Assembly (NCBI GenBank): GCA_963726195.1
Contig: CAVSBO010000011.1
Location: forward strand, 1 to 58,178
DNA: 58,178 nt
Direction of reading: 5' to 3'
From: Candidatus Thorarchaeota archaeon
GTDB lineage: Archaea; Asgardarchaeota; Thorarchaeia; Thorarchaeales; Thorarchaeaceae
The first letter of the stretch is position 1, and each line of letters begins with the position of its first letter. A model generated the notes under the pieces. The model worked only from the letters and a program-made list of their open reading frames with translations. It ran no database searches and was not told the DNA's origin. This document shows positions 1 through 58,178 of this stretch, piece after piece. A program made the position numbers and the translations under genes.

Positions 1-685
1 GACAAGGGCCGCACCAACTGCTCCGTCATATACGACGCGGCCTCGTTCTCAGGACCAGAACGGAATCAGCCCAGTTCTTGAGAAAGAACCTGTCATGAGT
101 TGTGTACATGACGCTCACCCCTTCTTCTCTTCTCAGATTGTTCACTATATCAAGAAGGCTTGCAATCATGGGATAGTCTAGGCCAGAGAATGGCTCGTCC
201 AACAACAGAATCTTCGGGCGCATAGCAATGATTCCCGCGAGAGCTATGCGTTTCGCCTCACCGTGGCTGAGTCGGTTCACAGGTCTCTCTCCCATTTCGG
301 ACAAGCCCACGACATCAAGTGCTTGCTGCACCCTAGCGCCAATCTCTTCCTCACGCAGTCCCTGATTTCTTGGGCCGAAGCTGATATCTTCCCAGACCGT
401 AGGAGCGAAGAGCTGGTCCTGCGGGCTTTGGAACAGGAACCCAAAGTCTTGCCTGACGGACCAGAGATTGTTCTTGTCTACAACGCGTCCGAACACGCGA
501 ATCTGACCTTGTCTGGGCTCCAAGAGACCTAGGATTAATCTGAACAGCGTCGTCTTTCCGGAGCCATTGAGCCCTATTACAGCCTTGAGTTCCCCGTTTT
601 TCAAATCAGTAGTTACATCGTCGATAGAGAAGCCAGGATAGTTGAAGAAGACATGTTCGAGCTCGATTGGCTTCATCACATGCAC
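1..685 (-). CDS. cbiO: ECF-type Ni/Co transporter ATPase (CbiO/NikO); frameshift near the 3' end, runs off the window
   Basis: Walker A GLNGSGKTT, Q-loop FQSPQDQLF, signature LSHGE, Walker B LLLDEP. Removing one base near 45 continues the protein as RGRVVYDGAVGAALV. Confidence 0.9.
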
Positions 686-1476
686 AACACCTGAACCGGA
701 ATTGGAAGAATCCCATAGATGGCAGAACCCAACAAAACCACTAGAACAAGAAGGAGGACATCGGAGCGATGAAACCCTGCTCCCGACGGGTGAAATCGCT
801 TTCCAAAACCTCTCAACACCATTGAATCGTAGACCACCGTGCTTCTGTCGAATGCCCGATCCATGGTTGTGCCAACGAGACTGCCCAACGATCGTATCTG
901 TCCAGTTCGCGCAGCACTATCAAGACCCCGGAGGAGCTGAGACTCGCGCATGACTCTTCGTTCGTTGATGAACTGAGGAACGTACCTAAGCATTATGAGC
1001 AATGAACCTATGATTGATGCTGGCATCCACAGCCCACGTACGGCACCAACAAACTCGCCAAGTGTCATGTGGGACAATGTCGCGATGAAAAGAACGATGA
1101 TTAGAGACATTCTGAAACTCAGCATGATTCCCAACATGAGCCCTTCAAGATACAGCGGAAACGTACCAAAGGGAAGCGAGAGGGTCGCGAAGACGGTGCT
1201 TCCGAATATGAATGGCTCCATGACAATCCAGAACAACACAAAGACTTCGAACTTCGCAGCCAGTGAAAATACGGACTTCCACCGGGTACGTGATACTGTT
1301 CCGCCTACAACAATCATTAAGGCCAGACAAAACAGTATGTGAAGACTGGTTTGCATGGAAACTAGGATAGCGGTTCCAAAAGACGCAATGATCATCGCCT
1401 TTGACGAGAATGCACCTGCAGACTTACGACCTTCCACGAATGGCAGCAAGAAGTCGCTCAACGTTAGTCGCCTCAA
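676..1476 (-). CDS. cbiQ: ECF transporter T component (CbiQ/NikQ)
   Basis: Multi-TM protein with LRY, QLLRG and MVLRGF motifs; lies between cbiO and cbiM. Confidence 0.85.
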   Translation of the reverse strand: MRRLTLSDFLLPFVEGRKSAGAFSSKAMIIASFGTAILVSMQTSLHILFCLALMIVVGGTVSRTRWKSVFSLAAKFEVFVLFWIVMEPFIFGSTVFATLSLPFGTFPLYLEGLMLGIMLSFRMSLIIVLFIATLSHMTLGEFVGAVRGLWMPASIIGSLLIMLRYVPQFINERRVMRESQLLRGLDSAARTGQIRSLGSLVGTTMDRAFDRSTVVYDSMVLRGFGKRFHPSGAGFHRSDVLLLVLVVLLGSAIYGILPIPVQVLCM

Positions 1477-1518
1477 TTCATGCGTGTCTTGACAACCATC
1501 ATAGGCCCGAACCGTGAG

Positions 1519-1842
1519 TCACTGACAAACCTCTTCTCTATCGACGGCAGTAGTAGAACGGGTCTTTCCGGAAAGTGCCTTGAAGGCAGCATATCCCACG
1601 AAGAAGGTCAGCATTACTCCAAGCATGCCTGCTATTGCCTTGACAACGGGTCCTTGGCCAAGAAAGGACCAGATGCCAGCTTCGGTTGGCTGGGGCTCTG
1701 TTAGACCGGCAAAGATGAAAATGACCCATTCGAAACCATCTGGAATCTGAACTGCAAAAGCACCAACCAGACTAGCTAGCAGTCCCAGAACGACGACTGC
1801 AACCGTTGGGACAATGAGCTTCTTGGTCTTGAATCGCTTCAT
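1519..1842 (-). CDS. PDGLE-domain small membrane component (NikN-like)
   Basis: Two TM helices flanking PDGFE. Start re-assigned to the ATG at 1842, which follows a GGAGG SD-like sequence. Confidence 0.75.
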   Translation of the reverse strand: MKRFKTKKLIVPTVAVVVLGLLASLVGAFAVQIPDGFEWVIFIFAGLTEPQPTEAGIWSFLGQGPVVKAIAGMLGVMLTFFVGYAAFKALSGKTRSTTAVDREEVCQ

Positions 1843-1853
1843 TGAAAACCCTC

Positions 1854-2550
1854 CTAGCCTTGAACACCTGCCTCTGCTCTCAAAGAGCCTACTGCCGATT
1901 TGTGCACCTCGCGGCCGGATAGTAATGAGATCATCCCCGGTCGGGCCTTCACGAAATAGGCGAGTATTGCACAAGTGAGGATGGCTTCACCCACGCCAAT
2001 CAGTGCGTGAATCCCCACAATAGCGAAAAATGCGACGCTCCCAAAACCCGGTACCGTCAGAAGCTCGAAACCTAAGACTACTGCAGTCACTACGATTGCT
2101 ACATAGGAAGCCACTGTTGCGGCAATCAAAACGGACCGCCTGTTGTCCATATGCGATTCTAAGGGTCCTGAATATCAAAAACGAAAGAGACCAGCCCACC
2201 AGGATGCATACAACACCCATATTGAATAGGTTCAGACCATACGTCAAGAGACCGCCGTCGCCGCTTAGTGCCTGCACGAAGAGCACCAGTGCGATTACTA
2301 CAATAGCGGCCCAGGGACCTACTAGAACCGCAAGAAGAGTAGAGCCCACCAGATGGCCACTTGCTGGCGGGACAGGAAAATTCACAAGCTGCGCTCCGAA
2401 AATGGCTGCAGCAAGGACGCCCATGTAAGGCACAAGCCGATCATCGAACTGCCTGTTCAGTTTTCGGCCACACAGCACAAGCACAATTCCGCTCACTGCG
2501 AACATGAGAGCCTGCAGCCAGAACGGAACGATGCCATCCGGTACGTGCAA
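1854..2550 (-). CDS. cbiM: ECF S component CbiM/NikM (frameshift ~2150)
   Basis: N-terminal MHVPDG metal-binding motif and SGHLVG. The C-terminal half (HALIGVGEAILT) is in the adjacent frame. Confidence 0.9.
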
Positions 2551-2603
2551 CTAGATTTCCTCGCGTGTGAAAGCACATCCTCCTGAAAGTGAAACTCTTA
2601 AGT

Positions 2604-2652
2604 GTGTTACTTTCCTTGGAATCGTGTTACTATCCTAGAAGGTTCGTGTTAC
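2604..2652. promoter_or_regulatory. Putative NikR operator: three GTGTTAC direct repeats
   Basis: GTGTTAC at 2604-2610, 2624-2630 and 2646-2652, in the divergent cbiM/nikR intergenic region. Confidence 0.65.
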
Positions 2653-2653
2653 C

Positions 2654-3076
2654 TTGACGATCAAGAGATTCGGTGTATCTGTTCCCAAAGATCTGCTTGA
2701 CCGCTTTGACAGGATTGTTGAGACGAAGGGCTACGTCGGGCGCTCCGAAGCAATCCGCGACGCGATGCGTGGCTACATATCTCAGTGCGAGTGGGAATCT
2801 GACCAAGGAGGAAATCGTGCAACTCTAAGCGTCGTCTACCAACACAAGCCACGACTAATGGCTCAGTTGGTTAGCGCTCAGCACGAAGCAGAGGCGCATG
2901 TTATTTCATCGGTGCACATCCATCTCACTCATTCACATTGCCTCGAAGTGCTAGCGCTGGAAGGCAATAGAGCAGACATCGAGAAGCTCGCCGACAAGAT
3001 TGGGGGCCTATCAGGTGTCGAGTTCGTGAGATTGTTCGCATTCTCGTTGAGCAATGACGACGAGACTCATCCATGA
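2654..3076 (+). CDS. nikR: Nickel-responsive regulator NikR
   Basis: Ribbon-helix-helix (RFGVSVP..LL..FD...GY..RSEAIRD) plus the Ni site HIHLTHSHCLEV. Confidence 0.95.
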   Translation: MTIKRFGVSVPKDLLDRFDRIVETKGYVGRSEAIRDAMRGYISQCEWESDQGGNRATLSVVYQHKPRLMAQLVSAQHEAEAHVISSVHIHLTHSHCLEVLALEGNRADIEKLADKIGGLSGVEFVRLFAFSLSNDDETHP

Positions 3077-3110
3077 GCGGAATTCGGCCCCAACAATTCG
3101 CTCGGCCGTT

Positions 3111-3831
3111 CTAGTGAGATGATGCCCGGGCCTTGAAGAGAACAACAGTCAGCAGGCAAGACACTCCTCCGGACACCACCAAGACAAAGATTAGGCTTGA
3201 ATCCGAACACGAACTGCAGGGCAGACTGGTGAAGTCGGTGCTCAGCACATGGCCGGAAGAATCGAGGAGAAGTGTCCATCTTTTCGCTCTCTGCAATTTG
3301 GTGGAACCTCGCTCGCCACACTATGTCCTGACTCTGTCCCACTAGGCTGCCGGGTAGAACAATCAGCTCCTCGCAGAGACCCCAGTAGTGGCCGCGGTTC
3401 ATGAAAAAGCCCGTTGCCGCCTGAACAATTGTGCCGAAGTCGGCAGTGATTGAGGAATTGAGACCAGTCACCCATCGAAGTGTGGTATTGTCGAGAGATA
3501 GACCAACCAAGAACTCGTTGAACCCCGTGTTGTTGATTTGCACGAGAACAAACGTGCTCACGGATGAATTTGAATCGAGAGTCTCACCGAAGTGGCCAAT
3601 TGCCTCCCAGAAGAGTGTGTTGTTGTCGGAAAGGAGGTGCACAAGAATTGCCTCCGACACAAAGACTGGATGCGATTCATTTAGCAAGAGCATAGACTCC
3701 GGCACAAGGCGCAGCTCTCTGTAGTTGACCACGACCACGGGATATGTAGTATCCTGCGCAGGTACGAGAACCCCGAGGCTTAGCACGATGATAAGTGCAG
3801 GCACCATCAGCGTACCAAGAGAGTTCGACAC
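3111..3831 (-). CDS. Hypothetical membrane-anchored secreted protein (frameshift ~3285)
   Basis: N-terminal signal-like helix. The C-terminal TM (LIFVLVVSGGVSCLLTVVLFK) is in frame 3111-3296. Confidence 0.55.
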
Positions 3832-4094
3832 GAATTCCGATCCTTCCGTGAATCATCAGACATAGAGCCGGGCGAGAGTTACGTTGGCGAGAAAGGGGAT
3901 GGGGCCCGGGGCGGGAATCGAACCCGCGCGAAAGGATCCACAGTCCTCTAGGCTACCAGAGGGCTCGTAGACCAGAAGGTCGAACGAACTACCTCACCCA
4001 GGCCATTGCTCGACCTCCCGAGCCAAAACTGGCAGGGAGTCTCACGGATACGGCCCTCATCTTCTCAGGTTATAATTGCTTCGAATGATGAGAG
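3747..4094. repeat. 348-bp direct repeat, copy 1 (copy 2 at 5128-5475)
   Basis: Near-identical sequence at offset 1381. Includes the 5' end of the hypothetical gene, tRNA-His and its promoter. Confidence 0.95.
3900..4004 (-). tRNA. tRNA-His(GUG) with encoded G-1 and CCA and a ~28-30 nt D-loop intron (~3961-3988)
   Basis: Acceptor GCCTGGG/CCCGGGC, C73, CCA. Anticodon arm GAGGA-CTGTGGA-TCCTT. T arm GCGGG-TTCGATT-CCCGC. A hairpin insert follows A14G15. Confidence 0.92.
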
Positions 4095-4109
4095 AACCAA
4101 CTTCGAACT

Positions 4110-4760
4110 TCTGCGAGGCGACGCTTTTGAGCTTGGGAAGAATCTCCCGGTAGAGCAATGGACATAGACATCCCCGAACTTTCTCACGAGCGCTCTAGGC
4201 CTAGTTGACTACATAGTGCGAACAAGAGACAAAGCCGATGAGATAGAGCCATAACGTGCAAAAGAACGAAGAAAAAAGACAGAGATACGCCGAGATAGAC
4301 AGGGTGCCTGACGAGCCTATACGGTCCGCCGGTGGCCAGCACGTAACGTGCTTTCATTGGTTTGGTGCACGAGGTGAAGTTCAGTATGAATAAGTTCTGC
4401 GAACCAAGAGAGGAGAATCCAGAACCCTCCTATTCCAATCCAGTTCACGCAGACGGGCAAGTCAACGACAAACGGTGACAGATATAGCCACAAGTCAATG
4501 TAGGGCGAAATGTAAGAGAAAAAGTACAAGATGACAAAAGCAAACATGGTGAAATCACTAATCTAGTGACCTATGAAGATGCTGTACTTGCTAGATGTCG
4601 TGCCCGGAGCTTTTCGTTCTCAATAGCTGTCAGATCCTTCTAAGACATAGGAACCCCGCGGGAGTTCTTGGCATTCTTCTCTTAGCAAGACCCATGAAGA
4701 CCCCCATTAGTATCATGGGAGTGAGGACGATAACAGGAACTCGATTCTTCCAGCATGAAG
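4110..4760 (-). pseudogene. Degraded isoprenylcysteine carboxylmethyltransferase (ICMT/PEMT)-family gene
   Basis: Fragments in different frames: TM segments (4317-4547), LATGGPYRLVRHPVYLG and LVRKFGDVY..TGRFFP. Boundaries approximate. Confidence 0.65.
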
Positions 4761-4873
4761 GCGCCTCATTGATTCCAACGGATATGGTTCTATAGGTCCG
4801 TATGTTTCGCCCGTGATGCTGTCTACAAAGCGGGCTTATTACTATTGTGGAGTTATCAAGCAGGAAGATGTTA

Positions 4874-5109
4874 CTTCATTCCGTAACCGTTATACTAGGA
4901 TGAAGAGGTGACAGGTCGCGGAGTGGAGAGTGTAGATGCTAGAAGAGAAAGGAATGGCAAAGAGGGAAGTGACTCAGCATGCTACAGTGGTTGCTGGCAG
5001 ACGATGTGAGACTATGCGAGTGGGTGTCCGGTTGCTTCGATGTCAACAGAACGGCATAGAGATGGGAGTCGAAGTGTTCTCAGAAGCGAAGGAGAAGAAC
5101 GCAGGCCGA
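4874..5109 (+). pseudogene. Decayed copy of the mfnA upstream region and 5' end
   Basis: Aligns with 5596-5831 with many substitutions and indels (shared AAAGGAATGGCAA, GGAAGTGACTCA, GAGAAGAACGCAGGCCG); truncated at the repeat junction. Confidence 0.85.
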
Positions 5110-5127
5110 CTACCAAAAAGCCAAAGC

Positions 5128-5475
5128 TAGTATCCTGCGCAGGTACGAGAACCCCGAGGCTTAGCACGATGATAAGTGCAGGCACCATCAGCGTACCAAG
5201 AGAGCTCGACACGAATTCCGATCCTTCCGTGAATCATCAGACATAGAGCCGGGCGAGAGTTGCGTTGGCGAGAAAGGGGATGGGGCCCGGGGCGGGAATC
5301 AAACCCGCGCGAAAGGATCCACAGTCCTCTAGGCTATCAGATGGCTCGTAGACCAGAAGGTCGAACGAACTACCTCACCCAGGCCATTGCTCGACCTCCC
5401 GTGCCAAAACTGGTAGGGAGTCTCACGGATACGGCCCTCATCTTCTCAGGTTATAATTGCTTCGAATGATGAGAG
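5128..5475. repeat. 348-bp direct repeat, copy 2
   Basis: Matches 3747-4094 with a handful of substitutions. Confidence 0.95.
5281..5385 (-). tRNA. Second tRNA-His(GUG) with D-loop intron; variant carrying A19 and U56 (possibly a pseudogene)
   Basis: Identical to copy 1 except at 5301 (C56 to U), 5337 (G19 to A) and 5342 (intron end). Confidence 0.75.
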
Positions 5476-5661
5476 GACACGGAAGTCTTTCGGCTTTTGT
5501 TCAGTCCCGGCAGAAGTCTCTTGGTGTTTGCAGCGGCTTCGTTGATCACTTATGATTCGGACTCTCTGTCAAGTCGGCAAACAACAACGAGGTTTCTTCA
5601 TTCCACAACCGTTATACTAAGATGGACTTGACCTGACAGGTCCCAGAGTGGAGCCGTGCAG

Positions 5662-6843
5662 ATGTTCGAAGACAAAGGAATGGCAACATCGGAAGTGACT
5701 CATCTGCTCGAGTCATTGCTGGCAGATGATGTGAGCTATGCAAGTGGGCGTCCAGTCGCTTCGATGTCCACAGAGCCGCATAGCTTGGGTGTCCAAGTGT
5801 TCGCAAGAGCAATGGAGAAGAACGCAGGCCGGTTCCATACCTTTGCCGGCTCAGCAAAGGTGGAGCGCGAAGTCATAGAGATGGTAGCGGATCTGCTACA
5901 TCTTGCTGAACCTCTTGGCACGACAACTACCGGAGGAACCGAATCCAACATCCTAGCCATGCTCTCATATCGTGAAGCCGCGAAAAGGAAAAGCGGCACA
6001 CCACAAATCGTTGCCCCTGAAACCGTTCACGCCTCCGTGGACAAGGCCGCTTGGATTCTGGGAATGAAACTGGTCAAGACCAAGGTCGATCACCAGTTCA
6101 AGGCTGTTCCTGACGCAATCGAACGTGCAATCGGTCCAAACACAGTGGGCATCTTTACCACCGCGGGCACAACGTACTTGGGTCAGGTCGACCCAATCGA
6201 GGAAATCGGCGAGATAGCGGCCAATCATAAGATTCCTCTCCACGTGGATGCCGCATTCGGCGGATTCGTGATACCCTTTCTTGGTGATCTCGGGATTGGA
6301 AAGTACGCCTTCGACTTTCAGGTTGACGGAGTCACAAGTGTAAGTACAGACCCGCACAAGATGGGGCTGGGGCCAATACCTTGTGGTTGCCTTCTGTTCA
6401 GGTCAGAACGTCACTTGCAGGCGATAACCAGAAAGGTTCCCTACCTGAGAGGCGCAAGTGCGTCACAGACGACACTGCTTGGCACAAGACCTGCGGGATC
6501 GATATTGGGAACTTGGGCTGTGATGAAGCACCTAGGAAGAAGCGGATACAGGTCAATCGTCCAAGAATGCATGAAACGAACGATGATGATTAAGGAACGT
6601 GTCGAATCCAGCTCAACACTGGGCCTTGCGATTCAACCCGTGATGAACATCATAGGAATAAACACTAAAGAAGTTCCCATCGAGCTAGTGGCGCAGAAGA
6701 TGGAAGACCGAGGATGGCGAATGGATTTGTCACCCTTGCCTCCAACGATGAGAATCGTCGTGATGCCTCACATGACGGACGGAACAGTGAATGCGCTGCT
6801 CAACGACCTTGAAGAGATCGCAAGCACAGTACCGCCGGACTAG
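5662..6843 (+). CDS. mfnA: PLP-dependent tyrosine/L-aspartate decarboxylase MfnA
   Basis: GGTESN, HVDAAFGGF, DPHKMG (PLP lysine) and LLGTRP motifs. Confidence 0.92.
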   Translation: MFEDKGMATSEVTHLLESLLADDVSYASGRPVASMSTEPHSLGVQVFARAMEKNAGRFHTFAGSAKVEREVIEMVADLLHLAEPLGTTTTGGTESNILAMLSYREAAKRKSGTPQIVAPETVHASVDKAAWILGMKLVKTKVDHQFKAVPDAIERAIGPNTVGIFTTAGTTYLGQVDPIEEIGEIAANHKIPLHVDAAFGGFVIPFLGDLGIGKYAFDFQVDGVTSVSTDPHKMGLGPIPCGCLLFRSERHLQAITRKVPYLRGASASQTTLLGTRPAGSILGTWAVMKHLGRSGYRSIVQECMKRTMMIKERVESSSTLGLAIQPVMNIIGINTKEVPIELVAQKMEDRGWRMDLSPLPPTMRIVVMPHMTDGTVNALLNDLEEIASTVPPD

Positions 6844-7196
6844 CTCTCACGCGTGGCGGGATTCTTCAGTTCGTCGATTTCATCCTCGAGTTTGGTGATG
6901 CGCTGCTCTTGATCCAAGACTGCGTTCAGTAGGACTGAGATGAGACGACCGTAATTGACGGAGTAACCTTCACCGCGTGCGAGTATTCTGGCCTCCTCCA
7001 ATCTCCGGGCAGCATTGGTGATTGATTGCTTTGATACTTTCCGCTCTTCGACCAAGCGGTCCACAGTCTCTCGAACCTCTCTAGGTGCAACGTTTGGACC
7101 CTTAAGAGGCTCCAGTAGACTATGAAGTATCATCAGGCCAGCACTCATTCGCGGGTTGGTGAGTTTTGAGAATGCCATGTCTAGCTCAGATTTCAT
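6840..7196 (-). CDS. Hypothetical winged-helix protein with C-terminal coiled coil
   Basis: HTH-like VSKQSITNAARRLEEARIL, then heptads RITKLEDEIDELK. Confidence 0.6.
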   Translation of the reverse strand: MKSELDMAFSKLTNPRMSAGLMILHSLLEPLKGPNVAPREVRETVDRLVEERKVSKQSITNAARRLEEARILARGEGYSVNYGRLISVLLNAVLDQEQRITKLEDEIDELKNPATRES

Positions 7197-7372
7197 GAAG
7201 ACCCGCTTCCTGTAAGGGGTAAACGTTTAGTTCGAGAAAAACCTTTCCCGTCGGCTTCTGAATACTTGACATGGCTTTGGGATCGCCGCGATAGGTGTCA
7301 GCGTTTACTCAGACGCAGCAATGAATATAAGAAGACGCCATGCGACACGTGTGGACTTTGACTTAGTTGTGA

Positions 7373-9052
7373 GTGGAGTGTGTTAGTATCAACTCGCCGC
7401 GTCTTTACCAATGTTTGGTGCTCACGATGTTTGGACTCCTCGTCACGAGTCTTCTCGTGAATGGCAGTACCATGAGCCCATACAACCCTCGGATATCTGG
7501 ACAAGCCAGCTTGTCTTCTGAAACCGTATGCAACGGGAAACCCTTCATAAACCGAACCTACACTTGGTCTCGATACTATGAAGGATACTCCCTCGCGCAG
7601 CTCGGTGACGGAGGATTCGCAATTGCGGGGTCCGTGTCCAATATCAGTGTGAATCCGGATTATTGGCTGGTCAGAACTGATGCACAGGGCAAGCCACTGT
7701 GGAACAGAACCTACAACCTCAATTCTGACACATGCAGGAAGGTAATCAAGTGCCAGGACGGCGGCTTTGCACTATTTGGTGAGGGCAATTTTCCGTACGG
7801 ATGGCCCTACGACCAGTACTGGCTGGTCAAGACATACGCTGACGGCCCACCTCAGTGGAACGTGACATATGGCTATGGCGGAAACGACTATGCTGGCGAC
7901 GTACTCGAGGTACCCGGCGGCGGATTCGCGCTGTTCGGCACCGTCCACAATGAAACGACCGCTGACTTCGATTACTGGCTCGTGCGTACTAACGACCAAG
8001 GCAAAGAAATGTGGAACCAATCCTATGGTGGAGCAAGCCGGGACTTCGCCTCTACGATATTGACCACTGACGACGGCGGTTTCTTGCTTGTTGGATCTAC
8101 CCAGAGTTTCGGTGCGGGGTACCACGATGATGGTTATGTCGTGAAGACAGACTCTATGGGACAGATGATGTGGAACCGCACATATGGCGGAAACGACACA
8201 GATGTACTGTATTCGGCGATCAATACAAGCGATGGTGGATATGCGCTTGTGGGCTTCTCCAGGAGCCCTCCGAGCCAAGGCATCAATGAGGCTTGGCTGT
8301 TGATAATCAGCTCGAATGGGACCGTCAGAAGTGAGCATAGATACGACAAGCTTGGCTTTGGAGCAATAGTCCAAGCGGTTGCACAAGCTCCGGATGGTGG
8401 GTTCGCAATCGTGGGAACGTACCAGAATAGCCCCCCAGAAACCGAGGCTGGTGTATGTCACGCCCCAACCGTAGTTAGCGCCCTCAACCCCGGGGATAGT
8501 GCTTGGTATATCCGAACTGATGCCAATGGGAACGCTTTGTGGGATTTCACATTCGGGGCAGACAATGACCAGCCGAGAAGTGTGATTCCTGTCGCAGGCG
8601 GAGGCTTTGCACTTACCGGGACGACGACACAGAATGCCGGTGTGTACTCGGGCGCAAGTCTGATTCTGTTCCCAGAGCTATCTTGGCTACAGGAGCCAAC
8701 GGATGCTACCTTCGCGTACGGTGCCCCAGTGCATGTTGACCTGAATGCAACATCAGCAGCTGGAATCTCCACATGGTCACTGAACGACACATCCAGGTTC
8801 GGCATCGACTCCAATGGAATCATCTCGAATGCCATAGCATTACCAAGCGGTTACTACCATCTCAGAGTCTCTGTAACTGATACTGTTGGCAATCTCCTAG
8901 TTGCCCAAATCACCGTACATGTGCTTGCAGGAACGACTACGACATCAACCGCTGGTGGTATGGATCCCACTGTGATTCTGGTAGGTGCTGGCCTCGGTGC
9001 GGCCGTGGTTGTTATCATACTGGCAACGCAGCTGAGACGCAAACAGTCTTAG
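7373..9052 (+). CDS. Cell-surface protein: 7 beta-propeller-like repeats, cadherin/Ig-like domain, C-terminal TM anchor
   Basis: Seven (D/G)GG(F/Y)xxxG...WLVxTDxxG..W repeats, a Thr-rich linker, TM and RRK tail. Confidence 0.8.
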   Translation: MECVSINSPRLYQCLVLTMFGLLVTSLLVNGSTMSPYNPRISGQASLSSETVCNGKPFINRTYTWSRYYEGYSLAQLGDGGFAIAGSVSNISVNPDYWLVRTDAQGKPLWNRTYNLNSDTCRKVIKCQDGGFALFGEGNFPYGWPYDQYWLVKTYADGPPQWNVTYGYGGNDYAGDVLEVPGGGFALFGTVHNETTADFDYWLVRTNDQGKEMWNQSYGGASRDFASTILTTDDGGFLLVGSTQSFGAGYHDDGYVVKTDSMGQMMWNRTYGGNDTDVLYSAINTSDGGYALVGFSRSPPSQGINEAWLLIISSNGTVRSEHRYDKLGFGAIVQAVAQAPDGGFAIVGTYQNSPPETEAGVCHAPTVVSALNPGDSAWYIRTDANGNALWDFTFGADNDQPRSVIPVAGGGFALTGTTTQNAGVYSGASLILFPELSWLQEPTDATFAYGAPVHVDLNATSAAGISTWSLNDTSRFGIDSNGIISNAIALPSGYYHLRVSVTDTVGNLLVAQITVHVLAGTTTTSTAGGMDPTVILVGAGLGAAVVVIILATQLRRKQS

Positions 9053-9260
9053 TTCCAGCAGGTAGGCAAAATCAAGACTATTCGGTCGGGGCCATATTGC
9101 GGCGCTCAATGCAAGTCTGGCCCCGGCCTGCAACCTGCAGAATATTCAGTATGCCGTCTAGTCGCCAGCACATCTAGCCGAGCATCAGAAAGCAAACGTC
9201 TGGTGATAGCGACCTGAGCGGATTCTCTCTGTGGAACACCGTTCCCACTGAAATGCAGTT

Positions 9261-10481
9261 CTATGTCACCGCTGCAAGTCTCTCGAGAGAGTCTGTCTCC
9301 ATCCCGCTGACCTTCACTAGTAGATTCTGAACGGGCTTGACAAACGTGAGGAATTCGCATACTTCCGACCGTGCATCCTTCAGCAGTTCAGGAACCTTCT
9401 CTACGAGACGTCTTACGTCGTCCAAGGCGCTCAGACCTTTCGTTTCTAACTCATGGTTTGTGGACCATTGTATCTCTCGTAGCTTTCGCAGTGAAGGGAG
9501 ACTGTCGGGAAGCAGTCCGCTAGCAATCTCGCTCCATATATCGGATATCTCGTTGAACTCTTCTGAGGCATTGGTCAGTGTGCTACTGTCCATGAGATCG
9601 CCCGCCTCTCTCAGGAAGTCTGCGTATATGCGTCTGAAGATCGCGCCTCCCGAACCTCCGGTCTCAATGTATATGTAATGCATCATGAGAGCGTGGGCGA
9701 GGTTCTCAGGGTCGGGAATCAACTTCGGATACTTCGGGAGTTCCTTGCTCCATCTGACAATCCCTTTGACTCCCGCGTTCGATATGGGTGGATTGAGAAG
9801 AGCGTCTATGTTCCCTCTAATTGCCCCAGGAATGATTGTTTGCAGTGGTGTCAATTCCTCAGGAAAGCTGAACCTTACCATCTGGTTCATTGCGGGAAAC
9901 GGCTGGAATTCGGAAGCGCGTGCCTTTTGCAGTTTCCTGAGAGACATTGTCGCAGTTCCATCGAATCTATCGGAAATGTAGGCCAAGTCCTTCGGCTCAT
10001 CGATTCCGTATACGAGGACATTGTGTTCACCAAAGTGATCGTTCTCGCCAGTGAGCAAATGATCTAGGTAGGCCATGTCGACACAAACAAGAGCTGGCTG
10101 GTTCTGGTGCAGCGTTTCCTTCAGGAAGACGTGTGCCTTCTTGACACTTTTTGTGAGAATGACTTCGTAATCACCTCCAAGTCGCTGCGTAGCCTTGCCC
10201 AATATACCTGGGAACCGGCGGCAGTCAGCTCTATTCATTCCTCCAATAACCGGATACGGCATCAGTTTCATGAACCAATAGATGAAACCCAGACCTGATG
10301 ATATTCCCACAAGCATAGGTTCGCTGATTTCATAGCCCATATGCCGCATCAACCGGACCATCGCGCTAGTCTGACAATTCCTACCGCCTCCGAAATGCTG
10401 AAAGTCCAGTATTACTCTCTCATTGCCGATTCCATCTGGCTTGAATTGGCTCTCGCTGTTTCGCACAGTCGTGGGACTCAT
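9261..10481 (-). CDS. BtrH N-terminal domain / DUF4872 protein (papain-like Cys peptidase fold)
   Basis: NCQTS, ISEPMLVGISSGLGFIY, VDMAYL, HFGEHNVLVYG, ETGGSGGAIFRRIYADFL. Start uncertain (ORF open to 10547). Confidence 0.75.
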   Translation of the reverse strand: MSPTTVRNSESQFKPDGIGNERVILDFQHFGGGRNCQTSAMVRLMRHMGYEISEPMLVGISSGLGFIYWFMKLMPYPVIGGMNRADCRRFPGILGKATQRLGGDYEVILTKSVKKAHVFLKETLHQNQPALVCVDMAYLDHLLTGENDHFGEHNVLVYGIDEPKDLAYISDRFDGTATMSLRKLQKARASEFQPFPAMNQMVRFSFPEELTPLQTIIPGAIRGNIDALLNPPISNAGVKGIVRWSKELPKYPKLIPDPENLAHALMMHYIYIETGGSGGAIFRRIYADFLREAGDLMDSSTLTNASEEFNEISDIWSEIASGLLPDSLPSLRKLREIQWSTNHELETKGLSALDDVRRLVEKVPELLKDARSEVCEFLTFVKPVQNLLVKVSGMETDSLERLAAVT

Positions 10482-10638
10482 AACAACCACACCGGTTTGT
10501 ATTCTACGACTGGTTGGCGCATCCTTCACGTAATGCGGGCAAGTCACTTATCGCTCATGGTTCAACAGCGGCCTTAAGCATTTCACGGTCCGGTTCTCCC
10601 GCGATTGATAGCCCGAGAAAGGGACGCCCGCGACTCTG

Positions 10639-11292
10639 CTATGTGAACAGCTTGGTTGTCCTCAGGAAGTCCATTGTCGCACACTCTGTCTGTGTTTTCC
10701 AAAGAGCCAGAAGATCGTCAGAGGTATCGATGTCGAGTTCCAGATCAGCCGATTTGAAGTGCACAAATTCGACACCGTTCCTGCCTGCCTCGGCCATGTG
10801 CACGCTAAAACTGGCCGGACCGAAGTGTGCTCTTATCGAATCAGGAGGCCGCCTGAGTAGTGCGTTCGTGCCTTGGTCACGAGACTGAACTGCGACAACA
10901 CATGGGCCATTGTGGTTCTGAGACTTAGAAACCATGGAGTCAATCGTCGAGGATTTCACAAGAGGGACATCTACAGGTATCACAAGCAGTGCGGTTCCTG
11001 GTTTCGTCTTACTGGACCTCTGCGTAATGGCATCGATAGCATCATTGAGTGAGCCACCAAGAGGATCGTTCAGAATGTGTATGTTAGGAAACTCAATCAG
11101 CCGTGCCAAGTTTCTGTCAGGCGTGATGACACTTATGGACTCAATCATTCGCGCCCGACTCAATGCCCCAAGCACATCGCTTAGCATCGCTTCTACAAGA
11201 CCAATGCGTTCTTTCGGTCCCAACAAGGCGGACAACCTGCTCTTGGCCAATGAGAGATTCTTCACAGGTACAACGACGTCTGCAGTCTGCAT
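10639..11292 (-). CDS. cofC: 2-phospho-L-lactate/PEP guanylyltransferase CofC
   Basis: VPVKNLSLAKSRLS, DVPLV, GTNAL, FGPASFSVH and DIDTSDDL motifs. Confidence 0.93.
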   Translation of the reverse strand: MQTADVVVPVKNLSLAKSRLSALLGPKERIGLVEAMLSDVLGALSRARMIESISVITPDRNLARLIEFPNIHILNDPLGGSLNDAIDAITQRSSKTKPGTALLVIPVDVPLVKSSTIDSMVSKSQNHNGPCVVAVQSRDQGTNALLRRPPDSIRAHFGPASFSVHMAEAGRNGVEFVHFKSADLELDIDTSDDLLALWKTQTECATMDFLRTTKLFT

Positions 11293-11294
11293 GA

Positions 11295-12239
11295 CTAACT
11301 CCTGCCAGCACCTGAAGAGATGACCTTGGAGGCGAGATCGACGCGGTCTCTCATCGTGTTCATGATAGTATTAGTAACTGTTGTACGTAATCCCATTGAC
11401 TGAACCTGCTTCTCAATCGCAGAATCCTGTACATCCATGACAAGATGGGTAACTAGGTTGTGATAGTATTTGGCGATCCCTGCCGGACTCACTTCGAAAC
11501 CCATTCCTTTCATGAACTTGTCTGCAGGTCCCTTGAGGGGTCTTCCCCCAACGATTGGACTGACTGCAACTCTCGGACACTTTGCCTCCTGAAGAGCCCT
11601 CCGAATTGCCCTGATGGACAGGATCGGACCGATTGAAGCCACCGGGTTGCTTGGACATATTACTATTAGGTCAGAGCTAGTCAGTGCTTTGACAACTTCT
11701 CCGGGGGGCCGGGCCTTGTCCGAACCCCGATAGACAACATCTTGCACCTGATCTGCCGAGCCCCTCTTGACAAAATACTCCTCGAAATGGATGACTGACC
11801 CATCTTGAATCTTCACGAGGGTCTCGACTTTGTCATCAGTCATCGGGAGTAGGTTGATCCCTTCAATTCCCAAGAGCATGCACAGCTTCTTCGTGACTTC
11901 GGAGAGAGTCAGACTGCTTCTCAAGAACTGTGTTCGGAGAATGTGTGTAGCCAAGTCTCTGTCGCCAACGTTAAACCATCTATCTTGGCTGTATAATCTG
12001 TTCAGTGAATCCAAGCACGTGAAAGTATCATCCTTGATTCCCCAGCCCTTTTCGGTATCGACTAGTCCAGCAAGTGTATACATCAAGATATCAAGGTCGG
12101 GAGATATGTGAAGACCAAAGAGCTCGATGTCGTCTCCGGTATTCCCGATGACTGTCAGTTCACCATGGTCTAGCACTTGCGATAGACCCGACACAAGTTT
12201 GGCTCCTCCGACGCCACCGCTTAGAGCTGTCACCTTCAT
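11295..12239 (-). CDS. cofD: 2-phospho-L-lactate transferase CofD
   Basis: LSGGVGGAK, NTGDD, ISPDLD, GDRDLATH, HFEEY and PSNP motifs. Confidence 0.96.
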   Translation of the reverse strand: MKVTALSGGVGGAKLVSGLSQVLDHGELTVIGNTGDDIELFGLHISPDLDILMYTLAGLVDTEKGWGIKDDTFTCLDSLNRLYSQDRWFNVGDRDLATHILRTQFLRSSLTLSEVTKKLCMLLGIEGINLLPMTDDKVETLVKIQDGSVIHFEEYFVKRGSADQVQDVVYRGSDKARPPGEVVKALTSSDLIVICPSNPVASIGPILSIRAIRRALQEAKCPRVAVSPIVGGRPLKGPADKFMKGMGFEVSPAGIAKYYHNLVTHLVMDVQDSAIEKQVQSMGLRTTVTNTIMNTMRDRVDLASKVISSGAGRS

Positions 12240-12285
12240 AGTTCGAGAGGCCTGTTGGCAGGCTGGCTCTATCAGAATAAAGACC

Positions 12286-12897
12286 TTACACTAGGACCAC
12301 CACGTCATCTAACTTGAGCCGTTCAGGGGTGCTGGGATTCTCCCCCGGATGGCCAATGAGTACAAACGCCTGAGGATCATATCCTAAGGGTAGATTCAAG
12401 GCATTCTGAACCAATGACTTGCAGAAAAGAGGTGCGCACATCCAGCTGCCGCCTAGCCCTCGTGCATGGGCTGCCAAGAGAAGATTCTCAATTGCTGCAG
12501 CGGCACTTTGAATCGCCATCGTATACTCAGCGGATTTCCTCTCGTCGTCAGGGTACTCATGCATGTTTTCCATGGTCAGGCAAACGAGAACAAGCACAGG
12601 CGCCTTCAAGAGACGGGACTCCGACTCCTTGGCCCTAGATGCAATCTCTGCCTCGGCCGCCCCATCTTTTCTCAAATCAGACTGGAAGGCACTTGACATG
12701 GCTTCCACCAGAGTTCTCCTAGTTGATGTGCTTCTCAGAACTACAAAGCGAGTGGGCTGGGAGTTGTGCGCCGAGGGCGCAAGCGTGGCGGCCTCTAGAA
12801 TCTCGCGCAGCACCTTGTCGTCTACTTCAGCCTTAACGAACTTCCTGATTGTTCTTCTGTCCCTTATAGCATCAATGACATCGACATGTCTTCGCAC
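12286..12897 (-). CDS. FMN nitroreductase, FbiB C-terminal/FbiE-like (putative dehydro-F420 reductase)
   Basis: RRTIRKF and APSAHNSQP nitroreductase motifs, plus DLRKDG..EI..R and HEYPD..R..AEYTM segments resembling the FbiB C-terminal domain. Confidence 0.75.
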   Translation of the reverse strand: MRRHVDVIDAIRDRRTIRKFVKAEVDDKVLREILEAATLAPSAHNSQPTRFVVLRSTSTRRTLVEAMSSAFQSDLRKDGAAEAEIASRAKESESRLLKAPVLVLVCLTMENMHEYPDDERKSAEYTMAIQSAAAAIENLLLAAHARGLGGSWMCAPLFCKSLVQNALNLPLGYDPQAFVLIGHPGENPSTPERLKLDDVVVLV

Positions 12898-13032
12898 GCA
12901 GAATCACTCCTTATCCAGAGAATGCTCTCCACAACTTGTACACGCACAGGATGGCTACATGCACAACAAGTTAATAGCATGTTTGGGCCGACTTGCCTCA
13001 AACCCGGTCGACGGACAGACGGAGGAAATCTG

Positions 13033-13446
13033 ATGCCCAGTGTTGTTCGAATCTGCTTTGGTGTAAGCCTGATCGTGATTACTTTTCTCGTGGGCATGAT
13101 TCTGATGGTGGACTCAATCATGTCCGGCTCTTTCGATCTCGGATTGATTCTGTTTTACTCGCTCGGTCTTCCTATGCTAGGCTTTCTCATCGCCATACCG
13201 GTTCTGTGTACGGGCGTCAGGTCAGGCATCGGGGCCGCATCTGTCAGAACTGTCCCGTTCAGGTACTCTCCACCGGCGACTCAAAGCCAGCCTGTCGCTG
13301 AAGCCTCGTACGTCTATGAACCACCGACTGTTTGCCCGGATTGCGGCGGAAAACTCACCAGCTCGAACATCGAGTGGGTGGGGCCTTTGACTGTGAAGTG
13401 CCCCTATTGCGGGTCTTCCGTAGAGGCAGTGAAGCGGCGAGTGTAG
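13033..13446 (+). CDS. Membrane protein with C-terminal zinc ribbon
   Basis: Two TMs followed by CPDCGG...CPYCG. Start re-assigned to the ATG at 13033. Confidence 0.7.
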   Translation: MPSVVRICFGVSLIVITFLVGMILMVDSIMSGSFDLGLILFYSLGLPMLGFLIAIPVLCTGVRSGIGAASVRTVPFRYSPPATQSQPVAEASYVYEPPTVCPDCGGKLTSSNIEWVGPLTVKCPYCGSSVEAVKRRV

Positions 13447-13595
13447 CATACAGGGCAGCGTCGTTCCGAGTTCTTCGCAAGTCCGCTACTTTGGCCCAAC
13501 CCCAAGGGGTGCATTTCCACTCCCATTCATCAAAACGTTTTTAATGCCCCTCCAGTTCTGCGCGCGTCACGCAGCCCAAGGCGAGGAGTGATCCA

Positions 13596-14675
13596 GTGGC
13601 AGAAGATGCCGAAAGGTCAGACGTCGAGCAGGAAGAGGAAGAAGAGATCCCACCCCGCAAAAGCGTCGGCCACGAAGAGAGAACCGAAGCAGTTGAGGAA
13701 TTGCCCAAACGTTCCTATCGTGAGATGATATCGCACCCTGTAGGGCTCGTATTCAATGTGCGAATGTTGCGCCGTGTCGTTCAGATTGTCTTCATCCTCG
13801 GAATAAACGCGTACTTCTTCGCATCTTGGAACGGAGGAGAGCAGTTCATAGCATTCTGGCGGAATATCAGTCTCCTCGTTCCTGCCCTGCCGATAATCGC
13901 ACCTCTTCAAGCCCCCGCTGGCATACTAGCTGGGTCGTTCGATACATTCGAACGGGAACTCGTGAGTGCAATCTTTCCTTTCTTCACACTGGGCACTATG
14001 ATAATCATTCTCACTATCGTGGGAAGGGCGGGATGCGGCTGGGTGTGCCCGATCGGCACTCTGCAGGATTTCGCGACACTTCCTAAGCGCACCAAGATTC
14101 GCCCTGCACCAAGCACGGAGACAGAAATGCGCCGAGTGAAAGCGTACATATTCATCATAGTGATGTTCTTGGCTGTCTGGGTGGGCCTGAGCACGCTCAC
14201 CGGTACGTCAGAAGCCATTGTCGCAGCACTTGGCCCATTCGCAGCAGCGGCATTCGACCCGTTTAGTCCTGCATACATTCTATTTGTCGCCTTGCCTTCA
14301 ATTGTTAGTCGTGGACTTTGGCCTACGGGTCTTGGCAACCTTTGGTATGTTCTGCAATGGGGTTGGTTCCTTCCTCAGCTCGCATTCGTGATTGTGCTTG
14401 TCTTATTCTCTGTCTGGTTCCCGAGGCTGTTCTGCCGATGGCTCTGCCCGGCAGGTTGGGTATACGGAATCTTCTCTAGGGACTCACTCATCGGCATTGG
14501 GAGAAACCCGGCAAAATGCACGCCTGACACATGCAACGTCTGTGAAGTGGTTTGCCCAATGAATATCAAAATCAGACGATTCCCATACCAGCACATGCAC
14601 AGTCCCGACTGCATTATGTGCTTGGAATGCAAGAGCCACTGTCCAAAGAAAGCAATTGTCATTCGATTCTCATGA
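13596..14675 (+). CDS. NapH/MauN-type membrane polyferredoxin (4Fe-4S binding)
   Basis: CGWVCP and FCRWLCP motifs, TM helices, and two C-terminal Fe-S motifs (CxxCxxxCP). Confidence 0.85.
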   Translation: MAEDAERSDVEQEEEEEIPPRKSVGHEERTEAVEELPKRSYREMISHPVGLVFNVRMLRRVVQIVFILGINAYFFASWNGGEQFIAFWRNISLLVPALPIIAPLQAPAGILAGSFDTFERELVSAIFPFFTLGTMIIILTIVGRAGCGWVCPIGTLQDFATLPKRTKIRPAPSTETEMRRVKAYIFIIVMFLAVWVGLSTLTGTSEAIVAALGPFAAAAFDPFSPAYILFVALPSIVSRGLWPTGLGNLWYVLQWGWFLPQLAFVIVLVLFSVWFPRLFCRWLCPAGWVYGIFSRDSLIGIGRNPAKCTPDTCNVCEVVCPMNIKIRRFPYQHMHSPDCIMCLECKSHCPKKAIVIRFS

Positions 14676-15029
14676 GCGTTCTCGGGCAGCATCTTGTGCC
14701 ACGTGTCCGAACTCTTGGTCAGCCTTGGCAAAGAGTTCCATGAATCGAAGACCCAGTGCAGTGACTGTCGCCCCTCCGCCTCCAATGGTGCCGCCCTTAC
14801 GAGTCTCAAGAAGCGCAGCACCTATTCTCTTCTCGATTTTGCGAATGACGCCCCACGCATATCGGTAAGACATGCCGAGCTTCTTTGCTCCCTCTGTAAT
14901 AGTTCCAGTCTCTTGGACTGCTTTCAAGATTGAATATGCGCCGGGACCGAAGACAGGCTTGCCATCAATTTCGAGCCACATCTTCCATCGTACAGAGAGA
15001 GAACGCGTGATTCGACTATCCTGACTCAT
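14670..15029 (-). CDS. ModE N-terminal-type HTH regulator
   Basis: FGPG..ILKAV.ETGTI..GAK.LGMSYRYAW...GGGGATVT. Confidence 0.88.
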   Translation of the reverse strand: MSQDSRITRSLSVRWKMWLEIDGKPVFGPGAYSILKAVQETGTITEGAKKLGMSYRYAWGVIRKIEKRIGAALLETRKGGTIGGGGATVTALGLRFMELFAKADQEFGHVAQDAARERS

Positions 15030-15093
15030 CTGAGACTCCGCGTCCCCTTTTCACACATGGATGTAGATGAGCAACACTTCGTAATGAAGAAGC

Positions 15094-15324
15094 CTACGGA
15101 TGCCCCCAGCGGAGACGTTCTGGCTTGGTATCCTTCTTGAATGCCTTCTTGACTGTCTTGTAGTGGTCAGAACAGAGATAGGTTGTTCGTGTAGACGCGT
15201 CTTTGAGTCTGAGGCCGCTGGTTGCGACGCTTGCTGAAATCCTAGATGTTGCAAACGCTCGCTTCGATGGGTTGTTGCACCCGACCACGCTGCAGGTCTT
15301 TTCGGAATCTTCCAAAATCACCAC
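15094..15324 (-). CDS. Small conserved archaeal zinc-binding hypothetical protein
   Basis: CSVVGC...YLCSDHYK motif. Confidence 0.65.
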   Translation of the reverse strand: MVILEDSEKTCSVVGCNNPSKRAFATSRISASVATSGLRLKDASTRTTYLCSDHYKTVKKAFKKDTKPERLRWGHP

Positions 15325-15366
15325 TTCAACAACATATGCGGATTTGGCACCATTATAACTATGGCG

Positions 15367-16365
15367 CTATCGTTCAAAACTGCGGGGCGTCAGCACCGGG
15401 CCCTTTGAGAAATCGAACAGAACTTGCTCGTCCGGCCCTCGCTTCAGACGCAGCCCGCTGGAATCATCAACCTTACCGATTGCTTCCGAGGTCATACCAT
15501 GCTCGGCGGCAATACGAGCAACCTTTGGGGCGTTCTCGGGAGATGTCGTGAGAAGAAAGCCCAAGGAAATATACATCCTGATCCAATCCTCAAACTCGAC
15601 CAAAGATGGGCAGGCCTGTTCCGCCGCTTTGAGATCGATTGTCCCGCCCTTTCCGGAGTATTCCAGTAGCATGCCAGCAGTGCCAATGAGCCCCGCCACC
15701 GAAACGTCCTTTGAAGCATTTACAATGTGCTGTCGAGCCAGCTCATTCATTGTCGATAGCCTTTGCAGAACAACCTCAGATTCGCGCTCGACGACTGAGT
15801 CCCACCCCAAGCGGTAGCTGGAACCGCGTCTGCCAGTCTTGTCAAACACAAGAACGATCACGTCGCCGGGCTTAGCCCCACCTGCCGACAGGACATCGCG
15901 CTTCCTTGACCTGCCCGTCGCAGACCCGACCACGTATGTGAACTTAGAACGCGGATTAGTGTGACCACGGACGATGGGTATTCTGAACTTCTGCGAACCC
16001 TCGATTAGGCCTTGGAGTAGCAGTTCTCCCACTTGAGGGTCAGAATATGAAATCGCAACCGAGATTGTTGTGGGAATTCCTCCAGCCGCATAGATATCCA
16101 TAGCGTTGGCCAGAACTACGTTGAAGCCTGCGGCACGAGGATGGTTCAGACAGAGCTCTTCGACTATCGAATCGGTAGTTAAGAGCACAACTTCGTCTTT
16201 CTCCACTGCAATAACGGCACAGTCTTCTCCTAGCGAGTGCGGAAGATCCCCGTTGTATGACTCTTCTCTAATCCTCGTGATAATCTTGGGAAGCACATAT
16301 TTCCGAGAGATACCATCGAAGTTGTGCAGAATGCGGACAATCTCATCGAGGGGTTTCAAAGCCAA
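15367..16365 (-). CDS. AIR synthase (PurM-like)-related protein, methanogenesis marker 2/sll0787-like
   Basis: GEDCAVI, ANAMDIYAAGG, GHT, GAKPGD and KDVSVAG motifs. Confidence 0.8.
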   Translation of the reverse strand: MALKPLDEIVRILHNFDGISRKYVLPKIITRIREESYNGDLPHSLGEDCAVIAVEKDEVVLLTTDSIVEELCLNHPRAAGFNVVLANAMDIYAAGGIPTTISVAISYSDPQVGELLLQGLIEGSQKFRIPIVRGHTNPRSKFTYVVGSATGRSRKRDVLSAGGAKPGDVIVLVFDKTGRRGSSYRLGWDSVVERESEVVLQRLSTMNELARQHIVNASKDVSVAGLIGTAGMLLEYSGKGGTIDLKAAEQACPSLVEFEDWIRMYISLGFLLTTSPENAPKVARIAAEHGMTSEAIGKVDDSSGLRLKRGPDEQVLFDFSKGPVLTPRSFER

Positions 16366-16388
16366 TCACTCAGTCGAAATCTGAGAAA

Positions 16389-16514
16389 TCACGGAGGACC
16401 CAGATAGGACAATGCATATGAGATCTGGCCCAACAGAATCCCTATCCCTAGAAGAGACAATCCTACCATGAAATAGATTAGAGCCCTCATTTCTGGACGT
16501 ACTTCGTCTAACAT
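16389..16514 (-). CDS. Unannotated 41-aa single-TM protein (MLDEVRPEMRALIYFMVGLSLLGIGILLGQISYALSYLGPP)
   Basis: ATG at 16514 to TGA at 16389; fills the intergenic gap; TATA-like CTATAA about 45 nt upstream. Confidence 0.55.
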   Translation of the reverse strand: MLDEVRPEMRALIYFMVGLSLLGIGILLGQISYALSYLGPP

Positions 16515-16933
16515 CTCTTCTCGCCTCGGCCGAGAGTGAAAAGCCACAGGTATTCCTTATAGAGGTTGCGGCCGTTCACATAGGGGGTTCTCAGAGTGAG
16601 CCTCTGCCCGCGAAGCTTCTTTGCGAACTTCTCGGGTATCACTTGCTCCTGCTCGGGCTCAAACACTTCCTGAGGTATCTCGTCAATGTCGCTCTCAGGG
16701 CGCTTGACGACCATTCTGCATCGGCCCTCTGCAGTCATCTTGTGTTCGGCACATAGGCCAAATTTGCAGTATGACCCCTCGCATTCGTCCTCAGCCCAAG
16801 TACACTGGACTGTCTTGCGGCCATTCTTCGTGGCAATCTTGACAGCGCTGGGATGTCTGTCACATCGAAATGCTTTGCATAATGCTGAGCAATCAGGAAG
16901 ATTGTCCTGCATAGTTGCCAACTCCATATTCAT
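16508..16933 (-). CDS. Cys-rich (zinc-binding) hypothetical protein; true stop probably ~16590
   Basis: CSALCKAFRC...CTWAEDECEGSYCKFGLC...GRC. The tail probably reads through because of a frameshift. Confidence 0.6.
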   Translation of the reverse strand: MNMELATMQDNLPDCSALCKAFRCDRHPSAVKIATKNGRKTVQCTWAEDECEGSYCKFGLCAEHKMTAEGRCRMVVKRPESDIDEIPQEVFEPEQEQVIPEKFAKKLRGQRLTLRTPYVNGRNLYKEYLWLFTLGRGEKRC

Positions 16934-16945
16934 TTCAATAGTAGT

Positions 16946-17758
16946 TCACTTATGTCGAACAGTACTGAGAATAGACCTCAGTAGTTCCTTGCCTCCTTCT
17001 AGGATTCTAATGGACCGGTCGACTTGGAGCTTGGATTCCTCATACGACCCCGTCGCTATGTCTCCAATCTTGAACCTTGCTTCAAGTCTGTTAGACTCTC
17101 GCTTTAGTTCTCTAGTCTTCTTGTCCAGCTCTGTAAGCCATCCTCGTGATTCATCGGTAGCTTTTTTGAGGCCCACTCTTAACGTCTTGATTTGCAGAGC
17201 TATTCGCTCATGCTCTTCGCGGTAGACATCTGCGTCGATAGAGCGTTTCATCTTCGCGAGCTTCAACAACTTGGACTCTTGAACTGTGAGCTCGTCCAAG
17301 ATTCCTTCTATTGGAAGACTACCTTTGACTCCAATCAACCTTGTGCGCCTGTCCTTGGTCTTCTCAAAGGCCTCTCTCAGGTTCTCTGCCCGCGATGCAA
17401 GCAAGTCTCTGTCAGCATGATCAAGGAGCAATGCCTGCCTCGTTGCTCCTATTTCGCTAATCAGTCGGTCAAGGTCCTCTCCGATAACATGCAGTTCTGC
17501 TTTAGCCAACAGAACGCCAAGCATCTTCAAATCCACACCATCAAGAGAGAAGCCAAAATCGGGCCTGATTTCCTCATCTCCCTGCGGTCCGGTCTCGGAG
17601 ATTCCTTTGTTCGGGCTGGGGCCGAGGTTACGGGGAGGTCTGCTATGACCCCATTCCTGTCCCCGTTCTTCATGAAGCGGTCTCCCGCAGGACTTGCAGA
17701 AACGTCCATCTGCAACCTTCTGACCACAGAAGGGACATTCAACTAGTACCTTTGGCAT
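16946..17758 (-). CDS. Zinc ribbon + long coiled-coil protein (CdvA-like coil)
   Basis: CPFCG...FCKSCG followed by heptad-rich helices containing LEARFKIGDI...YEE. Confidence 0.6.
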   Translation of the reverse strand: MPKVLVECPFCGQKVADGRFCKSCGRPLHEERGQEWGHSRPPRNLGPSPNKGISETGPQGDEEIRPDFGFSLDGVDLKMLGVLLAKAELHVIGEDLDRLISEIGATRQALLLDHADRDLLASRAENLREAFEKTKDRRTRLIGVKGSLPIEGILDELTVQESKLLKLAKMKRSIDADVYREEHERIALQIKTLRVGLKKATDESRGWLTELDKKTRELKRESNRLEARFKIGDIATGSYEESKLQVDRSIRILEGGKELLRSILSTVRHK

Positions 17759-17835
17759 ACAGATTGCGCGCCCCACTTCCAAAAGAGAGTATAATCCGGA
17801 CACAAAATGGCTGCATCTGCCACCCCACTCATAGT

Positions 17836-18153
17836 TTACTTGAGGCTTGCTAGTCTACCTGCCGCCTTGTCGAGCTTTTCCTTGGACGTGACTATGCTGT
17901 CAGCGCCGTAGTCAGGCAGCACTTTCAGCTCCTCAATCAAGAGAGCAATCGCTTTGCCAGGGTTGATTTCCTTCTTCTCAATCGATCCGTCCGGAAATGT
18001 GATTGATGCCTCAATCCACGATTCCTTCTTTTCGTCTGCAGGAAACAGGCAGTAGACGTAGTCATCGTTACTGCAGATGAAAGACGGCGTGTTTTCCCAT
18101 GCTCGAGCGAGAAGTGCACCGAACGTCCTCGCGTTCTCTGCTTTGCCGGGCAT
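17836..18153 (-). CDS. Hypothetical protein
   Basis: 105-aa ORF with a GAGGAAG upstream element, co-oriented with its neighbours. Confidence 0.6.
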   Translation of the reverse strand: MPGKAENARTFGALLARAWENTPSFICSNDDYVYCLFPADEKKESWIEASITFPDGSIEKKEINPGKAIALLIEELKVLPDYGADSIVTSKEKLDKAAGRLASLK

Positions 18154-18267
18154 CAGGTATCTTCCTCGTTACTTGCTGAAATTGAACGGCAGCACACAGA
18201 AGCACCTTATTTGTTTTGCTAGTGCCATCCACGGTACGACCCCCTTTACCGCTTTGTTCGAAGTCAC

Positions 18268-18834
18268 CTAGGGGCGGTGCCACTGGAAACTGTAGTAAGC
18301 TATCTCGCCGTTTTCCTTGACCGTCGCAACGATGAACTTCTTCTTCACGCTGGTTGCAAGTCGCCCCGCACGAACGATGTCAAGCGGCATCACACCTTTC
18401 TTCTGAGGAATCACGTGAATTAAGAAAGGGGCATGATCTATGCCCGGACCGTGTTCATAGACAGCGAAGTCGGTCCCGAATTTCAGGCCCGGACGTACCA
18501 CGAAGCCGAGTTCTCTCAGCTGCGAATACACCAAAAGCCTGTCATGGAACTCATCAGACTTTGCAGTTCCCAAGGAAAGCAGGTCAGTTTCGGTCAGGAC
18601 ATGCCCATCGCTCGGATCGCACACTACAAGCTTCCCGGTTCCTGTAAGGTATGCGCATTCAATCAAAGACAACTCCAAAGGCTTGTCAAATGCGGCAGAC
18701 TTGGGCTTCTTTATGCCTACCGGCTGACCGAAGTAGCCCCCACTGTAAAGGCGCATGCCATGCTGAGGGTTCCAAACTATGGCCCTGTCGTTGACTAGTT
18801 CTGCGATAGCGGGTTCATCGAGCTCTTGTGACAA
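18268..18834 (-). CDS. endA: tRNA-splicing endonuclease catalytic subunit
   Basis: LSLIE, GLKFGTDFAVY, DHAPF and RLATSVKK (Tyr/His/Lys triad); GQPVGIKKPK loop. Confidence 0.93.
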   Translation of the reverse strand: MSQELDEPAIAELVNDRAIVWNPQHGMRLYSGGYFGQPVGIKKPKSAAFDKPLELSLIECAYLTGTGKLVVCDPSDGHVLTETDLLSLGTAKSDEFHDRLLVYSQLRELGFVVRPGLKFGTDFAVYEHGPGIDHAPFLIHVIPQKKGVMPLDIVRAGRLATSVKKKFIVATVKENGEIAYYSFQWHRP

Positions 18835-18853
18835 TCGCCGGCACCATCAAAGA

Positions 18854-19517
18854 CTACGTATTCAAGGTCAGTGACAGGCCTCTAATTGTAATCGCCGCAT
18901 CCTCACTTAAGTTTGCCAACTCTTCCAGTTCCATCACGAAGTCCCGAAATCTTAGCACTATAGCCAGTGGGATGGGGCTCGGGTACAACAGACTGACCAC
19001 ATCCCGCCACTGAGCATCTATCCGCTTCTCAATTCTGCATATCTCGTCGGCTTTGACAATCGACGTCTCGATGTTGATGGGTAGAAACCTCACGGCCTCT
19101 CTCTGTTCGGTGACAATCTCATTGACCATCCGTCCCAGCTCTACGACCTTGCTTCTTCAGCTCCCCCTCGGGTACCCAAGAACCCATAACTGCTGCGAGG
19201 TGGTAGCAGCAAATCTCCGAAGCGTCCACGATTTTGTCATTGTAATGGATTAGGCGCAGCAAATCCTCTCTCTGCATAAGTGTGTGAGCCGAGGAGAGAA
19301 CCTTCAGCATCGCGCGCTTAAGCTCATCACCCCTCTCCTCAAGGGCTGTAATCCGAGCCAAGTCATCTTTGCTAATAGTCTTGCGTTGTTCAATCCAAGC
19401 AGTCATCGCACTAGTGACCATCTTTGTCGCTGACAACGCAACTCTGAAGTGCTCGTCGAGCATTTGAGTCACATTTGCTAGTTCGCTACTGTTGAATCGG
19501 CCGGCGTCAAGAACCAT
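18854..19517 (-). CDS. DUF47/PhoU-like helical protein (frameshift ~19130)
   Basis: LEERGDELKR, QREDLLRL..DKIVD and IEKRID...ANLSEDAA repeats. Confidence 0.75.
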
Positions 19518-19601
19518 CCATCAAACCCCTGAGCGCTTCTCGAAGACCGAGATGTTTTTAATCCTTCGGTCTAAGAGCCCAACGCGCACAGGTGCTGAAT
19601 C

Positions 19602-20435
19602 ATGCTGACATGGCAATTACTGGTCGCACTGATGCAGGGGCTGCTTGAATGGTTGCCCGTAAGCAGCCAAGGTCAAATCGTCCTGTACGTCTATAACATC
19701 GGCGCGGTGCCAGTTGATTCGCTTATCGCTCTGGCTGTCTGGTTGCATTTAGGCACCATGTTCTCAGTATTTGCTCGATACCCGCGAGACATTATTCGCA
19801 TCATATCGTTGAGAGATAGGAATCTGTTCAAACTCCTCCTCGTCGCAACGATTGGTACGGCCATCGTTGGAGTTCCCGTATACCTAGTGCGTAAGGTTGC
19901 TTTGGCTTCGATTCTGGGGTCGCGCCTGAACCTTGTTGTAGGTGTGCTTCTGCTGGCGACCGCGGTAATCCTCTATACAAGCAGGGAAAAGATACGACAA
20001 CCGGAGGTTAGTGCCGACAACACTCAGCAGCCGCAAGTCAGCAACGACAACACCTTACAGATCCCCACCAACAAAGTGGCCCTTGTGACAGGACTTGTTC
20101 AGGGCTTGTCGATTCTGCCCGGACTCAGCCGATCTGGAATAACCGTATCGTCGTTACTAATGCAGAAGGTAGACAAGGAAACAGCGCTGAAGTTCAGTTT
20201 CCTGATGAGCATTCCAGCAGTTCTGGGCATCTTCGCCTTAACGTTTCTAACCGGGGACCTAGCGATACCTACTGTGAGTCTCACAGATTTGATTGTTATG
20301 GATTTGATTGCTTTCTCCGTGGGACTTGCATCCATGGAGGCCCTGCTACGGCTATCCAGAAGGGTGAGCTTCTGGAAGCTCTGTGCATTCATCGCAGTCA
20401 TAGCGATTGCCTTTGGCCTTCCGGCTTTCTTCTAG
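19602..20435 (+). CDS. uppP: Undecaprenyl/polyprenyl-diphosphate phosphatase (BacA family)
   Basis: QGLLEWLPVSSQG, HLGT, PGLSRSG and FSFLMSIPA motifs. Confidence 0.92.
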   Translation: MLTWQLLVALMQGLLEWLPVSSQGQIVLYVYNIGAVPVDSLIALAVWLHLGTMFSVFARYPRDIIRIISLRDRNLFKLLLVATIGTAIVGVPVYLVRKVALASILGSRLNLVVGVLLLATAVILYTSREKIRQPEVSADNTQQPQVSNDNTLQIPTNKVALVTGLVQGLSILPGLSRSGITVSSLLMQKVDKETALKFSFLMSIPAVLGIFALTFLTGDLAIPTVSLTDLIVMDLIAFSVGLASMEALLRLSRRVSFWKLCAFIAVIAIAFGLPAFF

Positions 20436-20440
20436 ATCGA

Positions 20441-21158
20441 CTAGTCGGTTCGCTTCTGAAACATCATGGCAATGGGCGCATTAGCACTACGCCACTCAGC
20501 CAATTTGCCTTCGTAGTCAAGAGGAACTGGGTGCCGTCCGTGATTTCCAATCACGATGAAGAACGTGCCAAGCCGGGCTTGTCTAAGGAGAACCTTGATC
20601 CAATTGTCCGTTCTACGCACGATCTTCTCCAAGAGAGTCTTTGGAGGCGTCCTGTGTCCGTACTGTGCATACAAGCTCTCGAAGTCGAGGAAGTGAAGAA
20701 AAAGCAAATCGCTCTTAGAAATGTGCTTGGTTGATTCCACATAGGTTGCCATGTCGTCGTGAGCGCTAACAGTGCAGGTAGCGTCAAGACCGATTGAGGG
20801 CATGTCATCCTCGCGGCAAATAGCCTGCGCATACTTGCCGTAGTCCCTGACATATCGGATCAGATGAAAGGCACTGTTGCCCTGAAGCACCGCGTTTGTC
20901 AGTGAAATCGCATAGGGATCTGCGGTGTCAATGAGAGCAAGCAGTTCCATGTTCTTGAGCAGCGCCTCTGGTTTGTATACGACTGCTTCAAACAGTCCGA
21001 AATTGTCAATCATTACAATTACCACCGCCTTCGGACTGAATCGGCTGAGAATCTCCTCATTCGGTGGAGACAGACTCATCAGGAACCATAATGCCAAGAA
21101 GTCGTAGAACCGTCGACGGAAACTCCTCCGCCGCCATATGGACCTGCGGGAAAGACAT
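20441..21158 (-). CDS. Hypothetical protein, alkaline-phosphatase-superfamily-like (frameshift ~21070)
   Basis: IDNFG, HFLDFE and IGNHG motifs. The N-terminus MSFPQVH is in the adjacent frame. Confidence 0.5.
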
Positions 21159-21339
21159 CGGGGTTGGCAAGACCCTGAAACGCTTAAGCCTTTTCCTTGT
21201 CAATCGAGAGTCTTGCTGGTGTTTCGGGATGAGCGGCAGGCTACTAGTCTCTCAGATACGTTCGGTTCGTTCCAGCCTCGCCTCCTAAACAGTTCCAGCC
21301 TATATGGGTTTACTAGGTATATGTCATACAGATTCACGC

Positions 21340-21464
21340 ATATCTGAAAGGCCTTGCACGCTGAGAGAGACCTGTGTTCTCTTAGGTGTGCACCCTACGG
21401 TCTCAGGAGCCATAAGTACGAGGAGGTCGTTGAAAGCGCTAAAGACATATTCACTCAGCCATGA
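21340..21464 (+). pseudogene. tnpA: IS607 serine-recombinase TnpA remnant
   Basis: MerR-like start (SERPCTLRETCVLLGVHP) joined out of frame to the TnpA C-terminus YGLRSHKYEEVVE. Confidence 0.75.
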
Positions 21465-22713
21465 CCAGGGCGAAGCACTCAACGGTCTAATGGCTGCCTA
21501 CAATGCCATCCTCAACACCATGTTGCAGTCCATCTGGCGGACGATAGAGTGGAAGAAGTACCAGATCAAAGGCAAGAAGCAGTACAGGCTCTACCCAAAG
21601 TACAGGAAGGACAATGCCTTCAAGCGGGAGCTGAGAAACAGGTGCTTGGAAGAGTGGTGCTATGCTGCTCACTGGGTTGACTCCGCCATGAAGACCGCTT
21701 CCAGCATCATGGCTTCGTGGAAAAGGAACTATGACAAGGGCGAGAGAAGAAGGGCATGTCCACGTTCCGGGAGACTATTCTTGCGTGTCAAGCAGACCCT
21801 CCTCAGACTTGAGGGGGACACGCTCAGGATCACCCTGAAGCCACGTGAGTTCGTCTATGTCGACCTCTCCCGACGCTACTTCAAGCTGCCTCACAACGTA
21901 TCCTCCGTGGGCATGGGTGAACCCGTCATCACGCCCAATAGAATATACCTTCCCATCCACGTTACAGAAGAGGAGAAGGAGAGGACTGCTGAGGCGGTAG
22001 CGTGGGACTCGAACATGCTATCCATGGATGGCTACAGCCCTGAGACAGGGTGGGTGAAGATTGACACGAGGAGACTCGTGTCGGCGCATGTATCTAGCTT
22101 CGAGAAAAGGCGCAGCGTACAGAGGAAGGCTTCGAAGTCCAAGCGGATGAAGAGAGTCCTTACAAAATACGCGAGAAGTGAGAGAAACCGTGCCAGAAAA
22201 CATCAAATTGAAATTGCGAGGACGATCCGCGTGTTCTCCATGAGGAGCGGCTTCGAGGCACTAAGAAAGGAGATGATGTACACGCGTTCGAGGACGTGGA
22301 ACCGCAGGCTGGCGAGAACGGACTGGCGGGGAATCATGAGAAGGGTTGCAGAAGGTGGCGCTGTTGAAGAGTTGCCTCCGCAGTTCACCTCGAAGAAGTG
22401 CTCCAGATGCGGGTGGACAAACAGAGACCTAAGAAGAGGAGCGGTCTTCGAGTGCGGGAACTGTGGGTTGCGGATAGACAGGCAGCTCAACGCGGCAATC
22501 AACCTCTACCTGAGGATGGAGGGCGTTCCCCATGAGAAGAAGCGGTGGGATGCAAACATCCTGTCCACACTACTCGTGGGTGGGTACGCCCTGACGGGGG
22601 CGGAGCGGAAGGGAACCGATGAACTCGTGAGGTTCCTAGATGATGCGGTGAAGCCCCAGATCCACGTGGGATATGATAGGTATGCTGACACATACCTACC
22701 TGTGCCTACATAG
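21430..22713 (+). CDS. tnpB: TnpB RNA-guided nuclease family protein, RuvC-III D-to-Q variant
   Basis: AVAWDSN (RuvC-I), GFEAL (RuvC-II), zinc finger CSRCG..CGNCG, DRQLNAAINL. TTG start follows AGGAGG. Confidence 0.88.
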   Translation: MKALKTYSLSHDQGEALNGLMAAYNAILNTMLQSIWRTIEWKKYQIKGKKQYRLYPKYRKDNAFKRELRNRCLEEWCYAAHWVDSAMKTASSIMASWKRNYDKGERRRACPRSGRLFLRVKQTLLRLEGDTLRITLKPREFVYVDLSRRYFKLPHNVSSVGMGEPVITPNRIYLPIHVTEEEKERTAEAVAWDSNMLSMDGYSPETGWVKIDTRRLVSAHVSSFEKRRSVQRKASKSKRMKRVLTKYARSERNRARKHQIEIARTIRVFSMRSGFEALRKEMMYTRSRTWNRRLARTDWRGIMRRVAEGGAVEELPPQFTSKKCSRCGWTNRDLRRGAVFECGNCGLRIDRQLNAAINLYLRMEGVPHEKKRWDANILSTLLVGGYALTGAERKGTDELVRFLDDAVKPQIHVGYDRYADTYLPVPT

Positions 22714-22771
22714 GTTGTAACCCGAAGCATTAATACACACAAGGACCCGAGCCGCTGACGAGGACCAAACA

Positions 22772-23737
22772 TTGCCCCTTGCAGACATAGTCTACAAAGA
22801 CAGCCTTCGATTCATTCTAAGTGGCGGAAAGGGCGGTGTTGGCAAGACAAGCTGTGCCGCAGCCATGGCGCTTCTCTCCGCAAGGCATGATTACAGAACA
22901 CTCGTCCTCTCCACGGACCCAGCTCACAGCCTGAGCGACTCCTTCGATCAGAATCTGAGTGGAGGAGATATCATTCCGATTAAGGGTGTTGACGGGCTTT
23001 CCGGCATGGAGATTGAGACTCAGAAAGCGATGAAAGAGTTCCAGAAGAGTATTGGAGATAGCAGGAGCGGGCCCGAGATGGAGGCAGCCTCGGCGCTTCT
23101 GGGCGACGCGGGAGGATTGACGCCGCCTGGCTCAGACGAAGCGATGGCATTTGGAAAAATGCTTGAGTTCATTGAGGACTCCTCCTATGACCGCATCATT
23201 TTCGATACTGCACCCACCGGACATACTCTCAAGCTCCTTGAATTGCCCGAGCTTCTCGACAGCTGGCTAGGCAAGCTCCTCAGCATGAGACAAAGACTCG
23301 GCTCAATGATGTCTGGTCTCAGAACAATGTTCGGCGGTGCTCAGGAAGAAGATACGTCATGGGAGACTCTGAAGAAGACCAAGGAGAAGATACGTGCCGC
23401 CAGAATCGAATTGTCGGACCCCGACAAGACTCAGTTTGTGGTGGTGTTGATTCCGGAGGCAATGGCAGTCTTTGAGACTCAGCGCTTGCTGGCCAGTCTC
23501 AATAAGTGGCAAATACCTGTAAGCCACCTCGTGGTGAACCAGCTCGTACCGGAGAATGTGGACTGTGTGTTCTGCAGCAGACGCCGAGAGATGCAGCTGG
23601 TCAATCTCGCAGACATAAGAGACCTCTACAGCGATCTCGACATCACGGAAGTGCCCCTTTTTGATAACGAAATCCGGGGTATGGATGGGCTTACTAAGCT
23701 TGGAGACATACTGCTGGGAAGTCAGGAGGAAGCGTGA
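22772..23737 (+). CDS. Get3/TRC40 (ArsA-family) ATPase
   Basis: GKGGVGKT, STDPAHSLSD, DTAPTGHT, a Met-rich insert and CxxC (CVFC); single domain. Confidence 0.88.
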   Translation: MPLADIVYKDSLRFILSGGKGGVGKTSCAAAMALLSARHDYRTLVLSTDPAHSLSDSFDQNLSGGDIIPIKGVDGLSGMEIETQKAMKEFQKSIGDSRSGPEMEAASALLGDAGGLTPPGSDEAMAFGKMLEFIEDSSYDRIIFDTAPTGHTLKLLELPELLDSWLGKLLSMRQRLGSMMSGLRTMFGGAQEEDTSWETLKKTKEKIRAARIELSDPDKTQFVVVLIPEAMAVFETQRLLASLNKWQIPVSHLVVNQLVPENVDCVFCSRRREMQLVNLADIRDLYSDLDITEVPLFDNEIRGMDGLTKLGDILLGSQEEA

Positions 23738-23836
23738 ATGCGTTTCTCAATAAAGAGGAAAATAGGCTCGATATTCTTGATATCACTGTTTGTGCTGTCT
23801 GCTGTTGCAGCAGTCTATCTTCTCTTCAAACCGTAG
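23738..23836 (+). CDS. Unannotated 32-aa single-TM protein (MRFSIKRKIGSIFLISLFVLSAVAAVYLLFKP)
   Basis: ATG directly after the get3 TGA; AGGAGG at 23724-23729; basic N-terminus plus ~21 hydrophobic residues. Confidence 0.6.
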   Translation: MRFSIKRKIGSIFLISLFVLSAVAAVYLLFKP

Positions 23837-23860
23837 CAATTCTGAGCAGGAAGCCCTTGA

Positions 23861-24004
23861 CTACAGTCCTTTGACCCGCTTTACCACTGGTGGGCGGATC
23901 TTGAACAGAATTCGCCCTCCACAGAACGGGCATTTGACTCCGGGCAACGTATGAAGCCCTTCTAGCGTGACTTCGTGTTTGCATGAATGGCAAATGTAGA
24001 CCAT
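23861..24004 (-). CDS. rpoP: DNA-directed RNA polymerase subunit P (Rpo12)
   Basis: YICHSC...KCPFCGGRILFKIRPP. Confidence 0.9.
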   Translation of the reverse strand: MVYICHSCKHEVTLEGLHTLPGVKCPFCGGRILFKIRPPVVKRVKGL

Positions 24005-24129
24005 GATAGCTTCGCTCCAGCCATGATTGTGTGAAGCACGAATAAAGACGGCAGCACACACGCCACTGAGGCCGTCCTCCGTGCTAGCCAAAAGCTGTCC
24101 ATATGAAGCTTTTCTTCTGAAGGTTTTCT

Positions 24130-25736
24130 TCACGACCTTGAGTCTTTCTGCACTATCTCTCCCGTAACAAGGCCAGGACTGAGCACTCCTGTTATCTGGA
24201 CTTTCACCAAGGTCCCCGGTGAATATCCGCCTTCAACAGAGATTATCGGTCCCTCTTCCAGAGGGTATACCATCGTGTTTCCATGCTTGGTCCACGAAGG
24301 CTCTGCTGCCACACCTTGTACAATCCTTCCTATGTACTCCGTTTTCTTTGTGCGATTGATTGTCTCTGCCGCCTTCCGCATTCTGCGGCCGAGTTCATTG
24401 CTGACAGAGGATGATTGGAAATGCTCGAAAGCAGATCTGGGGAGAGGACGAAAGCCGTACAGTATTATTCTCTCGGCTCCTTCACGGCTGACGTCCTTCA
24501 TCAGTCGGATTGACTCCCTCACTGTCTCATCAGTCTCGCCGGGAAGTCCATAGATGAGATACACAAATGGATGCATTCCGTGGGCGCTCGCCACTCGAAC
24601 TGCGCGTACTGCGTCGTCCGGTGTGCCGCATTTTCCTATACGGCGCAGATGCTCAGCCGACCCGGTCTCGATACCTATGTTCGGAGAGATACCTTTCAAG
24701 TGCCTTGATATGGTCTCACCAGCGGCGTCTGTCAGAAGGCAAGCCTTCATGTTCTCTATTCCAAGATGAGCTGAGCCATCTGCAATCTGCGGAATAATGG
24801 CAAGGGAGTCCAAGAGCTCCGAAATGGCTTCGAGATTGGCCGGCGGCTCGCATGGATCTGTGAGGTTCTGCCCTCTCATGTAGTCCAGAAAGTCTGGGGC
24901 CTCGAGAACAATACGTCTTACGCCCGCATCCAGAAGCTCTGTTGTCTCTCTGACAATCGACTCCGCCGAACGGTTTCTGGGTGGACCCCATGTAGCTGGC
25001 ACACTGCAGAAGCCGCACCCGGGGGTATGCCCTCAGGACAATCCATTCTTGTCGCATAATCATCGGAATCACAGTTGCCGCAATCAGAGCACTGACGCCC
25101 ATCAGGCAGCTTCATAACAGTCCGCCTGAAGTTCGAACAGCCGCGGAGCATCTCAACATACACCTTGCTTGCTTGGTAAGCCGGATAATCAACAATCCGC
25201 GTTGTCGAAGGCCTGTAATCGTCCCAGATTTCCTGAGAAGACAACAATGGACGAGAAGCGGTTATGAAACAAGTACCGGAGTCGCAGTAGCCCAGACCTT
25301 TGACAGTGGATAGATTTGTTTCCCCATCCAAGTAACCTTTGGTGATGAGTTCTCCAAGTGTCCTTTCCCCTTCTCCTACGACTAACACATCCGGTTTGAG
25401 TTCTCTGAGAACATGCTGGGGGTCTGAGGCAATTGGGCCGCCCAATAACACTCTGCCGTGTGATTCGAGGCGACGCCAGCCGTTAATGAGTCCTCGAACC
25501 ACGGGAACGTCCATTGTCATCGCAGTGATGGCAAGATGCTGATATTGTCGAAGAGTGCCTTTCTGCAGCAGCAGATCTTCGGCCCTCTTTATTCTGCATC
25601 GGATATCGTGCTTCTCGAAGACGCCTGCTATTGATCTTGGTCCGCACCCAATGGAATCCCTTGAACTCTCTCGGCGGCCAGTACCAGAACTCAGGGCATC
25701 AACGATAAGAACGCTTGACATTTGTCCATGTTGCAT
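24130..25736 (-). CDS. B12-binding radical SAM protein with TRAM-like tail (frameshift ~25010)
   Basis: LGGP, VGEGE, EMLRGCSNF with a Cys-rich insert, IGIETGS and IYGLPGET motifs. Confidence 0.85.
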
Positions 25737-25852
25737 TGAGTCACCGTTCTCTTTATCCTTGCTGAAGGGGTTTAAGATGGAGAAGCTTATATGTTCGAAT
25801 TGAGCACACCCGGTCAGAAATCCGAAAGGAAGAATGGCAAGGAGAATATACT

Positions 25853-26179
25853 CTGAGCACTGACGAGAGCATTTGTCCAAACTGTGGCTTGCCCCTCGAC
25901 CTGTGTGTCTGCCAGACAATAGCACAGGAAGAGGCAAGGATAACTGTGAGCGCAGAACGCAGAAAATGGGGTCGCTTGACGACCGTGATTGAAGGCTTCG
26001 ATAAGAACACTGACCTCGGTCAGATTGCCACGAAGCTCAAAAGCAAACTGGCCTGCGGGGGAGCTGCAAAGGAAGGTCATGTGGAGCTCCAAGGAGACCA
26101 CCGTAGAGTCATCAAGGACATTCTGAGCGGTCTAGGGTTTCCTGAATCAGCAATTGTGGTAGATTGGGCTAGCAGGTAG
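25853..26179 (+). CDS. Translation initiation factor aIF-1 (SUI1); probable CTG start
   Basis: ICPNCGLPLDLCVC, RKWG..TVIEG, LKSKLACGG and ELQGDH motifs. No in-frame ATG/GTG/TTG upstream of the zinc motif. Confidence 0.9.
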   Translation: MSTDESICPNCGLPLDLCVCQTIAQEEARITVSAERRKWGRLTTVIEGFDKNTDLGQIATKLKSKLACGGAAKEGHVELQGDHRRVIKDILSGLGFPESAIVVDWASR

Positions 26180-26298
26180 GTTTTGTACCTACATGGTCTA
26201 GGCCTATCTGGCTGTGGGCGGCCGCGTGCACTGATTCAAATGATTGGAGCTCAATCAGGTGTTTCCAGTTGACGCCAGTCAGGTGATTCGATAACAGG

Positions 26299-27273
26299 TT
26301 ACTCGCCGCCTAGTGACATCGAGTCGATTCCCAGCCGTCTGACCAGCTCTTTGTACCTATTGCGCACAGTAACTTCTGTCACTCTTGCAACCTCCGCAAT
26401 CTCACGCTGGGTCCTTCGCTCGTCCATCATGATTGATGCCACATATATCGCCGCAGCAGCGAGACCAAGAGGATCCCGACCGATGGTAAGCCCCATCTCG
26501 CGACTTTGGTTGAGCAACTCGACCGACCTGAGCTGTACAGGACTTGAGAGCGAGAGTTCAGAAGCAAACCGTGAAATGTAGTCTACTGGGTTGCTCAAGG
26601 GTATCTTGATTTCCAGACTTCTCAACAGCAGACGGTAGCATTGCCCGAGCTTCTTCTTGTCCACCCTCGATATGTCCGCTACCTCGTCCAACGGCCGAGG
26701 CTTCGAACGTATTCTGCAAGCGGCATAGAGAGTAGCAGCAACCATCGCTTCAATGGAACGTCCTCTTACGAGCTTCTGGAGTATGGACTTCCTATAAAGA
26801 AGTGCGGCCAGCTCACGAATCTGCTTTGGAATTCCGAGTTGGGACGACAGCCTCTCAAGCTCGGACATGGCCTGTGCGAGATTCCTATCCATTGAACTGT
26901 GAACGCGAGACCTTATCTGCCACCTGCGAAGGCGATAGATTTCAGACCGACGCGTGGGTGTTAGCTTTCGGCCTGCAGTATCCCTGTCACGCCAGTCGAT
27001 TACTGTTGTAAGGCCTTTGTCATGCACTGTGTAGCGGAGGGGGGCACCAACACGACTTCTCGCATCAGACTCGTCTGAACTGAAAGCTCTCCATTCTGCA
27101 CCCGTGTCAATCCGATGATCTGACAAGACCAAGCCGCAACTGCCACATACGCGTTCCCCTCTGGTTGCGTCCTCGACTACAGAGTTAGATCCACATTCAG
27201 GACATGCGGTGGGTTCTTGCGAATGCTGAGGCTGAGTACCTTTGCCGATAGGCGAACCTCGCATCTGACCCAC
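26299..27273 (-). CDS. tfb: Transcription initiation factor IIB
   Basis: Zinc ribbon CPECG..CGSCG, EWRAF, two cyclin repeats and VTEVTVRNRYKE. Confidence 0.97.
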   Translation of the reverse strand: MGQMRGSPIGKGTQPQHSQEPTACPECGSNSVVEDATRGERVCGSCGLVLSDHRIDTGAEWRAFSSDESDARSRVGAPLRYTVHDKGLTTVIDWRDRDTAGRKLTPTRRSEIYRLRRWQIRSRVHSSMDRNLAQAMSELERLSSQLGIPKQIRELAALLYRKSILQKLVRGRSIEAMVAATLYAACRIRSKPRPLDEVADISRVDKKKLGQCYRLLLRSLEIKIPLSNPVDYISRFASELSLSSPVQLRSVELLNQSREMGLTIGRDPLGLAAAAIYVASIMMDERRTQREIAEVARVTEVTVRNRYKELVRRLGIDSMSLGGE

Positions 27274-27446
27274 CTTCGCTCCTCCTTTCAGGTCCGAGCT
27301 AGCACATGGCTGCCGTCGCTATCAAGAAGAGACAGGTTCTCAAGACAGTCTCCCGGGCCTACATGAACACAAGAGCAAAACCCCTTTTTAAGGATTGAGC
27401 CAAACGGCGGCAATCGTAGACAACAACGGGATTTCCAGCTCTGAAT

Positions 27447-28409
27447 CTATGTAGTTTGTTCGTGGCCATCATGAGTCACAATCAGTGTGTGCTCACTCTG
27501 TGTCACAAGCACGCCTTTCTCCTCGGCTAGGATGTGATGCGCGTAGAGGGCACCACTGAGACGCAGTTCTCGTATTGCCATCTTGAGAGTTGCATGCTTC
27601 ATCCTTTGTGCCATCCAGCGCTCGGCGAATGGGAAGCCCTTAAACTCTTTGCGGGCGATGCTTAGGAATTCCTTCGTTCCTTGAAACCGCACAGGGACCA
27701 TGATTGGAAGAAGCTGATAGATCATTGGGTTCGGAAGATCGGCTACATTACCAGAACCTGTGCTCGCGAAGGTCTCGACTGCGTAGACTTCGCCTTCTTC
27801 CACCAAAACTTCGGACTTACCTGAGACACACGGCACCTGCTTCTCACCGTGTAACTCGTATTCCGAGAGTTGATGGCCTGAGAGCTGCTTGATTGGCATG
27901 AAGCCCGCACTCTTGATAGTGTCTTCAATAAGCGCTCCTATCGAGTTGAGCTTGGCGCCGGGGCGCATTAGCTCGACCGCCACCTTCGTGGCCTCAACAG
28001 ATGCCTTGACCAAGCTTTCATGCTCGGGGCTCAATGCAACAGCGGATGCGGTATCAGAAATGCACCCCTCGACATGCGCTCCGCAGTCCACAGACACGAC
28101 ACCGGTCTCTGGTATCACTGTTTCATCATTCAGGGGCGAGGTGTAATGTGCGGCTATGTTGTTTATTGACACATTGCATGGGAACGACGGACCAGAGGCA
28201 TTAGCCCGGATATAATTCTCAACTGCCTCGACAATATCTATGACCTTCGTACCCGGTTTTACCATCGGACGCGCGACGGCGAGTGCGTCACGAGCTGCGG
28301 CTCCTGCCCGTCTCCAATTCTCCCACTTATCCTCAGGGGCCTTCTTCTCTTCGTTATTTGTCTGCTTCTTTTCAGTCTTTGTCTGCTTCTTTTCAGGCAT
28401 CAGTGTCAC
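27447..28409 (-). CDS. map: Methionine aminopeptidase type II
   Basis: FPCNVSINNIAAHYT, DCGAHVEG..SD, GH, VETF and EHT motifs. Confidence 0.95.
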   Translation of the reverse strand: MTLMPEKKQTKTEKKQTNNEEKKAPEDKWENWRRAGAAARDALAVARPMVKPGTKVIDIVEAVENYIRANASGPSFPCNVSINNIAAHYTSPLNDETVIPETGVVSVDCGAHVEGCISDTASAVALSPEHESLVKASVEATKVAVELMRPGAKLNSIGALIEDTIKSAGFMPIKQLSGHQLSEYELHGEKQVPCVSGKSEVLVEEGEVYAVETFASTGSGNVADLPNPMIYQLLPIMVPVRFQGTKEFLSIARKEFKGFPFAERWMAQRMKHATLKMAIRELRLSGALYAHHILAEEKGVLVTQSEHTLIVTHDGHEQTT

Positions 28410-28484
28410 CGCACGTTGTCAGTTCAATTCGCCCATTGTCCACATTAAAAGACTGACGGAATGTGGAACGTGGAAACCGTACGC

Positions 28485-28880
28485 CTATCTAAGTACCTTC
28501 TCGATTCTGTTGGAGGTCCGTGTCATCGTGAAGAACAGATATCCGAGATTCGCACGTTTGTTGGTTAGCACAGACAGGATTGCATCATCGCCCGCGCTGC
28601 AGATAATAAGGTACCCGGTCTCTCCCTCGACAAGTATCCTCACCAACGCTCCTCGTTCCAGCTGTTTGAAGACCTTTCTAGTCTCCATCTGTATCTGCGT
28701 TGTCCTGCCTGCGATGATATCCTCGTCTGGAACCTTTGGGCCATCCACATCATCCGGGTAATAGGAGCAAATCGTGAGGCCTTGTGATTTCGATATGACC
28801 AGACACGCTTGAATCGTCCCTTGGGAGGCTCTGCTGAGTTCCTTCAAAAGCTCACTCAACATCTCTGTCTTGCTGGACAA
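28485..28880 (-). CDS. Roadblock/LC7 domain protein
   Basis: LERGALVRILVEGETGYLII..AGDDAIL..NLG pattern. Confidence 0.85.
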   Translation of the reverse strand: MSSKTEMLSELLKELSRASQGTIQACLVISKSQGLTICSYYPDDVDGPKVPDEDIIAGRTTQIQMETRKVFKQLERGALVRILVEGETGYLIICSAGDDAILSVLTNKRANLGYLFFTMTRTSNRIEKVLR

Positions 28881-28928
28881 AACCGGTTGCCTCCCTAGTC
28901 GTGTCTGTCGAAGACAGTTCGGATGCTT

Positions 28929-29702
28929 TTAAACTCTCTTCGAACCGGCGACCTTCAGGGCTTTGATGATCTTGCTCAGACCGTCGCCTTTGTCCTTGAG
29001 GATATGGTCTTCAAGATATGTTCCCTGAACAATGATTGAAGCACCAGCCTCTACTGCTTTCACAACTGAGGCTTCATCATTGAATCCGCCGCCAGCTATG
29101 ACGGGAATCTGAACATATTGGCACACAGCCTTAATCATCTCAGGAGGCACTCCACCACCCTCCGCCCCGCTTCCGGCTTCGAGATATACAAGCTTGAAAC
29201 CAAGAAGCTCTGCAGCTAAAGCATACATGACCGGTATCTTTGGTTTATCACGTGGAAAGACCTTTGCATCTCCGACCCATGCGGCAGTCTTGCCGGGCGC
29301 AACAAGAAGATAGGCCATTGGTATTGTTTCGATCCCAAGCATCTTCACATTCGCTGCGCTCAACGCTTGAGCACCTATAATCCAGTATGGATTGGTACTG
29401 TTCAAGAGGCTCATGAAGAACATTGCATCCGCATTGCCAGATACACCATTAAGATTCCCAGGGAACAGAATCGTAGGAACTTCGGCCGCGTCGGATATCG
29501 CCTTCACCATCTCGTCAATGTTGCCAAGAACGGTGCTGCCTCCAAGCATTATCGCGTCCGTACCGGCCTTCTCGGCAAGAGTGGCCATTTCCACCATGGT
29601 CTCGGCTGGATTCTTCAGTGGGTCAGGATCCAGCAGAGAGAAATGGCATGCTCCTTCTTTCTCGAGTTTCTCGGTAATGTAGCTCCAGACTTTACCGGAC
29701 AT
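28929..29702 (-). CDS. Geranylgeranylglyceryl phosphate synthase
   Basis: LLDPD, MLGGS, LFPG, SLLNS, YLEAGSGA and GGG motifs. Confidence 0.93.
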   Translation of the reverse strand: MSGKVWSYITEKLEKEGACHFSLLDPDPLKNPAETMVEMATLAEKAGTDAIMLGGSTVLGNIDEMVKAISDAAEVPTILFPGNLNGVSGNADAMFFMSLLNSTNPYWIIGAQALSAANVKMLGIETIPMAYLLVAPGKTAAWVGDAKVFPRDKPKIPVMYALAAELLGFKLVYLEAGSGAEGGGVPPEMIKAVCQYVQIPVIAGGGFNDEASVVKAVEAGASIIVQGTYLEDHILKDKGDGLSKIIKALKVAGSKRV

Positions 29703-29745
29703 CTCTAGGCCTCCAAATTACAGCCGTCGAGGTTCTTTGTGCTTT

Positions 29746-30396
29746 TTATGGTTTTGGGCGTTCGACCTGCTTCCTCCGAACTCCGGGCAGGAACTTGTGC
29801 GTCCTCGATTTGTACTCCCTGTACTCATCTCCGAAGTGGGAGATCAGGAGCTCCTCCTCTGGAACCGTGGCAGAGGCGTATCCCTGAATTCCAACAAGAC
29901 TCACAAGAGTAACCACTGATGGCATCATCAGGAGAAGCCCAATGAAGGAGAGCATGTAAGCTGCATACGATGGATGTCTGATTCTGGAGTACGGACCCGT
30001 TTGAACCAGCCTGTGACCCGGACCCATGGCCCACGAAGAGGCCATGTTCCCTCTCGCAAGCCGGGACCACCCATGTAGCAGAATGCCGGAACAGAGAATC
30101 GTCAGCCCTGTCACCCAAATCGGAAAAGGTGAATCAACTATAGGGATTATCCAAAGAAGTACGGACTGAAACGGTGGAAATAGCCATGCAATAGAGATGA
30201 TGCAGACTAGCATGAAAGCTATGAATGTCGACAGTGTTATTGCACTCATCGCCGCTGTGGACACGGATTGTTCAGGTTGCTCAAAAGCCGGACTTTGGCG
30301 GCTTCTGACCTTCTTCAAGTCCAGAGTAATGTGAAGAATCACATCGACAAGAGCAAGTATCCCAACAATAGGGCCCGCGATACTCAGATCCAGCAC
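29746..30396 (-). CDS. Isoprenylcysteine carboxylmethyltransferase-family membrane protein
   Basis: LVQTGPYSRIRHPSY and EEELL..HFGDEY motifs. Confidence 0.88.
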   Translation of the reverse strand: MLDLSIAGPIVGILALVDVILHITLDLKKVRSRQSPAFEQPEQSVSTAAMSAITLSTFIAFMLVCIISIAWLFPPFQSVLLWIIPIVDSPFPIWVTGLTILCSGILLHGWSRLARGNMASSWAMGPGHRLVQTGPYSRIRHPSYAAYMLSFIGLLLMMPSVVTLVSLVGIQGYASATVPEEELLISHFGDEYREYKSRTHKFLPGVRRKQVERPKP

Positions 30397-30585
30397 TAGT
30401 GTGACGGCGGAGTTTTGACTCTATTTGTCTTCCGAATGCGAGAACTCTCAGAAGCCTCTCAAGTAAACGTTCGCCCATAATGCTAATAGGTTTGAATCGC
30501 GAGCTTACAACATCTGCGTCCAAAAATGAGTCAGTCAAGCAGGTCGCGATTGATGTGAATGGGCGCAGCATCCGAGGACCAATGA

Positions 30586-32547
30586 ATGCTCGAGCGACGT
30601 ATTGGTATCTTTCTTTGTCACTGCGGAAGCAACATTGCAGGAGTCGTAGACTTGCCCCGTCTCATGGATGCGGTCAAGACGATTGACGGAGTAGTGCATG
30701 TCGAAGACTACAAGTATGTCTGCTCGAGACCGGGTCAGCAAATCATCCAAGACGCAATCAAAGAGAAAAGACTCGATAGAATCGTGATTGGGTCTTGCTC
30801 GCCGCGAATGCACGAGGTTACCTTCAGGCAGACTATGAGAGATAGCGGTCTCAACCCTTTTCTGCTTGAAATCGCCAACCTGCGAGAGCAGTGTAGCTGG
30901 ATACACTCCAATGATCCCAGGGCTGCGACAGAGAAGGCTATCGACTTGGTTCGAATGGCAGTAGCCCGGGCCAAGCTTCTGGAAGCACTTGATGAGCCAG
31001 TCTTTGAAGTGAAGAAGGCCACGTTGATAATAGGCGGGGGCATCGCTGGAATATCAGCGGCGCTGGACCTCGCCAATGCCGGCTTCAAGGTCTATCTGGT
31101 TGAGAAAGAGCCAAGCATTGGCGGCAAGATGAGTAGATGGGACAAGACATTCCCTACTTTGGATTGTGCGTCCTGCATATTGACGCCCCGCATGGCCGAG
31201 GTCGGAGCACATCCAAACATAGAGATACTCACTCTTGCTCAAGTGGAGAAGGTGGAGGGCTTTGTTGGTAACTTCGAAGTGACGGTGCGTCAGAAGGCGC
31301 GCTACGTCGATGTGAAGAAATGCACATCGTGCGATGATTGCACCAAGGTGTGTCCAGTTGACGTCCCCGCAGAGTTCGATGCTAACCTAGCATACAGAAG
31401 GGCCATTTATATTCCATTTGCGCAGGCAGTCCCATCTGCGTATGTTCTAGACATGAAGAACTGCCTAGGAGTGGATACGATAAGGTGCGGCAAATGCAGA
31501 GAGAAGTGTGAGCCGGGCGCTATCAACTACGATGACCACGATAAATTACTAAAGCTTCAGACGGGCACAATCATAGTCGCGACAGGGTTCGAGGTTTTCG
31601 ATGCCACAAAAAAGGAAGAGTACGGATACGGCGAGTTTCCAAACGTCGTAAATCTCGCAGAGGTTGAGCGAATGCTCAGTGCTGCAGGTCCCACCCAAGG
31701 TCACGTCGTTAGACCTTCTGATCTGAAGGAGCCAAGAAGAATAGTCTACATCCAATGCGTCGGAAGCAGGGACGAGCGCACCAACAGGTACTGCTCCAGA
31801 ATCTGCTGCATGACTGCGATAAAGCAGGCGAGGATGCTCAGAGACAAGACGGGAGCAGAAATCTTTCTCTTTTACATAGACCTGAGGACATTCGGAAAGG
31901 GCTACGAGGAATTTTATGAGTCGACTGCAGCTGCTGGAGTGACCTTCATCCGTGGACGAGTCGGAGAGATATTCCAGGACGATACAACCATGAATCTGAC
32001 CGTGAGAGGTGAGGACACGCTACTGGGAAAACCAATGCAACTCGACGATGTCAACCTCGTGGTTCTCTCAACCGGCGTTGTGCCGCCTGCCTCAGCAAAA
32101 GACCTCGCGCGAATCCTGAACCTGAGCCAGTCATCAGACGGATTTCTGCTTGAGGCCCACCCGAAGCTCAGACCCGTTGATTCCTTCACTGATGGAATAT
32201 TCGTTGCCGGAATGGCTCAAGGTCCAAAGGATATCCCTGACACCGTAGCACAAGCGAAGGCTGCCTCCTCCGGTGCCATGGCATTGATGGGCAAAGGCAG
32301 AATCACTGTCGAGCCCTACTACTCCGTTGTCGACGAGGACAGATGTTCGGGCTGTCGTCTCTGCGTTGCTTTGTGTCCCTACAATGCAATCACGATTGAA
32401 AAGAACGGGCGAGCACATGTCAACCCCGCAACGTGCCGGGGCTGCGGTACCTGCTCGTCCGCTTGTGCCATTTCTGCCATCACATCGCAGCACTACACAG
32501 ACGGTCAGATTGCCGCAATGATTGGCGAGTACCTTTCTGCCCGGTAG
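30586..32547 (+). CDS. hdrA: Heterodisulfide reductase subunit A
   Basis: CHCGSNI, CSPRMHE, NLREQCSW, GGGIAG, DKTFPTLDCASC, QCVGSRD..YCSRICC and ferredoxin motifs. Confidence 0.96.
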   Translation: MLERRIGIFLCHCGSNIAGVVDLPRLMDAVKTIDGVVHVEDYKYVCSRPGQQIIQDAIKEKRLDRIVIGSCSPRMHEVTFRQTMRDSGLNPFLLEIANLREQCSWIHSNDPRAATEKAIDLVRMAVARAKLLEALDEPVFEVKKATLIIGGGIAGISAALDLANAGFKVYLVEKEPSIGGKMSRWDKTFPTLDCASCILTPRMAEVGAHPNIEILTLAQVEKVEGFVGNFEVTVRQKARYVDVKKCTSCDDCTKVCPVDVPAEFDANLAYRRAIYIPFAQAVPSAYVLDMKNCLGVDTIRCGKCREKCEPGAINYDDHDKLLKLQTGTIIVATGFEVFDATKKEEYGYGEFPNVVNLAEVERMLSAAGPTQGHVVRPSDLKEPRRIVYIQCVGSRDERTNRYCSRICCMTAIKQARMLRDKTGAEIFLFYIDLRTFGKGYEEFYESTAAAGVTFIRGRVGEIFQDDTTMNLTVRGEDTLLGKPMQLDDVNLVVLSTGVVPPASAKDLARILNLSQSSDGFLLEAHPKLRPVDSFTDGIFVAGMAQGPKDIPDTVAQAKAASSGAMALMGKGRITVEPYYSVVDEDRCSGCRLCVALCPYNAITIEKNGRAHVNPATCRGCGTCSSACAISAITSQHYTDGQIAAMIGEYLSAR

Positions 32548-32673
32548 CATAGTAATCAAACGCATTGGCAATTCGCATCCTGACCGACACGCGAGTCTTG
32601 CCAGATTATGATTTATCAGTCAGCTATATGAGAGAAGTCCTGCGTGAAAGAGCCAGTGCTGGGGACAAACTGA

Positions 32674-33321
32674 ATGAAGAATCCCGACCTGACCGTAGCT
32701 GTACTTGCTGGCGGCAACTCGGAGCGCTTCAAGTCTGACAAAGCCCTCGCGATGTTTCGAGGCCGTCCAATGCTTGTGCATATGATTGGAATCGCTAGGC
32801 GGTTCTCATCTCAGACGATAGTTGTAGTTTCAAACGATGAGCAGGCAGAGAGCTTCAAGAAGGTAGTTGGCGAGACTGAAGTTGCAGTGGACCCCGATGA
32901 CGCCGTCAGATGCGCCTTGACCGGTGCCGTGACCGCCTTCGAGTTCTGCAAGTCTCGGTACATGCTGCTGCTGCCAGTTGATACACCTCTGGTCAAAGTC
33001 GAGATGTTGCAGATACTCGTGGATCTCCGGGCAGGGCATGGAGCAGTTGTTCCGTCATGGCCTTCTGGAAACGTCGAACCACTTCACTCCGTGTATTTAT
33101 CGGAACACGCGTATGCTCAGGGTCTCAAGGCACTCGAGCAGGGAAAACGGAGGATGCAGGATTTGCTTGATCAACTACATAATGTTCTGTATGTTTCCAC
33201 ACTAGTACTCGAGAAGTATGATTCAGAGTTGAAGACCTTCGTCAACTTCAACACCGAAGAAGAACTCCGTCGTCTAGAGAAGGAAAAGAGATTGCCCAGC
33301 CAAGGAAATCAGCCGAACTAG
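32674..33321 (+). CDS. mobA: Molybdenum cofactor guanylyltransferase
   Basis: VLAGG.SERF.SDKA, PVDTP, EPLHSVY and FVNFNT motifs. Confidence 0.9.
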   Translation: MKNPDLTVAVLAGGNSERFKSDKALAMFRGRPMLVHMIGIARRFSSQTIVVVSNDEQAESFKKVVGETEVAVDPDDAVRCALTGAVTAFEFCKSRYMLLLPVDTPLVKVEMLQILVDLRAGHGAVVPSWPSGNVEPLHSVYLSEHAYAQGLKALEQGKRRMQDLLDQLHNVLYVSTLVLEKYDSELKTFVNFNTEEELRRLEKEKRLPSQGNQPN

Positions 33322-33347
33322 CTAGCGCGAATCAATCCTTTTCTTGA

Positions 33348-34429
33348 CTACAGGCTTCGATTCTCATGGCGAATCCTGCAAGTGCCTTCATGTCCAACCA
33401 TACAGGGACCGTAGGGGTCGTCAGGGACACATCGCTTTCCGAACAGCGGGCAGTCAACAGGGTCGATCATACCCAAGACAACTTTGTGGCACATGCATCC
33501 GGGCAGAATATCAACAGAGTTCATCTTGGGAACATCAAACCTCTGTCGGGAATCGTGCTCTGCAAACTTTCCTCGAAGATAGTAAGCTGAATTCTTGATG
33601 ACGCCCAATCCCCTCCAAGGTCCGTCTGCGATATGAAAGGCCTGTCGAATCGCTTGTTGGGCACGTGTGTTGCCTTCTGGACGAACGACACGACTGTATT
33701 CGTTCTCGGATTCAGCTCTGTCATCCAAGATCTGCTTCAGTAACATGCGTATAGACTCAAGCACATCAAGCGGCTCAAATCCGGCTGCTACACACGGCAC
33801 ATGATATTTCTTGGCTAATGGCTTGAATGCGTTCGTTCCGATTATCGTTGAGACATGTCCCGGCGTTATGAAACCGTCAACGGGCGGCCCCTCAATCGTT
33901 AGAAGAAGTCTCCATGGCTGGAGGAATCGCTTTGAGAGAAGTAAGCATGGAGAAGTTGCTGGGAGGACCCCTGAGTATCTCTACAGCCAACGTTGGAGCT
34001 GTAGTCTCGAACCCCACTCCAACGAAGACTACTTCTCTTGTCGGATTGTTATGTGCAATCTCCACCGCCTCATTGACGCCGTATACTATGCGAACATCAG
34101 ACTCCCTGCGCCCGCTCCTTCGCGAGACTGGAGGATGTTGAAGGCACGTTCACCATGTCTCCGAACGTGGTGACAAGGTGGCCCTGCCTGGCCAGTTCGA
34201 TTGCTGTATCGACATCCTCAGCCGCACAGACGCACACGGGGCAGCCGGGACCGGCGACCAGCTTTATGTTGTCTGGCAAAAGCGTGCGAAGTCCGTGGCG
34301 GCTTATTGTGTCCTCGTGGGTGCCGCAGACATGAACAATCCTGACCCGCCTACCTTCGCTCAAGTGCCGTATTTCGCGCAAGATTGCCTCTGCGTATCTA
34401 GAATCTCTGAACTCCGACTGAGAAATCAT
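33348..34429 (-). CDS. hypD: [NiFe]-hydrogenase maturation protein HypD (two frameshifts, ~34100 and ~33910)
   Basis: HVCGTHE, GPGCPVC, GFETT, PGHVS and GPCMVGHEGTC motifs spread over three frames. Confidence 0.92.
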
Positions 34430-34495
34430 GAGGGTCTAGAGCTCGAGCTGGCTGCGCATTCATAAACCTTGCATACGTGCACGAATTGGAGTTGG

Positions 34496-34849
34496 TCACT
34501 TGCTCTGTTGTGCATCGTGGAGCAGGACCAATGCCTCACCAACGGAAATCGAGAGCATGCAAGCAAGCTGTCTCGCAGTTATGTTCGGATCGTTTGGAAG
34601 CACCTTTTCACGAGCATACCCAATCCATCCAGAATACAGGGGGTTTCTCTTGGTGGCCTCGACGAGATATGGCCACAAGGGATCCTTCCAGCAGTCTTTG
34701 CCATCGATGTCAGTAAAACGAGTAGAGGGACTCGGGGTCCTTTTGCCCCTCGGGCTTGCTTGAGTATTGGAGTCAGATGCAACCCCATGGTCTGTGAGCC
34801 GAGCCTGCTTCACTTCTGCATCCCTTCTTATTCGCTTCCCGGCGATCAC
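34496..34849 (-). CDS. Hypothetical protein with C-terminal HTH-like segment
   Basis: DPLWPYL...PNITARQLACMLSISVGEALVLL. Start uncertain. Confidence 0.5.
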   Translation of the reverse strand: MIAGKRIRRDAEVKQARLTDHGVASDSNTQASPRGKRTPSPSTRFTDIDGKDCWKDPLWPYLVEATKRNPLYSGWIGYAREKVLPNDPNITARQLACMLSISVGEALVLLHDAQQSK

Positions 34850-35034
34850 CTCTGAGTGAGGCAGATGTACTTGGACTGTTTTGCATTATAAGTGTTCGGG
34901 AAGAAAAAGAGCAGAATCACGAAGGGCGCCTTGCCAAAGGCAAGCTCACTTGGTCGAGTCACTAACACTCAGACTATACAACGTCTCTTGTTTTTTATCC
35001 ACGAAGACCTTATCGAAACGCAAGGAGCTTTCAT

Positions 35035-35676
35035 TTATCGCACTGGCCGATGAACACCGAGCTCTTCCAACAGTCTCTTGCTCTCTTCCTCGATCTTCTT
35101 CTCGACAAGAGCATAGAGATCCTGTTCAAACACCGGAGGGATTATCTTCACGACGCTACACAATCTGTCAACAATTCGTTCTGCCAGCTCACGAGGCGAC
35201 ACTACACTGCCTTTGACTATGCTTCTCACGACCTCCTCGTTCACGCTGGTTCGGACAATCGAGTTTAGGACATTAGCTATCGTGCCATCAGGATCGACAT
35301 AGAATGGTAACTGTCCTTTGTCACGAAGTATCATGAAACCGAGCTTGTCGACAATGCTCTCAGTGTACCACTCGAGAGATGTTTCTTTCATTCGCAGTTT
35401 CGCTGCGAACTCGGTCTTGGTGAGCGGATTTGGGTGACTCCACGGATGGCGTGTGACGATATAGAGAGCAGCCCCATACAAGGGCTCGGGTTCATGTGCT
35501 ACTCCCTCCTTGGAAACATATCTTCTCAGCACGTCGAGCGCGACTAGTTCATATCGTTCGTCGACTTTGTTTTCGTTATAGAAACCGTGTGCTTCTCTTA
35601 CCTGGTTAACAACTACCTGAGGACTAACCATCAGGCTCTCGTTCTTGCTCTCCAGCATGAAGCACGCGTCTCCCAA
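35035..35676 (-). CDS. Hypothetical protein with one TFIIB/cyclin-like repeat
   Basis: LYGAALYIVTR...PLTKTEFAAKLRMKETSL...IVDKLG resembles the TFB C-terminal repeat. Confidence 0.6.
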   Translation of the reverse strand: MGDACFMLESKNESLMVSPQVVVNQVREAHGFYNENKVDERYELVALDVLRRYVSKEGVAHEPEPLYGAALYIVTRHPWSHPNPLTKTEFAAKLRMKETSLEWYTESIVDKLGFMILRDKGQLPFYVDPDGTIANVLNSIVRTSVNEEVVRSIVKGSVVSPRELAERIVDRLCSVVKIIPPVFEQDLYALVEKKIEEESKRLLEELGVHRPVR

Positions 35677-35775
35677 GAGCTAGTGGACCTTGCTGGTCAG
35701 GGGCTGGGCATTAACTGGGTTATATTGCTTTTGCACGGGAAACAGAGGCGTGGACAATGGGCGCGCTTCAGGTCT

Positions 35776-36356
35776 TCATCTTGCCCGGTATGTCTTCTCA
35801 AGGGCCCACCTAAGAGCACGCTCGATTTCTGCCAGACGGCTCTCGCCACCATAGTTCTTGACAACCACATCCTGCAGAATCCCGTCTTCAGCCCGCACCT
35901 CGAAATCAAACGCATCGTCCCATTCGATTTCTTCGTTCTCGACCCTGTGTCTGTCCTCCTGCTGAAACAAACCCAAGATCCTTTCCACGAAGAATCGGGC
36001 AAATGCTCCCCTCTTGATGTCATATAATGCGTGAGGAGCTGGCACTATCCTGAGATCACGGTCTTGGATTTCTATCGTGGCCAGTTCTAAGTCTCGAGCC
36101 TTATTCATTATCAACATTGACCGAGGCTGTTCGGTTGCTGTTGGGGCAGCAGCTGCCGGACCCTTCGCCATGGGCCGGGGCATTTCAGCCGGCTTGCCAA
36201 GAGCAGTATCCGCCGTCGCAAAGCTGGTAGTGCCGATTGATGTATCGAGTGCTTGTATGAATGCCTCCAGCTTTTCGATTCTTTCTCTTAGCCTCTCAAC
36301 TTCTTCATCGAGCTCTTTCTAAGATCGAGCAGTGTTCGTATCCTCGGGTCTTCCAA
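35776..36356 (-). CDS. Hypothetical protein with N-terminal coiled coil (frameshift ~36320)
   Basis: LEDPRIRTLLDLRK and ELDEEVERLRERIEKLE join the ORF at 35776-36183. Confidence 0.6.
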
Positions 36357-36433
36357 CTCTTACACCATCAGCCTTGACCAAGCGGCTTTTTCATTTCTGT
36401 TCGACGGTATATCTTCTTGTGTATTATTGAACG

Positions 36434-37744
36434 CCGTTGTCCGAAACTTACCCATTTAGGACATCATCCCAAACAGTGTTCGGTTCCTGCTTCATCGTGG
36501 AACACCTGCCTCTCTTAGGGGCATGGACCTCTCCACTCTTGCAGGCGTTTTGAGTCTCCGCCCAACTGGCGGCGACTGAAGCCAGATTAATTGCAGCGTT
36601 CAGGTCGCGGTCGGCCTCGGAGCCACAACTCTCGCACTTGTAAGTTCTCTCAGAAAGCGGTATCTCGTCCTTGATTGCTCCACAGCAGGAACATCGTTTC
36701 GTGGACGGGAAGAACGGGTCAGCCTCCACGACTGTGCTTCCACTCCAAGCCGTCTTGTACTTCAACTGGCGAAGGAACTCTCCCATGCTTGCATCTGCGA
36801 GATGCTTTGCGAGGTGATGGTTCTTCAATAGCCGCACCATATTGAGGCTTTCCACACCGATGACAGACTTGGTTCTCGCCAGCACCGTTGTTGCCTTATG
36901 GATAGCGTCTCTGCGGATGTTCGCAATCCTGAGTTCGAACTGGGCCAGCCGTATCACGGCCTTGGCACGGTTGTTGCTTCCCTTCACTTTCCTAGCAAGA
37001 GACCTCTGGATTCTCTTTTTCTTCAGCTCCAGGCGTGAAAGAGGTTTCGGATTTGCAATGAGAGTGCCGTCACTGACTGTGGCGAGATTCGAGATACCTA
37101 CGTCAACCCCTACAACAGGTCCAGTATTGTTCCTGACCTCGATCTCTTCCTCTACATGAAGGCTCACGAACCATTTTCCCGCCCTTTCTGAAATAGTCAC
37201 CGAAAGCACATGGGCTCTCTCAATTGGGAGATAGCCTCTTTCTTTCAGACGAACGATGCCGATTCGGGGCAATTGCACAGAGTCCTTGAAAACCCTGGTT
37301 GTTCCTGTGAGCCTAAAACTGCCTGCGCCGAGCTTTCTGTGCTTGAACTTCGGGTACTTTGCTCGCCCCTCGAAGAAGTTCTTGTACGCCCTGTCGAGAT
37401 CTCGGAGGGCCTCTTGCGGGGCGCATTTGGAGACCTCGTACATCCACGGGAACTCTGTCTTCTTCAGAGCGTTCAACTGTCTGTGCAGCTCCATAGCGTT
37501 CGATGAAGTTCCTGTCTTGCCGTATTCCTCAGTTCGCCGAGCGAGCCCCCAGTTGTACGCGAACCTCGCTGTCCCAGCGTGCTTGAGCATGATCGAACGC
37601 TGGGCGTTGTTGGGTTCCAGCTCTGTTCTATAGGCACGCGTGATTTTCGTGTTCTCAGGACCTCGGTCGGCCATTCAGCCCAGTCAGTCACCTGTCTATA
37701 TGTGGCGTCAGTTGATATTAAATCCACCAACTGTTCGGAACCCC
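36434..37744 (-). mobile_element. tnpB-only element (IS607/IS1341-like)
   Basis: Contains tnpB and no tnpA. The right end reads GGGTAAGTTTCGGACAACGG on the minus strand; left end approximate. Confidence 0.65.
36448..37674 (-). CDS. tnpB: TnpB RNA-guided endonuclease with intact RuvC triad
   Basis: RAYRTELEP..ARFAYNWGL, VGVDVG (D), GVESL (E), zinc finger and DRDLNAAINL (D). Confidence 0.95.
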   Translation of the reverse strand: MADRGPENTKITRAYRTELEPNNAQRSIMLKHAGTARFAYNWGLARRTEEYGKTGTSSNAMELHRQLNALKKTEFPWMYEVSKCAPQEALRDLDRAYKNFFEGRAKYPKFKHRKLGAGSFRLTGTTRVFKDSVQLPRIGIVRLKERGYLPIERAHVLSVTISERAGKWFVSLHVEEEIEVRNNTGPVVGVDVGISNLATVSDGTLIANPKPLSRLELKKKRIQRSLARKVKGSNNRAKAVIRLAQFELRIANIRRDAIHKATTVLARTKSVIGVESLNMVRLLKNHHLAKHLADASMGEFLRQLKYKTAWSGSTVVEADPFFPSTKRCSCCGAIKDEIPLSERTYKCESCGSEADRDLNAAINLASVAASWAETQNACKSGEVHAPKRGRCSTMKQEPNTVWDDVLNG

Positions 37745-37827
37745 GCAATTGCGTGTTTGAGAGGGGACAACAAAACTCGCTACAAAAAGGGAAGCAGTCC
37801 GGCGAATGCCGCCGGACCTGTGTCATT

Positions 37828-39735
37828 CTACTTCTTCTTCAGGAAGTATATTGCTACTCCAACGACGACCACAACCCCCACTGCAACAGCAGCGATGATC
37901 GCCAGAGTCTCCGTGCCACCGCCTGTAGGTGTGGTCGTTGTCGCACTTGGACTGTTTGAGGCGGCACCGTAATGAGCCCCAGTGTAAGCCCTCACTGCAA
38001 ACCAATATGTTGTGTTGGTAGTCAAGCCAGTGACCTGACGAGTCTCGGTGGTCCCGTTCCGGGCTGGTGTCCAAGACTGACTGTATGTGGTCGCCACGTC
38101 CCAAGTAGACCAGTCCAGTATTGGACCAGATGTGGAGTACCTCACAATGTAGCCAGAGGCGTTTCCATTGTGGCCGATTGCACCGGGTGCTGTCCAAGTC
38201 AAGGTGACCGATGATTCCGTCACGCTAGAGACTGCAAGGTCAGTTAAGGCCGCGGGGGCGAGATCATCGACCAACGGGTTCGAGGATACGAGCCACTCTT
38301 GGTAGTCCGTGTACCCGTCACCGTCGGTGTCATTGCTATTTGGCTTGGTTCCTGCCGTAGCCTCATAGCCGTTTGTCAAGCCGTCCTTGTCTGAGTCGAC
38401 ATAGAGACTGTTGTGACGCACATCGCCGCCAACACTGATTGAGGGCCAAGCGTATTTGCTCGAATTGAAAGGAGCACTAGGAATGCTGAGGCAGTACACA
38501 TTCCCGTCAAACGGCCCTATTATTGCCTCTAGTTGATTGTCCCCGTCGATATCAACCACAGCCGGAGAGTTGGCTTCGGCAGAGTTCTTCATGCTATAGC
38601 CCCACTCCACAGTGCCATTCTCATTCAAACAGTAGGTGTAGTTGTAGTCCATGGGTCCTGAGGTAAATGATGATGATACTATGACTTCCTTCTTGCCATC
38701 GCCATTCATGTCAGCGACAGCCGGACAACAGTGTGTATTCCCTGTGTTCACTTTCCATTTCATGCCACCTGTCTTGTTCAAACAGTAAATGTTGTGGTCG
38801 AGCGACCCGAATATTACCTCTAGTTGACCATCTCCATTAAGATCAGTAACAAGACATGCTCGAATGGGGGCTATTGTTGGGAAACTCCAGAGCACGCCAC
38901 CGGTCCTGTTCAAGCAGTATAGGGCGCTGTCCCATGTTCCTACTAATATCTCGAACTTTCCATCTCCGTTGATGTCCGCTACCACAGGAGGACAATCAAT
39001 AAGGCGTCCTGCCAAGGCAGTCCACTTGATGCCGCCAGTGCTGTTCAAGCAGGCGAGATTATCATACCAAGTGGTCGCAAGCACTTCCAAATGACCATCC
39101 CCGTCCAAGTCTGCCACAGCTGCGGAGTTGAAGTCAACTCCCGTTGAATAACTCCACTTGATGCCCCCGGTACTGTTCAGACAGTAAAGACCATGGGATG
39201 AAGTATGGCTCGACGCTCCGACTACGACTTCCTGCTTTCCGTCTCCGTCAATGTCAGCTACGACAGGAAAGACGCCAACCATACCCAAGCTTGGGCTGCT
39301 CCACTTCAGTCCACCTGTTCCGCTGAAGCAGTAGACTTTGCCAGTGTACCATCCCCCTACTACTATCTCCAATTTTCCATCGTTGTCAACGTCAGCAATG
39401 ACCGGACATCCATATTCGGGCGTCCCTGCTGGTGCTCTCCACTTTATTCCGCCTGTGCTACTTAGGCAATATAGATAGCCGTCTGGTCTTCCTTCGACCG
39501 ATCCCACGACCACCTCTTGGTGTCCATCTCCATCAACGTCAGCTATAGCAGGCGTAGAGCCAGACCAGTTTACCCAAGTGCTCCACTCCTTGGTGAAATT
39601 AGGCAGCGGGTGCCCTGCCGGCACAAGTCGTGGTTCTACGGCAGTTGATACCGCACTCGCCGCATTTGGGCGGTTTGGATTCACTGCCGTGACCGAGACC
39701 AGCAACGGCGTCAGGGTTGCGACTATCAGAATCAT
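37828..39735 (-). CDS. Surface protein: 8 FG-GAP/VCBS-like repeats, TSP3-like Ca repeats, FN3 domain, TM anchor
   Basis: Eight Dx(D/N)(G/N)DxxxE repeats, DSDKDGL and DTDGDGY, VTLTWTAPG..YWFAVRA, TM and KKK tail. Confidence 0.85.
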   Translation of the reverse strand: MILIVATLTPLLVSVTAVNPNRPNAASAVSTAVEPRLVPAGHPLPNFTKEWSTWVNWSGSTPAIADVDGDGHQEVVVGSVEGRPDGYLYCLSSTGGIKWRAPAGTPEYGCPVIADVDNDGKLEIVVGGWYTGKVYCFSGTGGLKWSSPSLGMVGVFPVVADIDGDGKQEVVVGASSHTSSHGLYCLNSTGGIKWSYSTGVDFNSAAVADLDGDGHLEVLATTWYDNLACLNSTGGIKWTALAGRLIDCPPVVADINGDGKFEILVGTWDSALYCLNRTGGVLWSFPTIAPIRACLVTDLNGDGQLEVIFGSLDHNIYCLNKTGGMKWKVNTGNTHCCPAVADMNGDGKKEVIVSSSFTSGPMDYNYTYCLNENGTVEWGYSMKNSAEANSPAVVDIDGDNQLEAIIGPFDGNVYCLSIPSAPFNSSKYAWPSISVGGDVRHNSLYVDSDKDGLTNGYEATAGTKPNSNDTDGDGYTDYQEWLVSSNPLVDDLAPAALTDLAVSSVTESSVTLTWTAPGAIGHNGNASGYIVRYSTSGPILDWSTWDVATTYSQSWTPARNGTTETRQVTGLTTNTTYWFAVRAYTGAHYGAASNSPSATTTTPTGGGTETLAIIAAVAVGVVVVVGVAIYFLKKK

Positions 39736-40065
39736 GATAGCAATCGCCTTGCTGGCTGGTCCACGTTTTCTAGACCTTCACATTGTCATTTCTATGCACT
39801 ACTCCGTGGTTCTTCCGCGCGCAGAAAGATGTGTCAACCAGAGACTCAAGCGTTGTTTGGCGCAATCCCACATCAGCGCGGCTGAACAGAAGACGAGAAC
39901 CGGGTCGGCTCTGCCGTGCTTTTAAGCAAAGCTTATGCGGGCAGAGATAGACTGAGTCAAGTCGATGCTTTTCTGTGATGAGAACAGCCAGTCCCATTCC
40001 CGGTGCGCAATCGTATTCCCACCGGAGCGGCTGAAAGTGCGTGCCGTGCAAAGTCAAGCTACGAC

Positions 40066-40284
40066 TTAATCCGTGACCACCGTAATTGCAAAATCAGGAC
40101 ATTCGAGCTCGCATAACTTGCATGCCTTGCAGGCTTCCAAATCCACCACGACCGGGAGCACGTAGCCCCTGTTGTCAACTTTCTTCGACTCTGCAAGAAC
40201 CTTCTGCGGACAGACGAAAATACATTCGTGACAACCCTTGCATAATCTAGTGTCAATGATGATTCTCTTGACTTTCTTTGGCAT
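40066..40284 (-). CDS. 2x[4Fe-4S] ferredoxin (2-oxoacid oxidoreductase delta-like)
   Basis: CKGCHECIFVCP and CKACKLCELECPDFAI. Confidence 0.9.
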   Translation of the reverse strand: MPKKVKRIIIDTRLCKGCHECIFVCPQKVLAESKKVDNRGYVLPVVVDLEACKACKLCELECPDFAITVVTD

Positions 40285-40393
40285 GGGAGCTCGCATGTCT
40301 GGATTCTGAGAGCTGTGATATAATCGTATTCATGTGTTCTCAGAGAGCATGCGTTAAATAGCGAACGGACAGAATGAAGATGGTGCTAAAGCC

Positions 40394-41120
40394 TTGACGT
40401 CGTTCCTCGTTTTCGCATGCCCACAGTGCAAGAACTTCACCAATGCTCCTGCAGGTCAGAGGCACCGCCGGTGCAGCTATTGCGGCGAGATAATTGACAT
40501 CACAAAGGCATCGTGCGCTGTCTTCGATGATCCTGACGCTGCTTCGGCCGCTGTTAGAGAATTCAATGCAAAACGTGACAACGAATTCCACCTAGCGGTC
40601 GAAAAATCAAAGGAGAGGCTCCGGGTCCTCATGCCGAATCAGACACTGACAGCAGACGAAATCTCATCTGAAAGTGAGGAAGCGCCTCCGCCCGGAAAAA
40701 GGAAGAGGCTGCTGGAACTTCTTGAAAGAGAAGCGAAGGAGAAACCCTGCTCACTCGACAGGATAGCCGAGCTGTGTGGGCAGCACAGACTGGACTGGCC
40801 TTGGGTTGAGGAGCAGCTGTCGAAGCTCAGCTGAGAATGGCCTACTTGTTTTCCCACGTCCGTGGACTGTCCAGCTCCTGCCATCGACCGGGGGAACGAC
40901 AGAGAAGGCCAAGGGCAAGACCGACATCAGGAGGGATATTCTGGCAGCCGTGAGAAAGGCGGGCGGCAGCTGCAAGGTCGAGGAACTCGTGAGGATATTT
41001 GCGTCTCAGGGATTGCAGGAATCATCTGTGGAGGATTCGCTTGACAGACTGATGCACTCGGGAGCCATATTCGAGCCCAAGCCAGGAGTAGTATCCTTGG
41101 TTGGCAGTGGTGAGCAGTGA
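40394..41120 (+). CDS. DUF1922-like zinc ribbon + two winged-helix domains (frameshift ~40830)
   Basis: CPQC..CSYCG, then GLLVFPRPW and LDRLMHSGAIFEPKPG. Confidence 0.65.
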
Positions 41121-41509
41121 TGCCGATTGTTGAACTCGTGGCAAAGAGGACACTCGAAAGGCATCCACACATGAATGTCAGCGTAATCGATCTCATCGTG
41201 CTTCTCTGGTTGCACACGAATCCCTATGATAGCAATCGGCGTTTTCTGAGCAGCACAAAGGCTGTGCTGAGGATGTGCGAAACCCTTCAGACACCTGGCA
41301 AGGGTTTCGAGATGATGGACGAGGAATTGACACAGATTATACTAGGCAGCCTGCAGAAACTGAAGGACAGCGGCCTTGTAGATGTGCTGTCCACTGGGAC
41401 TCATTTTGTGAGAGCGACCTTGACGCGGTCGGGCGTTGATTTGATTGACAAGTCGGTAACGGCCGCTGCTCTTAGACGGGTTACACACGAATTCGGTGAT
41501 AATCCATGA
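41120..41509 (+). CDS. Hypothetical winged-helix protein
   Basis: LQKLKDSGLVDV...ATLTRSG wing motif. Confidence 0.6.
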   Translation: MPIVELVAKRTLERHPHMNVSVIDLIVLLWLHTNPYDSNRRFLSSTKAVLRMCETLQTPGKGFEMMDEELTQIILGSLQKLKDSGLVDVLSTGTHFVRATLTRSGVDLIDKSVTAAALRRVTHEFGDNP

Positions 41510-41821
41510 AATTACGTGCACGCACCAAAAGCTATGTGGCTCGGATATCGCCGAAGGCATAGTGGGAAGTCGAGCGAACTGGGATGATTGGCAATATTTA
41601 AAAGATGAGTTCAACCGGAAGTGGCAAGTCGCTCTCGGTAGACGACTGTTTCGAGACCTTGGAGCCAGTGCAGGCCTCTCGTTCTGCTCGCGCGAACGGT
41701 CTGCAGACGTGTGCCAGTGAGGTCTTGGAGTGGCCGTCGAAACTCCTAGAACGAGCGGACGCAGGACATGACAGATGTCTATGTGTCTGCAGGATGAGAA
41801 TCACACCGGAAGTGAGGCAAA

Positions 41822-42286
41822 ATGCCGACATACCGATATTCCGTACTCGGGATAGATCCCGATAAGACAGCGATAGCCAGTGGTAGGAACATGCGGTGTT
41901 CTCCCAAGCACTCCAGAGAGATATGCAATGCCATCCGGGGCATGATGCTCGACAAGGCAACAAAACTGCTCGAGAGCGTAATCGAAGAGAAGACTTGGAT
42001 TCCATACAAACGATTTCGGAAGCAAAAACCACATCATCCGGGAATGAAGAAATGGGCTTCCGGAGGGCATCCCGTCAATGCATCGCAGCAGATTCTGAAA
42101 GTCTTGAAGAATGCAGAGAGCAATGCTGACAACAAGGGCCTCGACATTGACAGGCTCAAGATTGTTCATGCAGCAACTGAAAGAGGCAGGACTTACAAGA
42201 AATTCATACCCAGAGCATTTGGAAGAAGCACGGCCTACAATGAGGATACGTCTCACATAGAGATTGTTCTGGAAGAGGTGGGTTAG
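41822..42286 (+). CDS. rpl22: Ribosomal protein uL22
   Basis: SPKHSREICNAIRGM, NAESNA..KGLD and PRAFGR motifs. Confidence 0.97.
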   Translation: MPTYRYSVLGIDPDKTAIASGRNMRCSPKHSREICNAIRGMMLDKATKLLESVIEEKTWIPYKRFRKQKPHHPGMKKWASGGHPVNASQQILKVLKNAESNADNKGLDIDRLKIVHAATERGRTYKKFIPRAFGRSTAYNEDTSHIEIVLEEVG

Positions 42287-43197
42287 ATGTCGGCAGTGAA
42301 GTACTTCATTGAACAAAACATGCGCAAACTCCGCGTTGATGAGTACTTGTCCAAGGAACTCAATGCAGCAGGCTACGGCGGCGTCGAGATTAGGAAGATG
42401 CCTATGAGGACTGAGGTTGTGATTCAGGCCTCCAGACCTGGTGTTGTCATAGGGCGCCGTGGTGCAAAAATCCGGGACCTCACCTATGCACTTGAGAACG
42501 AGTATGGAGTCCAGAACGTCCAAGTGGAAGTAGTAGAGATAGAGAATCCTTGGTTGAATGCCCAAGTCATGGCTTCCAAGCTCGCAAGGCAGCTCGAACA
42601 TGGCGTGCGCTACCGCAGAATGGCTTACTGGATTCTAAGACGCGTGATGCGTGCTGGAGCATACGGCTGCGAGATAATCGTGAAGGGCAAGCTCGGGAGC
42701 AGGCGAGCAAGATACCAGAAGTTCAGACAGGCCACCATCGCAAAGACCGGACAGCCCGCAGAGCTCTTCGTCGACCATGCTAACGACTTTGCGGTGCTCA
42801 AAGCCGGCACAATTGGAGTTCAAGTGAGGATAATGCGACCCGACGCGAAGATTCCGGGTGTTATTCATGTCAAGAAGCCCAAGGCCAAGAAGCTGGTGAG
42901 GTCGAGGTATCAAAGGGAGTCGAGGGCGTTGAAGAAGTGCCTGAGGAGGCAGTGGAGGAAGCCGGAGCAGAGGAAGTTGGAGAGAGCCTCGAAGGGATTA
43001 CGGACATTGAGGAACTCCGTGAACTAGAGGAACTCGATGCACTTGACTTGGTTGATGAGAGTGGACCAAAGATAGGCAAACAGAAGGTCGAACGAGAAGG
43101 CCCGCCCTCCGCTGAGGGCCAAGCACCTCAGAGCGAAGAGAACAGCGATGAAGCTGAGTCATCTGACAAACTTGACGAAACGGACGAGGAGATGTAG
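42287..43197 (+). CDS. rps3: Ribosomal protein uS3 with acidic C-terminal tail (frameshift ~42890)
   Basis: AGYGG, RPGVVIGRRG and GCEIIVKGKL motifs. The tail is in ORF 42937-43197. Confidence 0.93.
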
Positions 43198-43200
43198 AGA

Positions 43201-43413
43201 TTGGCCCGATTGAAGCCCAACGACATCAGAAAGCTAACTCCACCTGAGCGGCAGAAGAAGCTTCAGGATCTGTATAATGAACTCACGAATACTCGAATTC
43301 AACTCGTAACGGGTGGAGGAACAGAGAACCCCCACAAGACCAAGGGTGTGAAGAAGGCAATAGCACGCGTCCTCACAATAGAACGCGAGATCGAACTGGA
43401 GGGCTCTAAATGA
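43201..43413 (+). CDS. rpl29: Ribosomal protein uL29
   Basis: ENPHK...KKAIARVLT; operon position. Confidence 0.93.
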   Translation: MARLKPNDIRKLTPPERQKKLQDLYNELTNTRIQLVTGGGTENPHKTKGVKKAIARVLTIEREIELEGSK

Positions 43414-43691
43414 AGGTGACCCTCAACAACCTGGTCAGACACGAGCTCATCGGGATGAGCACTCACATCGTTGAAGCGCGCGACCCAAGCTTGGTATGCA
43501 GAACGGGTACAATAGTCGATGAGTCCAAGGAGACTTTCAGGTTGGCCACCGCAAATCGAGAGATTACCGTTCCAAAGAGCATCTGTGTCTTCGGTCTCAG
43601 ACTTCCCAGCGGTGAACTCGTGCACGTAGATGGACACTTACTGGCAGGACGCCCGGAGGACAGACTCAAGAAGTCCCTGAGGAGGCATTGA
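43410..43691 (+). CDS. rnp1: RNase P protein component 1 (Rpp29)
   Basis: HELIG, GTIVDE, VPK and GRPEDRLK motifs. Confidence 0.92.
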   Translation: MKVTLNNLVRHELIGMSTHIVEARDPSLVCRTGTIVDESKETFRLATANREITVPKSICVFGLRLPSGELVHVDGHLLAGRPEDRLKKSLRRH

Positions 43692-44053
43692 TGATGCGCA
43701 AGAACAAGGTTCGCAATATCGGTGTTCCCGGAGTGGAGCCTCCGAAGAAGACCTGCACGGATCCCAATTGCCCATTCCACGGGAGCCTGCCTGTCAGAGG
43801 CCGGGTCACGCAGGGAACCGTAACGAGCACGAAAATGCACAACGCCGTAGCATTCAGGCAGGACTATCTAAGCCTCGTTGCAAAGTATTCAAGATACGAG
43901 AGGCGGAAGTCGAACAAACATGCACATCTGCCACCGTGCATGGAAGTCAGTGAGGGGGATATCGTCAAAGTCGCGGAGTGCCGCCCGATAAGCAAGACTG
44001 TGAAGAGCGTTGTGATCTCCGTGAAACGTCCTGTAACAAATCAGGAGGAATAA
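43691..44053 (+). CDS. rps17: Ribosomal protein uS17
   Basis: CTDPNCPFHG, KYSRYERR and ECRPISKT motifs. Confidence 0.96.
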   Translation: MMRKNKVRNIGVPGVEPPKKTCTDPNCPFHGSLPVRGRVTQGTVTSTKMHNAVAFRQDYLSLVAKYSRYERRKSNKHAHLPPCMEVSEGDIVKVAECRPISKTVKSVVISVKRPVTNQEE

Positions 44054-44056
44054 GAG

Positions 44057-44479
44057 ATGTCGCGGAAGCTCACCAGAGGAATTAGGAAGTATATTCCAAG
44101 GGTTGCAAGAGGATTACCTGTCGGAGCCACGCTTCTGTGCGCCGACAATTCAGGAGCTAAGGTACTCCAGCTAATCACCGTGATAGGATACAAGGGCAAA
44201 CAGAGGAAAATAGGCAAGGCCGGTGTCGGTGACCGCATCAATGTTGCTGTCTTAAAGGGCAAGATGGAACTCAGGAAGCAGGTTCTACAAGCGGTTGTTG
44301 TTAGACAGAAGAAACCATTCCGCAGAACCGATGGCACCTGGATCCAGTTTGAGGACAATGCGGCAGTGCTCATCAAGGTGGGTGGAGAACCACAGGGTTC
44401 CGAACTGAGAGGACCCATGGCAAGAGAAGTCACGATCATGTGGCCTCGAGTCGCTGCCATAGCCTCGAAGATAGTGTGA
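44057..44479 (+). CDS. rpl14: Ribosomal protein uL14
   Basis: CADNSGAK and FEDNAAV motifs. Confidence 0.97.
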   Translation: MSRKLTRGIRKYIPRVARGLPVGATLLCADNSGAKVLQLITVIGYKGKQRKIGKAGVGDRINVAVLKGKMELRKQVLQAVVVRQKKPFRRTDGTWIQFEDNAAVLIKVGGEPQGSELRGPMAREVTIMWPRVAAIASKIV

Positions 44480-44490
44480 GGTGCTGCATA

Positions 44491-44877
44491 ATGGCTAAGA
44501 GAATCAGTCCAAAGTCTCCCCGTAAGCAGAGACGCTTTGTTCGTAATTCTGGTCAACACGTTCACAGAAATATGCTCAGATGCAGGCTTGATGATCCGCT
44601 TAGAGAAGAATACGGGCTGCGCTCTCTGAATGTGAAGAAGGGAGACCTTGTACGCATCATGAGAGGACAGTTCAGGGACACCGAGGGCAAGATACTGGGA
44701 GTGGACTACAGCACTATTCGGGTGTTTGTCGACGGCGCCTCAACAACCAAGGCAGACGGCAAAGAGGCCAGAGTACCATTACACCCATCTAGTCTCATGC
44801 TTGTGAAGCTGGAACTGAATGATGAAAGAAAGAAACGCATCCAAGCCAAGGCTGCCAAGACCGCGGAGAGTGAGTAG
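44491..44877 (+). CDS. rpl24: Ribosomal protein uL24
   Basis: PRKQR, KGDLVRIMRG and HPS motifs. Confidence 0.95.
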   Translation: MAKRISPKSPRKQRRFVRNSGQHVHRNMLRCRLDDPLREEYGLRSLNVKKGDLVRIMRGQFRDTEGKILGVDYSTIRVFVDGASTTKADGKEARVPLHPSSLMLVKLELNDERKKRIQAKAAKTAESE

Positions 44878-45633
44878 ATGACACGATTGGGTCAGAAGAA
44901 ACACCTTAAGCGACTCCCGGCCCCCAAGCATTGGCCGATAAAGAGGAAGGAGTTCAAATTCACTACAAGGCCAATTCCTGGTCCCCATCCAAAGGAGTAC
45001 AGCATGACACTCGCCATTCTCCTGAGAGAGACTCTTGGCTACGCAGAGAACATGCGAGAAGTCAAGGCAATACTCACCAACGGAGACGTTTCTGTCGACG
45101 GGACGCCGCGGAAAGACCCCCGCTATCCCGTGGGCATAATGGATGTTGTTGAGATCAAGTCGTCTGGCGACTGTTTCAGACTGCTTCCAAAGCCGCAGGG
45201 AGGTCTTCGCCTCGTCGCCATAGGCGAGAATGAAAGAAGCTTCAAGCTCTGCAGAGTAGAGCGGAAGATGATGGTCAAGGGAGGCCGTCTACAAATAACA
45301 CTTCATGATGGACGAAACATCCTGATTCCTAAGGGCGACAAGCCCTCTGCACACCACCCACTCGAGACTGTCAAGGTTTCCATACCGGAACAGAAGATAA
45401 TCAAAACCATTCCACTTGCAGAGGGCGCTTATGCAGTTGTGTCTCGAGGAAAGAACATCGGGATTGAAGGCAAAATCGTATCCATCAATAGAAGATTCGG
45501 AACTCACGCCAGCACTGTGACCCTTCAGGATTCTGGCGGAAACAAGGTTCAGACGGCTGTGGAATATGTCTTCGTAGTTGGTTCTGGCAAACCTGAGATT
45601 AACCTTGCTCCCACAGGAGGTCAAACCAAATGA
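44878..45633 (+). CDS. rps4e: Ribosomal protein eS4
   Basis: HLKRLPAP..W, PGPH and LHDGRN motifs. Confidence 0.97.
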   Translation: MTRLGQKKHLKRLPAPKHWPIKRKEFKFTTRPIPGPHPKEYSMTLAILLRETLGYAENMREVKAILTNGDVSVDGTPRKDPRYPVGIMDVVEIKSSGDCFRLLPKPQGGLRLVAIGENERSFKLCRVERKMMVKGGRLQITLHDGRNILIPKGDKPSAHHPLETVKVSIPEQKIIKTIPLAEGAYAVVSRGKNIGIEGKIVSINRRFGTHASTVTLQDSGGNKVQTAVEYVFVVGSGKPEINLAPTGGQTK

Positions 45634-46227
45634 GCACGTCAGAAGAACAAGTAATCGCGCCCAACGAGCAATTGATTATCGACGATTGGAAAACCTACCC
45701 GATGAGAGAGCCTCAGATTGCCAAGGTTGTGGTCGATATTTGCGTGGGCGGAGGCGAGACTCTTGAGCGAGCGGCAACGATTCTCAAGAACCTAACAGGT
45801 CAGACACCCGTGCAGTCCAAGGCTCACCAGACAATTCGAGACTTTGGCATCAGGAAGAAGGAGCCAATTGCGGTACGAGTCACATTGAGGCACCAGAAAG
45901 CAAAGGAGTTCTTGGCAAGAGCACTCAAAGCCAAGGATGATGTGCTACTCCTGAAGAACTGGGACCTTGACGGCAACTTTGCCTTCGGAATCAGTGAACA
46001 CATCGACATACCCGATGTCAAGTACGACCCGCAGCTGAGGCATCCAAGGGATGAACATCACCGTATGTGTTGAACGCCCCGGTTTCAGAGTAAAGAGACG
46101 GCGAATGAAGCGATCCAGAGTCCCTTACAGACACAGGGTTACGCCAGAGGAGAGCATGGTGCTCGTGAGAAGGGAATTTGGCATCCAGATACTGGAGAAA
46201 CAGAAGGAGCGCACGTATCTGTTCTGA
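45630..46227 (+). CDS. rpl5: Ribosomal protein uL5 (extra base ~46038)
   Basis: FGIRKKEPI, GNFAFGISEHID, then GMNITVCVERPGFRV in the next frame. Confidence 0.94.
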
Positions 46228-46238
46228 GGTGAGAAAAG

Positions 46239-46409
46239 GTGAGTACGGTCAAGAAAGAAGAAACAGAGCGCAAGAGAGTAGGAAAGGGTTCCAGAACCTG
46301 CTTTAGATGTGGTACACACCAGGGACTCATCCGCAGATTCGGGCTGAATATGTGCCGACGCTGTTTCAGGGAAACGGCGAAGAAGATGGGCTTCCGCAAA
46401 TACTCCTAG
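46239..46409 (+). CDS. rps14: Ribosomal protein uS14 (zinc-binding; missing from the ORF track)
   Basis: [11 protein letters not shown]...[25 protein letters not shown]. Confidence 0.95.
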
Positions 46410-46426
46410 GGGGTCAAAGAGAGAAG

Positions 46427-46819
46427 ATGACACTGCTAGATCCGTTAGCCGATGCGATGTCGACCATCTATAACTGCGAACTCATTGGAAAACCCGAGGT
46501 TGTCGTCGCGCCGGCTTCCAAGCTCATAGAGAAAGTGCTTCGAGTTATGCAGGCCAGAGGCTACATAGGAGAATTCGAGCGGATTGATGATGGCAGAGAA
46601 GGCCGGCTCCGCATTCAGCTCATGGGTCGCACCAACAAATGCGGGGTGATAAGACCGAGATTTCCTGTGAAGCGCGACGGCTTCGAGAAGTACGAGAAAA
46701 GATTCCTGCCCGCATACAACTACGGCATTCTAATCGTCACCACACCGGAAGGCGTGATGACCCATGAAGATGCAAAGAGCCGCGGGATAGGAGGCAGATT
46801 GCTTGCCTTTGTATACTAG
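46427..46819 (+). CDS. rps8: Ribosomal protein uS8
   Basis: [23 protein letters not shown] and GGRLLAFVY motifs. Confidence 0.96.
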
Positions 46820-46830
46820 GAGGATTCGCT

Positions 46831-47391
46831 ATGCCCTATGACATCTATGAGAAACGCATAGAGATACCAGCTGACTGCAAGGTTGCACTCCAAGAGAAGA
46901 CAATAACTGTCGAAGGTCCAAAGGGCAAGCTTGAGAGGACATTCCCAGAGCCCTATGCTCACCTTAGAATTGAGAAAAATGAAGTGGTGGCAAGCACAGA
47001 CCTCGCTCGGAAGAGAGCCAGAGCCCTCGTGGGTACAATAATAGCCCATGTCCGCAATATGCTCGTGGGCGTTGAACATGGCTATGAGTACCAGATGAAG
47101 ATCGTCTTCTCGCACTTTCCCATGAGCGTGGAACTCGAAGAAAGAAATGTGTTGATTAAGAACCTCATAGGAGAGCGAGGCATCCGGAAGGCCAAGATGA
47201 TCGGAGACGTTGAAATCAAGATAACTGAGGATGATGTGATTATCAGTGGTATCAACCTTGAGCATGTCTCACAGACTGCCGCCAACATACAGAATGCGAC
47301 TCGACTGCGCGGAAAAGACAGGCGTGTCTTCCTTGATGGCATCTACGTACTGAAGAAGAGAAAGGGTGAGACGGTCAAGTCTGTTGTATAG
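46831..47391 (+). CDS. rpl6: Ribosomal protein uL6
   Basis: GPKG, HFPM and KDRRVFLDGIY motifs. Confidence 0.97.
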   Translation: MPYDIYEKRIEIPADCKVALQEKTITVEGPKGKLERTFPEPYAHLRIEKNEVVASTDLARKRARALVGTIIAHVRNMLVGVEHGYEYQMKIVFSHFPMSVELEERNVLIKNLIGERGIRKAKMIGDVEIKITEDDVIISGINLEHVSQTAANIQNATRLRGKDRRVFLDGIYVLKKRKGETVKSVV

Positions 47392-47402
47392 GAGGCCAAG
47401 TC

Positions 47403-48128
47403 ATGTCGGAAGATGACCAGAAGAAGAAAGCCAAGAAAGCCGCATCTGATAAGAGTACAAAGGCCAGAGCCACCTCTGCGAAGACCACAAAGGCGAAGCC
47501 TCTGAAGAAAGCGGCTGCGCCTCGCAAGACACGAGCGGCGGCAGAGAAGCCTAAGGCAGCGCGCAAGAAGCAGCGGGCTGAGATTGAAGCAGAAACACCC
47601 AAAGTGGCCGCACGGAAGAAGGCAGTATCCAAAGCAGCCGAGGTGGGTGCGGTAACGAAGAGAAGACAGCAGGCCCCAGCTCGAGAAGCGATAGTTGAAC
47701 TTCGGCTTTTCAGGATTGCGCAGCAGAAGAAGCATCATTTACCAGAGTTCCGCCGTGAGAACGCACATCGTTGGATTCGTCTAAGCGACTCATGGAGAAA
47801 TGTGCGCGGAAACGACAGCTACACCAGACAGAAGCGCAAGGGACGCATCGCGATGGTATCTGCGGGCTATCGGACTCCTAAGGCGGCCAGAGATATCCAT
47901 CCGTCAATGCACCTTGACGTTCCAGTGCATAATGTTGAACAACTTGAAGGACTTGACCCCAACGTTCACGCCGTGCGAATCGGTGGTACGGTTGGAATGA
48001 GAAAGCGTCAGGAGATAATTAAGAAAGCTGAAGCCATGCATCTGAAAGTCCTGAATCCTGGTGTCCCAGAATCCGCTGGAGAAGAAGAACTCTTCTCAGA
48101 ACTCGACACGGAGGCAAAGAAGAAATGA
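47403..48128 (+). CDS. rpl32e: Ribosomal protein eL32 with ~100-aa Lys/Ala-rich N-terminal extension
   Basis: PEFRR..WR..RG.D, GYRTPK..HPS and VLNP motifs. Confidence 0.93.
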   Translation: MSEDDQKKKAKKAASDKSTKARATSAKTTKAKPLKKAAAPRKTRAAAEKPKAARKKQRAEIEAETPKVAARKKAVSKAAEVGAVTKRRQQAPAREAIVELRLFRIAQQKKHHLPEFRRENAHRWIRLSDSWRNVRGNDSYTRQKRKGRIAMVSAGYRTPKAARDIHPSMHLDVPVHNVEQLEGLDPNVHAVRIGGTVGMRKRQEIIKKAEAMHLKVLNPGVPESAGEEELFSELDTEAKKK

Positions 48129-48574
48129 ATCTCAGAACACAGAAGCGACTCTCTGCGGAGGTCATGAATGTCGGGGCTACTAGGGTCTGGATTGACCCCA
48201 CTTTCGAAGATGAAGTCTCCCTCGCAATAACCAAGGATGACATTCGGCGTTTGGTGGATGAAGGAGCAATCCAAGCCAAGCAGAAGCAGGGAGTCAGCAG
48301 AGGAAGAGCAAGATTCCGCAGACATCAGATGCGCAAAGGTCAGAGAAGAGGTCCGGGCAGCAAGAAAGGGAAGGCAACAGCAGTCTTGACAAAGAAAGAC
48401 CGCTGGATGATGAAGATACGCCCAATGCGGAAAGAGCTGAAGAAGCTCAGGGAGGATGGCAAGATATCTAGCAGGGTCTACCGAGATCTTTACCTAAGAG
48501 CTAAGGGCAATTCCTTCAGGAACACAGGCCATCTTAAGACCTACATAACAGAACGCAAGCTGGGGGCGAAATAG
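48125..48574 (+). CDS. rpl19e: Ribosomal protein eL19
   Basis: QKRLSA, RVWIDP and GPGSKKG motifs. Confidence 0.96.
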   Translation: MNLRTQKRLSAEVMNVGATRVWIDPTFEDEVSLAITKDDIRRLVDEGAIQAKQKQGVSRGRARFRRHQMRKGQRRGPGSKKGKATAVLTKKDRWMMKIRPMRKELKKLREDGKISSRVYRDLYLRAKGNSFRNTGHLKTYITERKLGAK

Positions 48575-49365
48575 TGGCACACGGCCCTACTTATCGAGTA
48601 AAGTTTCGCAGACGCCGAGAGGGCAAGACTGACTATTATCGACGACGACGTCTCCTTATGTCAGGCCTGCCTCGACTCGTAGTCAGAAAGACCAATACAA
48701 ACATGATTGTCCAACTAGTGAACGCTGAAATAGTGGGTGACAAAACAGTCGCGTCCGCAATATCAGGTGAACTAGGAACCTATGGTTGGTCTCTATCAAC
48801 AGGCAACCTTCCAGCAGCATACCTCACAGGACTCCTGGCAGGGCGCCGAGCAAAGGAAAGAGGCGTTGAGACAGCTGTGCTTGACCTCGGTCTCAATCCG
48901 CCAATCAAGGGGTCGAGAGTCTATGCGGCACTCAAGGGAGCAATTGATGCAGGTCTCGAAGTCCCTCATGATCCTGAGATTCTGCCCGACGAGTCGAGAC
49001 TCAAGGGTGACCACATCGTGGCGGCCTACAAGCACTTCAAGGCAGACCGAGGAACTACGATGTTTAGCGACCTGACTCAGAAAAAGGTCGATATACAGAC
49101 AATTCCGAAACAGTTCGAGACTGTGAAGAAGAAGGTCCTTGATATCCCGGCCGCCGATCTCAAGCTGAAGAAGAAACCGGCTGCGCCCAGAGCGGTTGCA
49201 GCTGCAGCTAGGAAACCAGTCAAGAAGCCGGTCAAGAAGGTTGCAAAAGGAAAAGCCGTCCAAAAGGCACCCAGAGCACAGCCAACCAAGCCAAGACCAA
49301 GGAAACTCGTGTCCAAGGGTAAAGGCAAAGCGAAGGGCAAGAAAGGCAAGAGTGGAAAGTCGTAG
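48574..49365 (+). CDS. rpl18: Ribosomal protein uL18 with Lys-rich C-terminal extension
   Basis: FRRRREGKTDY, NLPAAYLTG and GAIDAGL motifs. Confidence 0.96.
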   Translation: MAHGPTYRVKFRRRREGKTDYYRRRRLLMSGLPRLVVRKTNTNMIVQLVNAEIVGDKTVASAISGELGTYGWSLSTGNLPAAYLTGLLAGRRAKERGVETAVLDLGLNPPIKGSRVYAALKGAIDAGLEVPHDPEILPDESRLKGDHIVAAYKHFKADRGTTMFSDLTQKKVDIQTIPKQFETVKKKVLDIPAADLKLKKKPAAPRAVAAAARKPVKKPVKKVAKGKAVQKAPRAQPTKPRPRKLVSKGKGKAKGKKGKSGKS

Positions 49366-49378
49366 AGGATGATCGTCA

Positions 49379-50056
49379 ATGAGCAAACAACAGAGAAGAC
49401 GCCGACCAGTCCGTGAAGAAGAGGAAGCTCTGGAAGAGTGGATTCCAAGAACACGCCTCGGCCAGATGGTAAAAGAGGGCCACATCAATAGTCTGGAAGA
49501 GATTCTTGCTCAGAATCTCGTCATACGTGAGCCCCAAATCATAGACGCGCTATTCCCTGAGCTTCGACAGGAGGTTGCAGACGTCAGTCTGGTCCAGAGA
49601 CAGTCGGACTCAGGAGAACTGAAGAGTTTCCGAATCACGGTAATAGTGGGAAACGGTCAGGGAGTCATAGGTATCGGTGTCGGAAAGGCATCGGAATTCG
49701 TGCCTGCCGTCAGAGCGGCAGAGGCGAAGTCAAAGCTGAACATCACGGTATTCCGAAGAGGCTGCGGGTCGTGGGAGTGCAGGTGCAATGACATGCACAG
49801 CATCCCGTTTCAAGTCCGCGGTGCCGTCGGCTCGATATCGGTGATGCTGAAACCAGCACCGAAAGGTACAGGTCTTGTAACCGCGGACGTGGGCAAACTC
49901 GTCCTTAGGATTGCAGGCCTGAAGGATGTCTGGTCCATCACAAAGGGACGCTCTAGGACCCACTCGAACTTCGCGAAAGCATATGTCTATGCTCTCATGA
50001 AAACCTATAGAATGCTGCCGCCTCAGGAATGGTCAGCTCCGGGAGTGTACGGGTGA
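49379..50056 (+). CDS. rps5: Ribosomal protein uS5
   Basis: WIPRTRLG, RGCGSWEC and PAPKGTGL motifs. Confidence 0.97.
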   Translation: MSKQQRRRRPVREEEEALEEWIPRTRLGQMVKEGHINSLEEILAQNLVIREPQIIDALFPELRQEVADVSLVQRQSDSGELKSFRITVIVGNGQGVIGIGVGKASEFVPAVRAAEAKSKLNITVFRRGCGSWECRCNDMHSIPFQVRGAVGSISVMLKPAPKGTGLVTADVGKLVLRIAGLKDVWSITKGRSRTHSNFAKAYVYALMKTYRMLPPQEWSAPGVYG

Positions 50057-50538
50057 TGAGTGGGGAAGAGAAGATCATCTTGGCAATACGGCTCAGGGGT
50101 CCTGCCAGAGTGAGGCCAGAGATTGAAGATACGCTCGAATACCTTCGGCTCAGGAAGGTGCACCATGCGAGAATCATCAAGCTCACATCAGATATGCACG
50201 GCATGATCATGAGAGCAAAGGACTATATCACATGGGGGCCAATCGACGAGAACACGGCCACATTGCTCATTTCCAAAAGAGGAAGAATCCTAGGCAACGA
50301 AATGCTCACAGATGAGTATGTGAGAAAGAACTCCAGCTACAAGTCTGTGGACGCTTTTGCAAAGGCACTCGTGGGCGGGACTGCAGATATTTCCGACATA
50401 AAAGGTCTGAAACCAGTTTTCAGGCTGACTCCGCCCAAGAAGGGTTTCAAGGGCAAGAGGAATCTTCCGGTCAAGATGGGCGGTGCAATTGGTGACAGAG
50501 GACAAGCCATAAACGAACTCGTGCAACGTATGATTTGA
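50056..50538 (+). CDS. rpl30: Ribosomal protein uL30
   Basis: AIRLRG, DYITWG and FRLTPPKKG motifs. Confidence 0.95.
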   Translation: MSGEEKIILAIRLRGPARVRPEIEDTLEYLRLRKVHHARIIKLTSDMHGMIMRAKDYITWGPIDENTATLLISKRGRILGNEMLTDEYVRKNSSYKSVDAFAKALVGGTADISDIKGLKPVFRLTPPKKGFKGKRNLPVKMGGAIGDRGQAINELVQRMI

Positions 50539-50560
50539 AACGTACTTGAGGTGGACAACC

Positions 50561-51103
50561 ATGTCTTGGGACGACTACCCAGATGATGATGAGGCGCGGA
50601 AGGCACTGCGTAAGTGGCTCGGAGACTTCCTCCCGGAAGATGTGCTCAGGAACATCGAAGATATGATGCAAAAGATGCTCAGCCAAATGGGAGACGGATC
50701 AATGCTTGACCAGCGATTCATCGACGAGCTCATGAAGAATCCACGCGACCTGAACCCCCTTGTCTTTGGGTTCCAGATGAATATTGGGCCCGATGGAAAG
50801 CCCGTCATCCAGAGATTCGGCCACAAGATTCCAGAACACCCGGGAGGAGAAGGAGCACCACAGTTTGAACCAATCGTCGATGTGATTGAAGAGAAGGACG
50901 AAGTGGTAGTCGTTGCCGAACTCCCCGGCGTCGAGAAAGACCAAATCAAAGTCAATGTGAAGGGAATGACCCTGACTATTGATGTCAACAACCCTGAGAG
51001 ACCATACCATAGAGAGCTCGAGCTGCCTGCCAAGGTGAAGAAGGATCAAGCCAGGTCATCACTACGGAATGGTGTTCTCGAAGTACGGCTGAAGAAAGGA
51101 TAG
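50561..51103 (+). CDS. Archaeal small heat-shock protein Hsp20
   Basis: GFQMNIGPDGKP, VAELPGV and NGVLEV (alpha-crystallin domain). Confidence 0.93.
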   Translation: MSWDDYPDDDEARKALRKWLGDFLPEDVLRNIEDMMQKMLSQMGDGSMLDQRFIDELMKNPRDLNPLVFGFQMNIGPDGKPVIQRFGHKIPEHPGGEGAPQFEPIVDVIEEKDEVVVVAELPGVEKDQIKVNVKGMTLTIDVNNPERPYHRELELPAKVKKDQARSSLRNGVLEVRLKKG

Positions 51104-51117
51104 AGGAGAAACCAATC

Positions 51118-51567
51118 GTGTACAAGCGGAAGTCCAAGAGAATCCGTTCATTGAGAGGACTGCGGACCGCCGGTTATGGCGATACCAAGGGTCATCGCGC
51201 TGCGGGGCAGAGAGGTGGCATGGGCATGGCCGGAAGCGAGAAGCATCGAAAAATGAGGACCATGAAGATGGATCCGCACTATTTCGGCAAACACGGCTTC
51301 AATCGACCAGAAGGCATCGTTAAAGCATTGTCCACCATCAACGTCGGCGAACTTGACGAGGCTATAGACAGACTCGTCAGCAGAGGACTAGCCGCCAAGT
51401 TGGGAAGTGCCTACACGATTGATGTCGCCCGTGTGGGTGCGGACAAGATCCTAGGCTCAGGCAAGGTGACCCGAAAACTGAATCTTACTGGAGTCAAGGC
51501 AATTACCCCCGGTGCGAGAGAGAAGATTGAAAGCAAGGGCGGCACAGTTGACCTGCCCGCCGAGTAG
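51118..51567 (+). CDS. rpl15: Ribosomal protein uL15
   Basis: RG.RT.GYG, RGG.G.AG, FGKHGF and KILGSG motifs. Confidence 0.95.
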   Translation: MYKRKSKRIRSLRGLRTAGYGDTKGHRAAGQRGGMGMAGSEKHRKMRTMKMDPHYFGKHGFNRPEGIVKALSTINVGELDEAIDRLVSRGLAAKLGSAYTIDVARVGADKILGSGKVTRKLNLTGVKAITPGAREKIESKGGTVDLPAE

Positions 51568-51730
51568 TATTGCCGACAGCAGGAAACTGACAGTCGAAGG
51601 CTCATCCGTTGAAACCAATTGCTATCGTGAATTAGTCAGCAAACTAACAAGGCATGTCGTTAGCCACCACTATCTTTAAAGGTCAAACCCAGATGTTTGC
51701 CGAGAAAACCTGCAGGAGACCACCGGTTAA

Positions 51731-53229
51731 TTGCCATCTACATTTCTAAAGGCCCTATCTCCGATGGTCCGAATCATGCCCGAGGTCAAGGCGCCTGATC
51801 GCAAGGTCTCTTTCCGAGAGAAAGCGATTTGGACCATTCTGGTGCTCGTCGTATTCTTAGTAATGTCACACATGCCCCTCTACGGAGTGAACCAGTCCAC
51901 TGTCACAGACTACCTGTGGGCTATGCGTGTGATACTCGCAAGTACGAGAGGCACATTGATGGAGCTTGGCATAGGACCGATAGTAACTGCAGGCCTAGTA
52001 ATGCAGCTCCTCTCGGGTTCTAAGATAATCAATGTGGATTTCAGCGACCCTGACGACCGAGCTTTGTTCACCGGCGGTCAGAAAGTACTAGCCCTGCTGA
52101 TGACAGGATTCCAAGCAGCCGCCTACATAGTTGGAAACGCTTACGGCAGCCTGACTGCCGAGCAGGCTGTGCTCGTGTTCCTGCAGCTCTTCGCGGGCAG
52201 GCGTAGTCGTCATTATGATGGATGAGCTGAATTCAGAAGGGTTGGGGCCTTGGTTCGGGAGTCTCACTGTTCATCATGACCAACGTGGCTGGTCAAGTCA
52301 TATTCAACATGTTCGATGTCACCCAGTACGAGACAAATGTCGCGCCGCTAGGCTATCCTAGAGCAGGAACGGGATTGCCCAAGGGCATCATCGCAGCCGT
52401 TTTGGCAAACATCCTCAGATGGTTTGGCATTGGTACCGACGCCGGCCCCTCTGTCGATGCTTCTTGGTTAATCGTAAGAGATGGAATCAACCCGAGTTTG
52501 CTGTCGCTAGCTGTAACGCTTGTGATTTTCTTCATCGTTCTTTACATGGAATCCGTGCGAGTTGAAATACCCCTCCAGTATGCGAAGTACAGAGGTATGA
52601 GAGCCAAGTACCCGATTAAGCTGCTCTACACATCCAACATACCTGTGATTCTTGCACAGGCCCTCTTTGCCAATATCATATTCTTTGCCCAGATCATCTA
52701 CAACGCATTTCCCACGAATGTTTTCCTGAATTGGCTGGGCGTATTCCAGAAGGATCCTGCCAGCGGTAGACTAATAGCAATTTCAGGTTTGGCACGATAT
52801 GTGACACCGCCTCAAGGTATTTTCGCTGTTGCGCAACAGTGGGATGGCGCGCCCCATGTCATCATCTATAGTGCAATCATGGTGTTGCTTTGTTGGGGAT
52901 TCAGCAGGATATGGATTGATATCAGCGGCATAGCTCCTCGTGACGTGTCAAGGCAATTGCTGGACTCTGGATACATCGTACCTGGCTTCAGAAGAAGCGA
53001 GAAGGTCCTGGAGAGGTTACTTGACCGATACATTCCAGTCGTGGCCGGACTTGGCGGTGTAATCATAGGCGTCATAGCAGCGGGTGCGGATGTCATGGGC
53101 GCACTCGCCAGCGGTACAGGCATACTGCTGATGGTGTCTATCATCAAGCAGTACTACGAGCAGATAGCCAAGGAACAGCTGAGACAAATGGGCGGCGAAG
53201 GAATTGAAGGTTTACTCGGAATCCTGTAA
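51731..53229 (+). CDS. secY: Preprotein translocase SecY (extra bases ~52200 and ~52230)
   Basis: LMELGIGPIVTAG, KGWGLGSGVSLFI, YPIKLLYTSNIP and GTGILL motifs. Confidence 0.96.
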
Positions 53230-53373
53230 TCGACCGAGCAGGAACTTCATTCCACTTAGTCGGCCTTCACTCAACTGCTCTTGACCATCCGGTCGCGGCA
53301 CCGCTCACAGAAGAACATATAACGAGGACGCGAAAAGCCTCGGAACAACTCGATTGCTGGGAGTCTGATACTC

Positions 53374-53966
53374 GTGCCCGAAGGAAAAAACCTCGTCATA
53401 GTCACGGGGATCCCAGGTGTTGGCAAGACAACTGTGATTACAACAGCCGTGGACATGGTCAAGCAGAAACACGGGGAAGAGGTGCTCGTCCTCAACTTTG
53501 GGACAGCAATGTTTGAAGTCGCGTCCAAGAAGGGCTTGGTCAAAGACAGAGATGAGATGAGAAGGCTACCAACTAAGACGCAACGCGACATCCAGAAGAT
53601 GGCTGGCCAGAGCATAGCTCAGAAGGCCAAGTCAGCACGTGTCATTGTCGACACGCACGCACTTATCCAGACGAACAACGGCTATCTCATAGGGCTGCCC
53701 GAGTGGGTAGTGACCGCCCTTGGACCAAAGACTATAGTCCTCGTTGAAGCGGCGCCCGACAAGATTGCTGCGAGAAGGAGTGAGGACCCCACTCGCACAC
53801 GTGATAGCCAAGACGTGACAATTATAGAAATACATCAACAGATGTGTAGAGCTGCTGCCGTCAGCCGCGGGTACAATTACGGGTGCAACAGTGAGAGTAA
53901 TAAACAACCGTCAGGGAGAAGTCGAAGCGGCAGGCTACCGAGCTTTATCAAACGTTAATGGAGTAG
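53374..53966 (+). CDS. adkA: Archaeal adenylate kinase (two extra bases near the 3' end)
   Basis: GIPGVGKTT, NFG, RDEMR, DTH and GLP motifs. Confidence 0.92.
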
Positions 53967-54518
53967 ATGAAAATGCAGGACCTGTTTGCAGCTATCTTAG
54001 CATGGTTAGAGATATTTCGTACACCGCCACTCTCGGGCATCCTAATTACCCTCGTCTCCTTGGGTGTAACTTTGACCAGCAACACGGCCATGAAGCATTT
54101 TACAGACGTACGTCGACAAAGGAGATACCAACTTGAGATCAAGCAGTACCAAGACATGCTGAAGCAGGCGAAGAAGAGTCAAGATGAAAAGCTGGCTCGC
54201 AAGATAAGAAGAAGAAAAGCCTACATTGATAGAATTCAGAAAGAGATGCTAGGTGCAAGGTGCAAACCGCTCCTGATGTTCTTCATCCCATTCATGATGA
54301 TATTCTACTTGCTCTCAGGATTCTTCACAGTGGATGGCGTTCAGCAGATTGTGGCAGTCGTGCCGTTCAATTTCGAGAAAATCATGCCTTGGGTGGTTGG
54401 ACTCATAGGCTACCCCACTGCAGGAGGATTCGGTCTCTACTACGTCTGGTTCTATATGCTTGTTGGCCTTGGACTGGGCCAAATCCTTCAGCGCATGATG
54501 GGCGTTAGCCTGACGTGA
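53967..54518 (+). CDS. EMC3/TMCO1/Get1 (DUF106, Oxa1 superfamily) membrane insertase
   Basis: TM, coiled coil, KP..FIP TM and WFYML; conserved position after adk. Confidence 0.85.
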   Translation: MKMQDLFAAILAWLEIFRTPPLSGILITLVSLGVTLTSNTAMKHFTDVRRQRRYQLEIKQYQDMLKQAKKSQDEKLARKIRRRKAYIDRIQKEMLGARCKPLLMFFIPFMMIFYLLSGFFTVDGVQQIVAVVPFNFEKIMPWVVGLIGYPTAGGFGLYYVWFYMLVGLGLGQILQRMMGVSLT

Positions 54519-54572
54519 ATCGCCCAGACTGAACGATGGCGACCTTAAATAACGTAGGCCAAACCAGTTTGC

Positions 54573-55106
54573 ATGAGGAGAACACGGGTCGAAGTCGTCG
54601 AGGGTCAGAAGGTCGACAGCCAACAACCATCAACTGCTTCTGACAACTACGAAACCCGGCTCTGGCGACGCGCAAGCGATAGAACCGTTGACTTGTTTCT
54701 GCGCGAGCCTGCCATCAAAGAGCTCGCTCAGAAGAAGGACCCTGCTATCCTCGATTTGTGTGAGACTCTCTTGAGTTCGGATGATGCAGACGATTGGCAA
54801 GTGGCAGTTAATGCTCTTGCAGAAATGAAGACGGTCGCGTCCCTTGATAGACTGATTGCTCTGTATGTCCAGTCGAATCCTGATGACAGATCCTTCATAG
54901 TCCAGAAAGTGGCCCACTGTCTAACATCAGACCACGCATCATCATTCGAGAAGATGCTTAGAGAGCTTGCTGTTCCCTGCGAAATCGATGTGTCTGGATG
55001 GTCTTCCTCTGCCAAGGCCGTCCTTGGAGCAGTGTGCGGACGACTTGGTTTCACGCTGACTTATGTTCGGGCAGACCAGGGCCGGGCTCACCTACTGATA
55101 AGTTGA
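54573..55106 (+). CDS. HEAT-repeat-like hypothetical protein
   Basis: LLSSDDADDWQVAVNALAEM helical repeats. Confidence 0.55.
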   Translation: MRRTRVEVVEGQKVDSQQPSTASDNYETRLWRRASDRTVDLFLREPAIKELAQKKDPAILDLCETLLSSDDADDWQVAVNALAEMKTVASLDRLIALYVQSNPDDRSFIVQKVAHCLTSDHASSFEKMLRELAVPCEIDVSGWSSSAKAVLGAVCGRLGFTLTYVRADQGRAHLLIS

Positions 55107-55310
55107 GCCCCGTTTGGAACAATCGTTCACGTTCGCTGAGAACGGTTGTCACTATCATGACGTGGACAACAGAGGTGATGTCTGCAGTCGCCTCCAATGG
55201 TCGAGAGATCTGACAATCTCCATACGGTTACTCATGACTCACCGCTTCACTTAAAAGGGCACAAGAGCCGGGGTCTTGAGAATCACGAACGAAAGGATTG
55301 ATGAGGTAAC

Positions 55311-55577
55311 ATGCGACACAGCGAGCTCACCAGAAATAAATCAAACCGTATGGTGAGAACTCCGGGCGGCAGGACAGTGGTCCATAGGAGAAAGATGTAT
55401 CCACAAGGGGGCACCTGCAGTCTATCCAGCGCTAAGATGGAGTTTCCAAGAAAGGCCAAACATGGCTTGAGCCGCACGACAAGCCATTCTTCCAAGAGAC
55501 CGAACCGCCCATATGGCGGCATCGCCACTTCAAGGGCCGTCAGACGAGGCATCATAAGGTCCTTGCGTGGACAATGA
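55311..55577 (+). CDS. rpl34e: Ribosomal protein eL34
   Basis: RTPGGR..H and SKRPNRPYGG motifs. Confidence 0.9.
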   Translation: MRHSELTRNKSNRMVRTPGGRTVVHRRKMYPQGGTCSLSSAKMEFPRKAKHGLSRTTSHSSKRPNRPYGGIATSRAVRRGIIRSLRGQ

Positions 55578-55578
55578 T

Positions 55579-56136
55579 ATGAAACGCGTCATAACAATCA
55601 GCGGGCTCCACGGAACAGGCAAGACTTCCGTCGCTAACAGGATTGCTGAGGAATTCGGTCTCAGGATAGTATCCGTTGGCTCACTGTTTCGGTCACTTGC
55701 TAAAGAGAGAGGTATCACTCTCGAAGAGTTCAGCAGGATTGCTGAACATGACACTAAGATTGATCGCATGTTGGACGACCGTCTTAAGAAAGAAGCCGAG
55801 AAAGGCGATGTTATTCTCGATGGCCAGCTATCTGCGTGGATGGCCGGTGACAAAGCGGATTTGCGGATCCTGTTAGTCGCGCCGCTCGAAATAAGATACC
55901 AGCGAATCGCCGACCGCGATGGCATCAGCTTGCAACAAGCAACGAATCAGACAAGTGCCCGGGAAAAGAGCGAGAGAACAAGGTATCGTAAGCTCTATGG
56001 CATCAATATCGCCGACCTATCGGTCTACGACTTGGTCCTGAACACAGGCAAGTACAACCTTGAGGGCGTGGTCAATGTCTTGGTAGGTGCCATAAGAGCA
56101 TGTTTGATGCCTCCAGATGCAACTGCGCAGATGTAG
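55579..56136 (+). CDS. cmk: Cytidylate kinase
   Basis: ISGL.GTGKT, G.LFR.LA, RIADRD, RY..LYGI and YDLVLNT motifs. Confidence 0.92.
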   Translation: MKRVITISGLHGTGKTSVANRIAEEFGLRIVSVGSLFRSLAKERGITLEEFSRIAEHDTKIDRMLDDRLKKEAEKGDVILDGQLSAWMAGDKADLRILLVAPLEIRYQRIADRDGISLQQATNQTSAREKSERTRYRKLYGINIADLSVYDLVLNTGKYNLEGVVNVLVGAIRACLMPPDATAQM

Positions 56137-56254
56137 CGCAAGACTGATATTCTAAGCTGAATCGGCTTCGTCCATCTCCAGTCGCTCCAAAGGGACGAGA
56201 CCGGAGGCGACTCCGGAGTCTTGCATGACCGAGGAAACACTAAGGTGATGTATA

Positions 56255-56536
56255 ATGAAGCTGTATGAAACTGGACGTGTTTGTGTCAAGACCATGGGTC
56301 GTGAGATCGGCAGCTACTGCGTGATTGTGGCCCAGAAAGATGAGAATATGGTGGTAGTGACCGGGCCGAAGAAAATCAGTGGCGTTCGTAGACGACCCTG
56401 TAACATAAAGCACCTTGAGCCGCTCGAAACTCAGCTAGAGATTGAGGAGGATTCTGACGACGAAACCGTAGAGAAGGCAATCCTGGACGGCGGCCTTCTT
56501 GAGAAGTTTCAAAGCAAGGTCAGGCTTCCTCAATAG
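56255..56536 (+). CDS. rpl14e: Ribosomal protein eL14
   Basis: GRVCVKT.GRE.G..CVIV and GVRRR.CNIKHLEP motifs. Confidence 0.95.
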   Translation: MKLYETGRVCVKTMGREIGSYCVIVAQKDENMVVVTGPKKISGVRRRPCNIKHLEPLETQLEIEEDSDDETVEKAILDGGLLEKFQSKVRLPQ

Positions 56537-56719
56537 GTCTTAACCAGACTTTGTGAGCCAAGCAGTCGTCAGCCAGCTTGAATCTGAATCAACAATCCCG
56601 ATTCCGAGCTTGCGCCAAAACACAGAAAGGCTTGAGAGAGCAAGGACGACACTTGGCACCATGTGATGGCGCATTGCAGACACGCAATGCAAAGTCAGCA
56701 GTCAAGGGAGCAAAGTCGA

Positions 56720-57730
56720 ATGTCGCGAATGCTGCCTGCAGATCAGCCGCGTGAAGTTGTCGTAAGGGCAACAGACACTACGAACCAATCATTCGGCTTT
56801 TCGTCCCTCGAGTCACTCCCGATCAAGTACCTACTGGAGAACGGAGTGATTTGCCTCGACAAACCAGCTGGTCCCACGAGCCATGAAGTGGCCAGCTGGG
56901 TTCGTTCGATTCTTGGCTGCAAGAGGGCTGGCCATGGAGGTACGCTCGACCCTGCAGTCACAGGAATACTGCCTGTTGGACTCGGCAATGCCACAAAGGC
57001 CATGCAGGCCTTACTGCCTGCAGGCAAAGAGTACGTCTGCGTCATGGAGCTGCATGGTTCGGTCGAAGAGGGAACGCTGCGTGAAGTCATTCAGCAGTTC
57101 GTGGGAAAGATCTACCAGAAGCCTCCGCTGAAATCGTCAGTAAAGAGAGCCTTGCGAGTCCGAGAAGTGTACTACATTGACATCATTGAAACCGCCGGTC
57201 GGCTAGTTCTTTTCCATGTAGGCTGTCAAGCCGGAACGTACGTGAGAAAGCTTTGCTTTGATATAGGCGAGGCATTAGGAACGGGGGCGAGTATGGCTGA
57301 ACTCCGTCGCACGCGAGTCGGCCCGTTCAGGGAGGACGAACACCTGTGCTCGCTCTACGACTTGAAGGACGCCTATCAGTTCTGGGCTAGTGATGGTGAC
57401 GAAACAGAACTCCGCAAGTACCTACTGCCATTGGAGTTTGCACTGAGCCACCTTCCTGTAATGACAATCAGGGATAGTGCCGTTGACGCCATCTGTCACG
57501 GAGCCAGTTTGGCGGCAAGCGGTGTCGTGAGCGTCCACACAGGAATAAAGAAGGGCGACTTGGTGGCAGTGAAAACAATGAAGGGTGAGGCTGTCGCGAT
57601 AGCAAAGAGTTCAGAGACTACGGACAGAATTGCGAAAGCAGGCAGTGGTATTGTCGCCTCGGTTGAAAGAGTACTGATGGAACGAGGACGATATCCGCAG
57701 ATGTGGAAGAAGCGGACCACAGAAGAATAG
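56720..57730 (+). CDS. truB: Cbf5/TruB pseudouridine synthase
   Basis: DKP.GPTSH, GHGGTLDP, KEY, GTYVRKLC and a PUA domain. Confidence 0.96.
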   Translation: MSRMLPADQPREVVVRATDTTNQSFGFSSLESLPIKYLLENGVICLDKPAGPTSHEVASWVRSILGCKRAGHGGTLDPAVTGILPVGLGNATKAMQALLPAGKEYVCVMELHGSVEEGTLREVIQQFVGKIYQKPPLKSSVKRALRVREVYYIDIIETAGRLVLFHVGCQAGTYVRKLCFDIGEALGTGASMAELRRTRVGPFREDEHLCSLYDLKDAYQFWASDGDETELRKYLLPLEFALSHLPVMTIRDSAVDAICHGASLAASGVVSVHTGIKKGDLVAVKTMKGEAVAIAKSSETTDRIAKAGSGIVASVERVLMERGRYPQMWKKRTTEE

Positions 57731-57824
57731 GGCGTAGCGAGCCCGCGTAGGGATGTATCACACGCCAATTGCCCTGAAGACTGATAACCGAGAAGTTAAT
57801 TTCCTTTCTTTTCAGAGATGCAGT

Positions 57825-58177
57825 TGGCCTTGGAGCGAAAGAGCGACTAACGGAACCAGCTCCCCTGGAGTTGGAACTGAGGAAGCTCCCAACTATGTGT
57901 CGATGCCGGTCCTGTGCGAACAGGGAGGCGAGAGTCTCGCTCTGGGAACAGAAACGGCACGTCCGGTCAGGATACGACCATGATGCGCAAAGTGAATGTG
58001 CTGAGGATCTGACCGGAATCGTTGAAACGGCCTAACACCGGATAGCAACTCCAAGAATACGCCCATGACGCGTCGACCGAGGCGCAGGGTCGGAGGCTTA
58101 GTCTGATGTCGCGAGGTTCATCTTTGGTAACAGGGATGAACGAAACAGAATTGGGGCTACTCTTCGGACCAAGGCCA
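57825..58177 (+). ncRNA. rnpB: RNase P RNA
   Basis: P1 TGGCCTTGG/CCAAGGCCA; conserved regions GAGGAAGCTCCC, ACAGAAAC, TGAAACGG and AACAGAATTGGGGCTAC. Confidence 0.9.
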
Positions 58178-58178
58178 C

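Follow-up and report, generated by a model that had tools for sequence, protein, structure and literature searches.

The closest described counterpart of the locus considered here is FbiE of Thermomicrobium roseum, which reduces dehydro-F420 as a stand-alone protein (Braga et al. 2020, as named in PMC8498797). In the related FbiB of Mtb, Bashiri et al. placed docked dehydro-F420 in a pocket formed by P289, R337 and M372. Archaeal relatives are also on record: a lokiarchaeial fusion of CofE and nitroreductase was reported by Bashiri et al. 2019 (PMC6450877), and Grinter and Greening 2021 (PMC8498797) describe independent FbiE homologs in predicted archaeal F420 producers, together with Lokiarchaeota that carry a fused FbiB. 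The novelty implied in the first-pass annotation of this DNA is thus unsupported, and in the literature we found no experimental test of an archaeal FbiE. A search confined to the surroundings of cofE, which is unlinked in the thorarchaeon, led Bashiri et al. to miss the stand-alone archaeal genes. Concerning the partner enzymes, it is CofD, not CofC, that selects between phosphoenolpyruvate (PEP) and 2-phospholactate (2-PL) intermediates, and CofC assays alone cannot separate the two; a Ser or Thr at the S162 position of CofC is diagnostic of 3-PG (PMC8764529).

The window, i.e., the whole stretch of 58,178 nucleotides that was analysed, originates from Candidatus Thorarchaeota, and the ribosomal proteins S8 and S5 encoded in it fall into 90% clusters together with proteins from this taxon. 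The host genome assembly comprises 2.92 Mb and is 88.9% complete. Three minus-strand open reading frames (Table 1) follow each other in the order nitroreductase–cofD–cofC, separated by 46 and 2 bp, as had been claimed from the sequence at first reading. The nitroreductase is a free-standing frame of 203 residues inside an open frame of 205 codons. The motifs singled out in the first-pass annotation are all present (SDLRKDG at residue 73, EIASR at 84, HEYPD at 113, and AEYTM at 123), and the likeness to FbiB-C that was read into them holds in the alignment, where they face SDLTSDG, HSYPD and AEHTM of Mtb FbiB-C (PDB code 4XOM). In GC and GC3 content, compared as a check for recent foreign origin, the cassette matches the host genes, and the trees give no donor. 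A promoter and terminator scan based on bacterial consensus returned nothing above chance.

Table 1. Cassette genes and associated signal; positions are counted from the first nucleotide of the window.
Feature	Position	Strand	Remarks
FbiE-type nitroreductase, predicted dehydro-F420-0 reductase	12286..12897	-	203 aa, GTG start
cofD/fbiA phosphotransferase	11295..12239	-	314 aa, TIGR01819 above cut-off
cofC/fbiD guanylyltransferase	10639..11292	-	217 aa, TIGR03552 above cut-off
Shine-Dalgarno-like AGGAGTGA, putative	12903..12910, approximate	-	a few bases 5' of the nitroreductase GTG; read from the sequence

Several other genes lie around the cassette. The strand that carries cofC also encodes, 91 bp downstream of it, a BtrH_N/DUF4872 protein (window positions 9261–10547), a neighbour that is not conserved in the relatives inspected. 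Genes for an MfnA tyrosine decarboxylase and a methanogenesis marker 2-like, AIR-synthase-related protein are found at 5656–6843 and 15367–16365, respectively; mfnA scores above the TIGR03812 cut-off and the marker 2-like protein below its own. Elsewhere in the window, at 51731–53229, secY is broken by two frameshifts that are at most about 50 bases apart. Because secY is essential, these frameshifts point to indel errors in the assembly, and where genes for LLM enzymes, FrhB, cofE paralogs and nitroreductases are split in other parts of the genome, they should accordingly not be taken for pseudogenes.

Profile searches place the nitroreductase with FbiB-C. It matches PRK13294 with 162.6 bits, exclusively over model positions 256–447, which is the C-terminal part, and PF00881 with 123.8 bits. 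Against TIGR03553 (FbiB_CTERM) the score is 154.4 bits (BluB, 89), which is below the cut-off of 249.55, a value passed in none of the 301 Asgard and none of the 141 Bathyarchaeia genomes searched. The best sequence match in the PDB is 4XOM (E 1e-28), and the structure model (pLDDT 95) has FbiB-C as its top fold match (4XOM, 4XOO, and 4XOQ; TM 0.87–0.89, Z 26.1), with the next entry at Z 21.8. Arg14 and Arg18 correspond to the FMN-site arginines R260 and R264 of Mtb FbiB. The T. roseum protein TRD_RS12805, encoded in a cofD–cofC–DMT transporter–nitroreductase cluster, is 47% identical over 177 residues, and we infer that Braga et al. 2020 assayed this protein as FbiE. In Mtb FbiB numbering, H290, D324, G325, Y360, D362, R365, E369, and M372 are common to the thorarchaeal protein, the T. 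roseum protein and actinobacterial FbiB-C. The 15 generic nitroreductases aligned conserve none of these eight signature residues, and H290, R365, E369, and M372 do not occur among the residues that those enzymes have in common. Two insertions that separate FbiE and FbiB-C from generic nitroreductases are likewise conserved. The docked pocket is kept in part: M372 is present, P289 is replaced by Ala43 and R337 by Glu91. All 29 archaeal copies have Ala at the P289 position, and the R337 position is variable, with Gly in T. roseum.

Two nitroreductase trees place the protein in a star-like FbiE/FbiB radiation with an unsupported backbone and long-branch generic enzymes inside, and provide no supported FbiE/FbiB clade; an AU test of FbiE/FbiB monophyly gives p = 0.175 and so does not reject it. 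With profile, signature residues, fold and linkage all pointing the same way, membership in the FbiB-C/FbiE group is supported, and the protein is probably a dehydro-F420-0 reductase of the FbiE type, as judged from sequence and model. Homologs on plasmids of Variovorax and Paraburkholderia (Burkholderiales), 41–43% identical, carry nearly all signature residues as well, and no F420 genes are found within 5–6 kb of either.

CofD scores 334.5 bits against TIGR01819 (cut-off 257.45), matches 3C3D and 6UVX in the PDB, and has the N-terminal loop GGVGGAK, which is the FbiA/T. roseum type. In a quick tree, the window CofD and all 27 CofDs linked to FbiE or FbiB, actinobacterial FbiA and T. roseum CofD included, form a clade with SH-aLRT 99. 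This clade excludes the GGTG-type CofDs of Methanobacterium, Natrinema and several Asgard families, the loop being GGTGTPK in Methanobacterium and haloarchaea. The placement of the window CofD speaks indirectly for EPPG and dehydro-F420-0 as intermediates, with the loop as a putative marker of specificity. A group of Bathyarchaeia CofDs has an intermediate loop, GG(T/S)GSAK, and no reductase in the flanks fetched; at one of these loci a gene for 292 residues, by eye similar to RimK/CofF-type ligases, is located between cofD and cofC. The CofDs closest to that of the window occur in two near-complete, single-contig Asgard genomes, where cofC is present and the upstream flank holds a gene for a tetraether lipid synthase; FbiE, MJ0144 and cofG gave no match in these two genomes.

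CofC scores 154.3 bits against TIGR03552 (cut-off 105), and in an alignment to 6BWG it keeps the equivalents of K17, D116, T148, G163, S166, D188, and D190, through which Mtb FbiD binds metal and PEP. The 3PG-F420 pathway, in which CofC is of the Mycetohabitans type, was considered and rejected, as the position of Ser162 in the 3-PG enzymes is occupied by Gly in the FGPAS motif. By these residues, CofC is of the PEP/2-PL type. Because the nitroreductase is of the FbiE type, CofD of the FbiA/T. roseum type, and CofC without the serine of the 3-PG enzymes, a PEP/dehydro-F420 route, as in mycobacteria, is likely in this thorarchaeon.

The arrangement of the three genes is not confined to the window. 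The 86 family genomes separate by TIGR03553 score: nine have a protein at 130–176 bits, and all remaining nitroreductases reach at most 58. In each of the nine, which cover 7 of the 16 genera, the FbiE-like gene is adjacent to cofD, and the pair is found in none of the other 77. The genes flanking the cassette vary among five relatives inspected. When the best 80 related loci from all prokaryotes are considered, most of them from Chloroflexota, plus Bathyarchaeia and Odinarchaeia, cofD is directly downstream of the nitroreductase in 52 and the order nitroreductase–cofD–cofC is present in 51. Repeated in eight further genomes of the family and at 51 of these best 80 loci, the arrangement is not a product of chance. 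On a wider scale, the FbiE domain is present in 98 of 301 Asgard genomes, stand-alone or fused to CofE (frames of about 470 residues). A cofD match accompanies it in 94 of the 98, and in the other four the gene is on a short contig or near a contig end. FbiE is also present in 32 of 141 Bathyarchaeia genomes, 30 of them with cofD, and was not found in 32 of the 62 Bathyarchaeia genomes that bear cofD. All these counts disregard kinship, and as related genomes are not independent, they show conservation and do not amount to a statistical test. The gene order thus recurs across Asgard archaea and Bathyarchaeia, where the first-pass annotation had proposed to look for it, and in Chloroflexota too. 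With the cassette this widespread among archaea, the label "bacterial-style" receives no support as a direction of transfer.

As stated in the first-pass annotation, cofE, cofG and cofH are absent from the window. A cofE gene above cut-off is located on another contig (C3) of the host genome, together with two weaker paralogs in the genome, and genes for Mer-like LLM enzymes (F420-type) and a protein with an FrhB domain are found elsewhere; npdG/Fno and Mtd were not found in the host genome. For cofG and cofH, the host genome gave no match anywhere, and tblastn with Asgard CofG and CofH sequences returned nothing meaningful. The family conforms to this pattern as far as it was searched: none of its 86 genomes, 23 of which are at least 90% complete, yielded a cofG match, nor did cofH turn up in any of the six checked, namely the host genome and five cassette-bearing relatives that are 91–99% complete. 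Four other Asgard families with stand-alone FbiE are devoid of cofG in all genomes searched. The first-pass conclusion that this archaeon makes F420 is accordingly unsupported if it means synthesis from scratch. In view of the negative searches for an Fo synthase, Fo is probably salvaged, and the cassette would most likely finish scavenged Fo. No Fo importer was identified next to the cassette in the window. In T. roseum a DMT transporter gene lies between cofC and the nitroreductase gene, and in one Thorarchaeia genome a BMP-type ABC transporter follows cofC; both are possible Fo importers.

LLM genes are present in 86 of 86 family genomes and the cassette only in nine, and cofE is above cut-off in both cassette-free Thorarchaeia genomes that were checked. 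The retention of cofE and LLM genes without cofD suggests uptake of F420-0 or F420, or another substrate for CofE. Thorarchaeia without cofD may therefore import F420-0 or F420, or use CofE and the LLM enzymes in another way.

In the proposed scheme, CofC would condense PEP with GTP to EPPG, and CofD, to judge from its clade, would transfer the enolpyruvyl-phosphate part of EPPG onto Fo to give dehydro-F420-0. The nitroreductase, with FMNH2, is then predicted to reduce the enol double bond and convert dehydro-F420-0 to F420-0, an assignment derived from its homology with FbiB-C and FbiE and from the strict linkage. The unlinked CofE would add the glutamate tail, the Fo would most likely be taken from the environment, and the F420 produced would serve the Mer-like LLM enzymes and the FrhB-domain protein. 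The identities of the genes, their order, linkage and distribution, and the fold are matters of observation; that they constitute an F420-finishing cassette which follows the PEP/dehydro-F420 scheme as a whole, with salvage of Fo, is in our judgement probable.

Other readings of the same genes were weighed against this scheme. The reductase could act a step before this, with PEP or EPPG as its substrate and 2-phospholactate or LPPG as its product; the end product would then be unchanged, but would not arise through dehydro-F420. The loss of the carboxylate-binding R337 and of P289 from the pocket of the docked Mtb model would be compatible with such a substrate, and 2-PL is preferred in vitro by most CofC enzymes. 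However, dehydro-F420 is the substrate of FbiB-C and T. roseum FbiE, the two relatives that have been characterised, the two insertions that distinguish the family from generic nitroreductases are conserved, and CofD groups with FbiA, which accepts EPPG; an earlier site of action is therefore unlikely. To much the same degree we doubt that the host is self-sufficient in F420 synthesis, its Fo synthase having either dropped out of the assembly or diverged beyond recognition. The assembly is only 88.9% complete, and in the Asgard family that has the fused FbiB form, cofG is present in 62 of 68 genomes. Yet the 86 family genomes in which no cofG was found include some that bear the cassette and are 96–99% complete, the tblastn search of the host genome was equally negative, and the four other Asgard families with stand-alone FbiE agree in having no cofG.

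A shade less probable again is an accessory role for the nitroreductase as a flavin reductase that supplies FMNH2, or that repairs oxidised or dehydro F420 obtained from other microbes, in place of an obligatory step. Many archaea have an FbiA-type CofD and no FbiE, the two Burkholderiales homologs reside outside an F420 context, and LLM genes occur in all Thorarchaeia genomes whereas the cassette is in a small minority. Against this, in archaea the gene is almost never found without cofD, Actinobacteria and one Asgard family have it as a fusion with CofE, and repair of dehydro-F420 would in any case be the same chemistry. That a generic nitroreductase has come to lie beside cofD by chance is highly improbable. 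The score below the curated FbiB-C cut-off and the unsupported tree backbone would permit it, but the co-occurrence with cofD (9/9 against 0/77 in the family), a gene order that Chloroflexota have in common with Asgard archaea and Bathyarchaeia, and signature residues that generic enzymes do not conserve all argue against it.

The archaeal loci in which cofD is not accompanied by FbiE are also informative. Directly after cofD, 13 of 20 such Asgard loci carry a gene for a Dus-like flavoprotein of the MJ0144 family (TIGR00736). This gene is present in 57 of the 301 Asgard genomes, all of which have cofD, usually adjacent, and none of which has FbiE. Of 14 control genomes, three have cofD; these three, and no others, also have a gene of the MJ0144 family, and all three lack FbiE. 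It is a neighbour of cofD in Natrinema, in Methanobacterium oryzae and in one Methanofastidiosia genome; the Methanolobus copy is not adjacent to cofD. The family is homologous to methanogenesis marker 9 proteins. Neither FbiE nor MJ0144 was found in 44 Asgard and 32 Bathyarchaeia genomes with cofD.

The mutual exclusion of FbiE and MJ0144 beside cofD provides a named candidate for the origin of the lactyl group in methanogen F420. On the basis of gene context, the MJ0144-family protein is a candidate for the enzyme of the reductive step in methanogens and haloarchaea, and the pattern supports such a step beside cofD. In the nomenclature of Bashiri et al., it is a candidate for "CofX", or else for the source of 2-PL. 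A general reading, which we offer tentatively and rate as slightly short of an even chance, is that side-chain synthesis of F420 in most archaea involves a flavin-dependent C=C reduction, performed either by FbiE or by an unrelated Dus-like TIM barrel of the MJ0144 family encoded beside cofD; the latter would be CofX or the 2-phospholactate source, and the cassette-bearing Thorarchaeia would be Fo-salvaging producers of F420. FbiE would here be paired with the FbiA-type CofD, and MJ0144 with the GGTG-type CofD of methanogens, haloarchaea and several Asgard lineages. It is also possible that the MJ0144-family protein is a tRNA-modification enzyme. Kasprzak 2012 counted an "archaeal Dus" subfamily among the tRNA enzymes and left F420 unmentioned, and we found no literature linking MJ0144/TIGR00736, Dus with cofD, or marker 9 to F420.

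If the scheme proposed for the cassette is true, this thorarchaeon offers a concrete archaeal case of the PEP/dehydro-F420 route that reviews have predicted. It would also suggest that the deazaflavin supply of Thorarchaeia depends on their neighbours, with about one in ten Thorarchaeia genomes finishing scavenged Fo and the others, in which cofE and LLM genes are kept, perhaps in need of F420-0 or F420. The comparison of FbiE with MJ0144 outweighs in importance the single gene from which it started.

The thorarchaeal locus was also compared with known systems. In the euryarchaeal 2-phospholactate route of M. jannaschii and M. mazei, CofC, CofD and the single-domain CofE are homologous, but the euryarchaeal CofD is of the GGTGTPK type and a flavoprotein of the MJ0144 family, often encoded beside cofD, takes the place of FbiE; no FbiE-like gene was found in three control euryarchaea. 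The lokiarchaeial fusion belongs to the same phylum and has the same domain directly upstream of cofD. It differs in that the domain is part of a frame of about 470 residues in genomes that mostly possess cofG (62/68), whereas in the thorarchaeon it stands alone, cofE is unlinked and cofG was not found. With Mtb FbiB-C (4XOM, 4XOO, 4XOQ; TIGR03553), the thorarchaeal protein shares the FMN-site arginines, H290 and M372. Unlike the Mtb domain, which is fused to CofE, it is unfused, about 31% identical in sequence, and has Ala, Phe and Glu in place of P289, W317, and R337. The cluster of T. roseum has the order cofD–cofC–DMT transporter–nitroreductase instead of fbiE–cofD–cofC, and T. roseum, an experimentally shown F420 producer, has Pro at P289, where the thorarchaeon, with no Fo synthase found in its genome, has Ala. 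T. roseum FbiE is nevertheless the nearest counterpart in the free-standing nitroreductase fold, the clustering with cofD and cofC, the signature residues and the clade to which CofD belongs.

Follow-up and report, generated by a model that had tools for sequence, protein, structure and literature searches.

Two genes for factors that guard start-codon selection are described as acting on their own translation through the initiation site. In E. coli, infC, which encodes IF3, opens with an AUU codon and is subject to translational autorepression (noted in PMC4705826), and eukaryotic eIF1 (SUI1) is autoregulated through the poor Kozak context of its AUG (Ivanov et al. 2010, cited in PMC6237735). 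For the archaeal protein aIF1, in vitro evidence of fidelity comes from S. solfataricus and P. abyssi only (PMC6237735; PMC4705826); in the presence of S. solfataricus aIF1 the 30S subunit binds an AUG mRNA and not an AUU mRNA, and complexes formed on non-AUG codons are destabilized (PMC4705826; PMC6237735). It follows from this discrimination that aIF1 genes with a near-cognate start should be translated less when the concentration of aIF1 is high. A 2014 review treated the selective advantage of GUG and UUG starts in archaeal translational control as an open question. Full-text searches of papers open without subscription turned up no account of non-AUG starts or of autoregulation for aIF1 in archaea, and the papers found describe neither a non-AUG start nor feedback for the aIF1 genes of S. 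solfataricus, P. abyssi and M. jannaschii.

The gene considered here lies in a window of 58,178 nucleotides, the whole stretch of DNA that was analysed, from a Thorarchaeota metagenome-assembled genome (assembly G000; 2.9 Mb in 19 contigs) whose nearest named record is OWC5 (Candidatus Thorarchaeota; 97% amino acid identity). As in infC, the gene of a fidelity factor itself appears to open at a conserved noncanonical codon behind a Shine-Dalgarno sequence, and the predicted logic would be the same, a high level of the factor lowering its own initiation; however, IF3 and aIF1 are unrelated proteins, and the codons are CUG and GUG here rather than AUU. The window's aIF1 and eIF1 belong to an orthologous family (SUI1, PF01253) and would share the same fidelity role and a weak initiation site of their own, but eIF1 keeps AUG, in a weak context, and depends on scanning, whereas the window's aIF1 has a near-cognate codon and a strong Shine-Dalgarno sequence. 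An AUG in poor context of the eIF1 type was accordingly rejected for this locus, in which a strong and conserved Shine-Dalgarno sequence precedes a CUG start. The biochemically and structurally characterized aIF1 proteins of S. solfataricus, P. abyssi and M. jannaschii are of the same family and share the SUI1 fold region, and that of M. jannaschii also has the zinc-knuckle N-terminus (PMC6237735, PDB 4mo0). An out-of-frame ATG upstream of the start gives the locus a surface resemblance to two further cases of translation-factor autoregulation, uORF control of the eIF5 type and the +1 frameshift of RF2 (prfB); unlike these, it has neither a conserved uORF nor a shift site.

The aIF1 Gene and Its Start Site

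The SUI1/aIF1 frame is open from TGA 25763-25765 to TAG 26177-26179; the features discussed below are collected in Table 1. Read from the CTG codon, the protein matches Pfam SUI1 (PF01253) with 60.4-60.9 bits against a cut-off of 25.5, over residues 27-97, and matches M. jannaschii aIF1 (4mo0) at E 3.8e-28 over query residues 6 to 101, the CxxC...CxC knuckle included; a further match, to 5zcy, has an E value of 3.5e-24. The zinc knuckle is kept in nearly all of the Asgard aIF1 orthologues examined. A Pfam profile search of the whole 2.9-Mb assembly found one copy of SUI1, and by homology we infer that its product safeguards the fidelity of start-codon choice on the 30S subunit.

In genomes of the M. 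jannaschii type, the aIF1 gene is placed between rpl29 and rnp1. The window's gene, unlike theirs, lies between a radical-SAM-like gene and TFB, and the first-pass annotation was right that it is missing from the commoner position: the genes for L29 (43201-43413) and the RNase P protein Rnp1 (43410-43691) adjoin, the stop of L29 overlapping the Rnp1 ATG at 43410, and no SUI1 occurs between them (window 43201-43691), which indicates that aIF1 has moved 17 kb from the ribosomal-protein cluster. L29 itself starts at a TTG codon (43201). The order around aIF1 is the same across the family (window 24130-28409; loci L003-L051), namely the divergent radical-SAM-like gene, aIF1, the convergent TFB gene and methionine aminopeptidase. 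The radical-SAM-like gene is a single ORF in all relatives. In the window (24130-25736, minus strand) it falls into two frames, since a C5 run (G5 on the plus strand) at about 25010-25016 is 1 nt short; either the gene is a true pseudogene or the assembly is wrong at this homopolymer.

Table 1. Positions of the aIF1 gene and associated features in the window
Feature	Position	Strand	Remarks
TATA-like box CTTATATG	25786..25793	+	In the divergent intergenic region, common with the upstream radical-SAM-like gene
Out-of-frame 9-codon uORF MARRIYSEH*	25834..25863 (TGA 25861-25863)	+	Overlaps the Shine-Dalgarno sequence and the CTG; probably incidental
Shine-Dalgarno sequence AGGAGA	25840..25845	+	AGGAG kept 8-11 nt 5′ of the start across the family
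Probable CUG start codon of aIF1	25853..25855	+	In 57 distinct leaders the codon at this position is GTG, CTG or, once, ATT
aIF1/SUI1 coding sequence	25853..26179	+	108 aa plus TAG; matches Pfam SUI1 and 4mo0
N-terminal zinc knuckle, C8-x2-C11...C18-x-C20	25874..25912	+	Aligns with CPRCGLPKELCVC of M. jannaschii aIF1
First canonical in-frame start, TTG	25889..25891	+	Leu codon of CGLP in CPNCGLP; opens a 96-aa ORF (25889..26179)

The sequence agrees with two further claims made at first pass, that the frame contains no ATG, GTG or TTG from the stop at 25763 until TTG 25889, and that CTG 25853 sits 7 nt past AGGAGA. The other positions given at first pass are likewise correct. Measured from AGGAG, the spacing is 8 nt, within the genome-wide optimum of 8-10 nt at which ATG starts behind AGGAG reach their peak. 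The comparison of orthologues given below strongly supports the CUG start, and we consider it very probable that translation of aIF1 begins at CUG 25853.

In the mechanism we propose, a promoter with the TATA box would give rise to a leader of about 37 nt for a single aIF1 gene, transcription starting at about 25815 if the usual archaeal spacing between TATA box and transcription start applies. A "cttatatg" motif lies 55-70 nt 5′ of the start codon in most loci of the family, and the CTTATATG box is found 40-50 nt farther upstream than AGGAG across the family. CUG 25853 would be positioned by the strong AGGAG element, and the initiator tRNA would decode it as Met. This would yield (M)STDESICPNCGLP..., the zinc-knuckle form of aIF1, and initiation at CUG predicts the N-terminal peptide STDESICPNCGLPLDLCVCQTIAQEEAR, with Met removed and the new terminus possibly acetylated. 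A search of the assembly for the 3′ end of 16S rRNA, as the source of the anti-Shine-Dalgarno sequence, gave no rRNA-like match, and aragorn recognized neither an initiator tRNA nor an initiator-like tRNA(CAG) in G000 among only 26 tRNAs detected; the sole tRNA-Met in that set has a CAT anticodon and a 65-nt intron and is elongator-like (G000:C16:246851-246992). The same program reports a tRNA-SeC(TCA) at G000:C13:134005-134095.

Start Codons of aIF1 in the Family, the Phylum and the Genome

Orthologous aIF1 loci were compared within the family (63 genomes with a match) and across 26 other families of the phylum, the homologous start position being taken as the one 6-8 codons ahead of the first Cys. 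The first-pass annotation had suggested looking across Asgard genomes for conserved non-AUG starts, and had allowed that the orthologues might all carry ATG. Within the family none does: among 57 distinct leaders the start codon is GTG in 42, CTG in 14 and ATT in one, and neither ATG nor TTG occurs, so that a non-AUG start is kept in all 57, as a gene resembling infC would be expected to show; such a recurrence exceeds what chance would give.

Several features of these leaders bear on where the protein begins. An in-frame stop lies two or three codons 5′ of the CTG in 7 of the 14 CTG leaders (L004, L006, L007, L010, L017, L019 and L037), for example as TGA AAC CTG, TAA ACT CTG or TAA TTT AGG CTG, and in those genomes there can therefore be no translation into the protein from upstream. 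Codon 2 specifies Ser in 54 of the 57 leaders, through AGY in 37 and TCN in 17, with both types present within the CTG group, and the retention of Ser by way of both codon families points to selection at the protein level that starts exactly at codon 2; codon -1 is unconstrained over the same 57 leaders and is a stop in five of them. The CTG is common to separate assemblies of the window's genus (the window, the L003/L122/L123 population, L124 and L004/L125), and it is present in every genus-level relative found. One genus, g12, has AGGTG in place of AGGAG; of the three g12 genomes, two carry an in-frame ATG six codons 5′ of the CTG and each has a GTG in frame within an SD-like AAGGTGG, which leaves the aIF1 start of this genus ambiguous.

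A maximum-likelihood family tree based on aIF1, TFB and the gene upstream implies about five changes of start-codon state, none of them to ATG; the backbone of this tree is poorly resolved, and the minimum number of independent changes could be two. Judged from the aligned leaders, aIF1 has retained a weak start codon throughout the family, GUG or CUG in all leaders but the one with AUU, and AUG in none. The single ATT, which is also the infC codon, belongs to L022 (G005:C1, about 47850), where it stands in place of GTG at the same 11-nt spacing from AGGAG as in its congeners.

Most of the other Asgard families examined start aIF1 with ATG. GTG is found in families f2, f10 and f18 and in part of f5, TTG in f23, CTG in f4, ATA in f8, f16 and f27, and ATT in f9 (Loki-type) as well as in the one member of the window's family just mentioned.

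How unusual CUG is in G000 was assessed by counting codons 8-10 nt from AGGAG that head a reading frame of 100 codons or more and have no canonical start between them and the preceding in-frame stop, with spacings of 14-30 as background. ATG was counted 62 times (background 9.4; net share about 46%), TTG 36 times (6.4; about 26%), GTG 27 times (6.4; about 18%), CTG 11 times (4.2; about 6%) and ATA 8 times (3.4; about 4%), and all other sense codons together gave 207 against a background of 210.7. By these counts ATG is the default start in G000. Three other genes are credible candidates for a CUG start. The first encodes a DUF1156/N6_N4 DNA methylase of 730 aa (G000:C16:227520-229712, plus strand; L118:221-2410), whose CTG lies 8 nt past AGGAG, whose DUF1156 match extends from residue 10, and whose first canonical start is codon 34. 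The others are two paralogues of about 400 aa (G000:C1:265-1503, plus strand, and G000:C5:58742-59944, minus strand), which have no Pfam match; both read AGGAGTG...CTG, and their common N-terminus, LSHENLELHPQ, lies 23 codons 5′ of the first canonical start.

With these candidates CUG would be a rare fourth start in this genome and aIF1 not its sole user, so that CTG, at about 6%, is rare and not unique, and GTG, at about 18% of strong-SD starts, is ordinary. What is specific to aIF1 is the family-wide lack of ATG and TTG, which together make up about 72% of the strong-SD starts of G000. There is no general pattern among the initiation-factor genes: aIF1A has an apparent TTG start (G000:C16, minus strand, 50718) behind GGAGGATC / CGGAGGATC, and aIF2-beta (G000:C16, about 52985) starts with ATG without an obvious Shine-Dalgarno sequence.

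Possible Feedback on the aIF1 Message and Other Readings

Because aIF1 destabilizes complexes on non-AUG codons, negative feedback is the likeliest function of the weak start. When aIF1 is plentiful, its own CUG would be rejected more often, and when aIF1 is scarce, initiation at CUG would rise; this supposes that CUG is weak in this organism and that the level of aIF1 modulates its use. By analogy with infC and eIF1, we lean slightly, if at all, toward the view that aIF1 exerts negative feedback on its own mRNA, and the statement as a whole, a CUG start together with weak-codon feedback, seems to us somewhat better than evenly balanced. That the start-codon proofreader would in this way sense and set the stringency of initiation is a suggestion we make tentatively, and we place it a little short of the balance point.

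Feedback fits the complete lack of ATG at the start codon across the family, and near-cognate aIF1 starts (CTG, ATA and ATT) recur in other Asgard families. Counting against it are the ordinary standing of GUG, the commonest state in the family, as an archaeal start, and the apparent use of CUG by the methylase and the two paralogues. TTG is also weak and is missing at the aIF1 start in the family, which a model in which any weak codon would serve does not predict. Since most other Asgard families have an AUG at aIF1, any such loop is not universal.

The CUG start might instead set a low, constitutive rate of translation for a factor that is needed sparingly, the strong Shine-Dalgarno sequence compensating in part and no feedback being involved. 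This accounts for the same sequences as feedback does, and the computed data separate neither from the other; moreover, the TTG start of aIF1A and the other apparent CUG genes occur in the same genome. However, it is as a fidelity factor in particular that aIF1 parallels infC and eIF1, and given that aIF1 rejects non-AUG codons in vitro, a CUG start could hardly be independent of the concentration of aIF1. We regard purely constitutive tuning as rather unlikely, though it deserves to be taken seriously.

It is improbable that the identity of the codon is a matter of neutral drift, start identity mattering little behind a strong Shine-Dalgarno sequence and GTG, CTG and ATT being historical accidents. 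The weak backbone of the family tree is compatible with CTG lineages that stem from perhaps very few events, and CTG and ATA are slightly in excess at SD-anchored sites genome-wide. But the two codons that predominate at strong-SD starts in G000 occur in 0 of 57 leaders at the aIF1 position, the change from GTG to ATG needs a single transition, and third positions and Ser codon families have turned over in the same sequences.

The first-pass annotation had placed the CUG beneath an overlapping AUG uORF, and a functional uORF could compete with the CUG start or gate it. The uORF exists and covers the CTG and the Shine-Dalgarno sequence, and the leader that contains it is identical in the window and the L003 population although the upstream flank differs; it is not conserved, however. 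Its ATG is present in the window, L003, L122 and L123 and absent from L124 (96% amino acid identity) and from L004 and L125 (same genus), all of which keep AGGAG...CTG. The family shows, if anything, a depletion of upstream ATGs: 22 of 57 leaders have one within the 38 nt before the start, against 30.5 ± 3.8 by shuffling, and neither the position nor the frame of these ATGs is constant. The ATG at 25834 lies upstream of the Shine-Dalgarno sequence and has no properly spaced one of its own, the nearest SD-like AGGAA ending 2 nt before it. Nor was a conserved RNA structure found in the leader and early coding region, where the window's fold has z = 0.32 and a 20-sequence consensus fold reaches -0.7 kcal/mol with no covariation in the leader. 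The uORF is therefore probably incidental, to judge from these comparisons, rather than part of a conserved design, and we think it very improbable that it is a regulator. Many leaders of another genus, g6 (L042, L101, L103, L105, L107 and similar ones), have an ATG out of frame with the GTG and 7 nt ahead of it (AGGAGTATAATGCTGCGTG), only 4 nt past the Shine-Dalgarno sequence; its frame relative to the start matches that of the uORF in the window. Since these leaders are related, that ATG may go back to a single inherited event.

More doubtful still is that translation truly begins at ATG 25834, a 1-nt assembly error or programmed +1 frameshifting linking it to the aIF1 ORF, whose frame is +1 relative to it. 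Such errors have precedents, in that this assembly has a 1-nt frameshift in the C5/G5 homopolymer of the neighbouring gene and an early annotation of S. solfataricus aIF1 had the gene interrupted by a -1 frameshift, whereas resequencing showed it to be intact (PMC8211752); two of the three g12 genomes, too, have their in-frame ATG before the CTG. But the indel that the first-pass annotation had offered as its alternative is refuted by independent assemblies, the OWC5 genome and two metagenome contigs of the OWC5 population (L003, L122 and L123), in which the ATG-to-CTG interval is identical, with the same length and frame and no run of more than 2 nt. In close relatives the ATG is missing or the CTG is closely preceded by an in-frame stop, and together with the agreement among assemblies this leads us to reject both an indel and a frameshift from ATG 25834. 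The window has no shift site or slippery site at TGA 25861 and no Shine-Dalgarno sequence 3 nt before it, and an RF2-like programmed +1 frameshift was rejected on these grounds: the nonconserved ATG, the missing shift site and the stops that precede the CTG in relatives.

Initiation at TTG 25889, the sole in-frame ATG, GTG or TTG, can be dismissed as scarcely credible, since the codon is the conserved Leu of CGLP with no Shine-Dalgarno sequence ahead of it, and the resulting 96-aa protein would lack the first half of the zinc knuckle, losing two of the four Cys ligands that align with those of M. jannaschii aIF1, whereas the residues upstream of the TTG are conserved as protein.

Implications for Annotation and for the Control of Initiation

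A CUG start at aIF1 has a practical consequence. Gene callers that accept only ATG, GTG and TTG would mis-annotate aIF1 as the product that begins at TTG 25889, with half of the zinc knuckle lost, and a few more genes of Thorarchaeota genomes that start with CUG would be mis-annotated likewise.

If negative feedback of aIF1 on its own message is real, archaea use the same principle of start-stringency control as bacteria (IF3) and eukaryotes (eIF1), and autoregulation of start fidelity would be common to the three domains, whether by convergence or by shared descent. The loop would, moreover, act on the orthologue of eIF1 in the lineage nearest to eukaryotes; it may be a forerunner of the poor-context loop of eIF1, whose origin would thereby become testable.
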